Source: a bacterium
GTDB taxonomy: Bacteria > UBP15 > UBA6099 > JAJRTR01
Length of the DNA stretch: 64,000 bases
Assembly: GCA_024278215.1 (NCBI GenBank)
Contig: JAJRTR010000138.1
Span: forward strand, 3,747-67,746
Reading direction: 5' to 3'
In this document: positions 1 through 64,000 of the stretch, piece by piece
Layout of the letters: the number at the start of each line of letters is the position of its first letter
How positions within the stretch are numbered: the first letter of the stretch is position 1
The notes under the pieces: model-generated
The model's input: only the letters and a program-made list of their open reading frames with translations
Database searches by the model: none
What the model was told of the DNA's origin: nothing
Translations under genes and position numbers: made by a program

Positions 1-50
1 CAGTTTGTAAAGGCTTCTCCTGACTCCGGTTCGGTGTAGTTCGCAAAGAA

Positions 51-1391
51 CTATTCATAATATTTCTCCGGCAGAGACGCCATGATTTCATCGGTTTTCC
101 GTTTCCATGAGTCGAACGCGGCAGAATCATATTGTTCGGGGAATTCCCGGAAGTGCTCGCCGAGTTCTTTTGATAGTTTTGCAGTCTGTAGCAATACCGG
201 GATCATGCCGGGTTTGTCGAGGAGTTTCAGTAGCTTGAGAATTTTCTCTATGGCCGATTCTTTTTTTTGTTTGTTGCCGCTCGAGCCCCAGAAGCTTTCG
301 GGCTTGATGATTTTACGCCGGAAGAGAGCTTCGAGGTCCGCTTGCGGAAACGAAATCATGCACTTCTGGAGCACTTCGAATGGTGCGAAGTCGGCGCCCT
401 GGGTTCTTTTGTATTCGGCGACGTAGGGCCATAGCGCTTCGATATCCGACCTGCCGTTTTCGAGTGCTGCGTGGATGGTACGCGCCGCGAGGCTGGCGGC
501 TTTGAGAGAACTCGCGATGCCGGAGCCGTCGATCGGATTGCACTGGCAGGCGGAGTCGCCGCAGATGAGGAAGCCGTCGCCGATGAAATGGTCGAAACAG
601 CGGCGCACGGGTATCGGGGCGCCGTAGCCGCCGCGCATGAGTTTATCGCCCACGTCGTCGGTTTTCGACATCATTTCCCTGACTGCCGCGCGCGGGCTTT
701 TTCTACCTGGATAGTTCAGTGCACCGGCGAAAAAATCGATGAGTCCGGTTTGAGAGCGGTCCACCCACCTGACACCGTTGTCGATGCCGAATATCACTAT
801 GCCCATGTCGTTGTCCGAGGTTCGGTTTCTGATCTCGCGATATGTGACGAACATGTCGCCGCGTTTCATGACGCGCGGGAATCCCTGGCCGGCGGGCGCT
901 TTGCGCCGGATTGCGGCAGACATGCCGGTTGCATCGATCGTGAATTTTGCGCGTATTTCTTTCTGAGCGCCTTCGGACGTTCGCACGGCGATGCCGCACA
1001 CACTGTTGCTGTCCGTCACCGGTCCTATGACCGCCGTTTTGTCCATCAGGCGCACACCTGCGTCGACTGCGTAATGTATCTGTCGTTTTGCGAAGTGCTT
1101 TCTGTCGATGTGTATTTTACCTGGTGTCGGAGGGACAACGGTCGACATGGTCATCAGCGGGGGATAGACAGTTGTTTTATCTTTGTGTTCCATGAGTTCG
1201 GGCGGCTCGGGGCGGGGCATACCGACCTCCTCGAAAATTGATTCCCTGACGGCATCCCACCAGTCGTGTCCGAGGGCCTCTTTCGCCTTGCGCTCGACCA
1301 GCGCTACCGAGTGGCCTGCCTTTGCGAGATCACGCGCCGCGAGGCATCCCGCCACACCGGCTCCCGCTATTACAACATCGACATTATCCAT
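51..1391 (-). CDS. FAD-dependent oxidoreductase, geranylgeranyl reductase family
   Basis: N-terminal Rossmann motif VVIAGAGVAG, IDATG motif, C-terminal GDSACQCNPIDGSGI motif typical of the GGR/FixC family; 446 aa. Confidence 0.85.
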   Translation of the reverse strand: MDNVDVVIAGAGVAGCLAARDLAKAGHSVALVERKAKEALGHDWWDAVRESIFEEVGMPRPEPPELMEHKDKTTVYPPLMTMSTVVPPTPGKIHIDRKHFAKRQIHYAVDAGVRLMDKTAVIGPVTDSNSVCGIAVRTSEGAQKEIRAKFTIDATGMSAAIRRKAPAGQGFPRVMKRGDMFVTYREIRNRTSDNDMGIVIFGIDNGVRWVDRSQTGLIDFFAGALNYPGRKSPRAAVREMMSKTDDVGDKLMRGGYGAPIPVRRCFDHFIGDGFLICGDSACQCNPIDGSGIASSLKAASLAARTIHAALENGRSDIEALWPYVAEYKRTQGADFAPFEVLQKCMISFPQADLEALFRRKIIKPESFWGSSGNKQKKESAIEKILKLLKLLDKPGMIPVLLQTAKLSKELGEHFREFPEQYDSAAFDSWKRKTDEIMASLPEKYYE

Positions 1392-1556
1392 TGTTTTTCC
1401 TCTGAGCCTCCTGCAAGCGGCTTCTCTGCCTGTATTCCAGTGGTTGAACGAAAACCTGCTCCTGCCGGAATGTATGGAAACCGCCCGCTATCTTCGTTTA
1501 CTCTTTTCGTGAATTCTTCCAGTATTGTCAGGTCTTTCAGGGTTTTCGCTCCGTCA

Positions 1557-2702
1557 CTATTCTATCAGTTGACCTGTAATCTTATCATAATCTCTTTCGA
1601 TCTGTCTCATAACCGGTTCAATGCTGAATTCCGCCGTTATCTTTTCTCTTGCCGCGCGACCGGCGGTCTCGCGCACATCACGCCTGTTCCACATTTTATA
1701 CAGGGCTTCGGCGAACCCCTGTTCGTCTTTTTCCTGAACGAGGAACCCTGTTTTGCCGTCATCAATTATTTCCGGTATCCCCGCGTGAAGTGTGGATACG
1801 GAAGGAACGCCGAGTGAGCCGGCTTCCATAAGAACCGTGGGGGTTCCCTCCCTGTCGCCGTCGGGGGCGGTAACGGAAAACAACGCAAAAACATCCGCTG
1901 TGGAGATTGCGTCGAGAATATCTTTTCTGGGGCGATAGCCCATGAGCTGCACTTTCCTGCACAGTCCTTTTCGGGTGATTTCCTTTTGTATATTTTTTTC
2001 TTCGGGGCCGCTGCCGAATATCTGCAACACAGCATCCGGCACCTGACCGGCGAACCGGGCAAAAGCGCGAATCAAATGTATCATGCCCTTTTTGGGCACC
2101 AGTCTGCCTACGGAAACAATTCTGAAACCGTCGCCGGCATCCGCATTGTTTTTCCGCTGTGGAACAAAAGCATTCGTATCTACGGCAAGGTGGTGGATAC
2201 GCAATTTATGCGCGGGACATCCTGCTTCCCGGAGCCTGTCTCCCATGTCCCGGGACAGCACGGATATGACAGCAGCCGATTCGAACATGGGTTTATATGC
2301 AGAACGATATTTGCGGTTTTCGAGGAAAGCGGAAGCGTCGATACCATAGAAAGATACAATAAGCGGCAGGTTCGCCATGGCCGCAGTTTTCGCAATCGCA
2401 ACGCCGACCGGTCCGTAGTGTGCATGAATGACAGCCGGCCTATTCTTTCTGAGTATCCTCATGAAATAAGGTGAAAAGCTGAAGAAGCGCCTGATTTGCG
2501 TATTAACTTTCCTTTCAAGCAGCGGACTGTCTGCAAGGTTGTATATTGGAGAGAATGGGAACTGCTCGATATTCCTCACAGGTTCATCCGTCAGTACAAA
2601 AGGATTGTAATCACAGTGGCCGGTTATCCTGTCATAGATGAAAGTCTCGGTTTTCCTGATAAAAGGGATAAGGACGTGTGCTACGGTGGGAGAAGCCTTC
2701 AT
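1557..2702 (-). CDS. Glycosyltransferase family 4 (WcaL-like)
   Basis: HAHYG, VGRLVPKKG and DGDREGTPTVLMEA (EX7E) motifs. Confidence 0.9.
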   Translation of the reverse strand: MKASPTVAHVLIPFIRKTETFIYDRITGHCDYNPFVLTDEPVRNIEQFPFSPIYNLADSPLLERKVNTQIRRFFSFSPYFMRILRKNRPAVIHAHYGPVGVAIAKTAAMANLPLIVSFYGIDASAFLENRKYRSAYKPMFESAAVISVLSRDMGDRLREAGCPAHKLRIHHLAVDTNAFVPQRKNNADAGDGFRIVSVGRLVPKKGMIHLIRAFARFAGQVPDAVLQIFGSGPEEKNIQKEITRKGLCRKVQLMGYRPRKDILDAISTADVFALFSVTAPDGDREGTPTVLMEAGSLGVPSVSTLHAGIPEIIDDGKTGFLVQEKDEQGFAEALYKMWNRRDVRETAGRAAREKITAEFSIEPVMRQIERDYDKITGQLIE

Positions 2703-3853
2703 TTTGTTGTTCCCCCGCTGAGAACATCGTCATAGACGGCCTGCATGAGAGACGCGATTGTTTTTTCGTCGAAGTCGGCGACCCGGTTTCTCCCGGCGGC
2801 GACAAGGGCTGCGGCTTTGTCGGGATTATTGATAATAACCGCCAGATTGTCGGCCAGCGCCTTCGGGTTGCCGGGCTCGAAAAGCAAGCCGGAGACGTCA
2901 TCCTCCAATATTTCGGCAGGGCCTCCCGCAGCCGCCGCCACAACCGGCACTCCCGCGGCCAGAGCCTCCAGCACCGCTATGCCGAACGGCTCTTCAAGTG
3001 CGCATAATGCAAAGGCGTCTGCCACAGAGAGCAGCCCGGCGGCATCTTCGACGTAACCCATGAAATCAATTATATCACGGACTCCGAGTTCGGACCTCAG
3101 TTGTTCGAGTTGCTTCCCGAGCGCGCCTGTGCCGGCTACCACGAAATATATGTCGTCGATACCATCGGCTTTCAACACCGCCGCCGCGCGCACAAGGGTT
3201 TGGACATCCTTCTCCGGTGCGAGGCGGGAGAGACACACAACCAGGAATCGGTCGGCGGGAATCCCGAATTCGCTTCTGATCCTGTCGATAGTTTTCTGTG
3301 TGTGGTTTGCTTTCCGGGGAATGTTGTCGACACAGATACCGTTGTAGACGACGACGCCTTTGGTGTTGGGGATCGACTCCCTTTGGGATACGGCTGCCCT
3401 TACAGCCTCTGAAATGTAAATGGTTTTGCTGAGTCTGCGGTTCATTCTTGTGTAGATGGTCGTGTAGAGCGAGCGCAGGAAAGGGGAGGATATGCCAGTG
3501 TGCCTGTCGTTGATAAAATGGCGTGTGGAGACGACAGGGGTACGTGTCCGAGATGCCGCCGCGATAGAGATAAAAGTGCTTATGCCGAGATGCGCATGTA
3601 TCAGGGCGATATTCTTTTCCGCGATTATTTTTTTCAGTTTTAAAATAGATTTAATATCGTATAAAGAGTGGAAGGGAACATCGACGGCCTCGATGCCGTA
3701 TTTTTCGAGCAGGTCAAACAAACGGGCTCCATAAGGAGCAGCCACGATCGGGATATAGTTTTCAGGATCGAGAGACCTCGCCGTGGAGAGAACACTCTGT
3801 TGTGTTCCGTAGAATTCAGAGAAACAGAGAGAGTAAAGAACCTTTTTTGGCAT
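2699..3853 (-). CDS. Glycosyltransferase family 4
   Basis: RLAPEKD and EEPFGIAVLEA motifs; start moved to ATG 3853 (MPKKVLY) to remove the overlap with the upstream gene; 4-bp overlap with the next GT. Confidence 0.88.
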   Translation of the reverse strand: MPKKVLYSLCFSEFYGTQQSVLSTARSLDPENYIPIVAAPYGARLFDLLEKYGIEAVDVPFHSLYDIKSILKLKKIIAEKNIALIHAHLGISTFISIAAASRTRTPVVSTRHFINDRHTGISSPFLRSLYTTIYTRMNRRLSKTIYISEAVRAAVSQRESIPNTKGVVVYNGICVDNIPRKANHTQKTIDRIRSEFGIPADRFLVVCLSRLAPEKDVQTLVRAAAVLKADGIDDIYFVVAGTGALGKQLEQLRSELGVRDIIDFMGYVEDAAGLLSVADAFALCALEEPFGIAVLEALAAGVPVVAAAAGGPAEILEDDVSGLLFEPGNPKALADNLAVIINNPDKAAALVAAGRNRVADFDEKTIASLMQAVYDDVLSGGTTK

Positions 3854-3861
3854 GTTGAATA

Positions 3862-5286
3862 TCAGAGGTCCATTCTCATGGTGGGACGATTCATGTCGAC
3901 GGAAGACAGGAGATTCACCCACTCGGTATCCCTGGGTTCGTTTTCCTCGACAAAAAGAGCAGCCTGGTATATGCCCAGAAACATCACAAAAAATATAATG
4001 GGGCCGCGCACAAACATATACGCGAACATATTGACAATGCCGAACGCGACAATGCTGGAGAAAAGAGCAATATAGAGAGAATAATAATAGTGGTCCTCGG
4101 TCCTGGATATTGTTCTGATGATATGAATGTAGAAAGAGATAAATATCCACAGGACAAGAAGCATTGCGGGCAGACCGCTCTCGCTGCCCACATGGAGGAA
4201 GATATTGTGGATTTCTCCGTATGTCGGTTCATCATAGACATCGGTGACATACCGGGGCATGTTGCCGAGTCCCACTCCAAGAATGGGATAAGCCATAATC
4301 GTATTCATGGCTACATTATACTGCTCGATACGGGTAGTGGAAGCTTCGTCGCTGATCTTCGGGATAGACGCCACGCGCCCGAGATACCTTTCCGGCGCGA
4401 AGAGAGAAAAGATGATCATGAAGACGATCAGGACAGAGAAATACTTGATAAAGTTTACCATCCCCCGAATCTGAGCTGAAATAACAATTCCCACAATGCA
4501 TCCAATCCAGGCACCCCTTGAAAACGTCAGCAGGAGTCCAACCACATTCAGTCCCAGAAACATCGAGTATAAAAGCTTTGTCCGCCTGCTATTTTCAGTA
4601 ACGATAAGATTGAAAATGAGCGTGGTCGTCATTGCCAGGAATGCGCCGAGTGCATTAAAGTGGCCGAATGTGCTGTAAATCCTCATGCCGGTATCGCCTG
4701 ATGAAAGGTACTGATAGATACCCTGGAGCGACACCAACCCACTGACAAGCGCTATCGTGTGTATGACAATATTCAACATGTTTCTTGTGCGTATTACAGA
4801 TGCGAACAGGTAGTATGCGAAAATGAAGAATTCCACCCACTTCACGAACTCCTTCATGGACTTGAAGAGGGAGTCGGTGTTTACCGAGGACAGCAGAAGC
4901 CATAAAAGAAGCAGGAATATCGTTCTGTCCAGGAATGTTTTCCTCAGTCCGCTTTCTCTGCCGATTGCAAGACGAACGACATAGACAACGACAAGTACAA
5001 TTATGTAGGCATCCGACGGAGTGAAATAGAATGGGAATGAAGGCACATAATAGTTGACCAGAGGTGCGACGAAAATAAAAAGAATAATAGAAAGTCTGAA
5101 ATTGATTATGGTTATCAAGAGGACAAATATACTTCCCATGCCGATAATGGGAATTAAGTTGTGGCGCAAGGTGTAGATATCCGGCAGATATATGCGTAAT
5201 GCAAAGTCAAGCAGCAACATGAAGGCAATTATCGATAAGATGTAATAGGGGTGGGCAAGAGTTAATTCCTGATTTCGTTGCTTCAT
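3862..5286 (-). CDS. O-antigen ligase / Wzy polymerase family membrane protein
   Basis: Many hydrophobic segments; STFGHFNALG, LLLTFSRGAWIG, PILGVGLGN and HNIFLH motifs. Confidence 0.88.
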   Translation of the reverse strand: MKQRNQELTLAHPYYILSIIAFMLLLDFALRIYLPDIYTLRHNLIPIIGMGSIFVLLITIINFRLSIILFIFVAPLVNYYVPSFPFYFTPSDAYIIVLVVVYVVRLAIGRESGLRKTFLDRTIFLLLLWLLLSSVNTDSLFKSMKEFVKWVEFFIFAYYLFASVIRTRNMLNIVIHTIALVSGLVSLQGIYQYLSSGDTGMRIYSTFGHFNALGAFLAMTTTLIFNLIVTENSRRTKLLYSMFLGLNVVGLLLTFSRGAWIGCIVGIVISAQIRGMVNFIKYFSVLIVFMIIFSLFAPERYLGRVASIPKISDEASTTRIEQYNVAMNTIMAYPILGVGLGNMPRYVTDVYDEPTYGEIHNIFLHVGSESGLPAMLLVLWIFISFYIHIIRTISRTEDHYYYSLYIALFSSIVAFGIVNMFAYMFVRGPIIFFVMFLGIYQAALFVEENEPRDTEWVNLLSSVDMNRPTMRMDL

Positions 5287-5291
5287 ATCTA

Positions 5292-6179
5292 TTACGCGCC
5301 TTTATTATCCCCGGCAGCTGAATTCAATTCCCTGAGCAAAGGAAAAGTCAACTTCACGTTCAGCGATTCGCCTGTTATCAGTTCGCTTACGTCGACTTCG
5401 ACACCCGCGCTGCGTAAAGCAATTACAATGTTGCGCACCAACTCCAGGCAGGCTTCCACCTTGCCGACCTGTGCAGGATCATATTTGAAACGTGGCCGGT
5501 TGTCGTCGATTTTTTCCAGGGTCTGAGCCCTCATCTTAAGAAATTCCGGCAATCCGGCGATTATATCTTCAGTCTGCTTTTCGTCCAGTTTTTCACGATA
5601 TATTTTTTCCAGCAGTTCGAGTTGTTTTTTCTGGTTTGCCACCTGCGAGAGAAGCCTGGCGTGATCCAGAGTAATGAGTCTCGAGACAACAGCTTTTTTT
5701 ATAACCTGCGGTAGTTGAAGCATCCAGAGCTTGGCCTTGATCGAGTCGACATCTTTGCCGACCCTGTCCGCGATCATCTGCAGGTCGTCGCCTTTCTCTC
5801 CGATCAGGCGGCCATAAGCTTCTGCTGTTTCGACCTCGTTCAGTTGCTCGCGTTGCAGATTCTCTATAAACGCGATTTCGATCATGTCCTGATCGTTAAG
5901 TGTGCGTACGATAGCAGGTATGGTGTTCAGGCCGACGATTTTACATGCCCTCAGCCGCCGTTCACCCGCGACGAGTTCAAAGCCGGTGCCGAACTTTCGT
6001 ACAATCACCGGTTGGAGGACGCCCTGCTTTTCTATTGATTTCGCCAGTTCGTTGAGTCGCTCTTCATCGAAAAAGCGGCGGGGCTGATACGGATTGACCG
6101 AGATATTATCTACAGGTATCTCGACAACCGATCTCTTGCCTTCTTTTTCAATTATCCCTTTGACAAATCGTTCAAGCAT
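5292..6179 (-). CDS. ParB/Spo0J/Noc family protein, divergent paralogue
   Basis: NPYQPRR, GVLQPVIV, ELVAGERRLRA (CTP-binding GxxR), IENLQRE; HTH recognition helix atypical. Confidence 0.9.
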   Translation of the reverse strand: MLERFVKGIIEKEGKRSVVEIPVDNISVNPYQPRRFFDEERLNELAKSIEKQGVLQPVIVRKFGTGFELVAGERRLRACKIVGLNTIPAIVRTLNDQDMIEIAFIENLQREQLNEVETAEAYGRLIGEKGDDLQMIADRVGKDVDSIKAKLWMLQLPQVIKKAVVSRLITLDHARLLSQVANQKKQLELLEKIYREKLDEKQTEDIIAGLPEFLKMRAQTLEKIDDNRPRFKYDPAQVGKVEACLELVRNIVIALRSAGVEVDVSELITGESLNVKLTFPLLRELNSAAGDNKGA

Positions 6180-6426
6180 TCTGTTTTATCCACCGGGTCT
6201 TTGTTTTAAACATCCTGACTGTCGTATGAACCATTTTTACATCAGCAGGCAGATGCGAAGAACACGAAGTCTCGAATAAAGCGCAGTCTCTCGAGGCGAC
6301 TTCGCGACGGTCGGATTGTCGCTTATGTACATAATGCCATGTTTCAAAAAACAAAACAACACAAGATGCAGAACGGTCCAGGCGAGGTGCGATACCCCGC
6401 CAATCAATTTATGTATCCGTTCACAA

Positions 6427-6645
6427 GTAACTGTTCGCAACGGTACATCTGAGATTCCTGGAATGCAACGACTGTGTCGTTGCAACTGTAAAGAAGTCGC
6501 ATTTCGCAAAAACTGACGTTTTTGCATTCCAGGATTTTCTATTATCACCGTTATACTCAAAATCCGTGGCTTGTCATTTTGCGCGAAGCGAAGAATCTAC
6601 AGGTGTTTAAAGTATTATTTTCAATGCTCCCCTGTGAACAGTTAC
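6427..6645. mobile_element. MITE-like element (family E)
   Basis: 13-bp terminal inverted repeats GTAACTGTTCGCA / TGTGAACAGTTAC (1 mismatch), CAA direct repeat on both sides, no coding capacity. Confidence 0.6.
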
Positions 6646-6813
6646 CAATTTATTATGTGTTTCGCCGTCTCTTCCGGACACAAGCCCCGGACGAGGCGTA
6701 GTGTCTTACGATTGAAATACTGCGCAAGATGGTAAAGAAATGCTGATAATGAGATTGGTGGAAGCTGGAGCTTCCGGTTTCATACGTTCCCAGGGTGAAC
6801 CCTGGAAACAAGT

Positions 6814-6835
6814 AAAAAACCCCGAACTCCGGGGT
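6814..6835 (-). terminator. Probable intrinsic terminator after wzc
   Basis: ACCCCG-AACTC-CGGGGT hairpin with an adjacent A6 (U-run on the minus strand); second perfect hairpin CCGGGTTA-GGAA-TAACCCGG at about 6856-6875. Confidence 0.5.
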
Positions 6836-6910
6836 CCTGTTCGGTTCCGGCTGTGCCGGGTTAGGAATAACCCGGGATATTTGTCTGATGCAAAACGGTC
6901 TGCCCGCCGG

Positions 6911-9073
6911 TTATCTTTTCAGCTTGACTCTCTTGCGCCGCTGTCGGCTTCCGTATCCGTATCCTCCGTAGTAGTAATAATAGTAATAATCGGGACTGGA
7001 AGCTTCTATATTGTTCAGCGCGACACCGATGATGGGTGTCTTTGTGCTTTCGATCATGTATTTAACCTGGAGCGCTTCGTCCCTGTTGATACGACCGGAG
7101 TTGATGACGAAAAGGACCCCGTCGAGAATTTGCGAAAGGACAACAGCGTCGATAACGTGGATAGACGGCGGGCTGTCGAACATGATGATGTCCGCCTTTT
7201 TCTCGATGCATCTGAGGAATGCGAGCATTCTTTCGGATCGCAGAAGCTCGATCGAGTTTGCCGGAAGCGGCCCTGAAGGAATGATGCTGAGCCCCTTTAT
7301 CGTCGATGGCTGGATAAGCCTGTCGACGACAACTTCCATGAAAGATTCTTTCGGCAGCCGACCACTCACCGAAAGGTCCGATACGGCAATTTCCGCTTCG
7401 AGCTCGCCTGTGAGGATCGAGCTGATGCCGAGAGAATTGTCGACACCGAACATGCGGTGGAGCATGGGCCTGCGAAGGTCGGTATCTATTATGAGAACTT
7501 TCGTGCCTTCCTGCGCCATCGAAATAGCGAGATTGGCCAGGGTAGTGGATTTGCCTTCGTCGGATTTCGAACTTGTAACCAGGAGCGTTTTAATAGGCGG
7601 GTCGAGACAGAACAGTTGCGTGAAGAAACTCAAACGCCTGTATGCTTCCGCTATAGGAGATTTCAATGGAACGTCGGTAATCAACTTGTTGATCGTCTCC
7701 GCACTGTATGGGATGGAGCCGAGTACCGGCAGGTTAAGATAGTTCTTGACATCGTCGCTGGAGTGTATCGTTTCTTCCATCTCTTCGAGGAGGAACGCAA
7801 GCCCCAGGCCGAGAAGAAGACCGAGTGCCACGGCAATAATGATGTTCTTTTTCCTGTTGGGCTTAAATGGATTCTGAGGCACGATTGCTTTCTCGAAGAT
7901 TTTCACTTTTACATCTCGTTGCACCTTTTCGATCATCGCCTGCTGATGCTGCTGATAGAGCATGAGGAAAAGCTCTTCCGCGACCTCTTTTTCCCTGAGC
8001 AGCCTGTTGTATTCGTATTGCAACTCCGGGTACTTCAGCTGTTCCTGCTTAAGCCTGTCAATGATATTCGCCAACTGGGTTATTTTTGATTTGTCGAGGA
8101 CGATCTGGACATTCATCTCGACAATGGTATCGCGTTCCTTGAGATATCCGTCCTGGTTGACAAGTTTGTTATTTATCACATCGCTGATTTCCTGCTCGCT
8201 TTGTTTTCGCAGTTCCTTGAGTTGCTGGTCGATCTGTCTGACCAGTGGATGTCTGGCCTTATATTTTTCCATCAGTGAAGCGCGTTTCACCTCGAGGTCG
8301 ATGATGCTGGTCTCCATGTATTCAACTTTATTGTGAGTGTTTCTGTTGAGAAGCTGGGGGTCTTGCGCAAGTTTGATGGTCTGGTCCCGGAATGTGTTCT
8401 GGAGGTTGTCGAGCTTGATTTCAAGCTGTTTCAGGTCAATGCCCAGCTGCATTTTTTCGAGTTCGAGCGATGAGATTCGATCATTCCTGCTGATAACTTC
8501 CTGGTCGAGCAACACAATGCCGTGCTGTGTGTTGAATTCGAAGATGGCCTTTTCCTTTGAAGAGAGTACCCTCTCGGCGTTGTCCATCTGTTCTTTGATG
8601 TATTGCAGCGTGTCTTCCGCGGATTTCTCCATCAACTCGCGGCTGATCTCTTCGAAAGCTTCCGCATACTTATTGGCGACATCCGCGCATTCCCGGTTGT
8701 TGGAACCCTGCATTATGACTTCGATGATACCTGTGTCTTCATCGCTTCTTGCGATAATCTGATCGAGCAGTTTCACACCCGCTTTCTCAGGTTCTTTGCG
8801 ACCGAGTTTTATCGCCGCTCTCTCTGCGACCGGGATGCTCTTGAGCAGCCGGCGCTGGGTTTCAACTCCCAGCGGAGTGGATGAGCGCCGGGCTCCCTCG
8901 GTCAGCATAATCACAGTGGACGGTTGTTCGACAAGAATACGTGCCCTGGCCGAGTAAACCGGCTTTAAAATGATGAAATTTATCACTGCACTGGCCACTG
9001 CTGCTATCAGAACACAGAGCAGAATGACAAATTTCCGCTTCCAGATTATTGTTATATAATCTCTGATTTCCAA
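6911..9073 (-). CDS. wzc: Polysaccharide co-polymerase / BY tyrosine autokinase (Wzc-type fusion)
   Basis: Wzz-like N-terminus with two TM helices and coiled coil, Walker A SSKSDEGKST, IDTDLRRP, FDSPP, C-terminal Tyr cluster DYYYYYYYGGYGYG; start probably TTG 9073 (ORF open to 9154). Confidence 0.9.
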   Translation of the reverse strand: MEIRDYITIIWKRKFVILLCVLIAAVASAVINFIILKPVYSARARILVEQPSTVIMLTEGARRSSTPLGVETQRRLLKSIPVAERAAIKLGRKEPEKAGVKLLDQIIARSDEDTGIIEVIMQGSNNRECADVANKYAEAFEEISRELMEKSAEDTLQYIKEQMDNAERVLSSKEKAIFEFNTQHGIVLLDQEVISRNDRISSLELEKMQLGIDLKQLEIKLDNLQNTFRDQTIKLAQDPQLLNRNTHNKVEYMETSIIDLEVKRASLMEKYKARHPLVRQIDQQLKELRKQSEQEISDVINNKLVNQDGYLKERDTIVEMNVQIVLDKSKITQLANIIDRLKQEQLKYPELQYEYNRLLREKEVAEELFLMLYQQHQQAMIEKVQRDVKVKIFEKAIVPQNPFKPNRKKNIIIAVALGLLLGLGLAFLLEEMEETIHSSDDVKNYLNLPVLGSIPYSAETINKLITDVPLKSPIAEAYRRLSFFTQLFCLDPPIKTLLVTSSKSDEGKSTTLANLAISMAQEGTKVLIIDTDLRRPMLHRMFGVDNSLGISSILTGELEAEIAVSDLSVSGRLPKESFMEVVVDRLIQPSTIKGLSIIPSGPLPANSIELLRSERMLAFLRCIEKKADIIMFDSPPSIHVIDAVVLSQILDGVLFVINSGRINRDEALQVKYMIESTKTPIIGVALNNIEASSPDYYYYYYYGGYGYGSRQRRKRVKLKR

Positions 9074-9499
9074 GAATATCCACCGCCAGACACTCGACCC
9101 GGTTTGTGACTGCTGCACATCCGGGGAGTCAGGATAAACACTTGACCCATGCACGTGAGCCGCCGTCTATACTTCGGCCCGCTTTTGCTCTTTCGCGCCG
9201 GATTCAGACTGTTATGTTCCTGCTGCTCAGGAACCCATGTGTTTTCTTTTCGGGCTTGTCGATTTCGTCCGACGCGCCCATTTCTATATGTGTTATTTTC
9301 TTGTGCTTTTATAATATTCCCGAACTCGTGCTTTTTCGATATTTATGTGTAAATTTCGGGGTCATGACTGGAATTTACACTTTCACCGCCTTACCTTTCC
9401 ACCGGGAATTAACTCCCGACCGCGAAAACGACAATACATTGTCGCACTCCAGATTCAAGTCGATTATTATTAAATAAGCAGTATTTCATCTTAACCGCA

Positions 9500-9529
9500 A
9501 AAACTCCCCCGGATGACTTCAGTCCGGGG
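9500..9529 (-). terminator. Hairpin, probable minus-strand terminator downstream of the PfkB gene
   Basis: CCCCGGA...TCCGGGG stem, followed on the minus strand by GAGTTTTT. Confidence 0.4.
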
Positions 9530-9788
9530 TAGAAGCGCGTCACATCTGTAAATGCGCAATATGCGTGTAGACAAGGGCGCGGTCACCGTCCCGCGCCTGA
9601 GCATATTCCTCGCAAAAACGGTTTTTACAGGCGCAAGTTGAGGAGGGCTGCGGTGACCCCAACCTGCAATTTATCGTTTTTACACTGACCTTTCTTATGT
9701 CTTTTCTTTGTTGACACACGACAGTAGTTTGTTTTCAGAGAGACCGCCTGCAACTCTCCGATTCCCGCCGGTCATGATTGTTTCTCAT

Positions 9789-10703
9789 TTATAATTCAAG
9801 CTTTTTAAAACTGGTAAGCGCTACGAATTCGCCGGCCCTGTTCGCGAGTTCATCGAGTGTCAGCTTGCCGTAGCGATCGACACTGAAGTCCTCGCAACAA
9901 TATGAAGCTGTCGTCGTCCCTGCCACAACAGCCTGTCGCAGAGTTTCGTCGTCGGTGCGGCCCGTTTTCGCCAGATAGCCGATAAAACCACCTGCGAATG
10001 AGTCGCCCGCACCCGTCGGGTCGCATACATGCTCCAGCGGATAGCCCGGGAACATGAAGACCGACTCCTCTGTGACCATCATCACACCGTGTTCGCCTTT
10101 TTTTATCAGAACCAGCTTCGGATTTCCCTCGAGAACCATGCGCGCGGCTTTCAGCAAGTTGGGAGTGCCGCACAACATTCGCGCTTCCTCGTCGTTGAGC
10201 AGAACCGCGTCGACTCGCTCCAGCACTCTGTCCAGCGCGGCGCGATTTCCATCTATCCAGAAATTCATCGTGTCGATTATTGAAAACTCCACATCATCGC
10301 ACTGGTCCAGAACAGACAACTGGAGTTCGGGATCAATATTCGCAAGGAATACAAAACGCGAGTCCCTGTAGCTTTCAGGCAGGACGGGCTCGAATGTTTC
10401 CAGCACATTCAGTTCGGTGGCCAGTGTCGTCCTTATATTTATATCTTCTTCGTATCTCCCGGCCCAGAAAAATGATTTGCCGGAAACTCGCTGCACGCCT
10501 TCTATGTCGACACCACGCCCGACGAGCAGATCGAGATACTGTGCGGGAAAATCCTCGCCGACTACCCCCACCAGCCGCGGCGTACTGAAAAAACTCGCCG
10601 CAAAACCTGCATAGGTACCGGAACCGCCAAGCACACGCTCGGCTTTTCCCCACGGCGTTTCTACTGTGTCGAATGCTACGGTGCCGACTATCAACAAACT
10701 CAT
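9789..10703 (-). CDS. PfkB family carbohydrate/nucleoside kinase
   Basis: LGGSGTY at the N-terminus, DPTGAGDSFAGG signature; start ATG 10703 (MSLLIVG). Confidence 0.92.
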   Translation of the reverse strand: MSLLIVGTVAFDTVETPWGKAERVLGGSGTYAGFAASFFSTPRLVGVVGEDFPAQYLDLLVGRGVDIEGVQRVSGKSFFWAGRYEEDINIRTTLATELNVLETFEPVLPESYRDSRFVFLANIDPELQLSVLDQCDDVEFSIIDTMNFWIDGNRAALDRVLERVDAVLLNDEEARMLCGTPNLLKAARMVLEGNPKLVLIKKGEHGVMMVTEESVFMFPGYPLEHVCDPTGAGDSFAGGFIGYLAKTGRTDDETLRQAVVAGTTTASYCCEDFSVDRYGKLTLDELANRAGEFVALTSFKKLEL

Positions 10704-11254
10704 ATCAAAAAGGATCGTCCAACTTCTTCCCGGTTCACTCATTAACCCCGGCTTTTAACTTCGGGAGCCTGACCTTAACTTTGTATTTAATATAATAGTA
10801 GTGATTATTCTCCAGTAAATATAATTGTTTTTTCTCTTTTTTTCAACAAAATACGAAAAATCTTACCCTGCTTATTGTCAAGAGAATCAGGCTGGCCGAC
10901 ATTCGATTTTTCTCTTTGTCAAACTCGGGACAGCAGTTATAATCCGTATTGTTGAAATATGCTGGACAAAGATTTGTGACTTCTAAATACCTCCGGATCC
11001 CTTCGTCATAATAGTATCAATAGCTTTTTAATTATTTTTCCACAATGAGGCAATCGGTTCTGCCAGGCCATTTCGCTTATGCTCATCATTCCGGGCTGAG
11101 ATCAGGAATCCGGCGTTTTCGTTCTGCAGCCGGTTTGTCTGCCGAATTCATCTGTTCGGAATATCGCCCATGATAAAAACTGTTTTTTGATCGAATTTTT
11201 CATCTATAACAACTATAATAGGAGCTTAAAGAATTTTGATCGGAGGGAAAACGA

Positions 11255-11938
11255 ATGAAACTGCACAGGAATCTGGTTGTTGTAGCGCTGGTATGTGTTT
11301 TTGCGATTTCCGGTATCGGGTGCTCGAACACAGCGGCGGATCAGGACAAAGGAGAAAAAGCAAAAACAATGAGTGAAGCAGAGAAAAGTGAGGCGGCAAA
11401 GGATGTCGGCGGAAAGATGCTTGCTGTAATCGACACATCCAAAGGAAAAATTACTTGCGAACTTTTCCCGGACAAGGCGCCCGAAGGCGTGGCGAATTTC
11501 GTGGGACTCGCTGAGGGCACAAAGGAATACAAGGACCCGAAAACCGGCAAGATGACAAAAAGCCGTTTTTACGACGGTCTCACTTTCCATCGTGTCATCC
11601 CCGGTTTCATGATACAGGGCGGAGACATCAAAGGCGACGGCACGGGCGGTCCCGGCTACATCTTCGACAACGAAGTGCATAAAGACCTGACGTTCGACCG
11701 CCCAGGCAGGCTTGCCTATGCCAACAGGGGGCCGGACACAAACGGCAGCCAGTTCTTTATCACTCTCGCCCCCACGCCTCACCTCAATATGGGATATACG
11801 ATCTTCGGGCAGGTTGTCGAAGGACAGGATGTTGTGAAGGCTATCGGCGATGTCAAGCGTGACCGGCGCGACAAACCGCTCGAACCCGTAACAATCAAGA
11901 AAGTTACAATCATTCGCAAAGATGACGGAAAAAAGTAG
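11255..11938 (+). CDS. Cyclophilin-type peptidyl-prolyl cis-trans isomerase, probable lipoprotein
   Basis: [42 protein letters not shown]; signal peptide with GIGC lipobox-like site. Confidence 0.95.
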
Positions 11939-12270
11939 TTCTGTTTTTCATACCGACTCGTTCTACTCGGAGTTTGGAATCACGAAAACCCTGTAACGTC
12001 ATGCGCAGAGGAAAGGGTTTTGTGTATGGCACAACATGGTTTTATATCTATGCGTTTCCACCGTTTCCGGCGGGAACACTATAGGCTGAGCGCGCTGCGT
12101 ACGGGGTTACATTTATTTGCGCCGATTCTGAAAATCGGCGCAGAAAAACCCAAAAACGCAAACCGGGCACATCCGTATCGTTCGTTTTTTTTCATTGTTC
12201 CTGCGCACGTTTTTCTTCACCGCACAACCGGCTTCCTGACGGCGGCCGGTAAAAGCCGAGGGGTCTGCTA

Positions 12271-14874
12271 ATGAAGCTTCGAGATAAAGTTTTCTTCAGT
12301 TCCATAATATCACCTGTTGTGTTTCTCTGCCTGATGATCGTCGTGCTGGGGATATACCAGTGGATGAATATCCGGACGATCAGGGAATCGAACAGGCGCC
12401 GTACGGAAGTTGTCAGGGCGATATACCGTGACATGCGTGTCAGGGCCGGGTCATATGCGGCGCTTGTGGCGGAAAACAAGGAAGTGCAGCAGGGTGTGGA
12501 CAAGGACAGGCGGCGGATCGTCATGCGCGCGCTCGATCCGTACATGGAGAATATCGATGTCGACATCCTTACTGTCTACGACCGCTATGGAACCGTCGTC
12601 GGCAAAGGGCATGACTACAACAGCTACGGACAGGACATGTCTTCAAGCGAATGGCTGAAGACGACACTTGCCGGCAAGCGATTCGACGGCATCACAAAGG
12701 TGGAAAACAACCTGGCACTGATATATTCGAGTCCGGTGATGATGGGCCGCACTGTTTCCGGGGCGGTTTCTGTCGGATACTTCATCAACGATGCGTTCGC
12801 GCGCAGGCTTTCCTCACTTGTGGGCACAGAAGTATTTCTCACCCACGACGGTGAAATCGTCGCCTCTTCTATGGATGAGAACAAGTTCAGGGATTTCAAG
12901 AAATCTACGGTGCGGCTCGAAAAGCTCAACCCGTCCACCAGAAAACTGTCGCTCGATGGAAAGAGTTACGATGTTTCATTTCTTGAAATACAGAATGATG
13001 CAAACAGCAGGACGGGGCTCTACCTTGTAAAAGACAACACGGAATTGCGAAGGACGCTTCTTATCGTTATCGTCCTGTGTTTCGGCGCAATCGGGATCAT
13101 ATTCCTGATACTCTGGAAGAAGGCGAGGAAATTCGCTGTCGAGCTCACGCAGCCTATCGAAAGGATCGAGAAGCAGGCGGCGAAAGTGGCACACGGTGAT
13201 CTGGATGTATCGCCTCTGGAGATTACTACGCAGGATGAGATCGGCAACCTGACAGGGTCTTTCAACACGATGGTGTCGAACCTTCGCGAGATGGTCGATA
13301 AGGACAAGCGCCGGCGCGATTATCTCGTGGGCCGTGTCGACGAACTCCTGCAATTCATTGAAGCCGCTTCCGGCGGCGATCTCGAAGTAAGAATGGAAGT
13401 CAAGGGCGACGACGCTTTCGACCAGATCGCGAAAGCTCTCAACAGTATGGTTGAAGACTTGCAGACGATGATAGACCGCGACCATTCGCAGCGTGAATAT
13501 CTCGAGCACAAAATCAGCGAACTGCTTGTTATTATCAATGCCGCCGCTTGCGGTGATTTCTCTTTGAGATATGAAGGTTCGGACACAGATGAAATAGGCC
13601 GGCTCGGCATGGCGCTGACAACGATGATTTCAGAATTGCGCGACATGATCGAAGACAATAATTCGCGGCGCGAGTATATGGAGGTCCAGGTATCCCGGTT
13701 GCTCGATGTAATCGAGTGCGCTGCACGCGGCGACTTCAGCCGGGAATTCAAAGGCGGGCGCGACGACGAGATCGGGCGGCTCGGCATGGCGCTCAACCGG
13801 ATGACGGCCGATCTCAGGGTAAAGATCGAGCAGATAGAATCGCTGAAAGCACAGGACCGTCGGCAGAAGGAAAAACTCGAGGCCCAGATACGCGACATAC
13901 AGGGAATCGTAGCGCGTGCGGCCGAGGGCGACATCACCGTCAGGCTTCATATAGACAACGACAACGAACTTATCACCGGCCTGAAGAAAAACATCAACCT
14001 TATGTTCCAGGGCCTCAGGGATATTGTCGCGAAAGTCCGCGAGAGCGCGGATGCTGTCGAGAGCACAAGCCATGAGATCAGGGAAATAACTTTCCAACTC
14101 CAAGAAGGCGCTGAAAAGCAAATGCTTTCCATTGAAGAAACCTCTGCATTTGTCGGCTCGATGGCGGACTCGATGGAGATGGTCACGCAGCACTCCGAAG
14201 ATGTTCTGCGCCTGTCGCTCGAGTCCAACGAAGGCGTTGTGGAGGGCGGCAAAACAATAAAGACCACCGTCGGCGGCATCAACCAGGTCGGTGCCGCGAT
14301 GTCCGACATCGAAATCGTCATGGGAGACCTCGAAAGCAGCGCCGAGGAGATCGACGGTATCGTGAAAGTCATCGACGAAATCTCGGACCAGACAAATCTG
14401 CTCGCGCTCAACGCCGCCATCGAAGCCGCGCGCGCCGGCGAATATGGACGCGGATTCTCTGTGGTCGCCCAGGAAATCAGCTCGCTCGCTCATAAAAGCG
14501 TCGAGTCGACACGCGAAATCACCCTCATCGTTCGCCGCATCCAGGAGAGGGTGAAGAAAGCGACGATCAACACGGCCCGCGGCCGCGAACGCGCCGCAGA
14601 AGGCATCGAGCTTGCAGACCGCGCCGGTAAGGCCCTCGACGACATCGTCGGCTCTATCGATAATGTCACAAATCTCGTTCGCGAAACCGCGGACTCTATC
14701 AACAAACGGCGCGGCGAAACGAATCAGATACGCAGCTCGATGAAGGAAATGCGCGTCATCTCCGAGGAGTCCGCCGCGCTTGCATCGAAAACCTCGGATG
14801 CCGTTGAAAACCTCACACGCCTGTCCCGGGAACTCGAAGAGCTCGTGGACAGAATACGTATCGGCACAGAGTGA
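12271..14874 (+). CDS. Methyl-accepting chemotaxis protein (Cache-like sensor, tandem HAMP domains)
   Basis: Two TM helices, repeated HAMP motifs (GD..DEIG..), signalling tip [27 protein letters not shown]. Confidence 0.95.
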
Positions 14875-14929
14875 TGACGCGCCGTCCGGAGTTGGGCGTT
14901 TACCTCGTTCCCAGTGCATCCCCGGAACA

Positions 14930-14995
14930 CCGCAACGGACGTAGAATAGGCGTTATCCCGATTTTTCGGATTTCTTTGTGAGAAATCCGGGTTAA
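14930..14995 (-). repeat. Partial MITE family B end
   Basis: CGGATTTCTTTGTGAGAAATCCGGGTTAA and upstream bases match the end of the copy at 51046-51251. Confidence 0.7.
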
Positions 14996-15048
14996 AGTTT
15001 TCAGCGAAACAGGGGTCTGAAGATACTCAGTGACAGAATGGAGGCAGT

Positions 15049-16227
15049 ATGAAAACAGGAAATATTATTCTCGTCGTTTTGACATCTATATTATTGCCGC
15101 TATCGCTTATGCAATTGCCGGCACATGCGGAAGCCGACAGCTACACGCCGCAGGTGAGCCTGCCGGTCGACGAACTGCCTCACGCGGGGCAACAGGCGGA
15201 GTGGTGGTATTACAGCGGCCACCTCGAAGATGAAGACGGTCACGGATACGGCGTGATGGCAAGTTTTTTCATCGCCCGCATGGGGAACCTTCCCGCCACG
15301 CATTTCGTGATATATGCGCTTACCGAAAAGGACTCGAAAACCTTCCACAGCGAATCTCTTATACAGCGCGGGATGATCGACATGATGAAGATGGTAGTCC
15401 AGAACCCGCCCGCGGCTATAAAAGATGTTGTCGACCCATCACTCGCGGACATCGACGAGATCAAAAAATATCACAGGATCATGAAAGAAAAACCCAGGGT
15501 GAAGAAAGACGTCCTCGCGATAAAATATGGCGATAATTATTTCAGGAAAACTAAAGAATCATCTGCCGACACGAAAACGTGGGAGTATCGCACAAAACTC
15601 GTGGGCGACGGTTTCACGGTCGAACTGAAAATGGTGCCGACACGAAACCCGATGTATGTGGGCGGCGACGGCAACGTCGGCATGGCCGCGGGCGAGGATA
15701 TGTACTACTACTCGATCACGCGGCTCGCAACCAGCGGTAAAATCACTGTCGGCGGCACGGAACACACAGTGAAGGGCACTATGTGGTACGATCACCAGTT
15801 CGGCTCGATGGGCGGCCCCGAAAAACCTGTGGGTTGGGACTGGTTCTGTCTCCAACTCGACAACGGCACAGACTTGAACCTGTCGGCGATACGCGACCTG
15901 ACGGCGAACGGCAGGCGGTTCAACCGGCTGGGAACTATTCAGTACGATGATGGCCGGACCTCCGTTGTGCATGACCTGACGATAGAAACACTTGACCGTT
16001 GGACAAGCCCGGAAACCGGGGTAACTTACCCTGTAGGATGGAGAGTCGCATTGCCTTCATTAAAAGCCGTATTCACCGTGATCCCCGACATGAACGCGCA
16101 GGAGATGCACACTTACGGCCCATTCAAATCTATATGGGAAGGCTCATGCACTGTCGAAGGTGAAATGGATGGCCGGCCCGTCTCCGGAAATGGATACACG
16201 GAACTCACCGGCTATTCAGTACCATAG
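15049..16227 (+). CDS. Secreted CrtC/AttH-like lipocalin-fold protein
   Basis: Signal peptide; EWWYYSG, YYYSITR, WYDHQFG, GWDWFCLQL, WEGSC and GYTELTGY motifs. Confidence 0.85.
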   Translation: MKTGNIILVVLTSILLPLSLMQLPAHAEADSYTPQVSLPVDELPHAGQQAEWWYYSGHLEDEDGHGYGVMASFFIARMGNLPATHFVIYALTEKDSKTFHSESLIQRGMIDMMKMVVQNPPAAIKDVVDPSLADIDEIKKYHRIMKEKPRVKKDVLAIKYGDNYFRKTKESSADTKTWEYRTKLVGDGFTVELKMVPTRNPMYVGGDGNVGMAAGEDMYYYSITRLATSGKITVGGTEHTVKGTMWYDHQFGSMGGPEKPVGWDWFCLQLDNGTDLNLSAIRDLTANGRRFNRLGTIQYDDGRTSVVHDLTIETLDRWTSPETGVTYPVGWRVALPSLKAVFTVIPDMNAQEMHTYGPFKSIWEGSCTVEGEMDGRPVSGNGYTELTGYSVP

Positions 16228-16334
16228 AGCCGGCTGCCGGAAACCGGAAGCGCCTGCTTTCGCCGTAAGGTTTTTTCGACAACATCCTGTCGCATACGGC
16301 GAAATAAGGGCCTGATGTTTTTCGGATGTGATCG

Positions 16335-17129
16335 TCAGCCTTTTCCGGGCCGCGCCGCAATGAAAAGGTTCGATCTGAACGAAGGCATCAGCGCTGTCAC
16401 CGCATAATATAAACGCCTCATGAGATTTCCGGCGGTGCCCCGGTTCTCGCCGGCGAAATTATAAAACCCTTTTTCAACAACGTCTAATCCGGCCATTCCT
16501 GCAAGCTGCTCCATGTCGGACATCGTGTATTCCCTGTTGTGGCATTTATACGGCGCGACATTAACAAGCACTTCGACAGGTGTATAGATGTTGCGGCCCG
16601 ACATGAAACGTATCCGGTTTGACAGTGATGCTACATTAGGCGTGGTTAGAAATATCAAGCCTGTCGGTTTCAGTACTCTCCTGATCTCCTTAAGGCACGG
16701 CAGTGGAGAACCCAGCAGATGCTCGATTGTTTCATTCATCATAACCGCATCGAAACTATTGTCGCTGAACGGCAACGGCTCGTTGACAATGTCCGACTTC
16801 ACAACAGGTATTCTCATGTCAGAAAACAGGTTTGTGTCTTCAGCACCCGTTGCTACGGGAAAACGCATGTCAGGATAAAGATCGACCCCGACAGCTTCGC
16901 AGCCACAACGCCGCATAAGTTCAGTGAACAGGCCCGGCGAGGCGCCGGCATCAAGTATCCTGCCTCCATCGGGGACGCAGTCTGCAATTTTCTCGAGCAG
17001 AAAAACATATCTGTTCTTCATCTCGCGCAGGTATGCTTCGTGCTCCGTTCCAAGCACCTGCACAAGCAGTTCATCCAGTAACTTTTTCTTATCGAGTGAT
17101 GATTTCATAAGTATATTAGATTCTATCAT
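16335..17129 (-). CDS. Class I SAM-dependent methyltransferase
   Basis: ILDAGASPG, LPFSDNSFD, IEHL, RVLKPTG, TTPN motifs. Confidence 0.88.
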   Translation of the reverse strand: MIESNILMKSSLDKKKLLDELLVQVLGTEHEAYLREMKNRYVFLLEKIADCVPDGGRILDAGASPGLFTELMRRCGCEAVGVDLYPDMRFPVATGAEDTNLFSDMRIPVVKSDIVNEPLPFSDNSFDAVMMNETIEHLLGSPLPCLKEIRRVLKPTGLIFLTTPNVASLSNRIRFMSGRNIYTPVEVLVNVAPYKCHNREYTMSDMEQLAGMAGLDVVEKGFYNFAGENRGTAGNLMRRLYYAVTALMPSFRSNLFIAARPGKG

Positions 17130-17199
17130 AGTACATCCGGAGAAGAAACATCTCGAAATGTCGGATGCAAAAACGGTCGGAGTATTCCGGTTTTATTCG

Positions 17200-17208
17200 T
17201 GCTATAAT
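17200..17208 (+). promoter_or_regulatory. Extended -10 element upstream of fabH
   Basis: TGCTATAAT (TGn-TATAAT) 33 bp before the ATG; GGAG RBS present. Confidence 0.55.
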
Positions 17209-17241
17209 GAAGCGTGAAACGAACTGTACTGTGGAGAAACT

Positions 17242-18225
17242 ATGGACAATATAAGAGATGCTTATATATCAGGTGTGGGATCATATTTGCCGAAACGTAT
17301 TCTCGGAAACACTGAGCTGGAAAACAGGCTGGGACTCGAAACGGGCTGGATCGAAAAGAAGACAGGTGTAAAAAGAAGGCACATCGCCGACGAGGGCGAG
17401 TGTGTATCCGACATGGCCGCCGCAGCGGGACGCGCCGCGATCGAGGATGCCGGTCTTACTCCTGATGATCTTGATATGATCATCGTTTCATCGTCAATGG
17501 GCGATATGTTTTTTCCGTCTACCGCATGTCTTGTCCAGAGCAAACTCGGCGCGAAATGCCCGGCTTTCGATGTCAACAACGCATGTTCCGGCTTCATTTA
17601 CGGGCTTGCAGTGGCCGAATCGTTCACGGCCCGCGGCACGTGCGGCAATATACTTGTGGCGGCGGCTGAAACTATGTCGCGGATGATCGACTGGAACGAC
17701 TACCGAACAAGTATTCTGTTCGGCGACGGCGCGGGCGCATGTATAGTATCGTCGAGCGGCCGCCGGCGGCTTGCCGGGTTTCATCTTGGAGCGGACGGTT
17801 CAGGCGCTGAGGTCCTTAAGCTGCCCGGCGGCGGGTCGCGCAGACCTGCGTCCGGGAATATGCTGAAGGACGGAGAGAATACTGTATACATGGAAGGCGG
17901 CGCGGTTTTCAGGTTCGCTATGAAGATAATCGCTGATTGTGTCCGCGAAGTAACAGCGGGCGCGGGGGTCGAGACTTCCGCATTATCCATGATCGTTCCA
18001 CACCAGTCGAACATTGCAATAATACGGGAAGCGGCAAAGATTCTCGATGTGCCGCTGGAAATGTTTCACATGAATTTAAGTGAAGTCGGGAACACTGCGT
18101 CTGCGTCTGTGCCCATTGCGCTCGATGATGCGAAAAAGAAAAATATAGTTCAAGATAACAGCAGGATAGTTCTCGTGTCTTATGGGGCCGGTCTCGCGTA
18201 TGCGGCGGCATTGGTCGAGTGGTAA
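17242..18225 (+). CDS. fabH: 3-oxoacyl-ACP synthase III
   Basis: Catalytic Cys in NACSGF, ILFGDGAGA, PHQSN, GNTASAS. Confidence 0.95.
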   Translation: MDNIRDAYISGVGSYLPKRILGNTELENRLGLETGWIEKKTGVKRRHIADEGECVSDMAAAAGRAAIEDAGLTPDDLDMIIVSSSMGDMFFPSTACLVQSKLGAKCPAFDVNNACSGFIYGLAVAESFTARGTCGNILVAAAETMSRMIDWNDYRTSILFGDGAGACIVSSSGRRRLAGFHLGADGSGAEVLKLPGGGSRRPASGNMLKDGENTVYMEGGAVFRFAMKIIADCVREVTAGAGVETSALSMIVPHQSNIAIIREAAKILDVPLEMFHMNLSEVGNTASASVPIALDDAKKKNIVQDNSRIVLVSYGAGLAYAAALVEW

Positions 18226-18250
18226 TCAGGAAATTATTTGCGAGCCGAAT

Positions 18251-18889
18251 TCACATGGAGGAAATCTTATCTCTGTAACTGTAGATGTCGTTGATGTAGC
18301 GGCGTGCCGAACTGGGGACTCCGCCGACGCGCTTGACAGTACCGGGCCCCTGGAGATAGGAGGCTATCGCCCTGTCCGTCTGGTCTGAGTAGCCGGACCA
18401 TTTGTCGAGCATTCTTTTAAAGTATCCTATGGAACCACGTAGATTTTGCTGGATGTCGAAAGGATCGGAGACGCCCATTTCGCGGGCTGTCGAGTCGATG
18501 AGCTGGCCCAGTCCTTTTGCGCCGGTGCGTGATACGGCACGAGGGTTGTAGCCTGATTCGCGCGCGATAAGCGCGGCGGCAAGTTCGGGCTGGATGCAAT
18601 TGGCCTGTGCATAAACAACTATGTAATAAGCCACATCGCTAAGCACCTGCTCGGTAACGATGGGCTTCCTGTACAACTGTTTGCCGAAACGTATGATTTT
18701 CGATTTTACGGTTTCGTCCACGACAACACTTTCCGGGCTCTGGCAGGCATAGCCGTATGGATACCCGGTTCTGATGTCCGGGCTGACAATCGGCGCGGGT
18801 ATAGGAGGCGGGGGAACTCGATTTTTATGTTTCTTGCCGAAGAGGCTGAATAATGCTACTACCGCTACTACTGCCGCTGCTGTTTTCAT
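18251..18889 (-). CDS. Lytic transglycosylase (SLT domain)
   Basis: ARESGYNPRAVSRTGAKGLGQL, DPFDIQQN, IASY motifs; N-terminal hydrophobic anchor. Confidence 0.9.
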   Translation of the reverse strand: MKTAAAVVAVVALFSLFGKKHKNRVPPPPIPAPIVSPDIRTGYPYGYACQSPESVVVDETVKSKIIRFGKQLYRKPIVTEQVLSDVAYYIVVYAQANCIQPELAAALIARESGYNPRAVSRTGAKGLGQLIDSTAREMGVSDPFDIQQNLRGSIGYFKRMLDKWSGYSDQTDRAIASYLQGPGTVKRVGGVPSSARRYINDIYSYRDKISSM

Positions 18890-19039
18890 AGTCCGGACCC
18901 CGTTGCATGTTTTATTTTCATAATTGTTTTACTTTTTTCATCATCATTACGAAGCTCCTGCTTCGTACACGCTGATTCTGAAAGCTCCGGATCTCACCGT
19001 AAAAGTTTCAGAGAAAAATTCTGTGGAACGTACAGTTAT

Positions 19040-19146
19040 GAGCCAGTTGCAAAATTCTGATTCTGCGGCGGTCGGCTGCAATTGTCCATAGCTGCGTTGT
19101 CGGCATAAAATCGTCCTCGCTACAAACATAATTTTGCAATTGGCTC
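19040..19146 (-). mobile_element. MITE family A, internally deleted copy
   Basis: TIRs GAGCCAGTTGCAAAATT / AATTTTGCAATTGGCTC; interior matches the copies at 42943-43097 and 50149-50326. Confidence 0.8.
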
Positions 19147-19175
19147 TTTCATCTTTTCTTTGTTGACACGACCCC

Positions 19176-20405
19176 CTAGTAATGAATCACCTCGGAAACT
19201 ATTGTCGTTTTGTAGCCCATACTTGTAATTTCACGCGCCTTGTTTGCCGCGGTGTTTTTGTTTGTGTAATGGCCCACAGTCAGCCAGTATATCGACTGTC
19301 CGTGGCTCACTGTCTTTTTGATCTCGGGAGAGAGTGTCATCACTTTGAGCTTCCCGGCAAGCTTCCGGAGCGGTTCCACTGTCTTCGACTCTTTCACGAG
19401 CACCATATAGAACCTCTTGGAAAGATTGAATTCTTCTTCCGCCATACTTCTTTTGCTTTTTTCCATTTCAGGAGTATCGTCGAGCAGGGACTTGCTGACA
19501 CCAGCCGATTTCCCGCCGGGCCAGTCGAACAGTACATCTGAGGCATTATACTTTTTCGCGGTTATGTCGGAAACATCTATAAGCGAGTTGCTCTGCGGAA
19601 GGCTCTTGTATTCGTATAAAGAATGTGATTTATGATTTCCTTTTTTAGTGATTGTGATTTTCCGGTGCTGGTCGGTGATCCCGCCCGATGCTTTCTCCTG
19701 ATTCGCAGTATTGCCCGTATTATCAAATTGCTTTACAGCAGAAGCCTGCTTTTTCTGTATATGTTTCCGTGCCGGTTTCGGTGCAGCCTTAATTGAAGTT
19801 TTCGACGCCGCCGGTTTAGTGGCCGCCGGTCTAGCGGCGACTTTCGGAGCAGTGGCTTTCTTCGCTGCTTGTGCCTGCTTTTTCTGTGTCAGCGTAGCGG
19901 CGTCTTTCTTACCGGATTGTGCAGCGGCGTTTTTTGCCTGTTGCGCGGACACGGGCTGCCCTGTTCTACCCGTGTTTTTTATGGCGCCGACCGGACGGCC
20001 TTTTGCCTTAGTGGCATTGGCCGTTACGTTTTGTTTTGCAGCATTATTCCTACCGCTTGCCGCTTTACGCGCTGCCGGTCCCTGCAAAACCGGACCGCCC
20101 TTCTTTACAGCGCCGCGTGTCGTGGATGAGGGGTAAAACGCATTGAAAGCGAGTGTGCCGGCGACAGCCAGCACTACAACGACGAGCACGGCAATAAGGA
20201 CTGTTTTATTCTTTCCGCCCGAAGCATCGCCACCACCTGCCGGGGCGGGTTTTCGCAGTTTAGTTTTTTTCTTCGTGTTCTTACCGGGGATAGACAACTT
20301 TCCGCCTGAAGCACCGGGCAAAGGCGGCGGCTGAACATTGTTGTCGGCCGGTTGGGACGGCGGCTGATTTTCAGGGGGTGCGCCCATATCATTTTCCTCG
20401 TTCAT
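19176..20405 (-). CDS. Membrane-anchored SPOR-domain protein
   Basis: Pro-rich N-terminus, one TM helix, Ala/Lys-rich linker, C-terminal YWLTVGHYTNKNTAANKAREI SPOR-like repeat. Confidence 0.7.
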   Translation of the reverse strand: MNEENDMGAPPENQPPSQPADNNVQPPPLPGASGGKLSIPGKNTKKKTKLRKPAPAGGGDASGGKNKTVLIAVLVVVVLAVAGTLAFNAFYPSSTTRGAVKKGGPVLQGPAARKAASGRNNAAKQNVTANATKAKGRPVGAIKNTGRTGQPVSAQQAKNAAAQSGKKDAATLTQKKQAQAAKKATAPKVAARPAATKPAASKTSIKAAPKPARKHIQKKQASAVKQFDNTGNTANQEKASGGITDQHRKITITKKGNHKSHSLYEYKSLPQSNSLIDVSDITAKKYNASDVLFDWPGGKSAGVSKSLLDDTPEMEKSKRSMAEEEFNLSKRFYMVLVKESKTVEPLRKLAGKLKVMTLSPEIKKTVSHGQSIYWLTVGHYTNKNTAANKAREITSMGYKTTIVSEVIHY

Positions 20406-20467
20406 TATGTTTTGTATTGTATAACTACGATATTATATCATACCATTTTTTGCAATATGTTTTCTTT

Positions 20468-23400
20468 TCATGAATCTGCATGACCGGCCTGATCATTCGG
20501 AACAACATTCAGTGTCAACTCGATGAATTTTCCGTTGTCCCTCGCGTGTTTTATTGTGCCCGCGTCTACTATTTCACCTTTTTTAACGACGCATACTCCA
20601 TCGTCTGTTACTATGTCTCCTGCACATTTTTTTCCTATTATCTTCTTCTCGAGTTCTTTACCTACGAATCTTGCAATCTGTTCTTCATTAGCAGATTCGG
20701 GCAGTCCTTCCGCAGTGCGTGCGAGAATTTTCGGGTCCATCAGCAGCCTGACAACTCCGATGCCCCGCAACTGCGCGACTATACTTTCGGTAATCGTATC
20801 TCTGAAATCGTCAAACTGTTTCCTGTTCGTTTGTTCCTCGTCGCCCGGTATCAGTTCGATCAGGTCCTCAAGCATATCGTCCCGCATTTCTTCTGTTGCC
20901 TTTTTGACGAGTTCCACGACCTTGCTTTCGTCTATCCCCCGAGTCTGTGGTTTTTCAGCCGTTGCTTTCTCCAGCATTTCTTCGACATGATTTTCAACAG
21001 ATTCGAGTATTTCCGATTTCATCTTTTCGCTATCTGGAATTTCGGTTTTATCGACACTTGACTTCTCAAGCAGTTCAAGCCGGGATTCGACCTGCTGTTT
21101 TATTTCCGCAAGTCCGGAGTTGAACGTATCGCGGTCAATCAACGGAAGCGTCGATAGTTTCGCCTCAAGCTCCGCCTCAACAACACTGGACAATTCAGCA
21201 ATTTTCGAATCTATTTCCTTTCCTAATTCCGCTATTGAATCAGCCAGTTTCTCGTTATCCTTTTCAAATGTGTTTTCAGCATTCCGTATTTTTTCATCAA
21301 TAGCTTTCAACTCCGCGCTTTGTTCCTTATTATCGAATCTCGACATCAGGGCCGTTTCCGTCGAGACGATTTTTTCATTCAGCATGGACTCGAATTCGGC
21401 TCGCAGATTCTTGAACTCATCCTGTATCGGGAGGTTTTCAAAACGGTTCTGCAACTCTTTCACTCGCTGTTCGAAGCCAGCGGCGAGTGATTCCTTCTGC
21501 GAGAGCGATTCCTCATGCGACTTTCGAAGCTCCTGCTTCAAAGCATCAATTTCCGCCAATGCTCTCTCATGTACGTCGCCGAGACGTGACAGGAGGCTTT
21601 CCATTATTTCTTTCCGGAGGCTTTCGAGATCATCCGGGGCCGCTGTTTTTTCGATTCTCGCCTGCAACGCTTCGATGTCAGGCACCATAGACAGCCCGGC
21701 GTCAAGCCTGTCCTCGATTTCGGCTATCTTTCGGCCTTCCTTCTCCTCATATTCCGAAAGCCTTTTTTCCTGTTCTTCTCTCAGTGATTCGAGCAGTTCA
21801 TCTATCCGGCCACGATCCGCAGACTCATCTATTCTCTCTCTGCAATACTTTTTCAACCTTGCGGATTGTTCTTCGAGGGCTTCTTCGAAGTCCGCCTTCA
21901 CCGTTAATTCGCGAATCGCAAATTCAAATCTTTCGGCCGATACGAACCTTTCGGCGGCAGATTCAATATCTGATAATCTCTTCCGTATCGCCCCTATGCT
22001 TTCGACAGACATTTCGTCGGCAGTTCTCCGGAAATCTTCGTACCCCTCATGGAACAGAGCTGAAAGCCGGTCGTCCACTTCATTAACATTTTCTTTCAAT
22101 TCGTCAATTGTTTCTCTTGCTGCTTTATCAATATTATTTTTCTGTTGTTCAAACTCCAGTTTCATCTTTTCTTCGAACGCCGGCAATCGCTTCTGAATTT
22201 CTTCTTTAATATCCTCTGCCTGTGAAGAAATATCCTGAAGTGCCTGCTCTTTAACCTTCAAGAGTTCTTCCGCATCGGGAATACTCTTCAAATTATCGGA
22301 AATCCGTCGAATATTTTCATCAAAGCCCGAAAGCCTTTGTTCAAGTTCACTGTTGTTCAGTATAGAAGATAACTTTTCTTCGAGTTCGGCCCGCAGTGCG
22401 GCAATTTCCGCCTCATTTCTTTCATTATTGCCGGACACCATTTCTTCGAGTCTTCCTGCCAGTTCGTTTCCACGTTCGCCAATAGTGTTGATTTCTCCTC
22501 GCAGGGACTGCCCCAGCGTATCCGCCGAATTCCGCATTGCGAATTTCAGCCTTGATTCGAGGTCGACAAGTCGCGAGTCATAAGAATCGCTAAGCCCGTC
22601 GATAGATTTTCTGTAATCCGCAAAGAGGGTATCTATTTCATTTCTAAAGTCATTTTTCACTTCCTCGAAGTCGCCGGCTGAAAAGAAATCAGTTGCTTTG
22701 TTTTCGATTTCCTCGAATACTTTGCGCGAAAGCTCTTTGAACTCAGCATTTGAGGCATCTACTCTTTTATTCAGAGCGGAAATGATCTCATCTATTTCGC
22801 TCCCTGTTTTAAAAGCGGCAAGCGCTTCCCGCAGAGCCGGGTTTGTGACTGTATCTTCCATCTTTCTTTCAATATCTTCAGAAAGATCAGCAGCAAGTTT
22901 TTCGAAACTTGTGTTGAATTCCGTCAACTCTTCTCTTACGCTGCTCATAGCGCCGTCGATTTTTTCTTCGACTTCCGATTTTATGTCCTCGTAGAGTTCC
23001 CGTTCCTTTCGGGAAATCAGTTCGCGAAGGCTCTGTAATTCTTCAGCACGCGGCACACTCTCTGCCAGATCGGCAATCTCGTTTTTCAACACTCCGAAAT
23101 GAGAGCGCAATTCTTTGAACTCATCGTAAGTAACCCTGTCGTTAAGTGCCTGATCGAGTTTTTTGTCTATAAACTCCGGCAATGTTTCGACCTGGCTCCG
23201 GACGTCTTCATAACCTTCAAGAAAAAGTGCCGTCAGCCGTTCGTCAAGTTCCAGAACCGCTCCGTTCAATTCCGACTTTATGGATTCGACATTAATATTA
23301 TTTATGGATTCTTTAAGTGCCGATAATGTCTCTTCCGTTTTAGTTCTTTGTTCATCCATGCCGCACCGGACATTCTCCAGTGCTTCATCAATTTCAGATT

Positions 23401-24214
23401 TTTTTTCCTCCAGTTGCGCAAACTGTTGTTTCAGTTTCTGCTCGGTTTCCTGTTTCAGCGTGTCGGTTGTTTTACTTATAAGCGACTGTAAATACTCATC
23501 ATCTATCCCTTCGAAGCTTTTCTTCAGCAATGCTATTTCATCCGCGTAATCATTTCCAAGGGACTCGACTTTTGCTGTCAGGTTCTCGACGACCGCCTCG
23601 ATATCGGCTTTTCCGGCTTCGAACGCCTCCTTCTGAGCCGGCAACTCGGACAATATTTTTTCCGTTACGGCACGGTTTTTCTCGACAAGTTCATTCTCCC
23701 GCATGATGTCGTCGTGAAATTCTCTGCGCAAATCGGCGGCAAGCGAATCGAGCGTTTCTGCGGTTCTCTTTTCGAATGTCTCGATCCTGTCCGCAATCGC
23801 ACTGATTCTCACATCTGTATCTTCATTCAGCGCCTTCTCGATGTTGCTGATCTCGTCTGATGCGGCATCCCTGAGTTTTTCAATTTTCTCAGCAAGCGCA
23901 ATGTTGTCATTTTTTATGTCGTCAATTTGTCTGTTTGCCGCAGAAGAAGACTCTCCGATTTTTCTGTCTATTTCCTCGAATAATACTTCCTGCAGTGTTT
24001 CGAGTTCGCTCGTATCCGATTTCGAGTTATTCAGTTCGTTTATTTTCGAATCGACCGCATTCATAAAGACGTCTATTTCATCTTTAAATGTAAGACTTTC
24101 GATTCTGCTATCGATTAAGTTCTTCACGTCGTCGCCGGAAGGAATATCGGATAATTTTTTTTCAAGCAGTTCCAGTGCAGAGAGATTAACCGTCGCTATG
24201 TCCTGTTTTAGCAA
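20468..24214 (-). CDS. Long acidic coiled-coil protein; probably the 3' part of the PRC-barrel gene interrupted by an in-frame TAA
   Basis: 1248-aa heptad-rich ORF in the same frame as 24224-26023; TTG start without an obvious RBS; small C-terminal globular domain (IIGKKCAGDIVTDDG...KFIELTLNV). Confidence 0.7.
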   Translation of the reverse strand: MLKQDIATVNLSALELLEKKLSDIPSGDDVKNLIDSRIESLTFKDEIDVFMNAVDSKINELNNSKSDTSELETLQEVLFEEIDRKIGESSSAANRQIDDIKNDNIALAEKIEKLRDAASDEISNIEKALNEDTDVRISAIADRIETFEKRTAETLDSLAADLRREFHDDIMRENELVEKNRAVTEKILSELPAQKEAFEAGKADIEAVVENLTAKVESLGNDYADEIALLKKSFEGIDDEYLQSLISKTTDTLKQETEQKLKQQFAQLEEKKSEIDEALENVRCGMDEQRTKTEETLSALKESINNINVESIKSELNGAVLELDERLTALFLEGYEDVRSQVETLPEFIDKKLDQALNDRVTYDEFKELRSHFGVLKNEIADLAESVPRAEELQSLRELISRKERELYEDIKSEVEEKIDGAMSSVREELTEFNTSFEKLAADLSEDIERKMEDTVTNPALREALAAFKTGSEIDEIISALNKRVDASNAEFKELSRKVFEEIENKATDFFSAGDFEEVKNDFRNEIDTLFADYRKSIDGLSDSYDSRLVDLESRLKFAMRNSADTLGQSLRGEINTIGERGNELAGRLEEMVSGNNERNEAEIAALRAELEEKLSSILNNSELEQRLSGFDENIRRISDNLKSIPDAEELLKVKEQALQDISSQAEDIKEEIQKRLPAFEEKMKLEFEQQKNNIDKAARETIDELKENVNEVDDRLSALFHEGYEDFRRTADEMSVESIGAIRKRLSDIESAAERFVSAERFEFAIRELTVKADFEEALEEQSARLKKYCRERIDESADRGRIDELLESLREEQEKRLSEYEEKEGRKIAEIEDRLDAGLSMVPDIEALQARIEKTAAPDDLESLRKEIMESLLSRLGDVHERALAEIDALKQELRKSHEESLSQKESLAAGFEQRVKELQNRFENLPIQDEFKNLRAEFESMLNEKIVSTETALMSRFDNKEQSAELKAIDEKIRNAENTFEKDNEKLADSIAELGKEIDSKIAELSSVVEAELEAKLSTLPLIDRDTFNSGLAEIKQQVESRLELLEKSSVDKTEIPDSEKMKSEILESVENHVEEMLEKATAEKPQTRGIDESKVVELVKKATEEMRDDMLEDLIELIPGDEEQTNRKQFDDFRDTITESIVAQLRGIGVVRLLMDPKILARTAEGLPESANEEQIARFVGKELEKKIIGKKCAGDIVTDDGVCVVKKGEIVDAGTIKHARDNGKFIELTLNVVPNDQAGHADS

Positions 24215-24223
24215 GTCTACATT

Positions 24224-26023
24224 TTAGAGTATTTCCGCCTTGAGTTCACCTGTCATCCGCTCGGCTTCCCGGACCGCTTCCCGGACTGCTTCCCGGCGTG
24301 TTTCTATCAGTTGTTCCGGCTCGAACATCTGTTCGACGCGTTCTTCAATACGTGCTCCTTTTTTCTCCAACTCGTTAAAAGATTTGTCGAGTGTTTCCTT
24401 TATCTCGTTTATTCTTGCTACAAGTTCATGATGCTCCGGTATGAGCACCCGGTCGATACGTTCTTCAACCTGCGCGGTACGTTTACGCAGTTTTTTCGAG
24501 GCATCGTTTACTTCTTTTTCGATTTCAGTGACACGGGATTCGAGATGCAGACCGATGTCTTCCGCTTTTTTTTGTACGTCGCCGAGTATAGTAAGTAATT
24601 CGGCGGCGGTTTCCCTGCGGAGGTCATCGGCGAGTTTCAAGGATTCGCTGATGACTTTTTTTCTTGTTTCTTCGAGTTCGGACGGTTTTACGATTTCTTT
24701 CAGGCGTTCCTTTAGCGCCCCTGTCGTTTTGAAAAGGGCAGCGATGGAATCTTTCAATACATTTATGTCTTCCGCGGGTACCGCCGGAAGCGCAAGCGCC
24801 GTACTATCAGGCGGCGGCGCGGGGATTCTTTTTCCCGCCTCCTGCACAGCTCGCTGGAGTTTTCTCTCGGCATCCTTTATCGAAGCCTCGATGGTCATAA
24901 TGCGGGTTTCGAGTTTGTCCTCAATTTCCGTTCGGACAAAAGAGACCGTATCGTTCATTCTGCTCAATCTTCGCTCGATGCCGGTCGCCATTTTTTTCTC
25001 GATGTGTGCAAGCGCCTCATCGAGTTTCTTTTTGTCGACAGGTTCGATTTTTTCTTTTGCCGTGTCCAGTCTTATGCGATCGACGACAGCGTGCAATTCC
25101 GACCTGAGACTGCCGCGGAGCGATTCTATATCATTTCTTAAGGCGTCACACGTTGATTTCAAATCGTCGGCGGAGACAAAATCATGCGTGGTATCGAAAA
25201 AAACTTTTCTGAAAGAATCGAGCGTTTCCTGGAGATTGTTTTCGTGATAGTGCTTTATTTCATCGCGAAGAAGTCCTGAAAGTTCAGACTGCATCTGTTC
25301 TTTTTCGTGCGCGAGAAAGAATTGTTTGTGATCCATGGCAAGCTGTTCTTTGAGGTTCACGCGCAGTTTTTCGAGTTCTTCGCGCATACGCTCGCTGAGC
25401 GCTTTTCGCCATTCGGTCTCTTCAAGAACAAGAGGCACCAGCGATTTTCCGCCGAGCGCGCGGCCCGTGGGGTCATCCCTGTGGTAGCTGGGTTTCAGAC
25501 CTGCTTTCAGGAGTACCCGCTTCTGCTCGACCCGTTCGACTTCGCTGAAGGGGACCGAGGCCCTGAAGGGCGACATGAAACCCGAGTCGTTTGTGATGCT
25601 GATAAGTTGCAGACTGCCGGAATCGACGCTTATTGAAACATCTTTAACGAATCCAAGGAGTTTATCATCGCCGACGGTATATACTTCGGAACCGAGAATG
25701 AGAATGTCCTGCTCGAACAGAGACATAAGTTCCGGTACGGAAGTCAGGTCGGAGATTGCATCCGAACAGGAAAGGGTGACGGCAAAACTGCCGAAACTGC
25801 TCACGGCGGTATATGGCACCACCCGCACACCACGATCACCCTTTCTCGTGGTGAGTACAAAAGCAGCGAGCCGTTCTTCCTTATAGTCGATGAGGAAACT
25901 GCCCACCGAGCCGAGTTCCCGCCCGTCCTTTATGCTCACAACAGGCAGGTTCCTCAATTCGGACAGGTTTTTGTATCCCCGCATTATCTTCAATGTTCCT
26001 GAATCAGGGTCTTTGATTTTCAA
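24224..26023 (-). CDS. PRC-barrel domain protein with coiled-coil extension (5' part)
   Basis: LSELRNLPVVSIKDGRELGSVGSFLID and ILGSEVYTVGDDKLLGFVKDV tandem PRC-barrel motifs; GAGG RBS. Confidence 0.8.
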   Translation of the reverse strand: MKIKDPDSGTLKIMRGYKNLSELRNLPVVSIKDGRELGSVGSFLIDYKEERLAAFVLTTRKGDRGVRVVPYTAVSSFGSFAVTLSCSDAISDLTSVPELMSLFEQDILILGSEVYTVGDDKLLGFVKDVSISVDSGSLQLISITNDSGFMSPFRASVPFSEVERVEQKRVLLKAGLKPSYHRDDPTGRALGGKSLVPLVLEETEWRKALSERMREELEKLRVNLKEQLAMDHKQFFLAHEKEQMQSELSGLLRDEIKHYHENNLQETLDSFRKVFFDTTHDFVSADDLKSTCDALRNDIESLRGSLRSELHAVVDRIRLDTAKEKIEPVDKKKLDEALAHIEKKMATGIERRLSRMNDTVSFVRTEIEDKLETRIMTIEASIKDAERKLQRAVQEAGKRIPAPPPDSTALALPAVPAEDINVLKDSIAALFKTTGALKERLKEIVKPSELEETRKKVISESLKLADDLRRETAAELLTILGDVQKKAEDIGLHLESRVTEIEKEVNDASKKLRKRTAQVEERIDRVLIPEHHELVARINEIKETLDKSFNELEKKGARIEERVEQMFEPEQLIETRREAVREAVREAERMTGELKAEIL

Positions 26024-26402
26024 TACCTCTTTATACTGTCACATTCACATGTACATATTCGCAGTAACACGTATGCTGCCATTGCTGTTTAAGTTATTAC
26101 TAAACCGCTTGTGCATTTTGAATGTTCAAACCATTCACAGAACACACAGTTCAGTTATTAAGTTATTATTATATCAAAACGACATGCAATCAGGAAGAGA
26201 TGACTTAACATAGGGTGTGCCCTACCCTCCTGTCGACATTTCAAAATGGATATGTCGCAGAATCTGTGGGTTTTGCTTCGAGCCGGGTTTACCACAGAGT
26301 CTATCTTTGATCCCTGCACTCCGAAAGTAATCCGGAACACCTTTGACTACTGCGCCGCAATGATATATTGTATATAAAATTCCTTATTCCCGGGAGGGTA
26401 AA

Positions 26403-26948
26403 ATGGCGGCAAAAGTGAGATTGTTGTGTGGAATTATCGGTATAGCGTTTTTCATCACGCTGGCAGGCTGCTCGGGCAGCGGCAAGACGGATGTGTCGGT
26501 AGACAAAGACGGCAAGAAGATCGAGATACACAATAAGGCCGACGGACAGAATGTCGACATCAAAGTCGACGGCAACAAACAGACTGTCGTTATCAAAGAC
26601 GGCAACAAGACATCTACTGTAAAGATAAACAAAGGTGTCGACAAAAAGAGATACGGCGACTTGCTGTATCCCGGCGCTGAAGTCAAGGACGGCGGCAGTG
26701 TCGAAGGCCGGGGCGAAGAAGCCGGCAACTTCGGTGGCGCTGTTTTCATCACGAGTGACTCCGTCGATAAAGTCTCGGCTTACTACAAAAAGAAGATGAA
26801 AGATGCCATGATCATGGACCAGAGAGCAATGACCGGAGTTATCACATATATGAAACACGATAAATCAAAGATCACCAACGTATCAATAAAGAAATCGGAT
26901 GAAGATAAAGGTAAGACTGAAATCATTATCACTTTCGTAGAGCAATGA
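26403..26948 (+). CDS. Hypothetical lipoprotein
   Basis: GGAGG RBS, signal peptide with LAGC lipobox, LYPGA motif, DKVSAYYKKKM. Confidence 0.8.
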   Translation: MAAKVRLLCGIIGIAFFITLAGCSGSGKTDVSVDKDGKKIEIHNKADGQNVDIKVDGNKQTVVIKDGNKTSTVKINKGVDKKRYGDLLYPGAEVKDGGSVEGRGEEAGNFGGAVFITSDSVDKVSAYYKKKMKDAMIMDQRAMTGVITYMKHDKSKITNVSIKKSDEDKGKTEIIITFVEQ

Positions 26949-27049
26949 CACGCGGTATCCGGAAATGATTCGGAGTTCGGAAAAGACTTTTCCATCGTTC
27001 CCAGGGGCCAGCCTGGGAACACCGGAAACCGGAAGCGCCGGCGGTCTCC

Positions 27050-27691
27050 TTACACGCCCCGGCTCAGTTTTATCCATTCGGGGATGCCGAAGTTTTTCTC
27101 GGATCGTTTCGATTTCAACCGTTTCTGCTCCATGAAACCCTCGGAGTGGTACAGCCTGCGGGCGGCATGATTACCAGCGGCAACCCAGAGCGACAACTGC
27201 TTTTTACCTGCTTCCGAGGCGAAGGTTTTGCCATGCCTGATAAGGGCGCGTGCGACACCCTGTCTCCTGAACTTTTCGCCGACCGCGAGGTGCGATATGC
27301 AGCACTCCCGTGGCGCTATGGGCCGACCGAGCAGCGAGAGAAGATACATCGCCCTGAAACCGCGTCCGAGGCCGAGCGCGGATAGATATATCGAGATCAT
27401 ATCGCCGTCGGACACGAGAGGGGTGTCCAGCGAGATGAGTTCGACTATTCCGGCGATCTCGCCGCCGGTGCAGGCGACAAAAAAGTTGCCTGCCCGGCCC
27501 CGCAGGCTCATTTCCTCCTGAATAATACGCCGCATGGCTGTCTCATCGTTGCCGCACAGCGCAGAATACTTGTCGCGAAACGACTCCAGCACAAGCTCCG
27601 AAACTGCACGCAGGTCTTCAGTTCTCTTTTTTCTGATCTCTATACTGTCCAGCATTCGTTCATAACCCGTTTTCGCAAACTGTTCCGGCAT
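27050..27691 (-). CDS. GNAT family N-acetyltransferase
   Basis: LAVGEKFRRQGVA (acetyl-CoA motif A), NHAARRLYHSEGF. Confidence 0.88.
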   Translation of the reverse strand: MPEQFAKTGYERMLDSIEIRKKRTEDLRAVSELVLESFRDKYSALCGNDETAMRRIIQEEMSLRGRAGNFFVACTGGEIAGIVELISLDTPLVSDGDMISIYLSALGLGRGFRAMYLLSLLGRPIAPRECCISHLAVGEKFRRQGVARALIRHGKTFASEAGKKQLSLWVAAGNHAARRLYHSEGFMEQKRLKSKRSEKNFGIPEWIKLSRGV

Positions 27692-27806
27692 TTTCTGTTT
27701 GGATATTATAATCAGCGGAAACCATAAGGGTATAGCAGCGCTTTTAGTTTTACAAGTACCGGACCGGGATCCCTCACGAACAGGTGATTTTTATATTCGT
27801 GATTTA

Positions 27807-27842
27807 TATCCTGTAGCAATTTACAGGATAGTGTCCTATAAT
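27807..27842 (+). promoter_or_regulatory. clpC promoter region with perfect inverted repeat
   Basis: TATCCTGTA-N6-TACAGGATA (27807-27830) just upstream of TATAAT (27837-27842). Confidence 0.5.
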
Positions 27843-27944
27843 TAGAAAGGATAATTGTAAAATTTATTCAGGCAAAGCCGATCACAGCCCGCATTGGTGA
27901 AATCCGCGGGTTGACTACAGACGATACGGGAAGGTAATAAGAAC

Positions 27945-30443
27945 ATGTGGGACAAATTCACCGAACATGCCAGGCGTGTGATTATTCTCGCGCAGGGCAA
28001 GGCCGAAGAACTGAATAACAGTTATGTCGACACGGAGCATATCCTGTATGCGCTGTTGCAGGACAAGGACAGTTTCGCTGTGAAAGTTCTCGCCGGTCTT
28101 GGAGTGGACCCAAATGAGGTAACGGAATCCATCACCGAACTCTTTGTATCGGAGCGCCGGAGCAAAACAAAAGACATAGCGTTCACGCCGAGTTCGAAGC
28201 GTGTGCTCGAGCTGGCGTTCGAGGAAGCGCGCGGACTGGGCCATGCGCACATCGGCACCGAACACCTGTTGCTGGGGCTGGTACGCGAGGGTGAAGGAAT
28301 CGCCGCGCGCGTGCTGCGCGATAAAGCCGTCGCCATCGACAAAGCGCGCCAGCAGGTGATAAATCTTCTCGAGGGCGATCCCATCTCGCCTTCTGTCGCT
28401 AAAAAGAAAAAATCCCGCACATCGTTCCTCGACGAATTCAGCCGGGACCTGACCGATCTCGCCCGCAACAACAAGCTCGACCCTGTTGTAGGCCGCGACA
28501 TCGAGATCGAGCGCGTCATGCAGATTCTCAGCAAACGAACAAAGAACAACCCCGTGCTGATAGGCGATCCCGGCGTCGGCAAAACAGCAATTGTCGAAGG
28601 ACTTTCCCAACTCATCGTCAACAGGGAAGTGCCGAGCATTTTGTACGAAAAGCGCGTCCTTTCGCTCGACCTTGCAAGCCTCGTGGCGGGCACAAAGTAC
28701 AGGGGCGAATTCGAGGAACGTCTTAAGAGAGTTGTCAACGAGATATATCAGTCTAAGGGCGACATAATACTTTTTATCGACGAACTCCACACGATTATCG
28801 GCGCGGGCGCCGCGGAAGGCGCTATCGACGCTTCCAACATCCTGAAACCCGCACTGGCACGCGGCGAACTCCAGTGCATCGGCGCGACTACCTACGACGA
28901 ATACAAAAAACACATCGAAAAAAGCGCGGCGCTCGAACGCCGCTTCCAGCCGGTGATTGTGAAGGAACCGACCATCGAGGAGACGGTCGAGATACTGCTG
29001 GGACTGCGCGACCGCTACGAAGCACACCACAGGGTGACCATTACCGACGAGGCACTTCTCGCTTCGGCACGTCTCGCCAGCAGGTACATACAGGACAGGT
29101 TCCTGCCGGACAAGGCTATCGACCTGATGGACGAGGCGGCCGCACGCCAGAAGATCAAACATTGCATCTCTCCGCCGAACCTGAAGGAACTGGAAGAAGA
29201 ACTCGACAAAGTGCGCAACGAGAAAAACGCCGCGGTAATGGCGCAGCAGTTCGAAAAAGCCGCTTCCATGCGCGACAGGGAACGGGAACTCGAGGAGAAG
29301 CTCAAAGAGGAATCCTCGGTATGGCAGTCGTCCTCGGACTCCGCGCACCTTACGATTACCGAAGATGAAATATCCGAAATTGTATATATGTGGACTTCCA
29401 TACCGGTCTCGAAGATGAAAGAAGAAGAAACAACAAAGCTTATGGAGATGGAAGACAAGCTCAAAAAACGGATCGTCGGCCAGGATATGGCTGTGAACAC
29501 AATATCAAAAGCGATACGCCGCGCTCGTGTCGGGCTCAAAGATGCCGGACGGCCCATGGGTTGTTTCTTCTTCGCAGGTCCCACGGGTGTCGGAAAAACA
29601 GAACTTGCAAAAGTGCTCGCGGATTTCCTCTTCGGCGACGAAAGCGCAATCATACGCATCGACATGTCGGAGTATATGGAGAAAGCGGCGGTGTCGCGGC
29701 TTGTAGGAGCGCCTCCCGGCTATGTCGGTTTCGAGGAAGGCGGCCAGCTGAGCGACGCTGTGCGCAGGAAACCTTATTCCGTCGTGCTGCTCGACGAGAT
29801 CGAAAAAGCACACCCCGAAGTATTCAACTTGCTGCTCCAGATCATGGAAGACGGGAACCTCACAGACTCACATGGCCGGAAAGTCAGCTTCAAACACTCG
29901 ATTGTCATCATGACGACAAATGTCGGCGCGGAACTCTTTTCTACCGACAGCGGCATGGGATTCCGCACAAATAAGCAACCGGCGGAAGACGAGGCGAGCC
30001 TCCAGCGCGAATACGAAAACATGAAGGAAAAAATATCGAAAGAACTGAAAAAATCGTTCCGCCCCGAGTTCCTGAATCGTGTGGATGAGACACTGTATTT
30101 CCGCGCGCTCGACAGGTCCGACATTGCGGCCATCGTGCTGCTTTTTGTCGATATGCTCGCCAAACGTGTCGAAAGCAGGGGCTACAAACTGCTTGTCGGC
30201 GACGACGTGATCGACATGATAGCCGAGAAGGGCTACGACCCCGCAAACGGAGCCCGCCCGGTGCGCCGCCTCGTGCAGCGCTACATCGAAGACCCGCTCT
30301 CTGAAAAAATGCTGCTGAACAAGTTCGCTGAAGGTGAAACGCTAATCGTTGGTCTGGACGGCGAAGATGTTGTCATCAGCAGTAAACCGGTGCCGGAAGT
30401 CAAGATTAAAAAAGAAGAAAAAGTCGAGCTCAAGGCTGAATAG
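27945..30443 (+). CDS. clpC: ATP-dependent Clp protease ATP-binding subunit ClpC
   Basis: Two Clp-N repeats, Walker A GDPGVGKT and [11 protein letters not shown]-like middle domain, MGF ClpP-docking loop. Confidence 0.96.
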
Positions 30444-30742
30444 CTTAAGAAAATGCAGGGAAAGAACCTGCGCCGCGCTCCTTCGCCGCGAGAGGTGCCG
30501 CAAGGCGCTTCACTATGTGTCGTTTCCGTGACATTACATCGTACCGGGGGGCCTTTTTCACGACCCGGTACGCACAGACCGAACACCCCGGCTCGACTCG
30601 TTTCACTGATCCATGCCAACAACAACATCCAGTCGCGAACAGCAAAAAATGCCCATATCCACAGAGAGGTCTGACATTTTTCATCAGGCTTCTCGAAATA
30701 TATACCATAATTCGATTTTTAACATTTTGTTTTCGGAATAAA

Positions 30743-30771
30743 TTGACAATTCACTCAACTGTTGCTATAAT
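30743..30771 (+). promoter_or_regulatory. Consensus sigma70/SigA promoter of carD
   Basis: TTGACA-17 bp-TATAAT with a TG extended -10. Confidence 0.8.
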
Positions 30772-30845
30772 CTTAAGCATGTTGAAAGTATCCCCGGCAT
30801 TTACAAATCACACTTCTGAATCAAATTTAACCTAGGGGGCAGTAT

Positions 30846-31325
30846 ATGCATCGTATCGGCGACAAGATTTTGCATCCTCTACACGGAGTTGGTGTCATTG
30901 AAGGCATCACTGAAGAAGAAGTACTCGGTCAGAACCGGAAGTACTACATTGTCAACCTGAGCATGAAAAGGATGACAGTGATGGTTCCGGTAGAACAGGC
31001 GGAAGAGATCGGTGTCCGCAAAATCACTAAATCGCATGAACTCGAAGAAATGATCGAGATATTAAAAGTGAAAACGATATCTCAAATGCCGACAAACTGG
31101 AACAGGCGCTACAAGTTCAACCTCGACAAGATCAAGACCGGCGACATCAAAGAATACGCTGAAGTGTTCAGAAATCTGAGTCTCAAAGAACAGAAAAAGG
31201 GCCTTTCGATGGGCGAGAAGAAAATGCTCGAAAACGTAAAGTCGCTCATCGTCGGAGAAATTGCCTGCGCAAAGAATATGGACCTCAAAAAAGCCTCAGC
31301 ATATATTGACGAAGCTGTCCATTAA
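30846..31325 (+). CDS. carD: CarD family transcription factor
   Basis: IGDKILHPLHGVGVI, VMVPV, NWNRRYK (conserved Trp), LSMGEKKML. Confidence 0.95.
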   Translation: MHRIGDKILHPLHGVGVIEGITEEEVLGQNRKYYIVNLSMKRMTVMVPVEQAEEIGVRKITKSHELEEMIEILKVKTISQMPTNWNRRYKFNLDKIKTGDIKEYAEVFRNLSLKEQKKGLSMGEKKMLENVKSLIVGEIACAKNMDLKKASAYIDEAVH

Positions 31326-31362
31326 GTTTTCTCCCGGAAACACAGGCAATATGAAAACAACC

Positions 31363-31387
31363 ACCCGCTCGAAAGAGCGGGTTTTTT
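31363..31387 (+). terminator. Intrinsic terminator after carD
   Basis: ACCCGCTC-GAAA-GAGCGGGT followed by a T-run. Confidence 0.85.
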
Positions 31388-31436
31388 ATATTTTATGCAG
31401 AACATGTGCGTTTTACAACGGCTATGGCACGGTTTT

Positions 31437-31549
31437 CCGGATTCCTTTGTGAGAAATCCGGGGTAGAACTGAATTTTGCAATTGGCTCATACGTATGCAA
31501 TTCTAAATAATAAATGCAATATCCCGCGTATTTCACCAATGCGGGTTAA
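31437..31549. repeat. Cluster of MITE B and MITE A end fragments
   Basis: CCGGATTCCTTTGTGAGAAATCCGGG (B end), AATTTTGCAATTGGCTC at 31472-31488 (A end), CCCGCGTATTTCACCAATGCGGGTTAA (collapsed B). Confidence 0.65.
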
Positions 31550-31721
31550 ATCTCTCTTCCATTGCCCGGCTTGTTGTTATAATGAATGTGAAGTAAAGTG
31601 CCTTGCCGTCGAAATCACACGGGAGCAGTTCGGCACATTATTTCATGTCGTTCACAGAAGCCTTTATTTCCGAACCTCTTTTCAAAACCCCCTCGAACAG
31701 TTAGCATAAACAGGTATTACC

Positions 31722-33989
31722 ATGGATGGGGCACTGTATACATACATCGAATCAAATTCGCTGATGGTCCTGGCGCCGATCATCGTTTTGGGAATCACTC
31801 TTCGGCTTATTCGTATTCGCAGGAAAGGGTTGTTTCTCTGGGATGAAGCCGGCCTGTACCGCGAAGTGATATTCATGAAGATATTGATTCGCTTCGTGTG
31901 GAGTAATCTTTCAGTTCTCGCCGGGTTGAAGATACATCCTGATGCCAAAAAACGAGAAGAACTCTTTGATGAATATGAGTCGGCACAGATAACCGATGTA
32001 GCGTTTTACAAATTCGGATATATATATCCTTTAATGTTGAGCACAAAACTTATCAGGCAAAGAGACCTGGCGATGGTAGTCCCATCGCTTGTTTTCGGGA
32101 TTCTTTCCATAATCGGTCTTTATCTGATAGGCGCATTGGCATTCGGGCCGTCAGCCGGACTTCTCGCGGCCGCCGTAGCCGCTGTCAGCGGCGCTCATAC
32201 TTTATATTCACGGTCCGCGCTGTCGGATATGGGCAGCAGCTTCAACCTGGTTCTTTTTGTTTTAATGTCGATCCTTTTCAAAATCGGATTCGCGGCCGGC
32301 GGTACGGAATTTTTTTATTCAGTGCAGGGATGTCTCCTTCTCGCCGCGAGCGGTTTCTTCCTCTTCGCCATGGTCATGTTCAACATGGCGTTTCTCTCCG
32401 TCAGCGCTGTCATTTTCATCGCTTCAGAAATCGTATACATTTTTGTTTCGGGCGCATTCTCTCTGAAAATGGTAATATTTGAATTTGTCGCGGTGGGCTC
32501 CGGAGCGGCAATGTGCTATTTTGTGGTGTCGCTCCCCATATCATTTTTGACTTTTCTCTTTCCCGAATGTGAGATCGAAACGTATTTCAAACAGATAATC
32601 GGCAGACTTCTTGTCCACAGAAAAAGTATCGGCTCCATGCTTAAGCCGGGGGAAAAGACGAAGAGTGTTTTTTCGCGAGCCCACAGGCTCTTGTTCTATC
32701 CGACGATATTGCTCGAGCTTGAAGGCTTTACTGTGATCGCAGCAGCATGTATCGGTGCAGGCTGCCAGTTATATATGTTCACCGACATCAGTCTGTATTT
32801 GTGCTCACAGGGGCTCGTGGTTTTCGCACTGCTCACCTTCATCCCCTTCAAGGCTACAAGGGGCAGCGCAATGTTCCTGCCGCATTTATTCCTCTTTGCA
32901 GGCACCGCGCTCTCCATGATTCCATTGTGGCTGCTCGCACCGATAATGATTATTATTACTGCCAGAGGCGTGAGATGTTGCCTGCATATTTCCGGTCTCG
33001 TCTCCGCTATCCGCAGGGCCGCAGAATACATCAACTCACGCGGTGAGGAGCAGTTTATTTGTACTTGCGCCCCGTTCCGCCTGCTGTATGGTCCCGAGGA
33101 CCGATTCCTCCCACCAGGCATGATAGCATTGTACGAACATATGCATTATTGCTGGTCCAGGAAGAAGATCAAATATCTCATAATCGATTTCCATCAACAT
33201 TATCCGTCTCTGGGAGGCGACGATATAAACGGCCTTATTCAGAAATATTACGAGCCGGTATGGAAAGTTGAAGACCCGTGTGTGACGTTCCGGCCACTGC
33301 TGTGGGAGGCCGAATTACTGGCCGAGAAATCGGGATTCGGCAATATCAGGATCGATAAATCTCAATGGAATAAATTCAGGCTGAATCCTGGAGACCGCGA
33401 TAAATTTGTTGAAGTCTATGAACTCGACAAGTTGTTCACGGGAGAAGCCGGAGACGCAATGCTATCGTTCGGAGCCTTAAAAACCGTGCCGGACTGGATC
33501 AAGCAGGGGAAACTGGATTTTGCGCTTACCGAACTGAAAAAAGCAAAAAGAGTGCTGAAAGACAACCCGGAGGTCCACTACCGGATAGGGCAGTGTTTTT
33601 TCTTGAAAGAACGCTATAAATGGGCTGTTAATGCTTTCTCTCAAGCGGTTGAACTTGAAGACGTCCCGACTGATCTGTCTCAGGTCTGCCGTGGATTTTT
33701 ACTGCTCAGTGAGGGCATATTGCTGACAAAAGAAGACAAGCACGAGGCGGCCATCCCGAAACTGGAAGAAGCGACCGTTTGTTTCGAAGAGGACGAAACA
33801 ATGAAAACCTATACGGACACCTGCCTGGTGGTGGCATACTCAAAAACCGGCAGGATAAATAGCGCGAAAGAAATTGCATTGAAACTGTTGGAAAATCAGG
33901 GAATTCCAATGAGAGCAAGAAAAGCCTTCTTAGACCTTATAAGTTCCGGCGCAAAAGATACAAGCGGCACAGACCCGGGAATAACATGA
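31722..33989 (+). CDS. GT-C fold (ArnT/PMT-like) membrane glycosyltransferase with C-terminal TPRs
   Basis: WDEAGLY acidic motif after TM1, many TM helices, LYSRSALSD, TPR-like helices (PEVHYRIGQCFF, AVNAFSQAVEL). Confidence 0.7.
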   Translation: MDGALYTYIESNSLMVLAPIIVLGITLRLIRIRRKGLFLWDEAGLYREVIFMKILIRFVWSNLSVLAGLKIHPDAKKREELFDEYESAQITDVAFYKFGYIYPLMLSTKLIRQRDLAMVVPSLVFGILSIIGLYLIGALAFGPSAGLLAAAVAAVSGAHTLYSRSALSDMGSSFNLVLFVLMSILFKIGFAAGGTEFFYSVQGCLLLAASGFFLFAMVMFNMAFLSVSAVIFIASEIVYIFVSGAFSLKMVIFEFVAVGSGAAMCYFVVSLPISFLTFLFPECEIETYFKQIIGRLLVHRKSIGSMLKPGEKTKSVFSRAHRLLFYPTILLELEGFTVIAAACIGAGCQLYMFTDISLYLCSQGLVVFALLTFIPFKATRGSAMFLPHLFLFAGTALSMIPLWLLAPIMIIITARGVRCCLHISGLVSAIRRAAEYINSRGEEQFICTCAPFRLLYGPEDRFLPPGMIALYEHMHYCWSRKKIKYLIIDFHQHYPSLGGDDINGLIQKYYEPVWKVEDPCVTFRPLLWEAELLAEKSGFGNIRIDKSQWNKFRLNPGDRDKFVEVYELDKLFTGEAGDAMLSFGALKTVPDWIKQGKLDFALTELKKAKRVLKDNPEVHYRIGQCFFLKERYKWAVNAFSQAVELEDVPTDLSQVCRGFLLLSEGILLTKEDKHEAAIPKLEEATVCFEEDETMKTYTDTCLVVAYSKTGRINSAKEIALKLLENQGIPMRARKAFLDLISSGAKDTSGTDPGIT

Positions 33990-34014
33990 TTTTGCAATTG
34001 GCGCGTAAGAAAAG

Positions 34015-35004
34015 TCAGCGGCGTCGATCATTCTCGATGTCGAACCAGCAGGCGATTTCCCTGCCGGGGTCGATCTCCTCGAGAGCCGGGTCTTCACGTT
34101 CGCAGCGATCAAAGGCGAAGGGGCACCTGGGCGCGAAATTGCAGCCCGGCGGATTATTTATCAGGTTGGGCGGCAGGCCGGGTATGGTGAAGAGTTTTTC
34201 TTTTTTCGCGGCATCCATCCTGGGTATGGATTTCAGCAGCGAAAAGGTATACGGGTGCAGGGGACGTTCGAAAAGCGGTTTTGTCGCCGCTTTTTCCACA
34301 ATGCGGCCCGCATACATGACGACGATGTGGTCGCACATTCCCGCCACGACGCCCAGGTCGTGTGTGATCAGAATGCAGGACATGCCTCTGTCCGCCTGTA
34401 TCTTTTTCAGCAGTTCGAGTATCTGAGCCTGTATCGTCACGTCCAGCGCGGTAGTCGGTTCGTCCGCGATGAGCAGGTCGGGGTCGCACGCTAGTGCCAT
34501 GGCGATCATGACGCGCTGGCGCATGCCGCCGCTGAACTGGTGCGGGTATGAGTGGATGCGTTTACGGGGCGAAGGCATACCGACGAGGGAGAGCAGGTCT
34601 ACAGCCCTGTCGAGCGCGTCTTTTCCCGACAGCCCGAGATGCACTTCCATCCCTTCTGTAAGCTGGCGGCTGATTCGCAGGATCGGATTGAGCGAGGTCA
34701 TCGGGTCCTGGAATATCATGGAAATCTCGTTGCCCCTGATCCTGCGAAGCTCGGATTTGCGCATCCCGAGGAGGTCGCGACCTTTGAATATCGCGCCGTC
34801 GCCGGAGATTCTTCCCGGCGGGCATGGAACGAGGCCCATGATAGAGAGCTGCGTCACACTTTTGCCGCTGCCGCTCTCGCCGACAATCCCCAGTATCGAG
34901 CCGGGCGCAAGGTCGAAAGACACTCCGTCGACCGCTTTCACTATTCCGTCGTCGGTGTGAAAATGTGTTTGAAGATTGCGTATCGATAGCAGCGCGCCGG
35001 GCAT
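34015..35004 (-). CDS. oppD: Oligopeptide ABC transporter ATP-binding protein
   Basis: GESGSGKS, FQDPMTSLNP, FSGGMRQR, ADEPTTALD, HPYT, C-terminal Cys cluster. Confidence 0.93.
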   Translation of the reverse strand: MPGALLSIRNLQTHFHTDDGIVKAVDGVSFDLAPGSILGIVGESGSGKSVTQLSIMGLVPCPPGRISGDGAIFKGRDLLGMRKSELRRIRGNEISMIFQDPMTSLNPILRISRQLTEGMEVHLGLSGKDALDRAVDLLSLVGMPSPRKRIHSYPHQFSGGMRQRVMIAMALACDPDLLIADEPTTALDVTIQAQILELLKKIQADRGMSCILITHDLGVVAGMCDHIVVMYAGRIVEKAATKPLFERPLHPYTFSLLKSIPRMDAAKKEKLFTIPGLPPNLINNPPGCNFAPRCPFAFDRCEREDPALEEIDPGREIACWFDIENDRRR

Positions 35005-35149
35005 TATGTCCTCGATTGGCTCTTTATTATATTCATATTGCGTACAACTTTATCCAACATAAGCTACACTCTTTTATTTTAAACTTATACATTCTATCGG
35101 ACGCAGCGTTCAGTTATGCGCTCCCGCGCAAAAGCATGGGAACGGGGAT

Positions 35150-36088
35150 TCATTTCTTGTCCTTCATCTGCGGGTCGAGGGCATCGCGCAGGCCATCGCC
35201 CAGGAAGTTCAGCGAGAAAAGAGTAATCGCGAGTGCGAGGCCCGGAAAAATGATTTGCCAGGGATATACATCGAGCGATTCGCGACCGTCGGCGGCGAGC
35301 GAACCCCAGCTTGCCATCGGCGCCTGTATGCCCAGTCCGAGAAAGCTGAGAAACGCTTCCTCGAGCATGATGCTGGGCACAGTGAGCGTGGCATAAACAA
35401 TCACGGGGCCGAGCAGGTTGGGTATGATGTGCCGCAGCAACATCCGGGCGGTGCCGACGCCCGACGTGCGGGCGGCCATGATATACTCCTGATTTTTAAT
35501 GGAAAGGGTCTGCCCGCGCGTGATGCGGCTCATCGTGAGCCATTGCACGCAGCCGAGTCCGATGAAGAGAAGAAACAGTTTTTTATCGGCAGGCACATTG
35601 TGGAAAATCACCATCAGGAGAATCACGAGGAACATGAACGGCAGGCCGTAGAGGATGTCGACTATGCGCATCATGATATTGTCCACTTTGCCGCCGATAA
35701 AACCGGCCACGGCGCCGTAGGTGACGCCTATGACGATGCTTACGAAAGTCGCCAGCAGGCCCACCGAAAGCGAGATGCGGCCTCCCCACATGATGCGCGT
35801 GAGAAGGTCGCGGCCCAGGTGGTCGGTGCCCAGCCAGTATCTTGCGCACGGGGGCAGGTTTCCGTCCGCAAGATGAATGGTATCGAACCCATAAGGTGCG
35901 ATATACGGAGTAAGCAGCGCGACGACGCCGACAAAAATAATGATGATTCCGCCCGCGACCGACATCCTGTTGCGCAGCAGGCGCCGCCAGGCGTCCTTCC
36001 ACAGGCTCGTGCCCCTGATGGCTTGTTGTTCGCCGCTGTGTTTGTCCAAAAGCCTGCTTCGGGGCTCGTCCGGGGAAACCGTACTCAT
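35150..36088 (-). CDS. oppC: Oligopeptide ABC transporter permease
   Basis: SLWKDAWRRLLRN, LGTDHLGRDL, RHIIPN, GDGLRDALDP; start ATG 36088. Confidence 0.93.
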   Translation of the reverse strand: MSTVSPDEPRSRLLDKHSGEQQAIRGTSLWKDAWRRLLRNRMSVAGGIIIIFVGVVALLTPYIAPYGFDTIHLADGNLPPCARYWLGTDHLGRDLLTRIMWGGRISLSVGLLATFVSIVIGVTYGAVAGFIGGKVDNIMMRIVDILYGLPFMFLVILLMVIFHNVPADKKLFLLFIGLGCVQWLTMSRITRGQTLSIKNQEYIMAARTSGVGTARMLLRHIIPNLLGPVIVYATLTVPSIMLEEAFLSFLGLGIQAPMASWGSLAADGRESLDVYPWQIIFPGLALAITLFSLNFLGDGLRDALDPQMKDKK

Positions 36089-36110
36089 TTCACCGGCGAA
36101 CCCCCTCCCC

Positions 36111-37028
36111 TCACTCGTAGCTGATCCTCGGATCGAGGAAAGCGTATAAAATATCCACAATTATATTGAATCCGATAAGGAATGAACTGTAAATTATCAC
36201 AGTGCCCATAGTCAGCGTATAGTCCCTGTTGAGAGCAGATTGCACGAATTCGCGGCCTATGCCGGGGATGCCGGAGATCGTCTCGATGATGAGCGAACCT
36301 GTGAGAATGGCCGCGCCTGCGGGGCCGAGAAACGAAACGACGGGCAACAGGCCGCCCTTGAGGCTGTGGCGCATGATCACAATGCGCTCGGGCAGTCCCT
36401 TCGCGCGTGCCGTGCGTATGTAATCCTGACGTATGACCTCGAGCATCCCGGCGCGCGACATTCGCGCCACATAAGCCGCATAAGGCAGTCCGAGCGCGAT
36501 CACGGGATTTATCATCTCGCGCCATGTGCCCCAGCCGCTGACCTCGAGCCACTCGAGCCGAACTGAAAAGAAGTAGATCATTACGGAAAGAATTATGAAA
36601 TTGGGTATGGACACGCCGATCATGGAAAAGGCCATAGTCGAGTAGTCCGCCGCCGAATTATGGCGCAGGGCGGCGATGCAGCCGGCGGGAATGCCCAGCA
36701 GCAGCGCGAAAGCGAGCGCCAGCGCGCCGAGTGTCATCGTTGTCGGCAGTCCGGCCGCGATTATCTCGTTGACGGTGCGGTCTTTATATTTGAAAGAAGG
36801 GCCGAGGTCGCCGTGCAAGAGGTCCCACATATAACGGCCATATTGCTTATACAGGGGTTCGTCAAGGTGATATTTCGCTTCGATATTCGCGCGCACTTCG
36901 ACAGGGATCACCCTGTCACGCGAGAACGGACCGCCGGGCGCGCTGCGCATCAGAAAGAAAGTGATGGTTATGATGATCCATAGCACCGGTATTGCGCCCA
37001 GAAGGCGGCGTATGATGTATCTTGTCAT
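36111..37028 (-). CDS. oppB: Oligopeptide ABC transporter permease
   Basis: YIIRRLL, PGGPF, GDLGPS, DYIRTARAKGL, LYAFLDPRI. Confidence 0.94.
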   Translation of the reverse strand: MTRYIIRRLLGAIPVLWIIITITFFLMRSAPGGPFSRDRVIPVEVRANIEAKYHLDEPLYKQYGRYMWDLLHGDLGPSFKYKDRTVNEIIAAGLPTTMTLGALALAFALLLGIPAGCIAALRHNSAADYSTMAFSMIGVSIPNFIILSVMIYFFSVRLEWLEVSGWGTWREMINPVIALGLPYAAYVARMSRAGMLEVIRQDYIRTARAKGLPERIVIMRHSLKGGLLPVVSFLGPAGAAILTGSLIIETISGIPGIGREFVQSALNRDYTLTMGTVIIYSSFLIGFNIIVDILYAFLDPRISYE

Positions 37029-37188
37029 ATTATTGATTCACCACTATTGCGTTGTCGCATCGACACCCGCACACCACTTTGCATAACATAATACAATGTT
37101 CCCAGGGTCCACCCAGGGAACGCCGAAACTGAAAGCTCCGGCTTTCACCATAATATTTTCGCGACAACATGTTGTCGCTTACGGCAAG

Positions 37189-38841
37189 CTATGGGCTTAC
37201 CTCAATATTAACAGCGAAACCCGCCTCGCGCAGAAGCTCACGCGCCTTTTCCGGGTTATATTCCGCGCCTTTGGGCGGTTTGTAGCCGGGGATTCCGGGC
37301 GGCACGAAAGTCGTCGCCGGTTTCTGGCCCGCTTTCAGCACATACTTGCAGATCGCGGCTTTGTCCACCGCGAGATTCAGGGCCTGGCGCACCCTCGGGT
37401 CGTCCAGCGGCGGATGTGTCGTATTGAACCTGTAGTAATATGTCGTCAAAAACGGCGTGATATGCGATTCCGGCCATGTTCTCACCTCATCCGTGTGGCT
37501 CAGCGGTATCGTCCTGATCCAGTCGGTTTCGTCCGCCTTGAACATGTTCAGGGCCGTAACATTGTCTTCGATGGAAAAAGCGATGATTTTCTTGAGTTTC
37601 ACATCCGGGGCGTCGCGATAAGCGTCCCATTTTTCCATGACGATTCTGTCTTTTGGCTTCCATTCCGTGAGTTTGAAGGGGCCGTTGGTAACGATATTTT
37701 CGGGGCGCGTCCACCTGGAACCGTATTTCTCGACACACTTGCGGTTCACGGGCAACAAAGTGTGGAAAGCGAGCAGATCGAGCCAGTAGGCAGTCGGGTT
37801 CTCGAGAGTGGTTTCCAGTGTGTAGTCGTCTATGACTTTCAGGCCGACTTTGCTGAAATCGTCAATTTCTTTGTGGTTATAAGCCTTTGCGTTTTTGAGA
37901 TAATAAATCTGGTAGGCATATTCCGCGCCGGTCACGGGCTCGAGCACACGTTTCCACGCGAAATAGAAATCATTTGCCGTTACCGGGTCGCCGTTGGTCC
38001 AGAAAGCGTCTTTGCGCAGATGGAAAGTATAAACCAGGCCGTCGTCACTGATGTCCCAGCTTGTGGCGATGCAGGGCATCGGGGCGAGAGTTTCCGGGTC
38101 ATACTGTATGAGCCCCTCGAATATCTGGTCGGCGATATTGAACCCTGTCGAACCTGTCATAAGGCCGGGGTCGAGCGTTTCGGGTTCGGCGCCGTTGTTG
38201 AACCGGAAAACCTGCTCGTTTTCGGGAGCCGGCCGGCCGTCTTTTTCGATCCAGACATATTTTAGCAGATGAATATCCCTCAGGTTATAGGTCATGCCTT
38301 TGACCTTCTGCTTGACGACATTCTGGTTGACATAGAAATATATCGGCATAATCGGGGTGGCCTTGTTTATGAGGATGTCTTCAGCCTCTGCGAGAATGGC
38401 CATGCGTTTATTCGGGTCGAGTTCAGAGGCGGCGGATTCTATGAGGGCGTCATACTGCGCGTTTTTCCAGCCCGTCTGGTTGTTGCCGCCGTAGGAGAGG
38501 AACATATCCAGGAAAGTGTTGGGGTCGTTGTAGTCGCCGATCCAGCCGGCGCGGGCGATGTCGTAATCGAGCACCTGGAGATTCTTCAGGTATGTCTTCC
38601 ATTCGACATTATCGAGTTGCACAGTAATGCCCAGTTCCTTTTTCCACATCTGCTTGATAGTCTCGGCGATCTTTTTGTGGCCTTCGCTCGTGTTGTAAAG
38701 CAGTTTCAGCTCGGGAAAAGGTTTCCCCGCTTCTTCGCCCGCCGGGCGGTTCCTGCCGCCGCCGCCGGCACAGCCCGCGAGTGCGGCCATTACAACTATC
38801 AATACTGCCGATACCACATTTTTTAACAGATTCTTTTTCAT
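37189..38841 (-). CDS. oppA: Oligopeptide-binding lipoprotein (family 5 SBP), circularly permuted
   Basis: LAGC lipobox; all OppA motifs present, but the usual C-terminal block comes before the usual N-terminal block; start ATG 38841 with GGGAG RBS. Confidence 0.9.
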   Translation of the reverse strand: MKKNLLKNVVSAVLIVVMAALAGCAGGGGRNRPAGEEAGKPFPELKLLYNTSEGHKKIAETIKQMWKKELGITVQLDNVEWKTYLKNLQVLDYDIARAGWIGDYNDPNTFLDMFLSYGGNNQTGWKNAQYDALIESAASELDPNKRMAILAEAEDILINKATPIMPIYFYVNQNVVKQKVKGMTYNLRDIHLLKYVWIEKDGRPAPENEQVFRFNNGAEPETLDPGLMTGSTGFNIADQIFEGLIQYDPETLAPMPCIATSWDISDDGLVYTFHLRKDAFWTNGDPVTANDFYFAWKRVLEPVTGAEYAYQIYYLKNAKAYNHKEIDDFSKVGLKVIDDYTLETTLENPTAYWLDLLAFHTLLPVNRKCVEKYGSRWTRPENIVTNGPFKLTEWKPKDRIVMEKWDAYRDAPDVKLKKIIAFSIEDNVTALNMFKADETDWIRTIPLSHTDEVRTWPESHITPFLTTYYYRFNTTHPPLDDPRVRQALNLAVDKAAICKYVLKAGQKPATTFVPPGIPGYKPPKGAEYNPEKARELLREAGFAVNIEVSP

Positions 38842-39280
38842 AGACAACTCCCGGAATAGAAATAGCAACACCTGCGGATGCCTCTTATATATAGTATCAT
38901 AAAGCATAATTATATATTTCGTAAAATCCGAAGTAATATTCAGGAAAACACCGGATTTGTGTGTTGATTGCATTGAGTTCTATTATGTTTTTACCGGACC
39001 TGTACGTTTTCAAATCACTTTCGGGTCTTATCACCCGCCGCAAGCGGTTCATAAGATAATCGAGCCTGTTTCATAATATATCACTTTCCATGCGATAAAA
39101 TGTATAATACGTTATACGGGTGTGCGACACAAAAGTGGGTTTTTGCGAAAACCGGGACAGGTACCGCAAAAAACAGTGTTACCAGTCCCTGTTTTTCGCA
39201 CATTAAGAATGTGGTTGTTTTTAACCCACTTTTATGTCGCACACCCACGTTATACCGTCCGGAACAGGAGCGTTTTGCGG

Positions 39281-41746
39281 ATGAAATATTTCAGAGCAAC
39301 TATCGCGATAATTGTAATGCTTATGGTTCCCTCTTCGGTCTTTGCGATGCAGCTTATCGTTGACAAAACGCCGTCGCGCATTTCAGCTGAGTGCGATTAT
39401 TACAGCTTTGCAATAGACCTTGATATGGGCGTGTGGGATGTCGACTGGAGTGACGGCAGGCCGCTGGTGAGAAACGCTTATGCAATGTGGTCGGTGACAT
39501 TGCCATCCGGTCCGGGAGTGTTCCCCCTTGCGGGGAAAATGAAACGTGAAGCACGGATCGAGAACTTTATCGACCGCCTCGGCGAAGGCAAACAGGTGAT
39601 CATCGGCTCGCGGCGCGACGGTGTGCCGCTTTCGGCGACAACTGTTTTTCGCTTCTATAACGGAGCGCCCTTTATTATTGTCATTCAGAGACTACACAAC
39701 ATGTCCGCGGCACCGGTGGGAGTCAGCAAGGCAAATCCGCTCATTACGGAATCGGAACGCGGCGGCGGTTTTTACCCCGGTCCGGACCCGGACCGTGTGT
39801 GGGTGCTCGAGAACGGCTATAAGCGGATGTTCGATTTCTTTGTGCGATGCGTCCGCGGCGTCGAAAGGGTCGACTCGAACTGGGACGCCGCTTACTATGA
39901 CCGCCGCACACGCCGCACTTCGATTATCGGTTTCATCACAACAAACAGAAGTTATGTCTCCGTCCGCTCGTACTACAACGCGGACAACTCGCGCGAGATA
40001 GACAACTGGCGGCCACTGAGTTCGCTGAAAGCTGAAGCCAAATACGAGCCTGCTACAACGATCGAAAGCGGCGGGACGATCGAGACGGAACGCCTCTATA
40101 TCGGGCTTTCAACAGAAACAATGCCGCACCCGACACTCGAACGTTTCGCAGATGCCGTCGCTCTCCAGTACAACATAAAAAAATGGCGGGGCGACATGCC
40201 CAACGGCTGGAATATATGGGCGACGAAATATCATCACGAGTTCAACGAAGACGTCATACTCGAAAACGCGCGCCGGGCGGCTGAAAAAATCAAGCCGTTC
40301 GGAATGAATACTTTCCAGATCGACGACGGCTACCAGCGCGCGTCCGGCGACTGGTTCGGAAATGAGAATTTCCCACACGGCATGGGCTGGATCGCAGGCA
40401 AAATAAAGAAACTCGGTTTCCATCCCGGGATATGGATACAGCCGTTCTGCATATCCGCTTCGAGCAAACTCGCCGCCGAACACCCCGACTGGATCGCACC
40501 TAAAAGCAAACTCGGCGAGGAGATGATTCCGAAAGACTGGCTCATACTCGATCCGACGCATCCCGATGTGCAGAAGTGGCTCGACGACACGTTCCGTCGC
40601 TACACACGCGAATGGGGCTACCAGTTTATTAAAATCGATTTCATATATTTCGTCCTGCTGGGCAAGCAGTATTATGATCCCGACGCGACTGCTGTCGACG
40701 CATATCGCGCAGGAGTGAAAATAATACGCGATGCAATGCCCGACGACACTTTTCTGATCGCCGTCGGTGTGCCGACAGCAAACAGCGCGGGCCTTGTCGA
40801 CGGGATGCGCCTCGGGCTCGACATCACGCCGGAATGGGGCGACGGCGAGGGCTATGCGGAGCAGGGAGTGAAGCCGATGGTGCGCAATGTGGCACGCCGC
40901 TACTATCTCAATCACCGCGTTTGGGTCAATCACCCCGACATGTTCTACCTCGGCAGTCAGGAAGAAGATCAGCGCTGGGGGCACAGGCTCACTTTTGAAG
41001 AAGCGCGCACCTATGCCACACTCGCCTCAATCGAGGGCGGCATAATAAAAATCGGCGACTCCTTCGTCGGCCTCGACAAGCGCCGGACTGACCTGCTGCG
41101 AAGGCTGTTGCCGGCATATCCGCACGCCGCGCGCCCGGTCGACCTGTTCGAGAAGCTATATCCCGAAGTCTGGCACCTGAAGATCAACAAGTCCGGTTTG
41201 AACTACGATGTGCTCACCCTTTTCAACTGGGGCCGCAACCGAATCTGGGGCAAAGTCGTCGAGGAAGCAGACAGGGATATAATGGTGAACATGGCGGACA
41301 TCGGGTTGAGCCCGCTCCGCAAATATCTGGCGACGGAATTCTGGTCGGGCGAGTATCTCGGCGAGTTCCGCGGCATAGTGCGCCTGCCTGTGAAAGCCCG
41401 CGACGTCAAGGTGCTCGCGCTGCACGAAAAACTCGACCGCCCGCAGTTTATCGGCACAAACCGGCATGTGACACAGGGCGCGACGGACATCGACTGGATA
41501 ACGTGGATGCCTGAGAGCAATTCTTTGCGCGGCAGCCAGGAGATCGCGCCGGGTTTCGAGTACAGACTGATGTTCCATGTGCCGGATGGATACGAGCCGA
41601 CAGCCGCGACGCTCGGCGGCGAACCTGTCGAGTTCGATTTCGCGCGTCCCGTGCTCACCGTGAAATTCGATTCCGCCGCAGCGTGCCGTAAAGCCTGGGA
41701 AATAGTTTTTGAAATAAAGCAATCAGCAGTTGAACGAAAACCCTGA
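39281..41746 (+). CDS. Secreted glycoside hydrolase, GH36/clan D alpha-galactosidase-like
   Basis: GWNIW, FQIDDGYQ, NFPHGM, PGIWIQPF, LDPTHP, IKIDF (nucleophile), GMRLGLD; start ATG 39281 gives a signal peptide. Confidence 0.85.
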   Translation: MKYFRATIAIIVMLMVPSSVFAMQLIVDKTPSRISAECDYYSFAIDLDMGVWDVDWSDGRPLVRNAYAMWSVTLPSGPGVFPLAGKMKREARIENFIDRLGEGKQVIIGSRRDGVPLSATTVFRFYNGAPFIIVIQRLHNMSAAPVGVSKANPLITESERGGGFYPGPDPDRVWVLENGYKRMFDFFVRCVRGVERVDSNWDAAYYDRRTRRTSIIGFITTNRSYVSVRSYYNADNSREIDNWRPLSSLKAEAKYEPATTIESGGTIETERLYIGLSTETMPHPTLERFADAVALQYNIKKWRGDMPNGWNIWATKYHHEFNEDVILENARRAAEKIKPFGMNTFQIDDGYQRASGDWFGNENFPHGMGWIAGKIKKLGFHPGIWIQPFCISASSKLAAEHPDWIAPKSKLGEEMIPKDWLILDPTHPDVQKWLDDTFRRYTREWGYQFIKIDFIYFVLLGKQYYDPDATAVDAYRAGVKIIRDAMPDDTFLIAVGVPTANSAGLVDGMRLGLDITPEWGDGEGYAEQGVKPMVRNVARRYYLNHRVWVNHPDMFYLGSQEEDQRWGHRLTFEEARTYATLASIEGGIIKIGDSFVGLDKRRTDLLRRLLPAYPHAARPVDLFEKLYPEVWHLKINKSGLNYDVLTLFNWGRNRIWGKVVEEADRDIMVNMADIGLSPLRKYLATEFWSGEYLGEFRGIVRLPVKARDVKVLALHEKLDRPQFIGTNRHVTQGATDIDWITWMPESNSLRGSQEIAPGFEYRLMFHVPDGYEPTAATLGGEPVEFDFARPVLTVKFDSAAACRKAWEIVFEIKQSAVERKP

Positions 41747-41947
41747 AAGACCTATTAATAAAGTAAGAATTCATGAAAAGTGCAAGCGAAGATCGGCAAT
41801 TCAATAAGACAGCAATAATCACGAACACAAAATATTGCAATAAAAAGACCGTTATCTTCGAAATAGCATCTTGAAAAGTGGTTGAGCGAAAAACTGCTCC
41901 GCAGAGCCGGTTTTTGTTCAGCCGCTAAATTAACCTGGAGGCATACA

Positions 41948-42913
41948 ATGTTAAAAACGAAAGTTACAGAAATGCTCGGCATCGAACATCCCATAATAGG
42001 CGGGACGATGATGTGGATATCGAAGGGCGAGTTCGTCGCATCGATAAGCGAAGCAGGCGCGCTGGGCGTTCTCGCTTCGGCTATCTACCAGAGCCGGGCG
42101 GAGTTCCGCGACGAGCTGCAAAAGGTCAAGTCGCTGACATCGAAACCGTTTTCGGTAAACATCAACATGTTCCCGTCAATGAGACCGATCGACAACAACG
42201 ACTACATCGATATTCTGCTCGATGAAGGCGTGAGAATCGTCGAGACATCCGGCCACCAGGCGCCAACCGAGTACCTGCCGCGCCTCAAGGAAGCCGGCTG
42301 CCTGTGTATCCACAAATGTGTCGGTGTGAAGTATGCGAAAAAAGTTGCCGCCCTCGGCGAAGACATCGTCACAGTCGTCGGATACGAAAACGGCGGCGCG
42401 TCGGGCAATCTCGGCATAGGCTCGTTCGTGCTGATACCGGCTGTTGTAGACGCGCTGGATATACCCGTCATCGGCGGCGGCGGTGTGGCGGACGGGCGTG
42501 GTCTGTACTCGATGCTCGCGCTGGGCGCGGAGGGTGTCATCATGGGCACACGCCTGCTGCTTTCCGAAGAATGCCCGATACACAACGATCTGAAGGCTGC
42601 GCTGCTCGAGGCGAAGGAAACCGACACAAAGCTGGTAATGAAGAGCATCAACGCAGTGCATCGCGTGTGGGACAACGAAGCTGCGAGGAAAACACTCGAA
42701 CTGGAAGCAAAGGGTGGTCAGCTCAACGACCTGCTCCAGTACATCGGCGGCGAAAAAGCGAAAATCATGTACGACGAAGGCAAACTCGACGCCGGTATCG
42801 TCGCCACCGGGCAGTGCATAGGCCTTATAAATGAAATATTGCCTATGAAAGACCTCATCGCCGGTGTGGTAAAAGAGGCGGAGGCAGTCAGGGACAAGCT
42901 CGCGAAGATTTAG
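41948..42913 (+). CDS. Nitronate monooxygenase / FabK-like FMN-dependent oxidoreductase
   Basis: LGIEHPIIGG, IPVIGGGGVADGRG, LGAEGVIMGTR; GGAGG RBS before ATG 41948. Confidence 0.9.
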   Translation: MLKTKVTEMLGIEHPIIGGTMMWISKGEFVASISEAGALGVLASAIYQSRAEFRDELQKVKSLTSKPFSVNINMFPSMRPIDNNDYIDILLDEGVRIVETSGHQAPTEYLPRLKEAGCLCIHKCVGVKYAKKVAALGEDIVTVVGYENGGASGNLGIGSFVLIPAVVDALDIPVIGGGGVADGRGLYSMLALGAEGVIMGTRLLLSEECPIHNDLKAALLEAKETDTKLVMKSINAVHRVWDNEAARKTLELEAKGGQLNDLLQYIGGEKAKIMYDEGKLDAGIVATGQCIGLINEILPMKDLIAGVVKEAEAVRDKLAKI

Positions 42914-42942
42914 AAATTGTGGAAATTGGGAACCCGAGTCAG

Positions 42943-43097
42943 GTAGCGAGGTCGAACGAAATTGTTCGGAGCAAGGCGGAGGTGTGAAATCCCCGCAGGC
43001 GTACTCGCCGAGTACGTTGAGGATGATTTTGTGCCGACAACGCAGCTATGGGCAATAGCAGCCGACCGCAGCAGAATCAGAATTTTGCAATCGGCTC
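42943..43097 (+). mobile_element. MITE family A copy, left end decayed
   Basis: Collinear with 50149-50326 (GCAAGGCGGAGGTGT...GCAGCCGACCGCAGCAGAATCAGAATTTTGCAATCGGCTC). Confidence 0.8.
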
Positions 43098-43212
43098 ATG
43101 TGTTATGTCTGGCAATTAAATCAAAGAGCAGTAAAATATGTTTATGATACGACTTGACTTTTCAGCCATGAGAAATAATATAAGATCATCTACTATGGCG
43201 CATTCCTTAAAG

Positions 43213-44328
43213 ATGAAAAAAATTGTGTTTATTGTTGCGGCAATCATTCTGGTGGGCATGATAAATGTCTGTGCGGTTGCACAAAGCACGGGAGTGCCGC
43301 TGAAGCCGCCAACACGGTTCGGGGCGATAAGTTATCCCACATGGAGCCCTAAAGGCGATCTCGCGGCATTTGTGTACACAATAGGTGGAGACTCTGAAGT
43401 ATACCTTGTGAATGCGGATGGGACGAAACTGAGGAATGTCAGTCGGAACAAGGCGATAGACACGAATCCGGTATGGAGCCCGGATGGAAAGACGCTGCTG
43501 TTCACATCCAGACGAAGCGGAAAAGCCGATATTTATTATATTGATCCGTATCAGGGCAGGAAGCCAAAGGCTAAAAAGCTGATAAAGGATCGTCAAAAAG
43601 GGGATAACCTGTGGCCGGCGTGGAGCCCGGACAGCAAGACCGTTGCGTTTTGCAGTTATGAAAAAGGGTATCCACTTGTATATTTTCTTGATGTTGCTGC
43701 CGGGACATCGGAGCAGTTTTTCGACAAGAGAGCGTGCTATCCGGCATTTTCGGCAGACGGCAAGCGGCTTGCGTTATCATCCGAAGGGGATATTTTTGTA
43801 TTCAAGTTAAAAAACAAAAAGTCGAAGAATATTACGGAGAATCTGATCGAGGGAAACGCTGTTGATGATACACTGCCGGTGTGGGCGCCGCGGGGCACCC
43901 GCATAGCATTCATAGGGAGATATGAGGCATATTCATCTGAGATATATACAATCAGCGCCAACGGCAAGAAAGTGAGAAGGATAACGGATGATCTATTTGA
44001 AGATTTCATTCCAAGGTGGGGCCCTAAAGGAAAAGGAGTGATCTATTCAGCGTTTGTTGGAGGCCGCCCGCCGGAGATCTTCGTTTCCGACCCGGAGAGC
44101 CCCGAGAAAACAAGGCTTACAGATAACCATATTGTGGAGATGAGCCCGGTGTTTTCTCCTGATGGTCGAACGATATTGTTTGTGAAACGTACGAATATTC
44201 AGGACGATCTTTACATAATGGATAGTAACGGAGAAAATGTTCGGAAATTTCTTCATGAAAAACTACCGACTGTAAGAAACTACTATGACAGGCAAAAACA
44301 GAAAAAAAAGGAACAATACAGACAGTGA
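43213..44328 (+). CDS. Secreted TolB-like beta-propeller (PD40 repeats)
   Basis: Repeated P-x-W/F-S-P-D-G motifs; signal peptide from MKKIVF; start uncertain (43138-43213). Confidence 0.88.
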   Translation: MKKIVFIVAAIILVGMINVCAVAQSTGVPLKPPTRFGAISYPTWSPKGDLAAFVYTIGGDSEVYLVNADGTKLRNVSRNKAIDTNPVWSPDGKTLLFTSRRSGKADIYYIDPYQGRKPKAKKLIKDRQKGDNLWPAWSPDSKTVAFCSYEKGYPLVYFLDVAAGTSEQFFDKRACYPAFSADGKRLALSSEGDIFVFKLKNKKSKNITENLIEGNAVDDTLPVWAPRGTRIAFIGRYEAYSSEIYTISANGKKVRRITDDLFEDFIPRWGPKGKGVIYSAFVGGRPPEIFVSDPESPEKTRLTDNHIVEMSPVFSPDGRTILFVKRTNIQDDLYIMDSNGENVRKFLHEKLPTVRNYYDRQKQKKKEQYRQ

Positions 44329-44576
44329 GTAATAATCTTAAACAATTTGATGCTGTTTATTCGGAAAAGAGCAGGGGGATTCTGGACCGTATATTCGGTG
44401 AATTCACACCGGAACGGGACAGAGTGCGGCTTACGAGGCCCAAGCGGGAGCGTGAGATCATCTTTGTGGTGGACTATGAAGATCGCTGTCAATATGAAAG
44501 TGTGCTGGCAGCGTTGTGCAAATGGCTTAAGAAAGAAGGAACCTTCGAGGACCTGAACGATCTCATGCTGCACTGA
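44325..44576 (+). CDS. Small hypothetical protein
   Basis: GTG start overlapping the upstream stop (GTGA), 83 aa, protein-like composition. Confidence 0.55.
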   Translation: MSNNLKQFDAVYSEKSRGILDRIFGEFTPERDRVRLTRPKREREIIFVVDYEDRCQYESVLAALCKWLKKEGTFEDLNDLMLH

Positions 44577-44669
44577 ACGACACGAGGCGCGGATGCCCTC
44601 GTTTATTGCGAAGCTCGGGTTTCTCCCGCTGCGTGCGGCGGGGTTTATTGCGAGGATTGCGCTTTTTGT

Positions 44670-44810
44670 GACGTTGCGATTCGGGATCGGTCACATATAT
44701 GCTGCTTCCGCAAGAGGTCGGCGTCGCCGGTCGCTTCCTCACCACTCACTTGCCGCGCCTTTTATTACAGGCATTCTCCCGATTTTTTACCCGCTTTTGT
44801 GAAATATGCG
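44670..44810 (+). repeat. Truncated MITE family B copy
   Basis: GGATCGGTCACA...CCTCACCACTCACTTGCCGCGCC...GTGAAATATGCG matches 49337-49539. Confidence 0.75.
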
Positions 44811-44834
44811 TGATGCTGAACAGTATTGGTGTTG

Positions 44835-45533
44835 TCATCGGCTGCCCGGCGCGCCGTCGATGCTCCAGAGGTTCTGGTGGCGCAGCTTTATGCCGGGGTT
44901 GAGTTCCAGAGCAGCTTTGAAGTGTTTGTTGGCGCGTTTTTCGTTTCCTGTTTTCAAGTACATGATACCGAGATGGTTGTGGACGGCGGCGTTGGATGGA
45001 TCGAGTTCGAGGGCTCTGCGCATGTGCTCGATGGCGTGGACGACATCGCCGAGATGGTGGCGGCAGATGCCGAGCGCCTGGTGCGATTCCGGGAGTTCGG
45101 GGAATATTGCGATGGATTTTTCGAGGAAGCCGACTGCGTCCTCGTAGCGCCCGAGGTCGCGCGCGAGCACTATGCCGATCATCATCAGCGCAACCGGATT
45201 GCGTTTGTCAAGCTTCAGCGCCATCCTGAATGTCGTAATCGCGTTTTCGATCTGGTTGTCCTCGATGAGAAGTCGGCCCATGTTTATGAATATATCCGGA
45301 TCGTTCGGCCTGAATGCGAGAAGTTTTCGGAAGACCTTCGCGCTCCGGCTGTTCTGCTTCAACTGCGCAAGGCAGACGCCGAGGTTGTACAAAGCGCCCT
45401 GATTTTCAGGGTCATGCGCGAGTACTTTTCTTAAACATGCGCAGGCACGCTCGTGCTTGCCCTCGCGTGCAAGGTTCAGCCCTTCGATATATAATTTCTC
45501 AACTTCGTGGGTTCCCAGAATGATGTCTGTCAT
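44835..45533 (-). CDS. Tetratricopeptide repeat protein
   Basis: About six TPRs (ALYNLGVCL, IFINMGRLL, VHNHLGIMYL, ALELDP); start uncertain (45533 or 45578). Confidence 0.85.
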   Translation of the reverse strand: MTDIILGTHEVEKLYIEGLNLAREGKHERACACLRKVLAHDPENQGALYNLGVCLAQLKQNSRSAKVFRKLLAFRPNDPDIFINMGRLLIEDNQIENAITTFRMALKLDKRNPVALMMIGIVLARDLGRYEDAVGFLEKSIAIFPELPESHQALGICRHHLGDVVHAIEHMRRALELDPSNAAVHNHLGIMYLKTGNEKRANKHFKAALELNPGIKLRHQNLWSIDGAPGSR

Positions 45534-45613
45534 ATTGCTCGTTATCCGGCACAGAGATGGTCCGTCCGCATTTTTCACCGATGCGGGATAGTGGCGCGAA
45601 TCATAGATGTCTC

Positions 45614-46909
45614 TCAGAATGGATGTCCTGTGAAAAAAAGAGTAGCATAAGCGGTGTGGTCGCCGCGTGCAAGGGTTTGCGAGTCTTTATCGCGCGCGAA
45701 TTTTGTGTAGAATCTGACCCTCAGGCCATCGGGCCGCGCTTTCGCGTCCGCGCTTGTCCCCGTACCGTCTTCTTTTTTTGCGCCGCCCTTATCCTGAAAA
45801 ACTTTGAAAGGGACCTTCCACAGTATGTTTTTGTTATAGAAATCCGCGACGATGCCCGAGTTTTCGACCGGCGAGCGCGACGGCAGAATCGGCGTCGAAC
45901 CGGCCGACGCTCCCAGGAGTCCTCTCGCTGCGAGCTGATCGTAGAGTCTGCTGAAATACTCGGGCATCTCCTGATTTTGTGCACGCAACTGCTTCATGAA
46001 AGCGGCAAGTTCGAGTATGTTTCTTATATCGTACTCGAGGTTGAAAGGGATGCCGCGGTTGGTGGGATTCTTTCGTATGATGGTCGTAAAGTCGTAGTTC
46101 GAATAGTAGTGGTACATCCCGCGCCCGAGGCGGCAGTTGAGGTCCGACGTGCCGGGCGGAATCATGCGGAGAATATAAAAGTTCATGCCCGGCTTGATCG
46201 TGTAATACGGATACGTTTCGCCCGATACCTCGAGATCGAAATACAAATAATCACCAATGACCGTTGCGGATGTTTGTCTTATATCCCGGTCCCGCGAATG
46301 GTAATAATCGGTGGTGGAACTCCATCGCTCTTCGACCGGATCGTCTACAAGCGGCATCCGGTAAGCTTTTATGTATGCGAGACCTTTTTCGTGCGCCGGT
46401 ATCTCTGCCGTAACATTTCCAAATGAATCGTAGGCCCTGAAATATATTATTGATTCCTTTTCGCCATGTGCGCCGTCGCCGTCTTTTGATGCTGCCAGCT
46501 CGACTTCGCCTTCCCATCTGCCTGTTTTTTTATCCTGCTCGAGCTGGAATTCGTTTCCAGTACCGTCCGCGCGCACCAGGGCGCCCGTCACGGACAGCAC
46601 TGTGCAGGCCCAGGGCGCATGTGTCGTCACCGGCGCCTGAAGCGACACCCGCAGGGGCGATGTCGCCGTGTCGCCTGCGCGTGTGATGTTTACATCTTTG
46701 AACTCGACAGTGCTCGGGAATATAAGCACATCGGGATAGCCTGTCCGCTGTATTCTTTCGCTCTGCGAAACGGGTGGCAACCTCTCGACAGAATCCCCGG
46801 AATCTTCGGGCCGGATAATCTGGTCCAGAGCTGCGGCCTGCGCGGCGATAACGCACACGACCGACACAAGAAGCGAGCAGAAGAAAAAGAGATGTTTTTT
46901 AATCAGCAA
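45614..46909 (-). CDS. Exported hypothetical protein
   Basis: 431-aa ORF with signal peptide (AAQAAA); start overlaps the end of ilvD. Confidence 0.7.
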
Positions 46910-48570
46910 GGAAGTCTGCCTCCGAGCTCCGCTCCGTCGGCGAATCTGCCGTAGAAGCCGATAAAGCCGCCGGCACGGGGTTTGTCGGGCGGAGTTGCTT
47001 TCGCAAGACGTTTATTTATTTCAGTTTTTGTCAGTTTCACATTCAGCCGGCGCGCCGGTATATCGATCTCGATAATGTCGCCGTCGCGAACCGCCGCGAT
47101 AGGCCCGCCGCGTGCCGCCTCCGGCGCTACATGGCCGATACACGGTCCACGTGTCGCGCCGCTGTAACGACCGTCCGTCACCATGGCCACGGAATCCCCC
47201 AGGCCCATGCCCACAAGCATCGCCGCCGGTATCGACATCTCTCTCATGCCCGGCCCGCCGCGCGGCCCTTCATATCTTATCACAAGCACATCGCCCGCCT
47301 TAACCGTGTCCCGCTCGAGATGGTCGCGCACTTCCTCTTCCGACTCGAACACCACGGCCGGTCCGCTGTGTTTCAGCATCGTCGGCCCGACCGCGCTCTG
47401 CTTCACAACAGCGCCGGCCGGCGCGAGATTCCCATGCAGCACCGCAATACCGCCTTCCCGCGCGAGCGGGTCGACGGCGGTTCGGATCACATCCCCGTCG
47501 GGTGCCGCCGCGCCGCGAAGCTGCGTGCCCAGTGTGCGTCCGAAAACAGTGAGCGCGTCAGTGTCGATCAGTCTGCCCAGCGCCTTGAGCAGTGTTTGCA
47601 CGCCACCCGCGCGATGGAAGTCGAGCACCGTCACATCCGACGCCGGTTTGCATCGCACAAGCAGCGGGGTTTCACTGCTTGTGGCGTCGAAATCATCGAG
47701 TTCGAGCGGTAGGCCGAGTTCGAGCGCGAGCGCGAGCAAGTGAAGAACCGCGTTTGTCGAACCGCCCAGCGCCGCCAGTGTTCTCACGGCATTGTGCAGC
47801 GAGCCCGCCGTGACAACCTCGCTGAACGCGCGCCCCTTTTTCGCCATTCGTGCGGCATGGTCGCCGGTATCTTTCGCCATGCGCAGCCGCCCGGAGGCAA
47901 CCGCCAGGCCCGTCGCCGCGCCGGGCAGAGACAACCCCATCGCCTCCACAATGCACGCCATCGTGCAGGCCGTGCCCATCATGCTGCACGCGCCGTGGCT
48001 CGCGCACACGGAACGCTCCAGCGCAGCGAATTCCTTCTTAGTTATAATATTCGCGTTATATCTTCCGATCGCTTCCTTCACATCGCAGGTGACAAAAGTT
48101 TCACCCGCGTGTACGTAAGGCAGCATAGTACCGCCCGTTAGAAATATCGCGGGCAACCCCGTTCGCGCCGCGCCCATGAGCATGCCGGGAATAATCTTGT
48201 CGCAGGATGCCATGCACACCAGTGAATCGAAACCGCTCGCGCAGCTCATAAGCTCGACACTTGCCGCGACCACCTCCCGCGAAGGCAGCACCGCGTTCAT
48301 ACCGGGTCCCTGGGCGATGCCGTCGCAGGGCGCGATAGTGTTGAAAACAACAGGAGTGCCGCCCGCCGCCCACACGCCCGCCTTCACATGTTCGGCCAGC
48401 GAGTTCAGATGCGCATGCCCGGGGTTTGCCTCGGTCCACGAGCAGGCGATACCCACCATCGGCTTCTTCAGGTCCCTCTCGCGGAAACCGCAGGCCATAT
48501 ACAGCGCACGCTCATAAGCGCCCTGCGCACCCGCGCCGCTTCTTCTTTTCAAATCATTTCCGCCAGACAT
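46903..48570 (-). CDS. ilvD: Dihydroxy-acid dehydratase (IlvD/Edd family)
   Basis: [70 protein letters not shown]; start ATG 48570. Confidence 0.93.
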
Positions 48571-49217
48571 GCTTCCCTCTCTCCGATAACCCGCTAATTG
48601 TAACCCGAACAACAAACGATATGCAATGCCGGGCTCAGGATGATAAAGAAATACTGAAAAGAGATCGGTGAACACCCCAGTTTCCACCATAATACTTTTC
48701 GCGACCAATCATTGTCACTGAATCGCCCTGAAGAATGCCTACACAACACAACCCGTTTCCACAGAGTAATGCCGCTTCCCTACAGAAACGCTGTTACTCT
48801 ACAGAAACAGTATTTCCATGCCGTAACGCCGCTTCCGCTTGGAATCAGTGGTTTTTGTACAGAACCGGCATTGCTGTTTAGAATCATACGTTTTTCTCTA
48901 CAACCAATCCGCTTCACAAAAAACACAACTCGCTTCTGGTCAGAAACTATTCGTTTTCGGACAGAAACACATATATAAAGAAAAGAAATAAGAAAAAGAA
49001 ATTGTTTTATGTATAGAGCTAATTGCAAAATTGTACGTTTTTTTGAAACATGTGCAGAATTTCAAGAGAACACGGCCCGAAATCAAAGGGCAAATTCCAG
49101 TCATGACCCGAAATTAACTATCTGTATTCGCACAAGATATTAGCCGCTTCGCTATTTGGTGTGAGTAGAATAATTATAGTGCGCTGACGGTGAAACTGAC
49201 AATTTGGCAACGACAAC

Positions 49218-49592
49218 TGTAGCGTTTACTTCAATTCCACCATCCTCTGGCAATCCTTTAAAATTGCCGGGAAATGGTAATATTGTGGCAAACCCGGCTC
49301 GCAAGTTATGGAGGTTCCGTATGTGCGCCGAAGTTCTTAAACCGGATTTCTCACAAAGAAATCCGGAAAATCGGGATAACGCATGTTCTACTACGTTGCG
49401 GCGGCGATTCTGGATCGGTCACACACCTGTATTTTGCGCAAGAGGCTGGCCGGCTGCTTCCTCACCACTCACTTGCCGCGCCATGTATTACAGGTATCCT
49501 CCCGATTATTGGCCCGCATTGGTGAAATAAGCGGGTTAAGGTGAACGCAGAGCGTTCAGTCCCTGCGTTCCGGGTCGGAACCCCGGAACGAG
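49218..49592 (+). repeat. Long dispersed repeat family C (with REP-like hairpins), carrying a nested MITE B
   Basis: Outside the insertion it is collinear with the reverse complement of 53235-53407. Confidence 0.75.
49337..49539 (+). mobile_element. MITE family B, full length
   Basis: Imperfect TIRs ACCGGATTTCTCAC / GTGAAATAAGCGGG bounded by TTAA on both sides; inverted copy at 51046-51251. Confidence 0.82.
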
Positions 49593-49693
49593 AAAAACTC
49601 ATTTTACCCAACACGATTCAGCGGAGAGCCAGATATTATTTGTAATACACCCTGAAGTGCGAAATTGCAATAAGGCTGTGTGTTTTTACAGCA

Positions 49694-49727
49694 AAGAAAA
49701 AACGCCCATTTTATTGGGCGTTTTCTT
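49694..49727 (-). terminator. Terminator after tRNA-Leu
   Basis: AAAACGCCCA-TTTTAT-TGGGCGTTTT hairpin with flanking A and T runs. Confidence 0.8.
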
Positions 49728-49728
49728 G

Positions 49729-49813
49729 TGCCGGTGAAGGGACTCGAACCCCCACGTGCGCAAGGCACGGCAGATTTTGAGTCTACTGCGTCTACCAATT
49801 CCGCCACACCGGC
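49729..49813 (-). tRNA. tRNA-Leu (CAA)
   Basis: GCCGGTGTGGCGGAATTGGTAGACGCAGTAGACTCAAAATCTGC...GGGGGTTCGAGTCCCTTCACCGGCA; long variable arm; CCA not encoded. Confidence 0.97.
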
Positions 49814-50148
49814 TTTATATAAGCATATTGTAGAATTATGTCCTGCTGCGTCCGGACATAATTCTCCCCGACACATTATTGCAACAGTCTCTTTATTCTA
49901 TCTCAAACCCTTCAATTTTACCAGAGTGCTGTTTTTACCGAAATCCACGATTGAGCCGTCCGGTTTTCTTGAATCACTCACGTGCCTGACATCAGGCAAG
50001 AAAATCTTGATGCGTGAAAAAAGCAACATCGTCGGACAGAGCCTCTTTTTCAGTTGCGGATTGCAGATATTATCGTGCGTATGGTGGTGGAAAAAATTCT
50101 TTTTGCACGGTTGTGATTGAAAAAGGCATTCATGTGGTAAATATACAT

Positions 50149-50326
50149 GAGCCAATTGCAAAATTATGTTCGTGGCGAGGTCCAGCGAAATTGTTCAGAG
50201 CAAGGCGGAGGTGTAAAAGCCTCGCAGGCGTACTAGTTGGGTACGTCGAAGACGATTTCGCGCCGACAACACAGCTATGGGCAATAGCAGCCGACCGCAG
50301 CAGAATCAGAATTTTGCAATTGGCTC
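50149..50326 (+). mobile_element. MITE family A, full length
   Basis: Perfect 17-bp TIR GAGCCAATTGCAAAATT, flanked by an ACAT direct repeat. Confidence 0.85.
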
Positions 50327-50482
50327 ACATACTGGACCTTAGTCGCAATACTGTTCAATAAAGTTAAAACCGTCCCGATCCCTATAGCCGCCCCCTGATA
50401 TCCTGTCCCCTGGATTCCGGGGCTCGGCCCGGAACGGCAAGCTTAAGTGAACGGTATTGACCTTAGTCGGGGAGGTTATTAT

Positions 50483-51049
50483 ATGTGTGCAGCAGATGTC
50501 AATATTTGCGCAAGTTGCGGTAAATTGAACGCCGATAGGAATAAATTCTGTTCGAAGTGCGGAACTTTGCTTACGAGAACCGGACAAATGGTAAAGGGAA
50601 AAGATGTTCCTGAATCGGCAGTGATTTGCAGGGCATGTGGTTTCGAAAATAAACCGGGCTCACGGACATGCCAGTCGTGCCAGGTTCCTTTCGCGGACGG
50701 TTATCTAGTTTCCGAAAGCAGAACCCATGCTCACGTGACTATCGAGTTTGCGGAACTGGATTACGAGAATCACGACAGTTTCAGGAAACTTATAAAAAGA
50801 ATAAACAGGTCCAGAATCGTCGTTGACATGTCGAAAGTTGTGCGGCTGGACAGTGTCGGTATCGGAGCAATCGTGTCAGTGACAAATCCAATGTACGGGA
50901 TGGGGAAAGAGAAACAATTCAGGTTCTATGGTATGTCTACAGAGGTTCTTGACGCCTTGAGGGCTATGTCGGTGGACAAAGTGCTCGATATCTATCCATC
51001 ATATGAAATTGCTGTACAGGATTGGAACGGGAGCCTACGAAAAGATTAA
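50483..51049 (+). CDS. Double zinc-ribbon plus STAS (anti-sigma factor antagonist) protein
   Basis: Four CxxC pairs, then VDMSKVVRLDSVGIGAIV with the conserved Ser; GGAGG RBS before ATG 50483. Confidence 0.85.
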   Translation: MCAADVNICASCGKLNADRNKFCSKCGTLLTRTGQMVKGKDVPESAVICRACGFENKPGSRTCQSCQVPFADGYLVSESRTHAHVTIEFAELDYENHDSFRKLIKRINRSRIVVDMSKVVRLDSVGIGAIVSVTNPMYGMGKEKQFRFYGMSTEVLDALRAMSVDKVLDIYPSYEIAVQDWNGSLRKD

Positions 51050-51251
51050 CCCGCATATTTCACACAATGCTGGCCGAAAATTGGGAGAATGCCGTTATAA
51101 TACAAGGTGCGGCAAGTGAGTGGTGATGTAGCCGCCGGTCGGCCTCTTGCGCAAAATGCAGGTATGTGACCGATCCCGCTTCGCCGCCGCAACGCAGTAG
51201 AACAGGCGTTCTACCGATTGTTCGGATTTCTTTTTGAGAAATCCGGGTTAA
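51046..51251 (-). mobile_element. MITE family B, full length
   Basis: Reverse complement is collinear with 49337-49539; TTAA at both ends. Confidence 0.82.
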
Positions 51252-51554
51252 CCCCACCAACTGCTTTGCTGAGTGGAGACCGCCAATCCGCCAATTTCGC
51301 AAAACAAAAACAGCATAATACGGTGTTATCAATTATGCGTGTCCATTTGACGTTACGTGTATTTGATGCTATTTCAGGCAAAAGCACGAGTATAACGCAA
51401 GATGATTGCGCTGAGAAAGGGGCTTCCTTTTGTCCAACTGCTTGAAAAGAGGCAGAAATCAGCAATAAGATATATCAAAGAAAGAATATGTATTCTGTAT
51501 CGTTTTGGTATAGTTATGTGTGGTTGAATTCATGTAATTATTGATTGAAAAATA

Positions 51555-52037
51555 TCAGTCAATATCCAGCAACTCCTGCAATTTCAGCAATTGCCGACGG
51601 TTGTTCTCTTGCTGATCATCTGCGGAGACAATTGGCTTCTTCTTTTTTGATTTTGCTTTTTTCTCTGCATCGAGATCAACTAACCGGGGAATGTCAATTC
51701 GGTCATTTTCCAGGATAGGAAGCGGTAGAACCTGATATATCGTGCGATTGCTGAGTTCATCTTTACTAACGGCAATGACCCGCCTTTTTACAAGTCTTTT
51801 TCTGGCTTTTATCAGAGAACTTGGCCCGATCTTAAGAACTCTTGTTATTTCACGGCTCGAATGACATGAACATCCTGTCTGCATGTCTCCAACAGTAACA
51901 AGATAAAAGTATAACAACAGCTCATGCTGCGTCATATCGTCCCAGAACCACTCAACACGCTTGTCAAACCAGGCAAATGGCCTGGTTTCCTGCATGCTTC
52001 GCACTTTTCCCGGTTCCGGAGGATCGAGCCTTCTCAC
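51555..52037 (-). CDS. Winged-helix DNA-binding protein (replication-initiator N-terminal-like)
   Basis: FAWFD, ELLLYFYLV, SSREITRVLKIGPSSLIKARKRLVKRRVI helix-turn-helix-wing, IYQVL; GTG start with GGAG RBS. Confidence 0.7.
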   Translation of the reverse strand: MRRLDPPEPGKVRSMQETRPFAWFDKRVEWFWDDMTQHELLLYFYLVTVGDMQTGCSCHSSREITRVLKIGPSSLIKARKRLVKRRVIAVSKDELSNRTIYQVLPLPILENDRIDIPRLVDLDAEKKAKSKKKKPIVSADDQQENNRRQLLKLQELLDID

Positions 52038-52055
52038 AAGAGTACTCTCCTCAAA

Positions 52056-52757
52056 TTATAAAGTGCCGCCGCTTCTTACTCCTGTAGATGACTCCATAAA
52101 CATACGTATTCTTCGCAGTTCTTCGTCAATCCCGAGCCGTTTCTCTCTTCCTTCTATTAGCTTCTTCTTCTGGAATTCTATTATTCTTTCTTTTTCTTCC
52201 AGTTTAATGTGTGTCTTCTCAAGGTCTTCGTCCAGCTTTGCATTCTCTTGTCGCAACTGCTCTATTTCTTTCTCCAACTCGTATATTCTTCTCGCGCTTT
52301 TCTCGATTCTGCTATCTCTTTCTCTTATCTCGTCATTAATTGCTTTTAATTCAATCTTTGCCGTTTCAAGCTCTTTTCTGCTGTTTTCTATATATTGCTT
52401 AAATACATCAATCTGTCTGTTGTTTTCTTCAAATATATTGAGTTCTGTAATTTTATCTTTAATTTTCTCCGCCAACTTGTCCAACAGCTCTTCCTTATTT
52501 GTTCCTGCGGACAAGCTCTCTATTTCATGCGGGTCATTTGATGCAAGATATTTATAAACCCTGTCAAGTGTCATCCCTTCCTGAATCAGCTCGACCGTTC
52601 TCCTGAAAACTTCTTTCGCCTCAGGCAGATACCGTCTCCTTCGCCCTCTTCCTGCCGATGGTAGAAACTCGCTGATACGATTTCTATAATATCTCAGGTT
52701 AGACTCGGGAACATCAAGCTCTTGTGCAATTTCTTTAAGGGTTAATAACTCCTGCAT
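52056..52757 (-). CDS. MerR-type HTH protein with long C-terminal coiled coil (RacA-like architecture)
   Basis: LTLKEIAQELDVPESNLRYY...GRGRRRRY HTH, followed by about 120 aa of heptads. Confidence 0.85.
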   Translation of the reverse strand: MQELLTLKEIAQELDVPESNLRYYRNRISEFLPSAGRGRRRRYLPEAKEVFRRTVELIQEGMTLDRVYKYLASNDPHEIESLSAGTNKEELLDKLAEKIKDKITELNIFEENNRQIDVFKQYIENSRKELETAKIELKAINDEIRERDSRIEKSARRIYELEKEIEQLRQENAKLDEDLEKTHIKLEEKERIIEFQKKKLIEGREKRLGIDEELRRIRMFMESSTGVRSGGTL

Positions 52758-52813
52758 ATCCCCAACACATTACTCTTAATTATTGTTGTTTCTGCTTATG
52801 CAAAGATGGTGTT

Positions 52814-53008
52814 TCAGAACCTGAAAACTCCCTGGTAAGGCTCACCCTTCTTAGCCATATACCATTCCTCGAAATCATTCTTTTCAACTCGATATGATTT
52901 CCCTATCTTCACTGCCGGGAGCTCCCTTGTTTTACACCACCTCTGCACTGTCACTTTATTGACTTTCAATATTTCCGCGATTTCTTTGACAGTGTAGAAC
53001 TCTTCCAT
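52814..53008 (-). CDS. Excisionase/BldC-like small HTH protein
   Basis: FYTVKEIAEILKVNKVTVQRWCKTRELPAVKIGKSYRV, 64 aa, GAGG RBS. Confidence 0.9.
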   Translation of the reverse strand: MEEFYTVKEIAEILKVNKVTVQRWCKTRELPAVKIGKSYRVEKNDFEEWYMAKKGEPYQGVFRF

Positions 53009-53054
53009 TATACACTATACCTCATTATACAGTATTTTAATATACCTTATGGGT

Positions 53055-53084
53055 AATATAAAGCACAATGCAGGGCTTTGTCAA
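53055..53084 (-). promoter_or_regulatory. Candidate sigma70 promoter of the three-HTH operon
   Basis: Minus strand TTGACA (53084-53079), 18 bp, TATATT (53060-53055). Confidence 0.55.
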
Positions 53085-53234
53085 TATTAAACGAATAAAA
53101 ATCAATGTGACCCATTATGGCTACGTTATACACACATTAAGCGCACTTTAACGATCTTTGGCGCATTTAGCATTATATCACATGGTTTAGGGCCAATACT
53201 GATTCACGTGTAAAAAGTCACGGATGACATTTCA

Positions 53235-53407
53235 TCGTTCCGGGGCTCCGGCCAGAGGAACACAGGGACTGAACCCTCTGCATTCACCATAAAAAACTTC
53301 GGTGTTCAAGGAAAACTCATAGCTATCGAGACAAGTTTACCACAATACTCACCTTTCCCGGCAATTTCAAAGGATTGCCGGACGGTGGATTTGTGGAAAA
53401 CTCTACA
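53235..53407 (-). repeat. Long dispersed repeat family C, empty-site copy
   Basis: Minus strand GGCAATCCTTTGAAATTGCCGGGAA...CCGAAGTTTTTTATGGTGAATGCAGAGGGTTCAGTCCCTG matches 49218-49592 without the MITE. Confidence 0.75.
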
Positions 53408-53609
53408 TAGGTCTTTGCAGACATTTGGTTATCCTCCGGCACGCTACATTTCTCTACCCACACCAAATAGCGAAGAGGCAGATAAACCATGATTCGTGTG
53501 TAATAAGTCATTTTCAAGAAAAATGTTTTATCAAAATCGGTCAAGATGCTTTAAAATGCTGAACGCACGTTCGTTATAGTTTATCATTGTTGGTTGACAT
53601 TTGTCGTCT

Positions 53610-53793
53610 TCGGCTTATCACACACGAATCAAACCATGTGTGCCGTGCTCGAACCGCATTTGTTCGGGCACGTCCATCAGCGCCGATAAAACTGTAGATC
53701 GCATGTAGATGATACGCTGCATCACACGTTTGAATCCGCTTACGTTATGTTGGGGAGCATCGGATCCATGCGGCTCAACACACAATTCAGTTT
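53610..53793 (+). ncRNA. Candidate structured RNA or ssDNA element, unassigned
   Basis: Four hairpins and two short closing helices; each hairpin has a G-U pair that works only on the + strand. Confidence 0.35.
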
Positions 53794-54274
53794 CCGTAAC
53801 AACACGCCTGCTCGCCTATCTTATCATAATATCATTTATCACAACTAATGATACAGCTTTCAAAAAAGCTGAATATTCAAACATCTGACCTGCAACAATC
53901 AGATGAAACAGTCGCTGAATATATTCTTTTTAATATTTTTCAGACAAAGCTGCGTAAAATATCAAAAAACGGACTATTAGATACCGATAAAATAATAATA
54001 CAAAATACATAAAATACATAAAATACATATTTATGAATTTACAAATTTATAAAAATATTTATCCGTAAAACTTTCTGTTTATCATATATAGAAATAAAAC
54101 ATATACATTATTATACATTATTTGGTCAATTTGTGAATAATTTCACAATGTAATATATGAGAAATAACTGACTTAGATGTCTTCAGTAAGTTTAGTTTAC
54201 TGTATAAATTATCATTGCATGGAGCAGTATTTGAGTATATATATTACCAGTGCAATGCAGAAATTGAAGATAAA

Positions 54275-55213
54275 TCATACGTTATTTTTGTTAATATTAT
54301 TGCCCAATAATTTATCAGACGGATTATGCTTTTTGTGCTCATCCGATATGAATTTTTGTGATGTCTTGAGGTAAATTGACGTTGTTGCTAAATCCTCATG
54401 ACCAAGCGTCTGTCTGACCGCCTCAATATGGCATCCTTCTTCGACCAGATGTGATGCTATGGAATGGCGAAGAAGATGAGGATAAATATGTGACATTATG
54501 CCGACCTGTTTTCCATACTTCGCAACCATATACTGAATCATCCTGACAGACATCTGCTTTTTGTGACGAGAAAGAAAAACAAAAGCCTTCGGAAAAATAG
54601 TTTCCGGCAAAAGACTTTCTCGCTCAATAAAGTAATCAAGCAGTGCATTGCGACATGAGTCCGTCAATGGAACTACTCTTTCTTTTGCCCCCTTTCCCTT
54701 TATTAAAAGGGTGTTTTTTTCGAATGACAGGTTTTCTATCGTTAGCGAGATCAATTCGCTGACTCTGATCCCGGTACTGTATAAAAGGATCAAAACAGCC
54801 CTGTTTCTTAAATAGTCTTTTTCAGAGGGGGCAGGAGCGTTAAGAAGCTGTCTGATCTCGTCCTGGGAAAGTGATGCCGGCAATTTCTTAGCAACCTTCG
54901 GCATATCAATTCCTTCAGAAGGATTGCCGGCAATGACGTTTTCTCTTTGGAGAAATCGAAAAAACGCTTTACATGAGGCGATTTTTCTTGATACTGTCTT
55001 ATTTGAATTGCCTGCTTTCAAACATTCATCTATCCAGGACTCAATAATTTTCTTCTGGAAAAAATCAGTTGTATTGCCGTTGCAATCCGGCTTCTTGTGA
55101 ATAAAGTCTATGAGTTTCAATACATCAAACTCATAAGCCCGGATTGTCTTTTCAGAATACCCCTTTCTTCTAAGGTGAGCCTTGAAATCCGATGTCAATT
55201 CAGAATAGTCCAT
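54275..55213 (-). CDS. xerC: Tyrosine recombinase, XerC/XerD family
   Basis: YSEKTIRAY, KAFFRFL, LYSTGIRVSEL (R), KGKGAKER (K), PHLLRHS (HxxR), LGH, TTSIY (Y); start ATG 55213; XerC versus XerD is uncertain. Confidence 0.9.
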   Translation of the reverse strand: MDYSELTSDFKAHLRRKGYSEKTIRAYEFDVLKLIDFIHKKPDCNGNTTDFFQKKIIESWIDECLKAGNSNKTVSRKIASCKAFFRFLQRENVIAGNPSEGIDMPKVAKKLPASLSQDEIRQLLNAPAPSEKDYLRNRAVLILLYSTGIRVSELISLTIENLSFEKNTLLIKGKGAKERVVPLTDSCRNALLDYFIERESLLPETIFPKAFVFLSRHKKQMSVRMIQYMVAKYGKQVGIMSHIYPHLLRHSIASHLVEEGCHIEAVRQTLGHEDLATTSIYLKTSQKFISDEHKKHNPSDKLLGNNINKNNV

Positions 55214-56031
55214 GTTTTTATTATATATTATCCTTTTTCTTATGTAAATCAACGGTTTAATATATGAAGTTCGCCCTTCTATCCTTATTGCTCTCAGGTT
55301 GTGTACATGCTGTGTTTATACAAATATCCCAGTAAATATGCCAATATTTTGTTCATGCCCGTTGCTTTTAATACCGGAATTGCGTTGCTGTTTTGGAAAT
55401 AAGCAACAATGTTATCTTCTATTTATATGCACTGAATGAATATTTCTGCATCCGACACCGAAATTCAGTATTGTTCACTAAATATATAGCTAAAGCAAGG
55501 CAAACAACAAGGTTGCCTTTGAGGGTTTATGAGTCAAAAAAACGCACGATCTGCAGCTCAACATTATATCTTAACGCAATAACATTACCAGGAAGCCATA
55601 AATGTATAATATGCTTATATCCCATACTGAATATGGAATATATAATATGTGTATGTGAGTTAGAATCACATTGAATTACATGTTGTTGAAACGGAACCGG
55701 AACAACACTGTTGAATAATCAGCAGTGATATGTGAAAGAAGGGATCATTCTGTTTTTTTATGGAAGCTGTATATATTTTAATTCTGCGCAATATTGGCAT
55801 ACCAACATTGCGTAGAAAACAGCCGGTAAATATTTGACTGATGGCGGATTGTCTCATGAAACAGCTTGATGTACATTTCTTGTTGCGGTATTGTGTAAAC
55901 AAACGACTATTGGTCGTGTTGTTAGTTTATGACTGTAATTAGCTCAGTCTTCATTGCACTTTTTCGCGAATACTTCCTTTATTAATATGCTTTTCAGGAT
56001 TTTCGTCCAGATACAAACAGGATGTTTCGAG

Positions 56032-56061
56032 TACCCTACCCTACCCTACCCTACCCTACCC
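56032..56061. repeat. (TACCC)6 pentanucleotide tandem repeat
   Basis: Six exact units read directly from the sequence. Confidence 0.95.
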
Positions 56062-56285
56062 CATTATAATATTTTGATGATAAGGCGTTGTTTTCTGCTG
56101 GTTTTTGTCTGATTTAATAATTTTCTACGTGCGAATCACACCATCTGAAAAAGGATATTATGCTGCAAATATGTCTCATCTTATATCGCTTTACTATGTT
56201 TTTGGGCTCAACTGTTTGTTGTACCAAAATATGAAATGGCATTTCTGAAATAACATGATTCCTCCGATATTGGTATATTTATATA

Positions 56286-56301
56286 TGTTTCACGTGAAAC
56301 A
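56286..56301. promoter_or_regulatory. parS site (ParB loading site)
   Basis: Perfect palindrome TGTTTCACGTGAAACA, identical to the widespread chromosomal parS consensus, in intergenic DNA. Confidence 0.88.
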
Positions 56302-56700
56302 TTTGCAATTCAGCAAAAACAGGCGGTTAATCTCATTATTAGGCTTATTTTATGTTGTTGCAGGTTGTATTTATGATGTCAGGCTATTTTGCTTCTATTC
56401 ACATATACTTGCCTATACTAATCCATTGTATTCAATGACACAGGCAAGTCTCTAATACAGGATGACAGATGAGCGATGATAATTAAAGCATAAATATCAG
56501 CAGACAAAACCGCTATAGGGATATGCTCGAACAGTGCAATCATTTATGACAAATAACAGATGTATGCAATTGAACAGCAATTAGTGTGCAAAAAGTATTG
56601 AAATAATGATGGAATAAGACTATCAATTACGGATATAATAATGATGGACCGGTGAAAAAAGAGGTGTGAAAGAGGGAAATCGTGGAATTGGTCGACAGAT

Positions 56701-57972
56701 ATGATAGATAAGTACGAGATCGACGGGATCGAACTGATATTCGGCAAGGAAGGGCGCCGGGACTGGGGGAAATATACTTTTCCGGTGCTATACGGTCTCC
56801 CGGTGAAAGCAAAATGGAAGCGATACGAGTTTGACTTCAACCTCAAGGGGAATCTCAAACGGATATGCGGGCGCCCCCCCGCATGGCCGAACCAACTTGA
56901 ACAACTCAAACGCACGGAAGGCAACAACTACATATATTACGGTATTTTCGGCTATGAAGCCACGTATCACATGATACACAACTATTATGTGCCGTTCACA
57001 GGCAAGAGCGACCCGCCTGTTTTCAACGAGGCGCCGTTCGAGGAAGAGCATGTCGCACGCGCACTTAAATCTTTTGACGAGTTTATTGAACATGCGGGCG
57101 ATATCGCCGACCGGGCACAGGAGGGGACGCCGGCACAAGATTTTCTCAGGCGGATCCGTGGAAGAAACAGGCGATTTCTTGCCGAAGAGGCAGAAAAGCT
57201 CCATGACATCATCGGCGGATGTGTGCCTGTAATGCCTCCGGATACGCTCGAGGTTGATTATGAGGTCATTCCCCTGTTTATTATGGATGGTTGCCTGTAC
57301 AGGTGTAAATTCTGCTCATTCAAAGGGAATACCATGTTTAATAAACGTGACAAATCGGATGTCGAGCGCCAGATACCGTTATTAAAGCACTTTTATGGAG
57401 AGGATCTGGTTAATTACAATTCAATTGTTCTTGGGCAGAACGATGCCCTTGCAGCCGGAAAGGATATGATCGAATTCGCTGCAATGAAGGCATATACAGG
57501 CCTCAATATTGAAAATTCATATCACTACGGTGCAAATCTTTTTCTTTTCGGCAGTGTCGCGTCACTACTCAACATTGACCACAAGCTTTTCGATACATTA
57601 AACACGTCCCCGTATAATACATACATAAACATCGGACTTGAATCGCCCGACCAGGAAACACTCGATTATCTGGGCAAGCCGATACGCGCTTCGGACATAG
57701 AAACCGCGTTCGATCTGGCATGTTGTGTGAACAAAGAATATGAACGGATACGAATGACATGTAATTTTGTTCTTGGACGCAGCCTTCCTGCGGGGCATAT
57801 CGAATCGGTCAAGAAACTGCTCTCTTCCGCCCCCGGCTACAGTGGGCGGGATACCGTGTACCTCTCACCGCTTATGAACGATTGTGAGAGGGATCAGATA
57901 AGAGATGAACTACAGACTATCAAGTTGGTATCCCGTCCGGATGTCTATCTTTACCTGGTTCAGCAGCTTTAG
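56701..57972 (+). CDS. Radical SAM protein with N-terminal extension
   Basis: GCLYRCKFC (CxxxCxxC), LGQNDAL, INIGLES. Confidence 0.88.
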   Translation: MIDKYEIDGIELIFGKEGRRDWGKYTFPVLYGLPVKAKWKRYEFDFNLKGNLKRICGRPPAWPNQLEQLKRTEGNNYIYYGIFGYEATYHMIHNYYVPFTGKSDPPVFNEAPFEEEHVARALKSFDEFIEHAGDIADRAQEGTPAQDFLRRIRGRNRRFLAEEAEKLHDIIGGCVPVMPPDTLEVDYEVIPLFIMDGCLYRCKFCSFKGNTMFNKRDKSDVERQIPLLKHFYGEDLVNYNSIVLGQNDALAAGKDMIEFAAMKAYTGLNIENSYHYGANLFLFGSVASLLNIDHKLFDTLNTSPYNTYINIGLESPDQETLDYLGKPIRASDIETAFDLACCVNKEYERIRMTCNFVLGRSLPAGHIESVKKLLSSAPGYSGRDTVYLSPLMNDCERDQIRDELQTIKLVSRPDVYLYLVQQL

Positions 57973-58453
57973 CATTGCGGTGTTGCTGTTATTTGTGCAA
58001 TCTGCCGGCAGCCCAAAGGGAGGACAGCGAGACAGCTATTGGGCAGTCTGGTATTCTGTCAATGATGGCCAGATAGTGTATAGACACAACAGGGAGATTC
58101 AGAAATTTGAGTGTACACGGAATAATTGAGAATTCATTCATAATTAGTGCTGTTTTCATTTACGGTAGACATAGTATTTGAGGCCCACGCCAAAGAAACA
58201 ATGCGACATTGAACCAATATCCTGCGTTATGATACAGCAGGGTAATACTTAGGAGGAGTTTTATTGGGACAGATATTACTACACAATAAACAACAGAATT
58301 TGCGGGTTAGACCTGTCCAAACCGGCAGGATAACGCAAGATATTGATCGCGGAAAACGGATTTCAGAAACGGAAGGTAAAAAACAGAAAAATAATGGCTG
58401 AAATCGAGAGTTCACTTTAAAAACACAGCGTGAATCGAAGGGGGTAAAAAAAC

Positions 58454-60160
58454 ATGGCGATGAATTTTGTTGATAAGATAAATATACTCAAACACATAAT
58501 TAAATGGCGGCTTACATGGAATCGAAGGAATACGAAGTATAAATTCACTGTTGACGGAAATCCGAAATTCATGAGTGCCCGGGAAGCTGTCTCGCTTATC
58601 GAGGATGAAGCGGCGGTGTCCACATCCGGACTCGGAGGGAACCAGAGGGCGTCCATACTTTATTGGGCCATTAGAGAAATGTTTCTGGAGACCGGACATC
58701 CGAGGAACCTGACGATAATGAGCATAGGCGGGCAGGGCGGTCGTGGAATCGCGCCGGGGACTGTCGAGGAAATGGGTTTGCCGGGATTGTGCACACGTTT
58801 CATCGCAGGCCACATGGAGACATTCAAGGCTCAGCTGAAGCTGGGGGACGAAGGGCAATGTGAACTCCAGTGCATACCCCAGGGGATTATGTCGCTACTT
58901 TTCGATGCCCAGTCGCGTGGTGTGGGAGAGTTGGTGATGAGGACAGGTGTTGGGACATTCTGCGACCCGAGGGTAGGGAGGGGATCACCGCTTCTGGACC
59001 CCGGAGCCGAGCAACTCATAACTGTGGAGGGCGATAATCTAAAGTATCGGATTCCGAAGATAGACGTATCGATATTCAATGCGCCGGCGGCGGATCGTAA
59101 GGGGAATATATATGTCAGGAACTGCTCGATGGTGGGCGAAAGCTACGAAATGTCGATTGCCGCGAAGAAAAACGGCGGGAAGGTTATTGCAACAGTCGGG
59201 CTGCTTGTTGATGAAGGATATGATGAGATCTTTCTGCCTGCCGACAAAGTGGATGCAATTGTCGTATATCCGGGCACAGAGCAGACGGGGTCGATCCCGC
59301 ACCGAAAGTACTGGCCGCTGTTCACGACAAACAGCGATATGTCCATAGATGACGGTATCGAGCGTTTGCGCTGGATCAACCGGGTGCTGGGCATAACGCC
59401 GCGCAGGAAAGCAGTCGACAATGTGCTGGCGCGTCTGGCGGCAACTACACTGGCGGAGAATCTGAAGAAAGGTTCTTATGTCAATGTGGGGGTGGGGCTG
59501 CCCGAGGAAGTTTGCCGGCTTATGTACGAGGGCGGCCTGTTTGAAGACATTACGCTGCTGACGGAAAGCGGCGTGATGGGCGGCCTGCCCGCGCCGGGCG
59601 TTTTCTTCGGCTCGGCCGCCTGCCCGGAGAGGATCATAAGTTCAGCGGCGATTTTCAAGATGTGCTACGAAAAGCTGGACATAACTTGCCTCGGACTGCT
59701 CCAGGCGGACAGCGATGGAAACGTCAACGTCTCCAGAAGAGGGGAGGGCGCTATAAACTATGTCGGCCCGGGCGGTTTTATCGATCTGACGACCGCCGCC
59801 GGTATGGTCAATTACATCGGTACCTGGATGGCGCACGCAAAATATTCAGTAAGCGACGGCAAGATGAAAATCGCCAAATCCGGAATACCGAAATTCGTCG
59901 ATAAAGTAGATGAAATAACATTCAGCGGTCCTGAAGCAGTGAAGGCCGGTAAAAAGGTCTTTTACAACACAAATGTCGGGGTTTTTCAACTCACAGTACG
60001 TGGTATGGAACTTATTAAGGTTATGCCGGGCATTGATATTAAGAAAGACATACTGGATGTGTCGTCGATGAGGATTGTACTGCCGAAAAACGGCGAAGTG
60101 CCGCTTGTCGATAGATCAATCGTTACCGGAGAAGGTTTCCGGCTGGAGTTCGGCAGATGA
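58454..60160 (+). CDS. Family I CoA-transferase, fused alpha/beta (YdiF/propionate CoA-transferase-like)
   Basis: TGVGTFCDPR, ADRKGNI, VNVGVGLPE, TESG (catalytic Glu), DGNVNVS, GPGGFIDL. Confidence 0.92.
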   Translation: MAMNFVDKINILKHIIKWRLTWNRRNTKYKFTVDGNPKFMSAREAVSLIEDEAAVSTSGLGGNQRASILYWAIREMFLETGHPRNLTIMSIGGQGGRGIAPGTVEEMGLPGLCTRFIAGHMETFKAQLKLGDEGQCELQCIPQGIMSLLFDAQSRGVGELVMRTGVGTFCDPRVGRGSPLLDPGAEQLITVEGDNLKYRIPKIDVSIFNAPAADRKGNIYVRNCSMVGESYEMSIAAKKNGGKVIATVGLLVDEGYDEIFLPADKVDAIVVYPGTEQTGSIPHRKYWPLFTTNSDMSIDDGIERLRWINRVLGITPRRKAVDNVLARLAATTLAENLKKGSYVNVGVGLPEEVCRLMYEGGLFEDITLLTESGVMGGLPAPGVFFGSAACPERIISSAAIFKMCYEKLDITCLGLLQADSDGNVNVSRRGEGAINYVGPGGFIDLTTAAGMVNYIGTWMAHAKYSVSDGKMKIAKSGIPKFVDKVDEITFSGPEAVKAGKKVFYNTNVGVFQLTVRGMELIKVMPGIDIKKDILDVSSMRIVLPKNGEVPLVDRSIVTGEGFRLEFGR

Positions 60161-60196
60161 ACCGCAACATACCTGCCCGGCGGGCGCAGCGGATAG

Positions 60197-60223
60197 CCCG
60201 GATTTCTTTGTTGGAAATCCGGG
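60197..60223. repeat. MITE B-derived palindrome, possible terminator
   Basis: CCCGGATTTC-TTTGTTG-GAAATCCGGG downstream of the CoA-transferase gene. Confidence 0.55.
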
Positions 60224-60529
60224 ATAACGGGGAATAGCGGGGTAAAGAAACCGCCGCCGGGGTGGGACCAGGTTGAAATGGCCTCTGACCCCTGATTCAA
60301 ATGTTCAATATCAAGCCTTATATCCAATGTCCGGGCCCGATCCATATCCTCCACGAAATATTCATTGTTTGTACATGTTCATGACGTAGCAGGCCGGCAA
60401 TAATATTATTGAAAACAAAAAATGCAACGATCCGACGTAGGTGATATATGTTTAAGAATCAACGTGTTGGAATACAATAGACGGTGGTGGCAAGACCAGG
60501 GCAGGGTAGGGCAGGGCGCTTGAAATATT

Positions 60530-61735
60530 TTAGTTATTCACCAGTCTGCCTGTCAATTCTTCGATATTTGTTAGTCCTTCTTCATCGTTGATTGCACTGA
60601 AAGCTTCCGATGCCTGGTCGAGATACCGTTGCGCTTCTGCGTTGTTTCCCATCTCTAAATGAGTTCTTGCATAATACTCGTTTACTGTTCCAATCAGCGG
60701 AGTTATCTCATTGCCGGTCACAAAATGGTGCGCCGATCTGAGCAATACGAGATAATCACCCCATTTTTTAAGTTCAAGGCATGAATACCACATGGTTTTC
60801 AAGAGGTGAACCATCGCGCCGTAATCGTTATTTCCCATAGCTGTGTTGTATGCCTGATTCAAAACATCCCATGATTCCTGCGGTTGATCGTTTTGTATGA
60901 AAACCAACCCAAGCTCATCCGCAGCTGCAATAAGAACATCATTTTCTTCGGCTCTCGCCGCCTCTTCAATTGTGTTTATGTAATGTCTGATTGCTTCCCT
61001 GAGATCAGCTCCCGAATTCACGATTCTTGAAAGACTCAGCCAGGCACGAGCACAAAACACCGCGCTTCCGTTCTCTGCCCCTGTCTTGTTAATGACCGAT
61101 TGCAGAATGTCTGTCGCCCTGCTGCTGTCGCCTGCTTTATGTAGAGTTTCCGCATGTTTGATCATCAAAAACATCCGGAGTTCGGGTTTGAAGTCTTCTC
61201 TGCAATTTGTCAGCATAAAATCGAGTATCCCCGCAGCCTCTCTATACTCCGCATTCTTTTCTCTAATGTCTGCTATTCTTATCAGCACATTCTGTTTCAT
61301 TTCATCGTCAACAATTCCGATTTCTTCCGCCATCCTATCAAGATTGAGCCATAATATCTGCGCTTTTTTGAAATTATTGATTTTCAGGGCCAACGCCTCT
61401 GCCTGCGCTGTCAGGCTGATCGCCTGATCCTTATCCCTGCCGCGCATCGCCCGGGCCGTCATAGACAGCAGATAGTCCATTCCCAAGTCGACAACCGCCG
61501 TGAAAACTTTATATGGTTCCGGCTCACTGAATCCTTTATTTTCAATAAGTTCCATCATCAATTCTTCGTGGTCTTCCGGATTCTCGACTATTCCGGCAAA
61601 CAGTGGTTTGACTTTCTCATCGCCAAGAACAGCCATTATTCGCTTTTTCAAATCTTTCATATCCGCGCCGACACTCGAGCTTCCCAGGGAATCTCTTATC
61701 TGCTCTATATGTTGTGCCAAAAACACATTGGTCAT
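60530..61735 (-). CDS. TPR-like helical repeat hypothetical protein
   Basis: 401-aa all-helical ORF with MalT/TPR-like motifs (YYARTHLEMGNNAEAQRYLDQA); GGAG RBS. Confidence 0.7.
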   Translation of the reverse strand: MTNVFLAQHIEQIRDSLGSSSVGADMKDLKKRIMAVLGDEKVKPLFAGIVENPEDHEELMMELIENKGFSEPEPYKVFTAVVDLGMDYLLSMTARAMRGRDKDQAISLTAQAEALALKINNFKKAQILWLNLDRMAEEIGIVDDEMKQNVLIRIADIREKNAEYREAAGILDFMLTNCREDFKPELRMFLMIKHAETLHKAGDSSRATDILQSVINKTGAENGSAVFCARAWLSLSRIVNSGADLREAIRHYINTIEEAARAEENDVLIAAADELGLVFIQNDQPQESWDVLNQAYNTAMGNNDYGAMVHLLKTMWYSCLELKKWGDYLVLLRSAHHFVTGNEITPLIGTVNEYYARTHLEMGNNAEAQRYLDQASEAFSAINDEEGLTNIEELTGRLVNN

Positions 61736-62071
61736 ATCTATTCTCCATAAAACGCGATTTGTCTATCCTGGACTTCTCTTGCCGGGCATGTACAATCAAC
61801 TGATTCCAATATTCTGGTCTGCGTAGCACATCTATTGCCCACAGGCTGATCATTATAATCGATACACCGTTAAGGTGTCCACTTTATTGGCGATTTTTTG
61901 TAGTGAATCTACGATACTTCATTGAAATTGTGTTGACTATCCGTTTTTATGGTATATATTATTCTAAGAGCCGATTAAAAAAATCCAATTTTATGCGTAC
62001 GTTCGGTATAGCCCCAACTACGTACCCGCCACTAACATGATATTGTAATCGGCCCAATAATAAACGGTTTT

Positions 62072-62407
62072 GTGAGCACACTATTCATGAATGTAAAGAA
62101 AAAAGGACAATACTGTATTCTTAATCTGAACAACGATTCCAGCCTGCTCCAAGTATCAGGCAGGATACGGGAAACCCTTAATATTCTTCATGATGCCGGC
62201 CACAAAAAAATATGTGTCGATCTCACAAAAGCACCCATCATCGACAGTAGTGTCATTGGTACACTGGTCAGTTACCACGAGGTTTTAAAAAATCAAGGCG
62301 GCGAACTCATCATAATAAATAGCCCTAATCCCGCTCTTGAAGCCCTCTTTAGAATGCAACTCCATAAAGTCCTTCGTATCATAAACAGTGAAGACGAACT
62401 GGATTAA
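62072..62407 (+). CDS. STAS domain anti-sigma factor antagonist
   Basis: ICVDLTKAPIIDSSVIGTLV, GGELII, LHKVLRI; start may instead be ATG 62087. Confidence 0.88.
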   Translation: MSTLFMNVKKKGQYCILNLNNDSSLLQVSGRIRETLNILHDAGHKKICVDLTKAPIIDSSVIGTLVSYHEVLKNQGGELIIINSPNPALEALFRMQLHKVLRIINSEDELD

Positions 62408-64000
62408 ATCCTTAATCTCAATACAAACGCCATTTCGCAATTATGTTGTGTTGTTGTTTTTACATCAATTGCCAGAACAATGAGTTTTGCTTTTTCGCAT
62501 CATTTCATCAGTCTTCAGAATATTTGCTCTACACTCCACATCTCTTTTATCACTTCCAAATATTATTGTAATAATACCGCTATCATAAAAAAGTTCGTAT
62601 TCAATAACTGTCAGTAAATATCCAAGTAAAGAATCAATTCCTGGAACTGACAATATAATTACGCATTGAGAACAAGCGTATTTAATGTTAATTTTATGAT
62701 GTATCAATTCATTGGATCAACATATTACCCTATATATATAACAAACAACATGTTCTTATAGCATCTATAGCACTTTTGCAAATTGCGTGGTAAAGTGTTA
62801 TGCTCAATCCGCTTCAAGCATTTACTCGGTGAACACCCCATCACTTGCCTCAACATCACGGACATAAATATTCCGGCCAACATAGAGAAATAGTATTGGT
62901 CATTACAGGAATCGGATTCACAAATAGAAAAATAGTCGCAATTCTATGTTCATTGGGAAATACGCCACTATAACGGACAATAATTCCTCAAAGTTTACTC
63001 TGTGATTGCGCTGATAGGTGTACTGCACTCCTATTGCCCTCGTTTGGCCACGTAAAACAGCACAAAAAAGACAATAAAGAAGATTCTCGTATCCAGCGGC
63101 AATAGCACAGTATTCCTATTGCAGAAATTATGTATATTGATACTCTCGATTTTTGTTCGGGACCGCTTATTAGCGTAATTAGCATATCGTTTTATCTTTA
63201 TATAGAGTATTAACATGATCATTTGTTTAATAGAATATTTACGTGAATATACAAAGGCGTACATAAGCAGAAATTTATAGGGTTTTCAGGAGGAATTCAT
63301 AAATGCAGTGAGACCTTTCGGTATAATGCTCGATCGCGTTATTCCTACTTTCTAAGCATGGTTATAGATGGCTTTTGTCGTGCACGGAATATTCACAATT
63401 ACATAATTCCGTAATTATAATCATAAATATATTCAGGAGGACCTTTATCCAACGAACACAGAGAAGTAGTTTGTCACAATGCCTTGTAGAGAAATGAGGT
63501 AGTTCTGCTTACAAATATACGGAATGTACCCATAAATTTTAAATAATAACACAATGTATGCAGGAAAAAGGCATTTTAATAAAAATGAAAACCGAAAAGT
63601 GCCTTGACGAGGCTTTGAGGCATTGGTGCATACTCCCCTTTATCGTGTGATGACAGTAGACAATGTGCAATATAATGCACAACATTAAAGGAATCAATGG
63701 ATGTAGGTCTGTATGGACTTTGTTGTAGACAGAAAGGGCTTTGCCTTTACACAGAGGATATGGATTATAAATTGATCCAATCAGTATGAGGCCACATGGG
63801 TATACGAATTACCGGCATGGGTAACCTTGTGAATTGATTTTGTTGTCTATGCCAGGTAATACTGTCCGGGCACATTTCCTATAGAACTCCCAACGCATAC
63901 AACTGCAGGGGTATAGACTGGACATTGTGGAGTGGCACGATTGTCGTATGAACGGATATTGCAGAAAATGAAAGTCCAACTCCCGTCTAACCAGGATGGG

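Follow-up and report, generated by a model that had tools for sequence, protein, structure and literature searches.

The available sections of PMC11500499 describe segregation proteins that join a MerR-type winged helix-turn-helix (wHTH) to a coiled coil as a class whose members anchor or partition DNA. RacA (B. subtilis), Par of pSK1 (S. aureus), and RocS (S. pneumoniae) have this three-part build in common and act as single-protein DNA tethering or partition factors. BldC of Streptomyces is a stand-alone MerR-like winged helix that, according to excerpts of PMC5859096, forms cooperative multimers on direct repeats. In the part of a survey available to us (PMC8138268), Xis proteins were paired only with arm-binding integrases and never with simple Xer-type ones. 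The chromosome-dimer resolvases XerC/XerD, XerA, XerH, and XerS are of the latter, CB+CAT architecture. The integrative element SGI1, which carries parS mimics and exploits the ParABS system of IncC, provides a precedent for parS mimicry in the sections consulted of PMC10954446.

Here, we analyzed a window of 64,000 nucleotides, the whole stretch of DNA under study, in which a cluster of four genes lies in AT-rich surroundings approximately 1 kb from a parS site. We tentatively interpret the cluster as a vertically inherited DNA-transaction module of mobile-element ancestry that became fixed in the chromosome beside parS in an uncultured phylum of one order.

Layout of the locus

The cluster and its surroundings comprise the following features.

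51555 to 52037, minus strand: wHTH, in which an extended winged helix of the HTH_36 family (residues 26-103) is joined by a disordered basic linker to a helix at the C-terminus (139-158)
52056 to 52757, minus strand: MerRCC, a MerR-type wHTH (approximately residues 1-75) followed by a long coiled coil and, at the C-terminus, a conserved helix
52814 to 53008, minus strand: HTH64, a 64-aa stand-alone MerR-like/excisionase-type winged helix, first gene of a three-gene operon
53009 to 54274: Xer3-operon spacer, AT-rich, in part dispersed repeats (53194-53672)
53055 to 53084, minus strand: predicted sigma-70 promoter of the operon (TTGACA, 18 nt, TATATT) with a GAGG ribosome-binding site downstream
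53200 to 53215: parS-like site with 3 mismatches, within the Xer3-operon spacer
54275 to 55252, minus strand: Xer3, a tyrosine recombinase of the simple Xer type (CB+CAT), third paralogue beside canonical XerC/D
55248 to 55220: promoter-like site, counted with the Xer3-parS spacer
55253 to 56285: Xer3-parS spacer, AT-rich and gene-free
56032 to 56061: (TACCC)6 microsatellite in the Xer3-parS spacer
56286 to 56301: parS TGTTTCACGTGAAACA, an exact palindrome and, by sequence, a ParB-binding centromere-type site

ORFs and domain searches together confirmed the reality of the four co-oriented genes for DNA-acting proteins proposed in the first-pass annotation, and its perfect parS at 56286 proved to be an exact match. 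The two gene-free spacers it reported were also real, with a Pfam match in 0/9 ORFs of at least 50 aa inside them. Its remark that phage, transfer, and cargo genes are absent was borne out at the cluster, where Pfam, NCBIfam, PHROG, and PADLOC searches of 49 to 58 kb found no phage, conjugation, or cargo gene. Housekeeping genes flanked the cluster, and GC content was 35 to 41% over 52 to 57 kb compared with 51.4% for the genome. The dispersed repeats, approximately 480 nt long, had copies on contigs C165, C55, C105, C77, C43, and C133. Xer3 probably has its own promoter, with an HTH64-MerRCC-wHTH operon under a consensus sigma-70 promoter downstream. The operon promoter scored 11/12 in the promoter scan; its TTGACA was invariant and its -10 element and ribosome-binding site were conserved in 6/6 genomes. 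From orthologue alignment, the true start of Xer3 is likely the ATG at 55213.

Conservation across relatives

The synteny check suggested in the first-pass annotation was carried out across 13 species genomes, all fragmented MAGs, and metagenome contigs, and found the four genes to be co-conserved and vertically inherited. Wherever the region was assembled (6/13 species genomes from three families, plus metagenome contigs), the cluster was single-copy and its order was fixed. The order Xer3-HTH64-MerRCC-wHTH was the same in five relatives from the three families, the exception being genome G001, which has no MerRCC, and all metagenome loci long enough to judge had this order too. Orthologues of HTH64 and Xer3 occurred in the same 6/13 genomes, including five of the six with at least 90% completeness, and wHTH occurred in 7/13. 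Of the 17 orthologous loci, 13 had Xer3, 15 had MerRCC, and 14 had wHTH, with every miss at a contig end; two apparent absences were assembly breaks at the locus, and patchiness within one genus also traced to contig ends. All four genes were under purifying selection, with pN/pS values of 0.00 (HTH64), 0.03 (wHTH), 0.20 (MerRCC), and 0.21 (Xer3), compared with 0.11 for a flanking housekeeping gene.

The four proteins

Xer3 (325 aa) matched Phage_integrase (2e-41) and Phage_int_SAM_1, a SAM-like N domain (7e-14), in Pfam. In common with XerC/XerD, XerA, XerH, and XerS, it has the simple CB+CAT architecture, retains all catalytic residues, and closely resembles Xer models, scoring 221.8 against XerA_Arch (cut-off 220). 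Unlike XerC/XerD, it fell under both of their cut-offs (255 bits against the XerC model, cut-off 335; 254 bits against XerD, cut-off 330), and it formed a clade apart from the XerC/D of genome G000 (support 100/99), as a long-branch sister to them. The Xer3 tree was compatible with host families. The recombinase had been described as intact, in agreement with the invariance of R163, K187/K190, H259 and R262 (the H-x-x-R motif), H285, and Y294 in 6/6 orthologues. A role in resolution, also put forward in the first-pass annotation, is unlikely because two further Xer genes, the canonical XerC/D, have orthologues in 13/13 genomes and no strict CATAA-N6-8-TTATG (dif-like site) was found in the locus. 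In contrast to the chromosome-dimer resolvases, Xer3 adjoins parS and probably does not lie at a terminus.

HTH64 matched HTH_17 (8e-18, Pfam) and the excisionase model TIGR01764 (2e-14, NCBIfam), passing the latter. Its identity was 77 to 86% over three families, and at 72% identity or more the family was confined to the host phylum. The predicted structure (pLDDT 83.8) had BldC as its top fold match (6ama, TM 0.67/0.76, 26-28% identity), followed by the RacA DBD, Pukovnik Xis, lambda Xis, and the pSK1 Par DBD, so that the model points to the BldC/Xis-like fold suggested at first pass. While the fold matched both BldC and Xis, sequence comparison with BldC and RacA gave nothing significant (E 0.1-0.5; BldC 0.34-0.48). 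HTH64 shares with BldC the lack of dimerization or effector domains, and no phased repeats were found near its gene. It adjoins a simple Xer-type recombinase, a pairing absent from the available part of the survey; since Xis proteins there pair only with arm-binding integrases (PMC8138268), HTH64 may not be an RDF.

MerRCC (233 aa) matched MerR_1 (8e-10, Pfam) and has a coiled-coil-like tail with coiled-coil type matches to SMC (8e-7) and a keratin coil. Its N domain was 62 to 84% conserved in 44 clusters. The RacA-like label held at the level of architecture, which is that of RacA, pSK1 Par, and RocS; no sequence homology was detected, as searches of PDB chains with the MerRCC profile and the N domain found neither RacA nor Par and the Pfam search gave no DUF536 match. 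No obvious membrane-targeting amphipathic helix was seen. The MerRCC gene adjoins a centromere-type site and, unlike those of RacA, Par, and RocS, is co-operonic with genes for two other HTH proteins, alongside a recombinase.

wHTH (160 aa) had no Pfam or NCBIfam match itself, HTH_36 being detected in 5/6 orthologues (best 1e-8), and matched a PHROG replication initiation protein at 0.004. For its predicted structure (pLDDT 84.4), MarR regulators, RepA_N initiators, and the primosomal DnaB N domain (DnaB/DnaD N domain) matched equally well in fold. No helicase-loading, nicking, or Rep catalytic domain was seen. Beyond the phylum, relatives of wHTH occurred only adjacent to IS21 and TrfA or else next to a recombinase-in-trio element, and look-alikes in the Atlas were mostly viral. 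No relatives of MerRCC or wHTH were found in viral contigs.

parS linkage and intergenic DNA

The window held three parS matches, a number equalled in 0/100 shuffles, and 56286-56301 was the sole parS with at most two mismatches in the 4,548,219-base (4.55 Mb) assembly. Linkage of parS to the cluster, as proposed at first pass, was kept across the lineage in three families: a parS with at most two mismatches adjoined the cluster in 6/6 cluster-bearing genomes and 10/12 distinct loci, at distances of 75 nt to 6.1 kb. At L040 and L045, none was found within their short flanks. Given one to three sites in each of these 3.6 to 4.9 Mb genomes, chance adjacency would be approximately 1% per genome. 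Conservation was limited to the 16-mer, the flanking DNA having diverged completely. Most lineages had parS upstream of Xer3, but the G003 type and L036 had it downstream of wHTH; with its side of the cluster varying by lineage, parS is not fixed within the unit. Relatives keep another canonical parS close to dnaA, next to parB genes and on a contig separate from that of the cluster, so the cluster parS is an extra site.

Neither spacer was conserved. In relatives, the Xer3-operon spacer measured 0.4 to 1.4 kb with no conserved sequence, and its divergence in a species-level pair (7.7%) was near-neutral, at about the synonymous rate; the counterpart of the Xer3-parS spacer was 0.07 to 3.5 kb of unconserved AT-rich DNA. 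No 10-mer in the spacers was common to four or more genomes.

Such drift, together with the shifting side and distance of parS and the lack of a common motif beyond parS and the promoters, fits a possible, if doubtful, reading in which the genes are unrelated neighbours. HTH64, MerRCC, and wHTH would then be lineage-specific regulators or nucleoid proteins, and Xer3 a host recombinase with another task, e.g., local inversion or a gene switch. The adjacency of parS could simply be inherited by shared descent, consistent with the flank synteny kept in places (a PD40 gene downstream of the cluster in 3/5 relatives; L044, L045, and L043 collinear), and the extreme conservation and consensus promoter of HTH64 would suit a BldC-like global regulator. 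However, parS stays beside the cluster in three families that share no protein-coding neighbour, which chance adjacency at the above rate accounts for poorly, and the int, xis-like, and rep-N-like content and AT-richness resemble one acquired unit.

Mobility, replication, and defence

The same gene content, with an HTH_36/Rep-N-like wHTH, an intact recombinase (6/6), and AT-rich DNA, could also denote an integrative, perhaps replicative, element that is still active, with rare excision by Xer3 and HTH64, replication aided by wHTH, and a parS that hijacks ParABS in the manner of SGI1 (PMC10954446, in the sections consulted). This is unlikely. Flanking att-like direct repeats did not exceed shuffles in 7/7 loci, no tRNA was found near the cluster in 5/5 relatives, and the tRNA-Leu at 49728-49813 points the wrong way for target use. 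Single-copy occurrence at syntenic positions, a host-like phylogeny, and the collinearity of species-level pairs argue against continuing mobility, and neither iterons nor a Rep catalytic domain was found, wHTH being just 160 aa with no helicase-loading or nicking domain. The first-pass annotation had named a lack of co-conservation, patchiness, and att repeats as signs of an ordinary decayed element; these were looked for and not found, the patchiness being one of contig ends.

A replication origin or secondary-replicon core, i.e., a plasmid origin that was domesticated, with wHTH acting as initiator on AT-rich spacers that form the origin, is very improbable, and this part of the first-pass annotation was not supported. 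It would account for gene-free AT-rich spacers adjoining parS, for the RepA_N and DnaB/DnaD N domain matches of wHTH, and for four 1-mismatch DnaA boxes in 1.5 kb (53.0-54.5 kb; genome maximum 5). However, the DnaA boxes showed no cluster or enrichment, their count being reached by other contigs; searches of this locus and of three relatives gave neither iterons nor tandem arrays; the spacers drift in length and sequence; GC skew at the locus gave no turn or other signal; and the contig is ordinary chromosome (dxs, uppS, ilvD, clpB, fabH). The proposed closeness to the origin was likewise unsupported, dnaA being on another contig, >55 kb away; in relatives, the dnaA-proximal parS/parB pair is on a contig other than that of the cluster.

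Membership of an anti-phage defence island, either MADS-like or controlled by a recombinase, is barely credible: HTH64 matches the MADS1 HTH (NF047737 7e-13; PADLOC mad1 7e-9), but at 48.6 bits (NCBIfam cut-off 80) and through the generic HTH_17 fold, other MADS genes and PADLOC families are absent from the cluster and its neighbours, and no defence genes were found in the flanks of five annotated relatives.

Possible origin and role of the cluster

Our best reading is the core of an integrative element, immobilized long ago and tied to a ParB-loading site. Mobile ancestry is suggested by the placement of wHTH in HTH_36, its outside relatives near IS21/TrfA, and the excisionase-type fold of HTH64. 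The ancestor would have been an integrative element (int, xis-like, rep-N-like) bearing a host-type parS, which may have let it ride host ParABS, as SGI1 does with IncC parS, before it lost mobility and was retained. Like SGI1, as described in the available text of PMC10954446, the cluster combines a recombinase, an excisionase-fold protein, and a replication-type wHTH with a parS for a ParB encoded elsewhere. It differs in having no att sites, mobility, cargo, or Rep catalytic domain, in its chromosomal consensus-type parS, and in its vertical inheritance across the phylum. Points against our reading are that no recombination site for Xer3 was found in the locus or its spacers, the dispensability of MerRCC in G001, the varying side of parS, and the lack of viral-contig relatives of wHTH and MerRCC.

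Should ParB indeed load at this parS, the immobilized module would always lie inside the ParB zone. HTH64 may multimerize on the flanking AT-rich DNA, the coiled coil of MerRCC may bridge or tether it, and Xer3 would recombine some site. A chromosome-organizing role, by analogy with RacA, pSK1 Par, RocS, and BldC, is plausible but unproven. Were our reading true, a mobile-element core tamed long ago might now help organize the chromosome.

Organization and Composition of the Xer3-HTH Locus

In the source genome (4.55 Mb in 207 contigs, 95% complete), the locus comprises four minus-strand genes and a parS site.

51555-52037, minus strand: wHTH, 160 aa, without a family match of its own; HTH_36 in 5/6 orthologs
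52056-52757, minus strand: MerRCC, 233 aa; MerR_1 (residues 6 to 72, 8e-10), then a coiled-coil-like tail
52814-53008, minus strand: HTH64, 64 aa; HTH_17 (8e-18) and above the cut-off of the excisionase-domain model (TIGR01764, 53.7 bits vs. 28.8)
54275-55252, minus strand: Xer3, 325 aa; Phage_integrase (2e-41) and a SAM-like core-binding domain
56286-56301: parS, TGTTTCACGTGAAACA, an exact consensus match

GC content dips to 35 to 41% at 52 to 57 kb, compared with 51.4% for the genome, and none of the nine ORFs in the two AT-rich, gene-free spacers (53009-54274, between Xer3 and HTH64; 55253-56285, between Xer3 and parS) had a Pfam match. The first spacer consists in part of dispersed repeats, and the genome abounds in MITE-like repeats. 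One MITE-like repeat of ~200 nt (40 or more copies genome-wide; 360 candidates at first look) is present at 49337-49540 and 51098-51251, one copy being nested within a second, lower-copy repeat of ~260 nt at 49138-49602, itself found inverted at 53224-53484 in the Xer3-HTH64 spacer. Similar repeat families occur in the relatives, where they break assemblies near the cluster. A perfect pentanucleotide microsatellite, (TACCC)6, occupies 56032-56061 between Xer3 and parS. Neighboring genes encode a 423-aa radical-SAM protein without an NCBIfam family match (56701-57972) and a double zinc-ribbon and STAS protein (50447-51049), with a second STAS protein at 62072-62407. The only noncoding RNA detected in the window by Rfam at the gathering threshold was a tRNA-Leu, and beyond the cluster flanks the 126.7-kb contig carries ordinary chromosomal genes.

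Conservation of the Cluster across the Phylum

The phylum is represented in the genome collection by a single order with 13 species genomes, and all genomes compared are fragmented MAGs. The co-conservation of the HTH genes with the recombinase, which the first-pass annotation had put forward as a check, was borne out by DNA search and tblastn: the order Xer3, HTH64, MerRCC, wHTH was kept in five relatives from three families, the cluster of relative G001 being without MerRCC. Identity to the source genome was 77 to 86% for HTH64, 47 to 54% for Xer3, 42 to 51% for wHTH, and 37 to 48% for MerRCC. Profile and protein searches of the 13 genomes found the cluster genes in single copy, with wHTH in 7/13 genomes and orthologs of both HTH64 and Xer3 in the same 6/13 (plus a fragment in G005), including five of the six genomes at least 90% complete. 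The cluster was not found in G004, G007, G009, G010, G011, and G012 (67 to 92% complete); the apparent absences from G012 and G007 are assembly breaks at the locus. A 3.9-kb contig of G012 (C337) carries parS and a downstream flank orthologous to that of G003 and stops where the cluster should start, and a contig of G007 (C48) starts within the upstream flank. The locus is collinear in species-level and genus-level pairs, repeat indels apart, and the apparent patchiness within one genus traces to these breaks; patchiness among close relatives had been named as one mark of an ordinary decayed integrative element.

When metagenomes were scanned with the HTH64 alignment, 46 loci came up; 17 are orthologous (at least 77% identity), and several of the loci duplicate species genomes. 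Xer3 was present upstream in 13/17, MerRCC downstream in 15/17, and wHTH in 14/17, every missing gene falling at a contig end. At locus L046 (746-1355), the Xer3 ortholog aligns as three pieces in different frames, reflecting frameshift or assembly errors, and all three HTH genes are intact. No protein-coding neighbor was common to all cluster loci of the five relatives and the source genome: a PD40 gene lies downstream in 3/5 relatives, a CDP-alcohol transferase gene upstream in 2/5, and a CoA-transferase gene is common to G001 only.

Selection was measured on one species-level pair (loci L012 vs. L034), in which pN/pS was 0.00 for HTH64, 0.03 for wHTH, 0.20 for MerRCC, and 0.21 for Xer3, with 0.11 for the flanking PD40 gene; the AT-rich spacers of this pair were 7.7 to 10.5% divergent, compared with 6 to 11% at synonymous sites. 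In 6/6 genomes, HTH64 is preceded by a consensus promoter (TTGACA, 17 to 18 nt, TAtAaT) and a GAGG ribosome-binding site, and the three HTH genes therefore appear to form an operon separate from Xer3. Upstream of Xer3, a promoter-like sequence at 55220-55248 (TTTACA, 17 nt, TATAAT; 11 of 12) stops 7 nt short of the probable start codon, ATG at 55213, a spacing at which Xer3 may be translated from a leaderless mRNA.

Three Families of HTH Proteins

HTH64 was modeled as a beta-alpha-alpha-beta-beta-alpha winged helix (pLDDT 83.8), with the BldC-DNA complexes 6ama and 6amk (TM 0.67/0.76) as top Foldseek matches, followed by the RacA DNA-binding domain, a mycobacteriophage Xis, and the centromere-binding domain of pSK1 Par. 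Like BldC-type proteins, it is a winged-helix protein of ~60 to 70 aa without coiled-coil or effector domains. Its profile matched PDB BldC at E 0.34 to 0.48, which is not significant at the level of sequence, and its orthologs are restricted to this lineage. Features of an excisionase partner were lacking, Xer3 having no arm-binding domain and 7/7 loci no att repeats. One survey covering tyrosine recombinases found Xis proteins only alongside arm-binding integrases (PMC8138268), and this speaks against HTH64 as a classical RDF for Xer3.

MerRCC shares a MerR winged helix, a long coiled coil, and a short C terminus with RacA, pSK1 Par, and RocS, all described as tethering or partitioning DNA (PMC11500499). 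Its residues ~80 to 215 gave profile matches of the coiled-coil type (SMC, 8e-7; keratin coil, 1e-2), and no sequence homology with these proteins was detectable: the RacA/Par chains 5i41, 5i44, and 8csh were matched neither by the A4 MerRCC profile (E up to 1) nor by the N-terminal 80 aa (E up to 10), and a Pfam scan of MerRCC found no DUF536. The initial labels of Xis/BldC-like and RacA-like hold for fold and architecture, but not for sequence homology of MerRCC to RacA/Par.

The wHTH model is an extended winged helix leading through a basic linker to a terminal helix (pLDDT 84.4), and its fold matches were tied among MarR regulators, RepA_N plasmid initiators, and the primosomal DnaB N domain. 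Only short HTH_36 relatives were found outside the phylum (285 matches, with a sharp drop after ~45 ortholog clusters), and both distant non-phylum relatives with readable context (L022:7962-13028 and L023:8001-13225) sit in mobile DNA or defense contexts. One adjoins a TrfA-type replication protein, an HTH_17 gene, and the IS21 pair IstA/IstB; the other adjoins three tandem tyrosine recombinases of the recombinase-in-trio type and a CAP12/Pycsar TIR gene. In the Atlas, queried with the orthologs P0160 and P0030 instead of the window's proteins, wHTH neighbors were mostly viral, and MerRCC look-alikes, from several phyla, were uncharacterized proteins that join MerR_1 to a helical tail; a scan of viral contigs found no relatives of either protein. 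The cluster defines three phylum-specific, strongly constrained families of DNA-binding proteins.

Xer3 Forms a Third Xer Clade

Xer3 resembles XerC/XerD in its CB+CAT two-domain build (Phage_int_SAM_1 and Phage_integrase) and in its R-K-H-R-H-Y catalytic set, all six residues of which are invariant in 6/6 orthologs. It scored below the equivalog thresholds for XerC (TIGR02224, 255.3 bits vs. 335.15) and XerD (TIGR02225, 254 bits vs. 329.6), and 221.8 against a cut-off of 220 for XerA_Arch (NF040815). Two other Xer paralogs of the source genome (on contigs C123 and C206) have orthologs in 13/13 genomes and are therefore the canonical XerC/D. With both equivalog cut-offs unreached and orthologs confined to 6/13 genomes and one fragment, Xer3 was rejected as the XerC/XerD resolvase. 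Its clade is separate (100/99 support), with three genomes of one family (f3) clustering inside, and defines a third Xer clade besides canonical XerC/D.

Unlike single-recombinase Xer systems (XerS, XerH, XerA), for which a dif-like site is expected beside the gene, none lies beside Xer3. The strict dif-like pattern CATAA-N6-8-TTATG was absent from 49 to 57 kb and occurred 24 times genome-wide; the spacers had no 10-mers common across genomes, and palindromes with 11-nt arms were present, none of them common between genomes. A 32-nt inverted pair (49817-49848 and 55589-55620, 81%) was discarded as a recombination site, its 26 bits equaling shuffled controls.

parS Persists beside the Cluster

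The parS consensus is a 16-bp palindrome (TGTTNCACGTGAAACA), and the perfect site reported at first pass is indeed exact, a chromosomal-type parS predicted from its sequence to bind ParB. No other site in the 4.55 Mb of the source genome comes within two mismatches of the consensus (26 have three), a count that holds for this assembly, which has no dnaA-proximal parS/parB pair, and not necessarily for the organism; relatives have only one to three sites per genome with up to one mismatch. Relative to Xer3, parS lies 1.0 kb upstream in the source genome, 4.1 kb in G001, 2.2 kb in G006, and 2.3 kb in G008, and in G003 it is found 0.5 kb downstream of wHTH. G002 has a parS-like site with two mismatches (TGTTTCACATGAAACT) 75 nt upstream of Xer3. 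Across distinct loci, 10/12 retain a site with up to two mismatches within 6.1 kb of the cluster, and loci L040 and L045 have no parS inside their short flanks. Conservation is limited to the 16-mer, the flanks of parS being unrelated between genomes. With linkage kept to this extent beside such changing flanks, we consider it somewhat unlikely, though a serious contender, that the cluster genes and parS are mere neighbors.

Another parS lies 6 to 16 kb from dnaA in G002, G003, G006, G007, G008, and G010, beside a tandem pair of parB paralogs in 4/4 genomes checked (G003, G006, G007, and G008), and it is on a different contig from the cluster in 4/4 cluster-bearing genomes (G002, G003, G006, and G008). 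It is this site, and not the parS beside the cluster, that is the canonical origin parS.

Mobile-Element, Replicon, Origin, and Defense Readings

Flanking direct repeats reached at best 20 to 26 bits, equal to the shuffled maximum, at 7/7 loci; no bounding att repeats, which would have pointed to an ordinary integrative element, stood out. The 3' end of the tRNA-Leu (49728-49813) faces away from the cluster, and no tRNA lies near it in 5/5 relatives' loci. The cluster was rejected as a mobile integrative element, being single-copy and collinear, without att repeats, flanked by housekeeping genes, and without relatives of wHTH or MerRCC in the viral contigs scanned, in agreement with the initial observation of no phage, transfer, or cargo genes. 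That it is a still-active resident element is accordingly quite improbable.

The first-pass suggestion of a replication-control unit or plasmid core fared worse. No iterons were found, the spacers are unconserved, and the density of DnaA boxes (motif TTATCCACA, up to one mismatch) was not distinctive near the cluster and not above that of other contigs; a plasmid-type replicon core was rejected on these grounds. GC skew has no turn over the 126.7-kb contig, and dnaA is on another contig, which puts it more than 55 kb from the cluster. An origin or replicon is very improbable. A defense role, to which only a generic mad1 HTH match in the cluster points, is the least credible reading of all.

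A Proposed Domesticated Module Tied to a ParB-Loading Site

We tentatively favor, at a little less than even confidence, a domesticated module tied to a ParB-loading site, in which HTH64 and MerRCC would act on the DNA around it and Xer3 would have some target site. A probable origin as an integrative element is suggested by the gene content (an integrase, an excisionase fold, and a Rep-N-like wHTH), by the AT-rich composition, and by the links of wHTH to mobile elements. That the element was immobilized long ago and has been maintained is shown by its single copy number, fixed gene order, host-like phylogeny, purifying selection, lack of att repeats, and setting among housekeeping genes. For the persistent parS there are two leading explanations: a host-type parS may have come in with the element, or selection may hold the module inside the ParB zone. 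SGI1, described as carrying mimics of the IncC parS (PMC10954446), is an analogy for a parS possibly brought in by the ancestral element. No report of a cluster of Xer-type recombinase and HTH genes linked to a chromosomal parS turned up in the literature searched.

A ParB paralog is found elsewhere in the window. Encoded at 5292-6179, it is the genome's best ParB, is without a ParA partner, and lies directly downstream of a Wzc-type BY tyrosine kinase (6911-9154) within an exopolysaccharide cluster. The order pfkB, Wzc, ParB, O-antigen-ligase-like gene, glycosyltransferase is kept in 5/5 genomes (including loci L076-L079), with a Wzc-ParB gap of 21 to 89 nt in family f3. The tandem ParB paralogs of this family (G003:C59, G006:C1, G007:C6, and G008:C13) are 31 to 38% identical to the window ParB and adjoin the canonical parS 9 to 16 kb from dnaA; both the pair and this parS are missing from the source assembly. 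The Wzc-ParB arrangement is reminiscent of pneumococcus, where the BY-kinase CpsD, ParB, and RocS are described as linked (10.1101/359943, PMC4574921), a parallel that we treat as a lead rather than evidence.

A bolder, and unlikely, reading is that the phylum may use a noncanonical centromere apparatus. A ParB-loading parS would be permanently coupled to MerRCC as a tether of RocS/RacA type, HTH64 as a BldC-like architectural protein, and Xer3 as a dedicated recombinase, and a ParB paralog co-operonic with the Wzc BY-kinase, whose ATPase is ParA/MinD-like, would take the place of ParA. Such an apparatus would give a Gram-negative, deep-branching lineage its counterpart of pneumococcal CpsD-ParB-RocS, which ties the synthesis of envelope polysaccharide to the segregation of the chromosome. 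The recombinase would be a new component; it might, for instance, resolve or reset the topology of centromere DNA, or it might act on SMC, an activity that has been reported for XerD of B. subtilis.

These data show that, over the time scale of a phylum, a parS can stay next to a single set of genes as all its other surroundings change. Even a conservative reading leaves three constrained, phylum-specific families and a third Xer clade, and the cluster proteins are small and soluble, making binding-site mapping and in vitro recombination practical without culture. If the link is functional, centromeres would gain a site-specific recombinase, a BldC-type multimerizer, and a RacA/RocS-type tether, in a phylum without a cultured member, and the module would be a clear example of how the core of a mobile element can be tamed to help maintain the chromosome.
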